From Macrostomum lignano (taxonomy: Eukaryota): a stretch of 28,434 bases of DNA. Each line of letters starts with the position of its first letter. Position 1 is the stretch's first letter. Shown here piece by piece: positions 1 through 28,434 of this stretch. The position numbers and the translations under genes were made by a program. The stretch lies in assembly GCA_002269645.1 (NCBI GenBank), contig NIVC01005021.1:1-28434 (forward strand), written 5' to 3'. The notes beneath the pieces are model-generated. The model was not told where the DNA came from. It saw nothing but the letters and a program-made list of their open reading frames with translations, and searched no databases.

Positions 1-239
1 TAAACTTGGACAATGACAGCCCTTGAGAGATGAGCGAGTAACCGGTTTTATTTTCTCGTTATCTTTTGCTTGCGTGTCAGAAAGACTCTTAAAACACACT
101 GCTGGCTTACATCTCAAAACTCACACAGCCTTAGCCTAAAACTCCAGCTTCGTTATTCTATGAGGTCGGCTGTTTGGATAGCTGGGGTCAAGACAAGTAG
201 AAGGCTGTTGTTTTTTTCGCTCCGGTGTTGAGCACTTTT

Positions 240-710
240 CCAGTGGCTTCGAGCTCCCGCTCAGAGACAACTTCAATTCAACAAAATCAGCGAACCGAAA
301 CAGCTCAGAGCTGCGTATGAGTGGCCTCTGCGGCTCTGTGCTGCTCAGTAATGCTGGGTTTTAGTTGCTCTTGCTGTTGAATTGCAGCTTCCATTGTTAA
401 TGTGGGGCTGTCGACACTCAAAAAGCTCTAAAAACTTTTGCCCATTCAATAATTGCTACAGCAATGCCCAAGCCTGAGACTGGGTGCGTCATCAACTCCT
501 GCCAATCCTCCATCTCGTGTTTGGACGGTGCGGGGCTGCAACATGATGAGGAAAGAGAAAATAATTTGTTATTCTTGCCTGGGCAGAGTTGGTCCTGCGG
601 ACAATAAGGCTGGGCCAGCGAGAGATCAAATGTACAAGTACAAGCTTGTATGTCTGGCTCAGCTTATTCTTGATAAACTTTATAAATGATGCAGAGACTC
701 AGACCTGATT
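240..710. repeat. Dispersed direct duplication, copy A (paralog of 1824-2330)
   Basis: Shared blocks, e.g. CCAGTGGCTT(C/G)GAGC, CTGCGTATGAGTGGCC(T/C)CTGCGGCTCTG, TTGCAGCTTCCATTGTTAATG, TGTCTGGCTCAGCTTATT and CAGACCTGAT. Boundaries approximate. Confidence 0.85.
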
Positions 711-775
711 GATGTAGAATATCTGCTCAAAGTAAGATCTGTAACACTGACATATGACCTAGTAACATATCCGAA

Positions 776-1395
776 GTGTGTTATGTAGACAGAACCGTGT
801 TTACGAGTATCTAGATGTGTGATATGCAGACGTGTGTTTATGCAGGCAGAAGTGTGTCTATGTAGACAGAATTGTGTTTATGCAAACAGAAGTGTGTTTA
901 TGCCGACAGAAATGTGTTTATGCAAACAGAAGTGTGTTTATGCCGACAGAAATGTGTTTATACAGACAAAAAAGTGTTTATGCAGACAGAAGTGTGTTTA
1001 TGTAGACAGAATTGTGTTTATGCAAACAGAAGTGTTTTTATGCCGACAGAAATGTGTTTATACAGACAGAAGTGTGTTTATGCCGACAGAAATGTGTTTA
1101 TACAGACAGAATTGTGTTTATGCCGACAGAAATGTGTTTATACAGACAGAAGTGTGTTTATGCAGACAGAAATGTGTTTATACAGACGGAAATGTGTTTA
1201 TACAGACAGAAATGTGTTTATGCAGACAGAAACGTGTTTATACAGACAAAAAAGTGTTTATGCAGACAAAAGTGTGTTTATGCAGACAGAAGTGTGTTTA
1301 TGCACAAAGAAGCGTGTTTATACAGACAGAAATGTGTTTATGCAGACAGAAGTGTGTTTATGCAGACAGAAGTGTGTTGATATAGACAGAGTTGA
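776..1395. repeat. 20-bp minisatellite (consensus TGTGTTTATGCAGACAGAAA), about 30 units
   Basis: Direct periodicity; produces the repetitive + strand ORFs at 819, 872 and 1012. Confidence 0.95.
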
Positions 1396-1823
1396 ATTCT
1401 GTTAGCCAGAAGGGATTTTTGACACTGATATTTGATGCTCTGCATTTCAATGGCATCTGCAACAACAGAAAAATCACTTCACCCGCCAGCCACGCTGTGG
1501 CCAAAAAGGGGTGAGAAGTCAGAGAGCGCATCTCTGGGTCATAGCCCTCAAAACGTCACACCCCCAGATTGGTTTCCGGCGCCAGCATCGGTCAAAAGCC
1601 TGTCAGAATATGGCCATCCAAGCAATCTTTCATGATTAAATACAAATATCTAACAAATATGCAAACACTGGAAAGGTAAGAAATGTTGTTGATGGAGAAA
1701 AAAGATTCAACTATTCTCAATCTTTATGAAAGAAATAATTCACAGATTCACAGATGAAAGAATTCACAATATATGCGGGGACAATGAGAGCCTCTCTGAC
1801 AGATGAGGCAGAGAGATGAAGCA

Positions 1824-2330
1824 CCCAGTGGCTTGGAGCGGCTGTTCTAAGAAAACTTCAATTCAAAACTGCGTATGAGTGGCCCCTGCGGCTCTGAGCT
1901 GCTCACTGATGCTGGATTTTAATTGCTCCTGCTAATGCAGCGGTTACTATTGCAGCTTCCATTGTTAATGCGAGGCTGTCAACCACTCGAAAAGTACTAA
2001 AAATGTGGCTCATTAAATCATTAATGCAGTTTATACAGCAACTGCAGAGCTGCTCCATTAGGCCTGAGACTGGGTGCGCCATCAACCCCTGTCTCTCCTC
2101 CATCTCGTGTTCGACGTGGTGCGGCTCTGCAACGTGAGAAGAGAGAGAGAGAGTTGTTTGTTACTCTTGCCAATCGGTAACTGTGGGTCAGACTTTGTCG
2201 AGAGCTGCTTCTGCGGATAATGGGGCTGGGGCAGCGGGAGATAAAAAAAATGTGTATCATGTCTGGCTCAGCTTATTTTTGATGAACTTTAAGCATAAGT
2301 GGTGCGGAATGTCTGCAGAGAGTCAGACCT
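1824..2330. repeat. Dispersed direct duplication, copy B (paralog of 240-710)
   Basis: Same collinear blocks as copy A. Confidence 0.85.
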
Positions 2331-2335
2331 GATCC

Positions 2336-2735
2336 ACTGACAGATTCGCTACTGACAGATCCCCTACTGACAGATCCCCTACTGACAGATCCCTACTGAC
2401 AGATCCCCTACTGACAGATCCCCTGCTGACAGATCCCCTACTGACAGATCCCCTGCTGACAGATCCCCTACTGACAGATCCCCTACTGACAGATCCCCTT
2501 CTGACAGATCCCCTACTGACAGATCCCCTGCTGACAGATCCCCTGCTGACAGATCCCCTACTGACAGATCCCCTACTGACAGATCCCCTACTGACAGATC
2601 CCCTACTGACAGATCCCCTACTGACAGATCCCCTACTGACAGATCCCCTACTGACAGATCCCCTACTGACAGATCCCCTACTGACAGATCCCCTACTGAC
2701 AGATCCCCTACTGACAGAACCCCTGGCAGATACCT
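2336..2735. repeat. 15-bp minisatellite (ACTGACAGATCCCCT), about 26 units
   Basis: Direct periodicity; same unit as 20416-21253. Confidence 0.97.
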
Positions 2736-2976
2736 TGTCAATATACATGTATTCTAAATTAATTATCAAGTGCACACGTGCAGTAAAAGTGCATGAATGG
2801 ACTCAAAAGTTTTCAAGTCATTTCGACTCATTAAGTAGCCTCAGATGCTGCAGTCGCTGGCACGCAACTCAAATTTGAAATAAAATACTCATTTATCACA
2901 GACTACTGTTGGTAGGATTGGGTGAGGCCGCCTTCTGGTTCAATATAACAAATTGTTCTTAATCGAGTTGTTAATC

Positions 2977-2990
2977 GTTACCATGGCAAC
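2977..2990 (+). promoter_or_regulatory. Candidate RFX X-box GTTACCATGGCAAC
   Basis: Exact fit to the RFX/DAF-19 consensus GTHNYY-AT-RRNAAC; retained in the paralog at 26471-26484. Confidence 0.45.
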
Positions 2991-3803
2991 AGTAGTCCTG
3001 GCTTTGAGATGCAAACAAGCAGTAGAAGACGTCTATTTACTGCCGTAATAAAAATTATTTGAAAGAAGTTCTTCACAAGCAGAGCCGAAGGCCTCAGTGC
3101 GGGCCTCTTGGAGACCTCCTGCTGCCATTTTGCCCAAATATTGTGAGCGGCATTTTATAAAAAGTTCACATGAGTAACATTCGGGTAGAGCCATAGCGGT
3201 GTTTTATTCTATACAAACCCATTAGAAACCCTGGTCACTTGGTTCGGAGATGACAGAAATGCCACGATGTCTTTGTGTGGCACCTTTATGGCGCCTCACT
3301 GCTTCCTGGCGCCTCTGATTACTACACCATAATTTTGGCAAATGTCTTCTGAGTAATTTCCCCTGACAATGAAAGTACTTTTTTCCCTCTGCAAAGGTCT
3401 GCTGTGCTATGCGTGGATTTAGACTCGAAACTCTCTTTGACTGACTTCATTCATTTGATCTCATGAAAGACTGGGCTTTCAGGTGCAAATCGCAGTAGCC
3501 GCATCTCTTCCAGCTGCAGGCGGTTGAATTTACCCCAGCAGTTTCTAATTTTAGCAGCTCGCTCCCACGGATACTACTGACCAGCACTGGGCAGCAGTTC
3601 CCGAATGAGGTTGAGAAGCGGGAAAAGTTGATTGGCTCTCAGCAGCAAAAGCCTTCAGCGCTGGGGTTAAAATGGACAGCAGCTCGCTCTGAATGCACTT
3701 GGAGAAATATCGTTTATTGTTTGTTTTGCTTATATCGTTTATTCTTTCCAAGTATCGAAAGTACTTTCTTTAGCACTCATTGCTTTTTGGCTTCATTAGA
3801 GCA

Positions 3804-4833
3804 ATGCGCCGGAATGACCCAGATGAAGAGCTCTTTCAGGCGATTGAAGCAGACGATTTGCAAGCCGTGGAGAACTTCATTGCCAGTGGGAGGAGTGTCG
3901 ACATGATTCTCACTTGGAGAGAAAATGAGTTGACACCGCTGATGTGGGTATGTTTATTGAGCAGAATCGGCATCTTAGTGAGGCTGATTCGAGAGAGCGT
4001 CGATGTTAACAAACAGAACAGGGGTAGATACTCGCCATTGTTTTTTGCATGTCTACTGGGCCATAGTGAGGCTGTCGATTTACTAATCCAAGCACGAGCC
4101 GACGTCAATCTTCAAGAGAAGGTCAAAGATGAGTCACCTCTCTACATTGCATCAATGCAAGGCCACTATGATGTTGTAGATCGACTCCTCAAGGCACAAG
4201 CCGACGTCAATCTTCCACGAAACAATGGCGAGTCACCTCTCTACATTGCATCAGCGCGAGGCCAACATGAGATAGTGGATCTACACCTCAGAGCAGGAGC
4301 CAACGTCAATCTTCAACGAAACAGTGGCCAGTCACCTCTCTACTTTGCATCACAAAATGGCCACCATGAGGTAGTAGATCGACTCCTCATAGCGCGAGCC
4401 GACGTCAGTCTTCAACGAAACACTGGCGAGTCACCTCTCTACGTTGCATCAGCGCAAGGCCACCATGAGGTTGTCGATCGACTCCTCAAAGCAGGAGCCG
4501 ACGTCAATCATCGACTCATCACTGGCTCGTCACCTCTCTACATTGCATCACAAATGGCCACAATGAGGTACTAGATAGGCTCCTCAGAGCACGAGCTGAC
4601 GTCAATGTTCGACTCATCACTGGCGAGTCACCACTCTACACTGCCGCTCAAAACGACCACCATCAGGTGGTTGAGTCGCTTCTCAATGCCTCCGCTCTCG
4701 AAGGCTCTCGAGAGTCACTTCAATCCGCTCTCAATCGTGCCATCGAGTTCAGCAGTGAGCGATCTGCGCAAGTTCTGCACCGTGCGCTGACGGGCGATGA
4801 GCGACCGAATTCGGCCGCAGAAACTGCAGAGAG
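3804..4833 (+). CDS. Ankyrin-repeat cGAS-like (Mab-21) protein, exon 1: about 8 ankyrin repeats plus caps; 1-nt frame break at 4552-4554
   Basis: ATG at 3804 (MRRNDPDEELF...) followed by repeated SPLYIASxxGHxEVVDRLLxAxADVN. At 4552 CAAATGGC lacks one A relative to CAAAATGGC in the sister repeat at about 4352. Restoring it gives ...QNGHNEVLDRLLRARADVNVRLITGESPLYTAAQNDHHQVVESLL...AAETAE and a phase-2 GTGAGC donor at 4834. Confidence 0.85.
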
Positions 4834-5183
4834 GTGAGCGCTGCTGAGTTGCTGCTTGTTATAGGGGTGTGAAACACTGCTGCAGGTTTTGTGGTCGGTG
4901 AAACTTGGTTCTTTATACTTGTGACCAGCATTTTAATCAATCTAGTGTCCCTGCATATCCATTAGTCAGGTGTCTGTATGGACCTTCAGGTACCTGCTAT
5001 TTTGAAGTCGCCATTTCGAACAGTGAGATTTGAAGATCACTCGGCTGCTAGATGATGATGAAATACAAAAATCTGGCGCGTAGGATGTCCTTCATGAGCC
5101 TTTTGAGAATTCAAGCTTGATCAGATTTTCCATGCCACTCTGGGGTATAAATTGATTATGCATCTGATCTCAGCCAATCACAG
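4834..5183 (+). other. Intron 1 (phase 2, GT-AG, 350 bp)
   Basis: AG|GTGAGC donor. CAG at 5181-5183 is the nearby acceptor whose phase joins exon 1 to the NTase frame. Confidence 0.7.
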
Positions 5184-5563
5184 TGAATCACAGCAGCCCC
5201 CACTCCTCCCATCATCCAGAGCCGCTCCCAGCGACAATGACCTCAGCCAGCAGCTGCACTCAGCGCTGACCCGCTCGGGATTCGTGGACTCCAGAGCCGC
5301 CTTGCAGAGCGCCACGGCTGATGTCCTGCAGGATGTTCTGAGGAGAAGACTGAAGTATGTTGGCCTTTTAGTGGTGGGCAGCGTCTCGGAGGGCTGGGGC
5401 AACAGCCTGGTCACTCTGGACGGCAGAACTGGCATCGAGTCCGACATTGACGTGATTTTGCTACTTGTAGGAAGCACGATTCACCCCAGGGATCTGTGCG
5501 AGTGCAAAGGAGTGACGAAAAAAGTGGAATACCGAAACGGACACGTCTTGAGTCCTGGATACG
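5184..5563 (+). CDS. Exon 2: N-terminal part of the Mab-21/cGAS-like nucleotidyltransferase domain
   Basis: LLVVGSVSEGWGNSL...IESDIDV matches the GS...D-h-D motif of the pol-beta-superfamily cGAS/Mab-21 NTases; phase-1 donor TACG|GTGAGA at 5564. Confidence 0.85.
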
Positions 5564-7509
<1,946 letters not shown>

Positions 7510-7959
7510 TGAGAATGTCCTGAACCGAGTGCCAGATGCAGCTCCCGTTGGACCGATGGGTTGCTGCCTTCATGGCCTTGGCGTCATTATCTACTTTGAG
7601 ATCGAGCAATTTGATGGATTTTTTACTTATTATTATTTTTCTATCATTGAGCTGATGTCAAATTTGCAGCGAATTTAGGAGATTTCTGTTAGCCAAGCAG
7701 CCATTTGCCAGCCGGACTTTTTGCATTAAAACTGATGTCTGACTAACCTGACTGTCTGACTGTTGCATGACATTTCCAACCCAATTTGAATTTGCGACTT
7801 CTTCAGGTGCACACAAGTGATGTATATCAGGATAAAAGCCGATGTATAAGTTGGTCACCAATTGAATTTTCATGTAGTTTCATAACTTTAGCTTGCACTG
7901 CACTTGTACGCTGAGCTGTTCTCCCATGTGTGCCTTGTTTGTGAGTTGTGAGGCTGCGT

Positions 7960-8270
7960 AATTCATGTCTGGCTGCAACTGTCTGACTGGCAAACTGGTA
8001 GACCCAAGTTCATTCCAACTGACGCTTCAGTTCGATGGTGCTGAGTTTGCTCATCTTTATTTCCCAGCACTGCATGCACTGCTCCTCCTAAAGAGTCCCA
8101 TGTAGTCCGAAGCTCATTCCCAAAGAATCTCAAAGTCCTCAGTCAGGGATTCAGGGAGGCAGAGAGGAGTCAAGGAGGCAGAGAGGAGTCAAGGAGGCAG
8201 ATAGGAGTCAGTAGTCACCAGAAAATTTTCCTTCAAAATTCGTGCAGATCAATGCGTAGCTGCTGGAACA
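7960..8270. repeat. Dispersed module, short copy (paralog of about 9900-10790 and partly 16700-16900)
   Basis: Shared GTAGACCC...CCAACTGA(C/T)GCTTCAGTTCGAT...CCCAGCA(C/T)TG, then AAAGAGTCCCATG, GGAGGCAGAGAGGAGTCA repeats and AAAATTTTCC...GCGTAGCTG. Confidence 0.8.
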
Positions 8271-8279
8271 CTCTATCAG

Positions 8280-9030
8280 GTTCTTCTCTCCTTTGCATTG
8301 GCTTTTTATGCTGACTTGGAAGGTCCTCCTGGCATCTTACACAGTGCTTTGCTAACTTCTCAACGTGGCCTCAGATAATGGCCTCAGAGACAGTAGTTGT
8401 AACCTTGGATTGTCGATCTGGCCTAAAGATGATTCCTTTGCTCATTCGGAAGGAATTCTCCTGGCATATTACTCAGTGCTTTGCTACATTCTCAATGGCG
8501 TTGCCATGGGGCATACTTGGCAGGTGTTCGAGCACCTCTCGTCTCATCTCTCCCGGTATCAATAATCTCTGTCCAACCAGCATTAGTTCTTCTTCAACAT
8601 TGAGCTTCTTACGCAAGCTCTAGTAGGGCTTCAGAGACAGTCGCTGCAACCTTGGGTTGTCGATCTGGTCCAAAGCGTACTTATTTGAGATCGGCTCCAG
8701 CGGTCTGTGTTCGACTACTATTTCGAAGTGTTTCAATCTTTCGAGAAAAAGACGACTTCTCTTTCACTGTCTAAGAAACGGACAGCAGTTGAAGCTCGAT
8801 CGTTGCTTAACGACGCTCGGCCTCCAAAACGAATCTTGAGCCGGCTTGGACACTCGCTCTGGTTCTGCTTCAGGGTAAAGCGGTCCAGACAGCTTGGTCT
8901 GGAAGCATCCGAGTGCAATGCAGATAAGAGAGGTAGATAAGAAGTTGATCATAAGAGGTCATCTTAGGGACACTGCTCAGCTCCCTTGTCATCTCCCGGA
9001 ACGCTTCATCATGCTGCTGACTCCAGATGA
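8280..9030 (-). mobile_element. Degenerate Ty3/Gypsy pol remnant (RNase H and integrase zinc-finger region)
   Basis: Minus-strand translations give IQAGSRF, ENPRLQRL-like and LLIPGEMRREVLEHL motifs with stops and frameshifts; near-identical blocks recur at 12780-12960 and 15940-16290. Confidence 0.75.
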
Positions 9031-9062
9031 AGTCATTCTTGGCCTTCAGTAGGTCCCGCAGT

Positions 9063-9945
9063 GGCTCTCAAATGTCTGGCGGGTAAATGTCTTGCTGGCA
9101 AATGTCTGGCAAATGTCTGGCGAGTAAATGCCTAGCTGGCAAATGTCTGGAAAATGTCTGGTGGGTAAACGCCTGGCTGGAAAATGTCTGGAAAATGTCT
9201 GGCGGGTAAATGCCTGGCTGGCAAATGTCTGGCAAATGCCTGGCGAGTAAATGCCTGGCTGGCAAATGTCTGGCAAATGTCTGGTGGGTAAATGCCTGGC
9301 TGGCAAATGTCTGGCAAATGCCTGGCGAGTAAATGCGTGGCTGGCAAATGTCTGGAAAATGTCTGGCGGGTAAGTGCCTGGCTGGCAAATGTCTGGAAAA
9401 TGCCTGGCGAGTAAATGCCTAGCTGGCAAATGTCTGGAAAATGTCTGGTGGGTAAATGCCTAGCTGGCAAATGTCTGGAAAATGTCTGGTGGGTAAATGC
9501 CTGGCTGGCAAATGTCTGGAAAATGCCTGGCGAGTAAATGCGTGGCTGGCAAATGTCTGGAAAATGTCTGGTGGGTAAATGCCTGGCTGGCAAATGTCTG
9601 GAAAATGTCTGGTGGGTAAATGCCTAGCTGGCAAATGTCTGGCAAATGCCTGGCGAGTAAATGCGTGGCTGGCAAATGTCTGGAAAATGTCTGGTGGGTA
9701 AATGCCTGGCTGGCAAATGTCTGGAAAATGTCTGGTGGGTAAATGCCTGGCTGGCAAATGTCTGGAAAATGTCTGGTGGGTAAATGCCTGGCTGGAAAAT
9801 GTCTGGCAAATGCCTGGCGAGTAAATGCGTGGCTGGCAAATGTCTGGAAAATGTCTGGTGGGTAAATGCCTGGCTGGCAAATGTCTGGAAAATGTCTGGT
9901 GGGTAAATGCCTGGCTGGCAAATGTCTGGCAAATGCCTGGCGGAT
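9063..9945. repeat. Minisatellite on a GGCAAATGTCT core organised as about 41-bp higher-order units
   Basis: Repeats such as GGCAAATGTCTGGAAAATGTCTGGTGGGTAAATGCCTGGCT. Confidence 0.95.
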
Positions 9946-10154
9946 AACTGGGAGTAGACCCAATTTTGTTCCCACTGATGCTTCAGTTCGATCTTTATTG
10001 TGCCAATCTTATTCTGCCGATTTTTATCCCCCAGCATTGTATCCGCTGCTCCTCTGTGCTGAGGCCAATTCCCACCTGCTCACCTCGCAGCTGTGAGAGC
10101 TTTTGATGCAATGATAGAAACAACCTTCTTGGAGGGGAGGCAGAGCTGAAGGAG

Positions 10155-10640
10155 TCCCACTAAGTCCCCAGCTCGGTCCCAAAGAGTCCCATGGAGTCCC
10201 ACTGAGTCCGCAGCTCAGTCCTAAAGAGTCCCATGGAGTCCCACTGAGTCCGCAGCTCAGTCCCAAAGAGTCCCATGGAGTCCCACTGAGTCCGCAGCTC
10301 AGTCCCAAAGAGTCCCATGGAGTCCCACTGAGTCCGCAGCTCAGTCCTAAAGAGTCCCATGGAGTCCCACTGAGTCCGCAGCTCAGTCCCAAAGAGTCCC
10401 ATGGAGTCCCACTGAGTCCGCAGCTCAGTCCCAAAGAGTCCCATGGAGTCCCACTGAGTCCGCAGCTCAGTCCCAAAGAGTCCCATGGAGTCCCACTGAG
10501 TCCGCAGCTCAGTCCCAAAGAGTCCCATGGAGTCCCACTGAGTCCGCAGCTCAGTCCCAAAGAGTCCCATGGAGTCCCACTGAGTCCGCAGCTCAGTCCC
10601 AAAGAGTCCCATGGAGTCCCACTGAGTCCGCAGCTCAGTT
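10155..10640. repeat. 42-bp tandem repeat (AAGAGTCCCATGGAGTCCCACTGAGTCCGCAGCTCAGTCCCA), about 11.5 nearly identical units
   Basis: 14-aa periodicity in the overlapping ORFs; no spacers between units. Confidence 0.96.
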
Positions 10641-10644
10641 CAAA

Positions 10645-10725
10645 GGAGTCAGGGAGGCAGAGAGGAGTCAGGGATGCAGAGAGGAGTCAGGGATGCAGAT
10701 AGGAGTCAGGGAGGCAAAGAGGAAT
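10645..10725. repeat. Short 19-bp tandem repeat (GGGAGGCAGAGAGGAGTCA), related copies at 8155-8210
   Basis: Direct inspection. Confidence 0.8.
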
Positions 10726-10829
10726 CGGTGAACTTTGCACTCCATGCACAAAAGTTTTCCTCAGATACAAAATTCTCGAGCAGTTGCGCAGCTGTGGCTG
10801 AGAAAGCCTTCTCTCTAGCACCAAATATA

Positions 10830-11790
10830 CATTCAAATCTGCAGCATTGATTTACTGAGGGCAGCCCCAAACCAAGTTACAAACGGTTGAACGCTTCCGG
10901 TCAGTCCTGCAGATGGCTAACTTTGATAAAGCAGCGCAGTCTCTTGTTTTGAGATGCAGCAGAAGAACCCGCCGCGATCAGGGGCATCGCACCAAATGCA
11001 GTTTTGTAGCTCTCAGCTTCCGGTTGACCGGAAGTTCAACATCTGGGCGGTGTTTTACGAACCAAAGCTCAATCTTAAGATGCAAAGGATTCCTCGGGTT
11101 TGGCGTCAACCGCTGGGGACGACGTTCATTTCTCAATCTCTTTCTGACTAAAATTAGGTCTTCTTTTATCAGCCATTCGAATGTGATTTGCAATGCAAAA
11201 TAAACTCAATGAACAAGAAGTACTATAAGTCGTGACCGTGTCTCTGCTGGCTAAAATAAGGCATATATAAAACGGCTAAAGTTTGACGCCACGCGGAATG
11301 CGGAATTAGTCCATGGTCAACCCAATCTTAAACTTTCTCGTCCACAACCAAAGCTCGACCTTAGCTAAGATCGAGGTTGGAAGTGACTCCTAAGTGTTTG
11401 TAAAACGCATTTACGGCTCAGTCTTAAGTTCGAGTCTAAGTTGGAACTTACGAGTCAGTCTTAAGACGCAGTTCGTAAAACAACTCCCTGAGGTTGAATT
11501 TGTTTGGAAAGAGCTGCAGCGCAACAGAGGTGTAGATTGAATCTGATGTGGTCCGTATTGACAGGAGCCACTGTTTTCTGTTTCTTTCCAAAAGATATTG
11601 ACTATGCAGCCATTTTCTGTCCGTGGTTGGGTTGTGCGACTGCAGTGTTGCGTTGTAAATATGAAAAATGTAAATATGATTTTTTAGTTTCTTTAAGTAT
11701 TTATCTATCCGTAACTTTGCGCACCTGATGGATGCGGTGTGTCTCAATAGAACTCCCAAACTGCCAGATTCCCTACTGACAAATTCTCTT
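10830..11790. repeat. Dispersed module paralogous to 20030-20430; this copy carries a MITE
   Basis: Shared AATCTGCAGCATTGA, CAGCTTCCGGTTGACCGGAAGTTC, AAGAGCTGCAGCG(C/T)AACAGA(G/A)GTGTAGATTGAATCTGATG and TATCCG...TTGCGCA blocks. Confidence 0.85.
11046..11487. mobile_element. PIF/Harbinger-type non-autonomous DNA transposon (MITE), 442 bp
   Basis: 17-bp TIRs, GGCGGTGTTTTACGAAC and the reverse complement GGAGTTGTTTTACGAAC (15/17). 3-bp TSD CTG at 11043-11045 and 11488-11490. Absent from the paralog near 20195. The Harbinger assignment is inferred from the GG termini and the 3-bp CWG TSD. Confidence 0.8.
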
Positions 11791-11949
11791 GTTGCGATGC
11801 GAGTTGAGCAAACAGAAAACTTAGCCCTCTCACCTGAGAGCTTGAATCCATTTTTTTAGTTATGTCGTCTAAAAAATACGAGTAAAACAATGCAAAATCT
11901 CACCCTTTTAATTCAGCAGCCCTCATCTCCCCTTATTTAAATCAAATTG

Positions 11950-13075
11950 TTCACGTAAGCAGTGTAAGACTTTTTGTGAAGGGTTCGACTTGGATCCTCT
12001 CCGGGGTCTCCTGATTCGAGGTTTGTTCTGCTCGATTCCTCTGGACCCTAGCTCTGCGCCCGCCTTGTAGTTCTGGCTTCCCTTGTCGCTTTTCAACCCT
12101 CACTGGCAATCGCCTCGCCAGCAATCTCTGGTTCCTGCACAGGACTCTTCCACTGGTTTGTCCGAATAGGAAGTCATTGTTCCGCATTAATTCAACGATC
12201 ATTCCGTTGCGGTCCCACTTCCTGGTCTGTGAGTCTTGAATTGCCACACGGTCAGCCACCTTGAGTTTACGTAACTCCTTTTCAGATGTTATGCAGTGTT
12301 GTTGCCTGGAAAGTGCCCGCCCCTGCTTCTACTCCATTAGCTGCTTTTTGTCATTCCTTGGCAAACGCATGCCTGTGTGAACCTGTAAAGTGTCCTTGAC
12401 CGGGTGTTCGAAGACTGTGCTGGTGACTGGCCTTCGTATCGTTGTGAATTGATGTTGATCAGGAGTTGTTTTCTCAGTTTGCTCCCAGTCTGGCTCACGT
12501 AGTCTGGATTCCAGCTGCCTCTCATAAATTTTTCATGGCTTTCACTGCGGCCTCCGCCTTTGAGATGACCGGCTTTGGATAGCTTGGAGATGACGTCCCA
12601 CTCGACTTCCCATCGCTCCAGGAATCGCTGGAATGGCTTTGCCGCAAATTGCGGTCCGTTGTCGCTCGAAATGACGTCAGAAACTCCTTCTGGTAAAATC
12701 GCTGCCTCAAGGAATTTATAATTTTGTATGTTGGCGTGTTATGTTGGCTGTCACCAGGAAATTCTTCCCTACTATGTCGGGCTCTTCTCTCCTTTGCATT
12801 GGTTGCTTCTGTTGACTCGGAAGGTCCTTACATCTTACAAAGTGTTTTGCTACAATCAAAATGTCGTTCTCAATGCCAGGACAAAAATGACATGCCCGCT
12901 CTCTTTCAGTTTGCTACTCCATGGTGTGTACTTTGCAGGTGTTCGAGCACCTCTCGTCCTATCACTCTCGGTATCAGTAATCCCTTTCCAACCAGCATTA
13001 GTTTTTCATCAAGAGCGTACTTCCATGCTCAGAGGGATACGATTGCGCCGTTTCTGTCCGTCCTGGTGCCAAGGA
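11950..13075 (-). mobile_element. Degenerate Ty3/Gypsy integrase fragment
   Basis: EVLEHLQSTHHGV (zinc finger), SSPSYP...KAEAAVKAMKNL (catalytic Glu helix) and DRVAIQDSQTRKWDRNG...SGRVLCRNQRLL (C-terminal domain). Confidence 0.85.
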
Positions 13076-13110
13076 CTACTTAAGTAGATATGTTACTTTA
13101 GTCGTCCTTG

Positions 13111-13715
13111 CATGGTGCTTGACTGGGTGCTGCGGACTGCCCTCTCTTCTGACAACGATAGCTTCCTGCTGCAGCGACGCGTGGGTCGACACCAACCGGA
13201 AAGGCGGCTCAGTGTGCTTGGCTACGCCGATGACCTCGCCCTGCTGTCCTCGACTGTCGAGGGCGGCCAACGCCAGCTGGACCGGCTAATGAGCGTTGCG
13301 GCGAGCGTCGGCCTGGTAGTCAACATACAGAAGACCGTCGTGCTCTGCGTGCCGGACGACATCGAGGTTGCAATTTTCTGCCGAGGCGTCGACGAGCAGG
13401 TGAAAAAGCTTCCGTGCTCTCAGCAGTTTGTCTGGTGCCTGACGTTCGCGAGGACCTGTGACGTCGTAGTGGACTTGCCTGGGCTGCCTTCCGTTCCGCG
13501 AAGGCTGTCCTGCATTCTGAGGCCCTGCCCGACCGCCAGAGGGCGGCGTTGTTACAGGCGGTGATCGAGACCGTTCTGTTGTACCTGTAATGTATAACGC
13601 CGAGACCTGGATGCTGACAGATTCGCTCGAACAGCTGGTCGATGCAGCACACGCGCCGCCTTCAAGGTCGGCTACAAGCGAGTACTGCCCACAGCCGGTG
13701 CAGGAGGTATACACA
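13111..13715 (+). mobile_element. Non-LTR retrotransposon RT, 3' half (YADD to thumb), degenerate
   Basis: VLDWVLRTAL...RLSVLGYADDLALLS...GLVVNIQKTVVL, later VIETVLLY..NAETW. Confidence 0.92.
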
Positions 13716-15929
13716 TTTTTCTCTGGGGCCTTTGAGTTTGTGTTCTCACTTTCGTAAGATAGATGTCTAGCGGTCTAAGGTTCTTACAGCTCTAATCTCT
13801 TCAATCAGGCCGTCAGAGAAAACCGTATAAACTGACGGGATCTCCTAGTATCTAAGCTGAGTTTGACTCTTTCTCGGATATGCTCTGCGTGACAATTAAG
13901 ACAAATAACTGTATTGAAGACTTAGATTTGTGCCAACTGGATAATCCAGAGACCAATTCAAAGGGACCAATTCGAGATCGAAAACTGCGCAAGAAAAAAC
14001 GAAGCGCCGCTCCAGTTTGAGATGGGCGTCTATTTATACCAATTAGAATTTTTGACCTCCCCCGCCGCCGGTGGGGTGTCTTCGCGTGGTTAGCAATGGC
14101 GGGGGGGTTTTAAGCAATAAAAATCCGGGACTCAGTCCCCTAGTTGTACACGAATTTAGTTAGTTCTAGTAGGTTGCTAAGTGTGAGGGTTAGAGTTTAC
14201 TCGGGGTTTCGCAAATCTATGTGTTGAGTTGGATAAAATTTGGGATAGAAAGATTATAGAAAAAGAGCTTAATTTTCCGTCTCTTAACTCTGTCCATTGA
14301 TGATTAAACAGTCCTCTCGGTTGTCAAGCTGTTTGGGGTTGATCTCGCCTTCTTGGGTCGGTTCAGGTTGGGTAGGAATCTGTAGGTGGGCCTCACGTTT
14401 TCTCCCTCAGGGTGCGCCAAAGTCTGCCGCGTGCCGCGTTGTTCTCTAAGTCAGGCCGCTGCTCAGCTTGCTTCTCCCAGCCGGTTTGAGCGCCATTGTG
14501 CCTGCGGCGGGGTGACGCTACTGACTGGAATGAAAAGGGGCTTTATTAGATTCGGCTATTTAAATTCACTTGACAGTTGATTAATTATCTTAAAGCTGCT
14601 TCTGTTTGCCCCTCTAATAGCTATCTAGGGGTTCCATTGTGCTCTTCTGCCTCGCCCTGTAGAGATCTCCAGAAACAATACAAGTAGACTACTGTAAGTA
14701 GTAACATAAAAATGCGAAAAACTTGAATGTTATAAAAATTGCAAATTTTTATACTCTACTTTAAGACAGTGAATACAACGTACCACGAAGCATGAGACAA
14801 GTTGCAACTATGGTGAAATACGTTGCAACTATGGTGAAATATGATGAAATAAGTTGAAATCTGATGAAATATGAGTCGCGCTACTAAGTATATGCCAAAA
14901 TTTCGACTATAAATATAAGCGTAAAATCCGAGCTGAAACCTCAGACTCGGAGCAGCCTCAAAAGATCTTGTGGTTAGTTAGAGCAACTAATCGAGGCTAT
15001 ATCTCTGGGAGAGAAGCGTGTCAATTGAGAAGCGTTGTTCAAGTCTTCGTTTTTTTGATTAATTGAGAGCGATTTTATTGCCGGCCGGCCGTTGTTGATC
15101 CGTTGACTTTACTGAGACTATTGGAGGCCTCCCATTTTCCTAAGGGATTGGATAGGATCTGGGGACCGATTCCGATACCCTTAGAGGATTATTGACGGTT
15201 GATTTGGATTATCCTAGATTAACCGATAGGAGAACACGACTCCAATTCCGTTAGATCTAGAAGAAGACGCCCCCTTTGGAGGACCTCGCGTTAGAATTTG
15301 AGTTCATTAGGGCGCACTGTTGATATTGATTTGGCACTCGAGGAACGTACTGAATCCCGCACTCGAGGAGATATTTCGACGTCGACACTGTTCTGCTCTC
15401 ACTCTCGGCCGACTTTGGACTTCGAAGACTTCAAGAAGATTCCTCCGGAGAAGAAGAAGATTGGTAGAAGCGAACTCTACAAACGCGCGCCACAAGGAAG
15501 AAACAAGGAACGAGCTCGGAGAACCTGCCCGACACAGAAGAGCCCGCCACAGTAAGTGAACACGTTAAATTTGTTCCCAGGCTAAAGTGTCTGGAAGTGG
15601 GAGTTTTCGGGAGACTGATCACCTCCCGAATCAACTCTTCAGCCCTTCACTGCGCCTGGGCATTTCATAAATTTCTATCTATCTTCTAACTTAGGGTTAA
15701 AACTTCAGATTTCTAACTCTTATAGGAGGTGCTGCTGCTGACGCTGCAGGCACCCTACCGGCGGGGGCAGGCGCGCACTCGGCGTTTCGTAGACTGCCTG
15801 CTGGCTGATGCCGGCGCCCCGGACACTGCCGGCGGTGCGGCCTGCGTTCGCGCCCAGGCCTTGAAACGTACCTTGTGACGTTGTCTGCTGACTGACTGAC
15901 AACGTATTTTGTTGTTGTTTTTCCCATGC

Positions 15930-16300
15930 TTTCTGCAGTATGGCCTTAGAGACAGTAGCTGCCACTTTGGGTTTTCGATCTGGTCCAAAGTGTATTTGTT
16001 TAAGATCCTTTGAGAAAAAGACATCTCTTTTCACTGCCCAAGCAACAGCCGGCAGTTCAAGCTCGATCATTGCGTAGCGACGCTCGATTTCCGATACTAA
16101 TCTTGAGCCGGCTTGGATGACTCGCCGCTCTGCTTCTGCTTCAGGGTAAAGGGGAGACAGTTTGGTCTGTAAGCATCCGTGTGCAATGCAGATAAGAGAG
16201 GTAGATAAGAAGTTGATCATAAAAGGAAATCGTAGGGACACTGCTCAGCTCTCTCGTTATCTTTTGGAACGCTTCATCATGCTGCTGACTCCAGACGAAG
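15930..16300 (-). mobile_element. Ty3/Gypsy RNase H remnant, paralogous to about 8650-9050
   Basis: VIQAGSRLVSEIERRYAMIELELPAVAWAVK and LDQIENPK motifs. Confidence 0.85.
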
Positions 16301-16332
16301 TCATTCTTGGCCTTCAGTAGGTCCCGCAGTGG

Positions 16333-16722
16333 CTGTCAAATGTCTGTCTGGCAAATGTCTGTCTGGCAAATGTCCGTCTGGCAAATTTCTGTCTGGCAAA
16401 TGTCTGTCTGGCAAATTTCTGTCTGGCAAATTTCTGGCTGGCAAATGTCTGTCTGGCAAATGTCTGTCTGGCAAATGTCTATCTGGCAAATGTCTGGCTG
16501 GCAAATGTCTGTCTGGCAAATGTCTGGCTGGCAAATGTCTGTCTGGCAAATTTCTGTCTGGCAAATGTCTGTCTGGCAAATGTCTGTCTGGCAAATGTCT
16601 GGCTGGCAAATGTCTGGCAGCAAATGTCTGGCTGGCAAATGTCTGGCTGGCAAATGTCTGGCAGCAAATGTCTGGCTGGCAAATGTCTGGCTGGCAAATA
16701 TCTGGCAGCAAATGTCTGGCTG
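16333..16722. repeat. Minisatellite on a GGCAAATGTCT core, mainly 15-bp units (GGCAAATGTCTGTCT / ...GGCT)
   Basis: Direct periodicity; same left and right flanks as the 9063-9945 array. Confidence 0.95.
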
Positions 16723-17589
16723 GTTAACTAGTAGACCCGAGTTCATTCCAACTGACGCTTCAGTTCAATGGTGCTGAGGCTGCTCATCTTTATTCCTCAG
16801 CACTGCATGCGCTGCTCCTCTGTGCCAAGGCAAATCCCCACCTGCTCAACTGCTGGCCCTCAGGCTTCAACTCGCGGCTGTGAGAGCTTTTGATGCAATG
16901 AGTCAATGACGGAAACATCCGGGAAGCCCGAAGTGAAAAAAATCAGTTTTAAAAAAAATAATTAATTATTCGATCCAAGCAGTGACGCATAATTAGGTCA
17001 AAGATAATTTGACCATTTTATAGCGAAATTCTATTTCATAAATATTGAGTATTGCAGCGCAAGTAAGTTTTAGATGGACAGAAAAATGGAAAAAATTTTA
17101 TTACCATATTTATTGTATCATGGCAAGCAGCCTCAAATCTATATCTATAGTTAACTTTGTAATAAACATAAATAGAAGAGTACGCAAACAAAAAAGTCGA
17201 AGTTAAACAGAGTTTCTGAATGAACAAGTTCGAGACAGTTAAAAAATAGTAATCATAGTAAAAAGTCTTCTGGTGAACATCCTTTTAAAAAGATAAAAGC
17301 ATTAAAAAGTGGTTACAAGATTTTTTTATCATTAAAATTAGAAAAAAAGCTATTGTAAAAAACATTTCATATTTGTAACGGTTAAAGTCTGTAATTTTTG
17401 CTAGTTCCTATACGCAAGGGAAAACTAAAGCACTCTGAATTCACTGAGAATCTTGGCATATCCATTCCGTATGTATAGGAATCTAGCAATCAAATTGGTG
17501 TACTTTGCATTTTTATGCAAACTTATCGTGAAACCATCTTGCCACTAGTCTGGGTGCTTCAAGTTGGAGTACTCGAGGGACCCAGTAAA

Positions 17590-19802
17590 TCACACAATGC
17601 TAGCAGCATCGTGATGGCTGACAGCAGCATCGTGATGGCTGAAAGCAGCATCGTGATGGCTGAAAGCAGCATCGTGATGGCTGAAAGCAGCATCGTGATG
17701 GCTGAAAGCAGCATCGTGATGGCTGAAAGCAGCATCGTGATGGCTGAAAGCAGCATCGTGATGGCTGAAAGCAGCATCGTGATGGCTTACAGCAGCATCG
17801 TGATGGCTGACAGCAGCATCGGCAGCATCGTGATGGCTGACAGCAGCATCGGCAGCATCGTGATGGCTGAAAGCAGCATCGTGATGGCTGAAAGCAGCAT
17901 CGTGATGGCTGAAAGCAGCATCGTGATGGCTGAAAGCAGCATCGTGATGGCTGAAAGCAGCATCGTGATGGCTTACAGCAGCATCGTGATGGCTGACAGC
18001 AGCATCGGCAGCATCGTGATGGCTGACAGCAGCATCGGCAGCATCGTGATGGCTGAAAGCAGCATCGTGATGGCTGACAGCAGCATCATGATGGCTGCCA
18101 GTAGCATCGTGATGGCGATTAGTACCATGGTTGGTCGTATTTCCTCGCGTCAATTCCACCTGTGCCAGGTGTCCTCTGATCTCGTATAAGCAGCCGACAC
18201 TGTGAAATCTGTAAAATATTGAGAGCGGTGAGCACAGCATTGACACAAATAGCGTTGCGGATGGGATCCCAGTCTTTACAGAAGCTGTGTCGACGATCAT
18301 TTCGGAGCTGCAAAAAGTGAACATCAGCCACTGTGAGAAGTTTATTAGCATCATGGCGACCGAACACTGCTTTAGCCCGTTGAGATTTGAATTGGCACGG
18401 AATGTCCAGTAGTTGAGCGCCAGAATCAGTACTATTAATTGCAAGCCGCTGTCTGCAATACAAAATACCAGATCTACCAAAGCCGCAATGAATGGAGCCG
18501 AGTTGTTGGCGGATGAACCATCGAAATTAACTTGTGTGGGATCTCCAATGCTCTTAACGTTGTATACAAATAAAAATAGGTTGTAGACTGTGTCGCATAC
18601 TGCAGCAGTGCACAACAGTAAGATGTCGATTCCGTGACTTCTTTGAGGCTGCTGATCGGTGGAGCTCTGATTCTGATGACCAACCCTAAGAAAAAAAACC
18701 AAAGCGATCGTATTGGCAAAGTGCAAGCCCATCAGAACACTGTAGAATAAGGTGTACTGATCCGTCTGGTTAAGAACAAGAAAAATAAGATGGAAACGAT
18801 AGCAGCTGTCGTTGGAATCAGGCCAAACCCCAAGCCGCACCAATAGTGAGCCACAGTGTCAGGTACCACTGCACGATCGTGCGAATTTTGGCTCAGCAGT
18901 TGCTGCAAATCGTCTTCATTATTAACAGGATGCTCGCGCAACAGTTTAGCTAAATGCCCGATGTTGATCCAACAGAACAGGCCGAAAATGGCGCAGAGAA
19001 TGGAGTATTCAGCGCTAAATGGAAAAATATATGGCAGAATTGTGTTTGCCACAGAATTATTGCTTTTTGAATGATTATGATTCTTAAAGTGTTCCAGAAC
19101 TTCAGAGTTAACGCTTGAGAACCAAGACGCCAAGCTGGTGACGATTAGAGGGGCCATTAGAACGGAGAATAAAATAGCAGAAAATTTGTTTGGACTTCGG
19201 TTGCCACACACTGCGAAGAATATGGTTTGGAGTATAGTGAACGCGACTTGTAGGAATGGAATCACAAACTTGTCAAGTGTCCACCAGAAATTTGGAAGCC
19301 AGCAGTCGTTTCTATGGCTTGTGAGCTGGATAATACCGTCAATAAATTTTATGCCCTTTCCAACGACATCGAAAAGGCCTAGCAGAATGCAGACGGTCAG
19401 CAGGAATGTGGAAGGCATGGAAGCGTGCCAGTCCAGCTCAGGAATACAGTCTAAGACCTCATTAGGCGACCAATGTTTGTTTCTGTTGCCTTCATTTGGC
19501 ACTCTTATACTGACACATTTTTTGCAAAGCAACTGATATAACAGCGAGAGCAGAGCCAAGACTATTAGGACTAAACGAATTATTGGCGACACCAAAGGGC
19601 TGTAGTCAGCACAATTCTTGACACTTCTCTCCAGGTTGTTGTCTTCTATGATAAAAGCTAAACTCACTAGTGCTGCAATCGCAGTGCAGACGATTAACAG
19701 GCCGAACTTAACCCAAAATGTGTCTCTGTTGTCGGTGCTGTCGGCCGGTGGCCCCACAGTCCCATTAACCAAGGGAACTGTATCGCCTCCACCTGTAGAC
19801 AT
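17590..19802 (-). CDS. OTOP: Otopetrin-family proton channel, intronless, 12 predicted TM helices, His-rich repeat tail; 1-nt frameshift in the A5 run at 18781-18785
   Basis: TM6 signature PYIFPFSAEYSILCAIFGLFCWINIG (cf. YLxPFxIEYSL...W.NIG) and TM12 signature PLSIFYRFHSVGCLYEI (cf. PLxIFYRFHS..CL.EIW). ORFs 19802-18732 and 18843-17590 join by adding one base in the homopolymer (...IVSILFFLVLNQTDQY...). The symbol is family-level only. Confidence 0.9.
17600..18118 (-). repeat. 21-bp tandem repeat (30-bp variants) within the OTOP frame encoding about 23 HHDAA(F/V)S units
   Basis: + strand unit AGCAGCATCGTGATGGCTGAA; all length variants are multiples of 3. Confidence 0.9.
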
Positions 19803-20029
19803 GACCGAAACTGCTATTAACTTCGTGGCAGCTCAGGATATCCCTTAAACAGCTTTTATTCTTTAAGCTTTGACGAAGCCAAAGGTAAATGAAAATAACA
19901 CCGTTTTAATAACTTGGCAACTCTGTCTTTCCTAATTTGGTGAAGACTTTTAAAACAAAAATTACAGTAGGAAAGTGCAGTGCATCAGAGTTGACTGCTG
20001 ATGAAGCCACCGCTCTGCAACCATCTCAT

Positions 20030-20430
20030 ATTCCAATCTGCAGCATTGACTCACCGAGGCTGCCGCTAACCGCAGTAGGTTGAAAGTTTCCGGTCAGTTT
20101 TTCAGATGACCGCAAAGAACCCCACACTTCGATCAGCTGGCACCGCACTAAATGCACATCTGAAGTTCGCAGCTTCCGGTTGACCGGAAGTTCGATATCC
20201 GTGGTTGGATTTGTTTGGCAAGAGCTGCAGCGTAACAGAAGTGTAGATTGAATCTGATGCGGTCTGTCTTGACACAGGAGCAGCTGCTTTCTGTTTGCTT
20301 CTAGAAGATATTAACTATATGCAGCCACTTTCCGTCCGTAACTTGTGAATATGAAATATGAAATATGTTTTTTTACTTTCTGAAAGTATTTAGCTATCCG
20401 CGAATTTGCGCATAGAGGACAGATTCCTAC
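20030..20430. repeat. Dispersed module upstream of OTOP, paralog of 10830-11790 (empty MITE site)
   Basis: Same blocks as 10830-11790 without the 442-bp element. Confidence 0.85.
20173..20190. promoter_or_regulatory. Inverted pair of ETS-like CCGGAAG cores (CTTCCGGTTGACCGGAAG)
   Basis: Palindrome identical at 11017-11034 although the flanks have diverged; about 370 bp upstream of the OTOP ATG. Confidence 0.3.
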
Positions 20431-21253
20431 TGACAGATCCCCTACTGACAGATCCCCTACTGACAGATCCCCTACTGACAGATCCCCTACTGACAGATCC
20501 CCTACTGACAGATCCCCTACTGACAGATCCCCTACTGACAGATCCCCTACTGACAGATCCGCTACTGACTGATCCCATACTGACAGATCCCCTACTGACA
20601 GATCCCCTACTGACAGATCCCCTACTGACAGATCACCTACTGACAGATCCCCTACTGACAGATCACCTAATGACAGATCCCCTACTGACGGATCCCCTAC
20701 TGACAGATCCCCTACTGACAGATCCCCTACTGACAGATCCCCTACTGACAGATCCCCTACTGACAGATCCCCTACTGACGGATCCCCTACTGACAGATCC
20801 CCTACTGACAGATCACCTAATGACAGATCCCCTACTGACGATCACCTACTGACAGATCCCTACTGACAGATCCCCTACTGACAGATCCCCTACTGACAGA
20901 TCCCCTACTGACAGATCCCCTACTGACGATCCCTACTGACAGATCCCCTACTGACAGATCCCTACTGACAGATCCCCTACTGACAGATCCCCTACTGACA
21001 GATCCCCTACTGACAGATCCCCTACTGACGATCCCCTACTGACAGATCCCCTACTGACAGATCCCCTACTGACAGATCCCCTACTGACAGATCCCCTACT
21101 GACAGATCCCCTACTGACGGATCACCTAATGACAGATCCCCTACTGACAGATCCCTACTGACAGATCCCTACTGACAGATCCTCTACTGACAGACTCGCT
21201 ACTGACAGATACCCTACTGACAGATTCGCTACTGACAGATCCCCTACTGACAG
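20416..21253. repeat. 15-bp minisatellite (ACTGACAGATCCCCT), about 56 units
   Basis: Direct periodicity; abuts the broken end of the LINE. Confidence 0.97.
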
Positions 21254-21257
21254 AGCA

Positions 21258-23000
21258 TCCCGAAGAGGAACGGCGCTAGCGTGTCACTCTGAAGAACTCC
21301 TGATGAAGTGTCGAACAGGTCAGACAGGCCGTCTGCCGTCACCACAGCAGCTCGAGTATCGCAATACAGCGCCATGACAGCGTCGATTAGCTGCTGGGGT
21401 ACCCGGTAGGCTCGAGGGACAAAGGGGAGCGCCGCTCTCAACACCGAGTCAAACGCCTTTCGAAAGTCAACGAAGACAATGACCAGCGTAGACTGTCGGA
21501 TGCGCGCCTCCTCGATGACACGGCGGAGTGCGAGGATCTGTTTCACTGCACCGCGTTGCGGCCGGAATCCGTTCTGCTCGTACCGCAGGTGCGGGTCCAG
21601 CACCGACTGCAGACGATCGAGCAGCAGCCGGTTGAAGAGCTTCGCGGTGCAGGACATCAGCGAGATCCCGCCGTGGTCTTCTTTCCGCGTTGTCCCTGCC
21701 TTCTTCGGGATCGGCACGATGTGCGCGACGGTTTACTCGGTAGGCGCAGGAGCGCCGTCGAGCTCGCGCTTCATGACGCCTGTGACCTGGGAGGCCACAC
21801 AGCGGAGCCGCAGCGCTTCGACCGGGACTTCGTCGGGGTAGAGCGCCTTGCCGCCTGATGTTTTCCGAGCGAACAGCACAACGTCCTCCGTGTTGACTGG
21901 TCTGGTGCAGAAGTCCTCCTCAGCTGGGAGCGGCGTGTCCAGTGGGAGCGCAATGCTGGCGGGCAGCGGCGACGGGAGCGCGTTCACGATGCCGGCGAAG
22001 AAGTTGCGCAATTCATTCCTGCGCTCCTCCGGAGTGTCGCCGGCCAGGTTTAGCACCACGCGCTTTTTGCGCCCCGTCAGAGTCCGGACGGCCGTCCACA
22101 CTGCGCGGCTCTTCACGTCGGGGCCGGCTGCAGTGATGTACCGGACGGCGTCATCGACAGCAGGCTGCTGCCGCTCATCTAGAAGACGCTCAAACGCGTC
22201 TTCAGTGTCGCCCGTAAGTCGCCGGTTTCTGCGGAGTCGCTCAAAGTTGAGCCGCGCCTGCCTGATAGACAGGTCGCTCTGCCAGACAAGCAGCGATTTC
22301 TGCGCTGGCCGCATCAGCGGGACCGTCTGCTCTGCAGCGGCTCTAACGGCGGTGCTGATGTCGGAATAATCCGCCTCGCGCTGGTCTCTAAGCGCGCCGA
22401 CGAAGCCGCCCGCGAATTGACGCTTCACGCGGATGTCCAACGCGGGTAGAGCTGGTCGCGCAGCCGCAAGTCGCAGATCAGGAGTCGGTGGTCTGACCGG
22501 AGAGCCAGCGGAGCCATGGTGTCGCAGTTGGTGACGCGGCGGGACTGCGTTCAGGTCTCCGAGCACTGCCATCGTGTCGCGGTTTGGCACCTCTTCCAGC
22601 TGCCCAGCCAGGAATTCGAAGAAGGCACGATCCTCCTCGGGGTGAGCAGCGGTGGGTGCGTACGCGCAGAACAGCCGGATGCAGCGGGCGCGAAGTCGCA
22701 GGTCGACCCGCATCAGTCGCGGGGACAGCGAGATGCAGTGCACGCTCTGCTGGAGGCGCGATCCGATCAGCACGCTGACACCGCCCCGGCCGCGGTTGTC
22801 TGCCGACGTGTACAGGAGGCTCCAGCCGGCTCCGAGGTAGGTCCTCAGAGTGGAGCCCCGGCTCAGCCACGATAGAGACCTCCTGCAGCGAGACGAGGTC
22901 CAGCTGTAGGTCGTAGGCCAGCTGGACAAGGATGGTGCGACGATGGCTCTGTGAGTTCCCCAGCTGTGCTCATGCAGAGCTCTGACAGGCATTGTAGGTT
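21258..23000 (-). mobile_element. APE-type non-LTR retrotransposon (RTE/RTEX-like), 5' half: endonuclease plus RT up to GVLQSDTLAPFLF; degenerate
   Basis: APE motifs (GRGGVSVLI, CAYAPT, LGDLNA) and RT motifs (GISLMSCTAKLFNRLLLDRL, QNGFRP, FVDFRKAFDSV, GVLQSDTLAPFLF). The clade is inferred. Confidence 0.92.
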
Positions 23001-23280
23001 TCTTAGAAAGATCTGCCATAAGGGCTTGCGGCAATAAGTTTTGTTAACCCCCCAAACTTACATTGTGTAGCACCATGTGAGGCTTATAGCCAGGAATTTT
23101 ACAGACTGAAGTCTCATGAGTTTCACACAACAGGAATAAATATTCATTATATCAAATATATGGCCGATTTCTGTCTGAGGTTTGCAGGAACCCCCCCCCC
23201 CCTCAGAGCCATGAGTGAATAAAATTGAGCAGTCTTGATCACCCAAGTAATTGTGCTCAAACAGCTGCTTCTGATTTTTT

Positions 23281-23397
23281 TTTGCACGGATCTTATTTGC
23301 ACATGTATTTGCACGGCTCTTATTTGCACATGTATTTGCACGGCTCTTATTTGCACACGTATTTGCACGGCTCTTATTTGCACACGTATTTGCACGT
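23281..23397. repeat. 27-bp tandem repeat (CTTATTTGCACATGTATTTGCACGGCT), about 4 units
   Basis: Direct inspection. Confidence 0.9.
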
Positions 23398-23544
23398 TCT
23401 TCAGTTCACAAACCCCAAATATCACAGTCTTCAGTTCACGATCCTCAAGTAAATACTTTCGTCACTTCGGTAGAGTTCTGTTCAAGCGTATTTCCCTTCG
23501 CTTGCAAACATGACTTACTCAGTTTTGCCTACACTAACAAGAAC

Positions 23545-23960
23545 CGTGGCGACCTTCTCTCAGCACACTAGCACCTGCTACACCGTTTTCTAGAACAAAG
23601 TTCTTGCCATCAGCTCCGGCGCCATGGAGCTGTACAATCAGCGTGTCGGGGAAAGGAGACTATCCTCGACTCGGACTGTCAAGCGGCAATCCACCCCCTT
23701 GAGAGCACCACAACCTGCTCGCGTACAGTCCTCGACTGCATCGGGCAGCTCAAACACGTAGGCACTTCCAACAAGGTGTCCCTAGGGTGGATCCCCGAGC
23801 ACTCGAGCCACCCCATCAAGTTGGCCGATACCTTGGCCAAGGCTAGCTCGACTGGTTCTTTCTCTGGTCCCCTGCCCGTGGCTCCAACCCCACCACGTCG
23901 TCACCACTCGGATCAACCAGTGGGTGGCTTCAAAGCACAGGGAGAGAAGAGATAACGCCC
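23545..23960 (+). mobile_element. Degenerate non-LTR retrotransposon RNase H domain
   Basis: TVF*NKVLAI...DSDCQAAI...SRTVLDCIGQL...KVSLGWIPEHS...LADTLAK matches the RNase HI pattern of I/R1/Loa-type LINEs. Confidence 0.8.
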
Positions 23961-24048
23961 ACGACTGCCGGAAATCCAGCGCGGCTGTCTCCTGTCATTC
24001 CCCCGCCCTGCGCAGGGCGCTGCTTGGACTCAACCGAGGAGCGCTCAC

Positions 24049-25433
24049 CTGTCTGCAGCCTCTCCGACCGAATTCGGTCGCTCATCGCCCGTCAGCGCAC
24101 GGTGGTGAAGAATTTGGGCAGATCGCTCACTGCGGAACTCGATTGCACGGCTGAGAGCAGACTCAAGTGACTCTCGAGATCCAGCCAAAGCGGAGGCTTT
24201 GAGAAGTGACTCAACCAAGTGATGGTGGTCGTTTTGTGCCGCAATGTAGAGAGGTGACTCGCCAGTGTTTCGTTGAAGATTGACGTCGGCTCGTGCTTTG
24301 AGGAGTCGATCTGCTCTCCCTCATGGTGGCCATTTCGTGATGCAATGTAGAGAGGTCTACAATGTAGCGTTGGTCTTTTACATTGTATTATAGAATTGAG
24401 TAGTTAGGTCGAACGATGTACATTGCGAAGAAGTACTGTATGTATAAATAGAAATCGATCAGCTCAGTGGAGGGAGAGGGTCTAAAATGGCAATTTAAAT
24501 TGAGCAGCCACACGCACAAAGCAGTGCAGTTCAAATCGATATAAGATAGCCAATTCACAGCCACATGTGTAGATATGAATAGAATTGGAATCGAGGACAT
24601 TACTCGTACGCTGCAAAAATAAACATCACTCAGTTACCCACCTACTTGTAGTGTGAGCATCTTTTGCGCTGGTTTGTAGTTAGTTTTGTATTATTGTTGT
24701 TAATTATTGTATTTTGCTTCAATTTAGTCACGCGTTTCCATGTACTTTTTTCTCTTAGTTTAGAGTTTGTTTTGTGTAAACAGGTTAGAGTTAGACGCCA
24801 ATTTTGTGACTCAGCGGAGGGTTGAGTTTTCTGCGTACCCCAAGCTTTGCGCGGCCAACCAATCAGAATCGGCCTGGACCCCGGCACGCGGCAAATCCAA
24901 GTCTACCCGGCGCCGCGGGTCCAGTGCAAGTCGGCTTAGCGAGCGGCCGGCCAGACACCCACCACCCGGCTTGAGGGGGGTTTTGAGGGGTTTGACTCAG
25001 ACTACAGTGAGGTGACTCGCCAGTGTTTCGTTGAAGATTGACGTCGGCTAGTGCTTTGAGGAGTCCGTCTACTACCTCATGGTGGCCATTTTGTGATGCA
25101 ATGTACACAGGTGACGAGCCAGTGTTTCGTTGAAGATTGACGTCGGCTTGTGCTTGGATTAGTAAATCAGCAGCCTTACGATGGCCTTGTTGACATCCAA
25201 CATACACTGCGAGAATCCCTCACTGTTCTGTTTGTTGAGGTCGACGCTCTCTCGAATCAGCCTCACCAAGATGCCGATTCCGCCCAGGTAGCATGCCAAC
25301 ATCAGCGGTGTCCACTCAATTCCTCTCCAAGTGAGAATCGTGTCGACACTCCTCCCACTGGCAACGAAGTTCTCCACCGCCTGCAGTCGTCCGCTTCAAT
25401 CGCCTCAAAGAGCTCTTCATCGGCTGCAGCCAT
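24049..25433 (-). pseudogene. Disrupted inverted paralog of ankyrin exon 1 (about 5 ankyrin repeats)
   Basis: ATG at 25433 (MAAADEELFEAIEADD...). Frameshifts near 25386, 25209 and 24315, and a 652-bp insertion. Same terminal GDERPNS...AG|GTGAGCGC phase-2 donor at 24048. No NTase exons follow within the window. Confidence 0.85.
24357..25008. mobile_element. Unclassified 652-bp insertion inside an ankyrin repeat, apparent 5-bp target duplication GAGGT
   Basis: GAGGT at 24352-24356 and 25009-25013. Removing the insert and one GAGGT restores AATGTAGAGAGGTGACTCGCC (minus strand: GESPLYI). No matching TIRs. Confidence 0.7.
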
Positions 25434-25736
25434 GTCTGATGTCGGAACAAAGAATACTTAGAAAGTTTTGATGATACTTAGAAAGAATAAACAATATTTG
25501 AGTCGTCCTTCTGGATTTCTCCAAGTGCACTCAGAGTGAGCTGCTGTTCATTTTAACCCCAGCGCTGAAGGCTTTTGCTGCTGAGAGCCAATCGGCTTTT
25601 CCTGGTTCTCAACCTCATTCGCGAACTGCTGCCCAGCCAGTGCTGCTCAGTAGCATGCTTCGGAGCGAGCTGCTAAAATTAGAAACTCCTGTGGGCAAAT
25701 GAGAGAGTGCCTGCAGCTGACAGAGGTGTCAGAAAG

Positions 25737-26210
25737 GCAGTGAGGCGCCAGGGAAGCAGTGAAGCGCCAAAGAGGCAGTGAGGCGCCAGGGAGGCAGTGA
25801 AGCGCCAAAGAGGCAATGAGGCGCCAGGGAGGCAGTGAAGCGCCAAAGAGGCAATGAGGCGCCAGGGAGGCAGTGAAGCGCCAGGGAGGCAGTGAAGCGC
25901 CAGGGAGGCAGTGAAGCGCCAGGGAGGCAGTGAAGCGCCAGGGAGGCAGTGAAGCGCCAGGGAGGCAGTGAAGCGCCAGGGAGGCAGTGAAGCGCCAGGG
26001 AGGCAGTGAAGCGCCAGGGAGGCAGTGAAGCGCCAGGGAGGCAGTGAAGCGCCAGAGAGGCAATGAGGCGCCAGGGAGGCAGTGAAGCGCCAGGGAGGCA
26101 GTGAAGCGCCAGGGAGGCAGTGAAGCGCCAGGGAGGCAGTGAAGCGCCAGGGAGGCAGTGAAGCGCCAGGGAGGCAGTGAAACGCCAGGGAGGCAGTGAA
26201 GCGCCAGGGA
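25737..26210. repeat. 19-bp minisatellite (GCGCCAGGGAGGCAGTGAA), about 25 units
   Basis: Direct periodicity; lies inside the duplicated upstream region. Confidence 0.96.
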
Positions 26211-26470
26211 AGTGTCATATGAGGGCATCGTGCCATTTCCCGACATCTCACAACCAAATAAGCAAGGTTTCTCGTTCGTTAGAAAAAAGCGCTCTAATTG
26301 CTCCACCGAATGTTACTCATGTGTACTCGTTTATAAAACGCGGCTCACAATATTCGGGCAAAATGGCCCCAGGCGGTCTCCAGGAGGCGCGCACCGAGGC
26401 AAATTTTGTTCGGGCAGCAGGATATCAGACTTTTTCTTCTGCCTGTGCGCATCGCATAGCCAGGATTTCG

Positions 26471-26484
26471 GTTGCCATGGTTAC
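26471..26484 (-). promoter_or_regulatory. Candidate RFX X-box (minus strand GTAACCATGGCAAC)
   Basis: Equivalent position to 2977-2990 in the paralogous upstream region; still fits the consensus. Confidence 0.4.
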
Positions 26485-26884
26485 GATCAACAACTCGATA
26501 ATTAATAGCGGTTTATCATATCGAGCCTCGCCCCATCCTACTTACAGTAGTCTGTGATAAATGCGCATTTTATTCAAACTCTGAGTTGTGCGCCAGCGAC
26601 TGCAGCATCTTAGGCTACTTGATGACGCAAGATTTGAGTTAATTCATGCACTTTTACCGTACGTGGACACTGGTTAATCAAACATAATGATCAGCTGCGA
26701 CTCCAGCCAGCCAGTCCAGGCTGCAGGCTCGGCTGCCTGCAAGTCGCTCGGAGGCCCTCTTTGTCCGGGGGGAATTCCAGTAGGTTTCCGACTTCTGAAC
26801 CAGCTCGAAACTGCACGAGCCAACAGTCTTCTAAGTGTAAATAAGTTCGGCAAAGGGAAACTCCGTGCTTGTGAATCTCGACGC

Positions 26885-27915
26885 TTGGGCGCCCCTGTCT
26901 CTTTGTGGGCGCCCTGTCTCTTGGTGGGCGCCCCTGTCTCTTGGTGGGCGCCCTGTCTCTTGGTGGGCGCCCTGTCTCTTGGTAGGCGCCCTGTCTCTTA
27001 ATGGGCGCCCTGTCTCTTGGTGGGCGCCCTGTCTCTTGGTGGGTGCCCCTGTCTCTTAGTGGGCGTCCCTGTCTCTTGGTGGGCGCCCCTGTCTCTTGGT
27101 GGGTGCCCCTGTCTCTTGGCGGGTGCCCCTGTCTCTTGGTGGGTGCCCCTGTCTCTTGGTGGGCGCCCCTGTCTCTTGTGGGTGCCCCTGTCTCTTGGTG
27201 GGTGCCCCTGTCTCTTGGTGAGGGCCCCTGTCTCTTGGTGGGTGCCCCTGTCTCTTGGTGGGCGCCCCTGTCTCTTGGTGGGTGCCCCTGTCTCTTGGCG
27301 GGTGCCCCTGTCTCTTGGTGGGTGCCCCTGTCTCTTGGTGGGCGCCCTGTCTCTTGGTGGGTGCCCCTGTCTCTTGGTGGGTGCCCCTGTCTCTTGGTGA
27401 GGGCCCCTGTCTCTTGGTGGGTGCCCCTGTCTCTTGGTGGGCGCCCCTGTCTCTTGGTGGGTGCCCCTGTCTCTTGGTGGGTGCCCCTGTCTCTTAGTGG
27501 GCGTCCCTGTCTCTTGGTGGGTGCCCCTGTCTCTTAGTGGGCGTCCCTGTCTCTTGGTGGGCGCCCCTGTCTCTTGGTGGGTGCCCCTGTCTCTTGGTGG
27601 GTGCCCCTGTCTCTTGGTGGGCGCCCCTGTCTCTTGGTGGGTGCCCCTGTCTCTTGGTGGGTGCCCCTGTCTCTTGGTGAGGGCCCCTGTCTCTTGGTGG
27701 GTGCCCCTGTCTCTTGGTGGGTGCCCCTGTCTCTTGGTGGGTGCCCCTGTCTCTTGGTGGGCGTCCCTGTCTCTTGGTGGGTGCCCCTGTCTCTTGGTTG
27801 GTGCCCCTGTCTCTTGGTTGGTGCCCCCTGTCTCTTGGTGGGTGCCCCTGTCTCTTGGTGGGCGTCCCTGTCTCTTGGTGGGTGCCCCTGTCTCCTGGCA
27901 GGCGCTCTGTCCCTG
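26885..27915. repeat. 20-bp minisatellite (TGTCTCTTGGTGGGTGCCCC), about 50 units
   Basis: Direct periodicity (20-aa period = 3 units in the ORFs). Confidence 0.97.
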
Positions 27916-28434
27916 TCTGCCACGTCCAAGAAGTAGCAAAAGTTGAGCTCCTGTCTTGGTTCCCCTCCATCATTCCATTTTTGGAGGAGCGCAATGTTTC
28001 AATGCCTTTGAAGGTGAGCTATCCAGGCCCCCTTCTGCGTGGTCCCTCCGCTGATGGCCCGGCGCCTTCCTGCGGCGGTCCCGGTAGTCGTCGTTCACCG
28101 CATCTCTCGTCTCGCTTCGGTAAAGAGCAACTCCGCAACACCACAAGTGGAGCAACAGGTAAGGTTGGCGAGCGCACGCTGCGCTCCCTGATGAGTGCAA
28201 CTTAATTTACAGTTTAACTGCCCAACCTGACTACTTGTTCGAACTTCTTTTTTCATTTCAACTTGAATTTCTTATCTGGAAGACAACAGATAAAAAAAGC
28301 CACAGTTTGCGGTTTTTTCCGATCTTCAAATTGCTCGCATTGAAGCAGTGACACTTCAGGCTGCAATCTAATCGCAAATAAAATCCAATGCTGCAAGCAA
28401 AACTTTGAGCGTTTGAGCACAGAGAGACATTCTC

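Follow-up and report, generated by a model that had tools for sequence, protein, structure and literature searches.

A very recent in-frame minisatellite, predicted to encode a His/Asp-rich tail, downstream of a frame break in a divergent otopetrin gene of Macrostomum lignano

Does an otopetrin gene in the flatworm Macrostomum lignano encode a proton channel with a long histidine-rich tail and, if so, has that tail been selected for? The question is raised by a stretch of 28,434 nucleotides (assembly GCA_002269645.1, contig NIVC01005021.1; referred to as the window), in which a first-pass annotation had recognized an otopetrin followed by about 23 HH-D units, all of 21 or 30 nt, in a frame open from TM12 to a TGA. 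Setting this frame against the frame-breaking indels of non-coding arrays in the window, the annotation proposed a tethered proton-buffering, pH-sensing or metal-binding module of tunable length on the cytoplasmic C-terminus. The alternative it offered was that a dispensable tail tolerates a young minisatellite, and a comparison with orthologues and paralogues was called for. Details of the features are presented in Table 1.

Table 1. Features of the otopetrin locus, in positions of the window
Feature	Positions	Strand	Basis or remark
Otopetrin CDS, first part (reading frame A): ATG 19802, N-terminus, TM1-TM6, first half of TM7	18786..19802	minus	ORF and Pfam
Candidate site of the 1-nt frame break, T5 run inside TM7	18781..18785	minus	placeable only to about 18800..18745
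Otopetrin CDS, second part (reading frame B): rest of TM7 through TM12	18178..18780	minus	Pfam and PDB alignment
Linker from TM12 to the array, 21 unique codons, RGHLAQVELTRGNTTNHGTNR	18115..18177	minus	translation
Coding minisatellite (HHDAA[F/V]S)n, 23 HHD units in total	17602..18114	minus	TRF, pattern counts
Two tandem 186-nt higher-order blocks (30+30+21+5x21 nt)	18051..17866 and 17865..17680	minus	0/186 nt differ
Final three unique codons S-I-V and TGA stop (17592..17590)	17590..17601	minus	translation
Two canonical AATAAA hexamers, 478 and 490 nt past the stop; candidate poly(A) signal	17097..17114	minus	pattern scan

The host gene matches the otopetrin family, as annotated. It is split into two overlapping ORFs (overlap 18843..18732), of which ORF1 (19802..18732) matches Pfam PF03189 at 2.3e-10 (40.4 bits, cut-off 27.8; profile positions 165-259) and ORF2 (18843..17590) at 4.9e-5 (22.9 bits, alone below the cut-off; positions 252-434 of 434). 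PDB chains of OTOP1/2/3 match at 3e-5 to 1e-2 with the TM11-12 region aligned, residues 492-559 of OTOP2 aligning to the frame B region, and in-frame stops are present upstream of the ATG. Hydropathy analysis of the frame-corrected protein gives 12 separate hydrophobic segments, in agreement with its full-length alignment to 12-TM relatives. All of the 16 invariant family columns are intact; those kept in the frame B part are D393, Q455, N488, W492, P526, L527, F530, R532, F533, H534, S535, C538 and E541, with D393 and H534 among the invariant columns of alignment A1.

The stretch FPFSAEYSIL aligns to YPFNIEYSL of OTOP2/OTOP3, with E265 (AEYSIL) at the position of the TM6 Glu. In the frame B part, HGIDILLL carries the TM9 Asp and FYRFHSVGCLYEI (18216..18178) carries the proton-shuttle His, that of FYRFHS (H534), which aligns to His551 of mOTOP2; the C-pore Gln/Asn also belong to this part. 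By alignment, the three proton-relay residues (TM6 Glu, TM9 Asp and TM12 His), whose roles in conduction have been described for OTOPs (PMC11343839), are thus all present. Five of the six residues of the constriction triads are kept, the C-pore Gln being assigned from alignment A1 only, and the N-pore Asp/Asn position is occupied by Ser (VTSLASW vs ATNLAIW). The gene shares with known otopetrins (vertebrate OTOP1-3, C. elegans CeOTOP8 and the invertebrate OtopL type) the PF03189 domain, 12 segments, the TM6 Glu-Tyr, the TM9 Asp, the TM12 FYRFHS His, apparently the C-pore Gln/Asn/Tyr and, by homology, cytosolic termini. It differs from them in its low identity, apparent lack of introns, N-pore Ser, 196-residue tail and, as assembled, a frame break. 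Judged by its sequence, the host is a real but very divergent metazoan otopetrin, apparently intronless, for which proton conductance is predicted. Experiments on XtOTOP3 are the basis for placing both the N- and C-termini in the cytosol (PMC6483595), and the tail would by homology be cytosolic as well, in line with the first-pass annotation. Rfam and tRNA scans of the window gave no matches.

The divergence of the gene is also evident from the relatives that could be found. The nearest proteins, from the flatworm Macrostomum and the nemertean Lineus, are 20-23% identical over the full-length alignment A1, and identity over the matched C-terminal stretches is 23-40%. An exhaustive phmmer search gave 8 weak matches only, a profile scan of the metagenome gave one arthropod-like locus, and exact-product look-ups and DNA scans found no other copy. 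Homologue searches with the tail-less protein, profile A1 and TM12 plus tail returned none, a weak negative in which generic TM words probably take up the 8000 candidates considered. Two apparent relatives were set aside or corrected: P0001, of 2420 aa, was dismissed as a spurious repeat protein from bacteria, and the apparent 180-residue tail of P0007 belongs to a duplicated gene model, the true tail being 11 residues.

From the FHS..C..E motif to the C-terminus, seven sequence relatives and the metagenome locus have 11-24 residues containing 0-2 His, whereas 196 residues follow the motif Glu here; solved vertebrate OTOP chains stop 4-9 residues past the aligned stretch. The comparison called for by the first-pass annotation therefore shows no conservation of a His-rich segment in the seven sequence relatives, the metagenome locus or the solved vertebrate OTOPs, none of which exceeds 40% identity. 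Measured from the motif, the C-termini of the relatives fall about where the array begins. An otopetrin with a His-rich tail was found neither in the literature searched nor in the protein searches, as the annotation had also held, and the tail appears on this comparison to be exceptional for the family and unique among the relatives found.

A single minus-strand frame runs through FYRFHS (18216..18199) and VGCLYEI (18198..18178) and meets its first stop at the TGA, confirming the open frame that had been described. The pattern CATCA[CT]GAT, encoding HHD, starts exactly 23 times on the minus strand, the first at 18114 and the final at 17616, in agreement with the annotated count. The unit lengths given by the annotation hold for 18 units of 21 nt and four of 30 nt and fail for the last, a 15-nt partial unit that is followed by AGC ATT GTG TGA. 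The 30-nt units contain a 9-nt internal duplication, GATGCTGCC, and encode HHDAADAAVS. TRF describes the array as 24.8 copies of a 21-nt period (17602..18116) with a higher-order period of 186 nt (2.4 copies, 98%). The array is a coding minisatellite in frame with the second part of the gene, the frame being continuous from TM12 to a stop located 9 nt beyond the last unit. Because 13 units are identical and the two 186-nt blocks are 100% identical, the array is evolutionarily very recent, and it is probably length-polymorphic. In any assembly, nothing is less reliable than the copy number of an array of identical units. The most divergent units are the first two, at the 5' edge, where HHD is still encoded; such a distribution is expected of a minisatellite with internal turnover.

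A second copy of the unit was not found in the window at up to 3 mismatches (0 expected by chance), and no exact 36-mer was found in the metagenome contigs. A dispersed, TE-borne minisatellite family, like the recurring 15-mer, 11/41-mer and 19-mer families of the window, was rejected on these grounds. At the upstream flank, the final 21 nt of the linker (18135..18115) are identical to the unit, in register, at 10 of 21 positions (p ~0.02), similarity being at chance level farther upstream and none being seen in the downstream flank. These 21 nt may be a decayed repeat unit, judging from this marginal match; with everything else at chance, such a proto-unit was not relied upon.

Of the 174 residues of the encoded repeat, 46 are His (26%) and 27 are Asp (16%), and Ala makes up 30%. 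Its computed net charge is about -22 at pH 7.4 and rises to about +8 at pH 6.0, consistent with the titration near neutral pH that the annotation had expected. If the gene is intact and expressed, the tail of roughly 195 residues would be Ala-rich and probably helix-prone or disordered; long helices are predicted by a single-sequence model at pLDDT of about 57-77 with low overall confidence. A proton-sink or metal-binding role is chemically plausible for such a composition. A Pfam GAGA_bind match on the tail (E 0.013, below cut-off) was regarded as low-complexity noise. His-rich cytosolic loops and tails occur in ZnT/ZIP transporters and in UreE, HypB and SlyD, where they are about 10-40 residues long and conserved in position within families. 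The likeness lies in a cytosolic, His/Asp-rich, low-complexity segment on a transport or handling protein; theirs are short and sit on metal-handling proteins, whereas here a perfect tandem array of 174 residues is attached to a proton channel. PfHRP2, which binds metal, is likewise built of short tandem repeats dominated by His, Ala and Asp, a likeness of composition only and not of homology, and differs in being a secreted soluble protein rather than an appendage of a membrane channel. His makes up about 34% of it, Ala 37% and Asp 10% (PMC13604688), and it carries heme (PMC10293821).

The open frame had been put forward as evidence for selection, and it does not discriminate. Since the unit is 21 nt and the length variant adds 9 nt, the frame is kept automatically. 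Tandem arrays make up 22.7% of the window, and among the other arrays 18 of 60 array/frame pairs are stop-free (13 of 30 where the period is divisible by 3). Five other arrays have a period divisible by 3, and three of these show 0% indels, so that the contrast with frame-breaking non-coding arrays had been overstated. A cGAS-like ORF (5152..5862) provides a control within the window: it stays open across a (GTCT)58 array, which it reads as (SVCL)n. Substitutions among the HHD units amount to six events, three synonymous and three non-synonymous (one-sided binomial p ~0.17 against an expectation of 25% synonymous); no significant constraint is visible among six events in an array this young. 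With steps that preserve the frame, stop-free arrays that are common and substitutions at 3:3, the open frame says little about selection. Stops within the array number 0 in the otopetrin frame and 1 and 2 in the two remaining frames of the minus strand; one plus-strand frame likewise stays open throughout the array (ORF 17515..18189). HHD cores are intact in 23 of 23 units and the two stop-creating substitutions are restricted to the other minus-strand frames, both of which are weakly compatible with selection.

The explanation that we prefer, giving it about an even chance, is that of a recent in-frame coding minisatellite tolerated in the cytosolic tail of a lineage-specific, very divergent, apparently intronless otopetrin. 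Slippage or unequal exchange would have multiplied a 21-nt stretch within the last few codons of the gene where it lay, giving rise to a 23-unit coding minisatellite that ends 9 nt (three codons) before the original stop codon. All expansions and contractions would have preserved the frame, and the unit would encode His-His-Asp-Ala-Ala-Phe/Val-Ser by happenstance. If the gene is intact and expressed, the outcome would be a cytosolic tail starting 8 residues past the TM12 proton-shuttle His, and the ability of its His and Asp to titrate near pH 6-6.5 and to bind Zn, Ni or Cu would be a by-product. Expansion of the terminal codons in situ fits because the array lies inside the ORF near the ends of the relatives, with the same stop after it. 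The array was most likely tolerated and not selected, since otopetrin C-termini are short, unconserved and outside the 12-TM core. We infer both the in-situ origin and the neutrality of the array, and the tolerated young minisatellite that the annotation had named as its alternative is the better fit to the data.

Coding minisatellites of this kind are known as in-frame VNTRs, such as the 48-bp VNTR in a cytosolic loop of the dopamine D4 receptor and the repeats of mucins and yeast adhesins. The array resembles them in its unit of a multiple of 3, near-identical units, higher-order blocks, divergent 5' edge, frame-safe length change and location outside the conserved fold. It differs in that the peptide is unusually rich in His and Asp, sits on a proton channel and is known from one assembled sequence.

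The annotation had missed that the gene upstream of the array does not have an uninterrupted frame. ORF1 and ORF2 lie in different frames, separated by one 1-nt frame break in TM7, so that, as assembled, the start codon and the tail are in different frames. The sequence encodes an intact protein of channel plus tail only if the break is an assembly error, which the preferred explanation takes it to be. Pfam profile positions are continuous across the two ORFs (259 and 252), and the addition of one T at the break yields the protein TAAIVSILFFLVLNQTDQY, with a gap-free alignment to the full TM helix of relatives. As relatives align gap-free through TM7, a 1-nt indel is preferred over an intron. 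A short intron at the junction was rejected, the sole right-phase GT..AG (32 nt, 18797..18766) being one that would remove half of TM7.

Should the break be real, the otopetrin would be a recent pseudogene, dead or segregating as a null allele, and the array a chance stop-free minisatellite; we hold this to be unlikely, although it is the foremost of the rival explanations. The break separates two otherwise intact ORFs, the apparently intronless gene lies amid retroelement fragments and arrays in a setting typical of retrocopies, and the N-pore Ser would agree with loss of function. Both neighbouring cellular genes are broken too, an ANK gene (break near 4548) and the cGAS-like gene (break near 6530-6552, not at a homopolymer), and frame breaks in three genes suggest either assembly indels or pseudogenes. 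The otopetrin is, however, stop-free over about 740 codons with a single lesion, and its 16 invariant columns and its Glu, Asp and His are intact, so that any death of the gene would be very recent. Moreover, at the otopetrin break (with its candidate T5) as at the ANK break a short homopolymer has lost a single base, the error usual in long-read assembly. One break in each of three genes, flanked by long clean ORFs, resembles errors at about 1 per 1.7 kb more than it does decay.

It is distinctly improbable, in our judgement, that the (HHDAAxS)n tail is a selected module, acting as a tethered proton acceptor or antenna, a pH-dependent electrostatic switch or a cytosolic binder of Zn2+/Cu2+, with its length tuning the effect. 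Desensitisation of OTOPs has been ascribed to protons building up locally about the conserved TM12 His (PMC11343839), and XtOTOP3 is inhibited by a pHi of about 6.0 (PMC11343839; PMC6483595). An antenna starting 8 residues past H534 could take protons from this His to mobile buffers and relieve the accumulation, and a switch could alter gating as its net charge turns from negative to positive near pH 6.3. Retention of H534, the TM9 Asp and the TM6 Glu, the 46 His and 27 Asp with their charge reversal, the modelled long helices, the similar repeats of the heme carrier PfHRP2 and the appearance of stops in only the other two minus-strand frames would all agree with such a role. A surface His/Glu/Asp cluster of CAII has been shown experimentally to serve as a proton antenna aiding MCT1/4 (PMC5986270), a precedent for protein-borne antennae. 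The likeness is one of concept, titratable His and acidic residues beside a proton pathway gathering or dispersing protons faster than bulk diffusion; CAII is a folded partner protein, whereas here the repeat is covalently tethered and its role purely hypothetical.

Against a selected role, the array is too young for any selection history to show, its 21- and 9-nt steps keep the frame without selection, nothing similar is seen in any relative found, and the upstream TM7 break remains. Under sustained flux, about 46 sites in each subunit, acting as a fixed buffer, would saturate almost at once and leave the steady state unchanged, so that only an antenna or shuttle role would matter. The desensitising His lies deep in a narrow cavity (PMC11343839), perhaps beyond the reach of a bulky tail. 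The link to Zn2+ drawn by the annotation is not supported for a cytosolic tail, since the Zn2+ effects on OTOPs described in PMC6483595 are extracellular. More doubtful again is the full claim that the tail is translated and maintained and that its ~46 tethered His, in an array of variable length, serve as a sink or antenna for protons, or as a pH switch by charge reversal, and set the rate of desensitisation as protons accumulate at the cytosolic exit.

Were the tail made, a very dense titratable block would lie at the cytosolic exit of the channel, where the cause of OTOP desensitisation is placed structurally, and the tail would offer a natural experiment on the desensitisation model, in which a channel property is tuned by minisatellite length. 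If the tail is maintained as a sink, antenna or switch, it would represent a mode of proton-channel tuning not described for any OTOP. If the minisatellite is merely tolerated or lies in a dead gene, which we judge likelier, the lesson is one of method: in a genome this rich in arrays, chance will yield ORFs that pass through repeats with units of a multiple of 3, and such an ORF is not evidence for coding constraint.

Least probable of all is that the tail is absent from the mature protein, being spliced out before the array, or that the length or sequence of the array is an assembly artefact: a donor-like CAG|GTGGAA is present at 18159 in the linker between TM12 and the array (pattern scan), the proteins of relatives terminate near the linker, the assembly quality of the window is in doubt given indel-type frame breaks at about 3 in 5 kb of coding sequence, and assembly easily collapses or expands arrays of identical units, but the gene otherwise appears to lack introns, no downstream exon candidate was identified, the stretch from TM12 to the array has no in-frame stop, and a canonical AATAAA only about 480 nt past the TGA is compatible with a simple unspliced model.

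Two overlapping minus-strand ORFs, lying in different frames but contiguous in their Pfam Otopetrin profile coordinates, together encode what is, judged from its sequence, a genuine if very divergent otopetrin of a metazoan, and the gene appears to lack introns. The solved OTOP1, OTOP2 and OTOP3 chains align to its C-terminal part. The frame-corrected protein consists of 542 residues to the end of TM12 and a tail of 195 residues, contains 12 hydrophobic segments by hydropathy and keeps all 16 of the 16 invariant columns in the full-length alignment with its relatives. TM6 Glu, TM12 His and TM9 Asp, which are at the centre of proton conduction in current structural work (PMC11343839), are present as E265, H534 and D393, with H534 aligned to His551 of mOTOP2. 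Characterised OTOPs carry Asp or Asn at the N-pore constriction-triad position (ATNxxxW), whereas Ser is found here (VTSLASW, residues ~219-225, ~19130..19150 on the minus strand); the remaining five constriction-triad residues and the Glu/His/Asp relay are retained. The nearest proteins found, a hypothetical protein of Macrostomum lignano and OtopLc-like proteins of Lineus longissimus, are 20-23% identical over the full-length alignment and 23-40% over matched C-terminal stretches.

Features of the otopetrin locus and its surroundings
Feature	Position	Strand	Details
Otopetrin ORF 1	19802..18732	-	356 aa; Pfam Otopetrin profile 165-259 of 434
Otopetrin ORF 2	18843..17590	-	417 aa; Pfam Otopetrin profile 252-434 of 434
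HHD array	18114..17602	-	513 nt, exactly 23 His-His-Asp units
Stop codon	17592..17590	-	TGA, preceded by the codons for S-I-V
Ankyrin-repeat gene	3780..4840	+	Ank_2 2.9e-41; 99-nt (33-aa) repeat; frame break near 4545-4550
cGAS/Mab21-like nucleotidyltransferase gene	5152..7268	+	GS..ESDIDV NTase motif; Mab-21_C 2.3e-4; cGAS PDB matches ~6e-5
(GTCT)58 array inside cGAS/Mab21-like gene	5578..5811
LINE-like ORF pair	21244..23034	-	RVT_1 1.8e-14; one internal stop; 3' part adjoins 15-nt array 20418..21254
Retroelement remains	13112..13564 (+), 15720..16241 (-)		RT fragment + RT-RNaseH fragment
15-mer family	2336-2724 + 20418-21254		ACTGACAGATCCCCT
Minisatellite family	9070-9947 + 16333-16723		CTGGCAAATGT-type unit
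19-mer family	8147-8210 + 10644-10723		GGAGTCAAGGAGGCAGAGA; flanking 41/42-mer arrays

ORF 2 runs on past TM12 (FYRFHSVGCLYEI, 18216..18178) into a unique linker of 21 codons and then into a 21-nt minisatellite, the HHD array. The first-pass annotation had described a stop-free frame from TM12 through about 23 HH-D units to a TGA at 17590, with unit variants of 21 or 30 nt, and this repeat tail is confirmed: 18 units are of 21 nt, 4 are of 30 nt and a terminal partial unit is of 15 nt. In the 30-nt units, 9 nt are duplicated internally and the encoded unit becomes HHDAADAAVS. The repeat part comprises 174 residues (A53, H46, D27, S23, F13, V9), and its compositionally closest known repeat is that of PfHRP2 (AHH/AHHAAD), a resemblance without homology.

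Seven sequence relatives extend 11-24 residues, with 0-2 His among them, past the Glu of the FHS..C..E motif at the end of TM12, the motif is followed by 11 residues in the protein of a single arthropod-like metagenome locus and the solved vertebrate OTOP chains end 4-9 residues beyond the aligned stretch. The present protein extends 196 residues past this Glu. By these comparisons the tail is unusual for the otopetrin family within the sample obtained, and the gene is a new, highly divergent otopetrin with a tail unlike that of any relative retrieved. The earlier remark that no otopetrin with such a tail was known holds across this short-tailed set. Nothing relevant on an otopetrin with a histidine-rich feature was found in the literature searched, and a protein search with TM12 and the tail returned no protein at E <= 1, which is a weak negative.

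That a recent in-frame coding minisatellite is tolerated here in a dispensable cytosolic tail has, in our judgement, about an even chance of being right, and an otopetrin with an HHD tail is a testable curiosity of modest weight. Thirteen units are identical, the two 186-nt higher-order blocks show 0 differences in 186 positions and the most divergent units are the first two, at the 5' edge. The array starts approximately where the proteins of relatives end, and the stop lies 9 nt (3 codons) past it. The 21 nt immediately upstream match the unit in register at 10 of 21 positions (p about 0.02), a marginal sign that the array may have originated in situ from the gene's own terminal codons; no copy of the unit is present in the rest of the window or in metagenome contigs. 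In the simplest history, a short ancestral tail (…NHGTNR-HHDAAxS-IV*) would be the starting state, and its penultimate 21 nt would have been recently amplified.

The open frame, which was the main argument for function, is non-discriminating and not really evidence of coding constraint. Since the 21-nt unit is stop-free in one frame, the frame stays open at any copy number. An opposite-strand ORF, 17515..18189 (+) of 224 aa, reads (SSIVMAE)n through the entire array, so stop-free units yield long ORFs without coding function. The non-coding arrays of the window had been set apart by their frame-breaking indels, but this contrast is not general: 18 of 60 array/frame pairs among the other arrays are stop-free (13 of 30 where the period is a multiple of 3), and three of the five other arrays with such a period have 0% indels. 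The neighbouring ORF 5152..5862 translates the (GTCT)58 array, which interrupts the cGAS-like gene, as (SVCL)n. Very few events are behind the length variants: the units share a single basic length, to which one internal duplication of 9 nt and one duplication of a 186-nt block were added. Six inter-unit substitution events divide into three synonymous (CAC>CAT, GTC>GTA, GCT>GCC) and three non-synonymous (TTC/GTC, GCT>ACT, GTC>GGC), with no significant departure from neutral expectation. Of these substitutions, two introduce stops into the remaining two minus-strand frames, and the otopetrin frame has acquired no stop; this is the only, and weak, hint of constraint.

A very recent pseudogene is rather unlikely. 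The ORFs are separated by a 1-nt discontinuity in TM7, and a single frame is restored by one added base in the ORF overlap, with a T5 run (18785..18781) as candidate site. Because the corrected junction TAAIVSILFFLVLNQTDQY aligns without gaps to the complete TM helix of relatives and the sole phase-compatible GT..AG (32 nt) would delete half of this helix, the discontinuity is a 1-nt indel and not an intron. Exactly one frame break, with long clean ORFs on either side, occurs in each of the window's three cellular genes, or about 3 breaks per 5 kb of coding sequence. In the ankyrin gene, TCACAAATGGC is short of one A for YIASQ|NGHNEVLDRLL, a single-base homopolymer deletion of the same kind as the candidate T-run deletion in otopetrin, where the break would also be such a deletion if located at the T5 run. 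The cGAS/Mab21-like gene is broken near 6530-6552, not at a homopolymer, with the cGAS alignment gapless across the 6541/6552 ORF junction; it is possibly the pseudogene of a cGAS-like receptor, or else a gene that was mis-assembled. As the source of these breaks, indel errors left over from long-read assembly seem more likely than separate pseudogenisation of each gene; a region rich in pseudogenes and repeats could also account for them, for which the location of the cGAS-like break away from any homopolymer speaks. At this rate an indel-free array of 513 nt is unremarkable (about 0.3 indels expected).

A selected proton- or metal-handling module is more doubtful still. The otopetrin C-terminus is cytosolic (PMC6483595), which we apply here by homology. 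With generic pKa values, the repeat part has a computed net charge of about -22 at pH 7.4 and of about +8 at pH 6.0, and the tail, if translated, could act as a charge-reversing switch. The most concrete hypothesis of a function draws on the OTOP literature: desensitisation of OTOPs has been ascribed to protons that accumulate locally around the TM12 His, and XtOTOP3 is inhibited at a cytosolic pH of about 6 (PMC11343839; PMC6483595). By analogy with carbonic anhydrase II, shown to play such a part for lactate/H+ transporters (PMC5986270), a dense His/Asp array tethered 8 residues past the TM12 His could serve as proton acceptor or antenna. The idea has its limits: a fixed buffer saturates almost at once and leaves the steady state unchanged, and the shuttle His lies in a narrow cavity. 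The tail had also been tied to the Zn2+ modulation of OTOPs, but the effects described are extracellular (PMC6483595) and the link is therefore inapplicable to a cytosolic tail. In a single-sequence AlphaFold2 model, poor overall (pTM 0.25), the tail (minus strand, 17593..18114) is drawn as a pair of long helices that span model residues 229-310 and 316-392 at a pLDDT of about 57-77, higher than in the TM part; this is consistent with the Ala-rich heptad and is not strong evidence. In such a helix, the 7-residue period would place the two His of each unit flanking an Ala stripe. That the tail is absent from the mature protein, or mis-assembled, is quite improbable, and the assembly indel rate makes the array copy number approximate.

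The otopetrin lies in TE- and array-rich surroundings. The window is eukaryotic, and tandem arrays are unusually abundant in it (27 TRF rows; 12 non-redundant arrays covering 22.7% of 28.4 kb), and retroelement fragments with RVT_1 and RT-RNaseH matches are present. Three minisatellite families occur at two separate sites each, which suggests that they are carried by mobile elements; in contrast, the HHD unit is found at a single site, outside such families.
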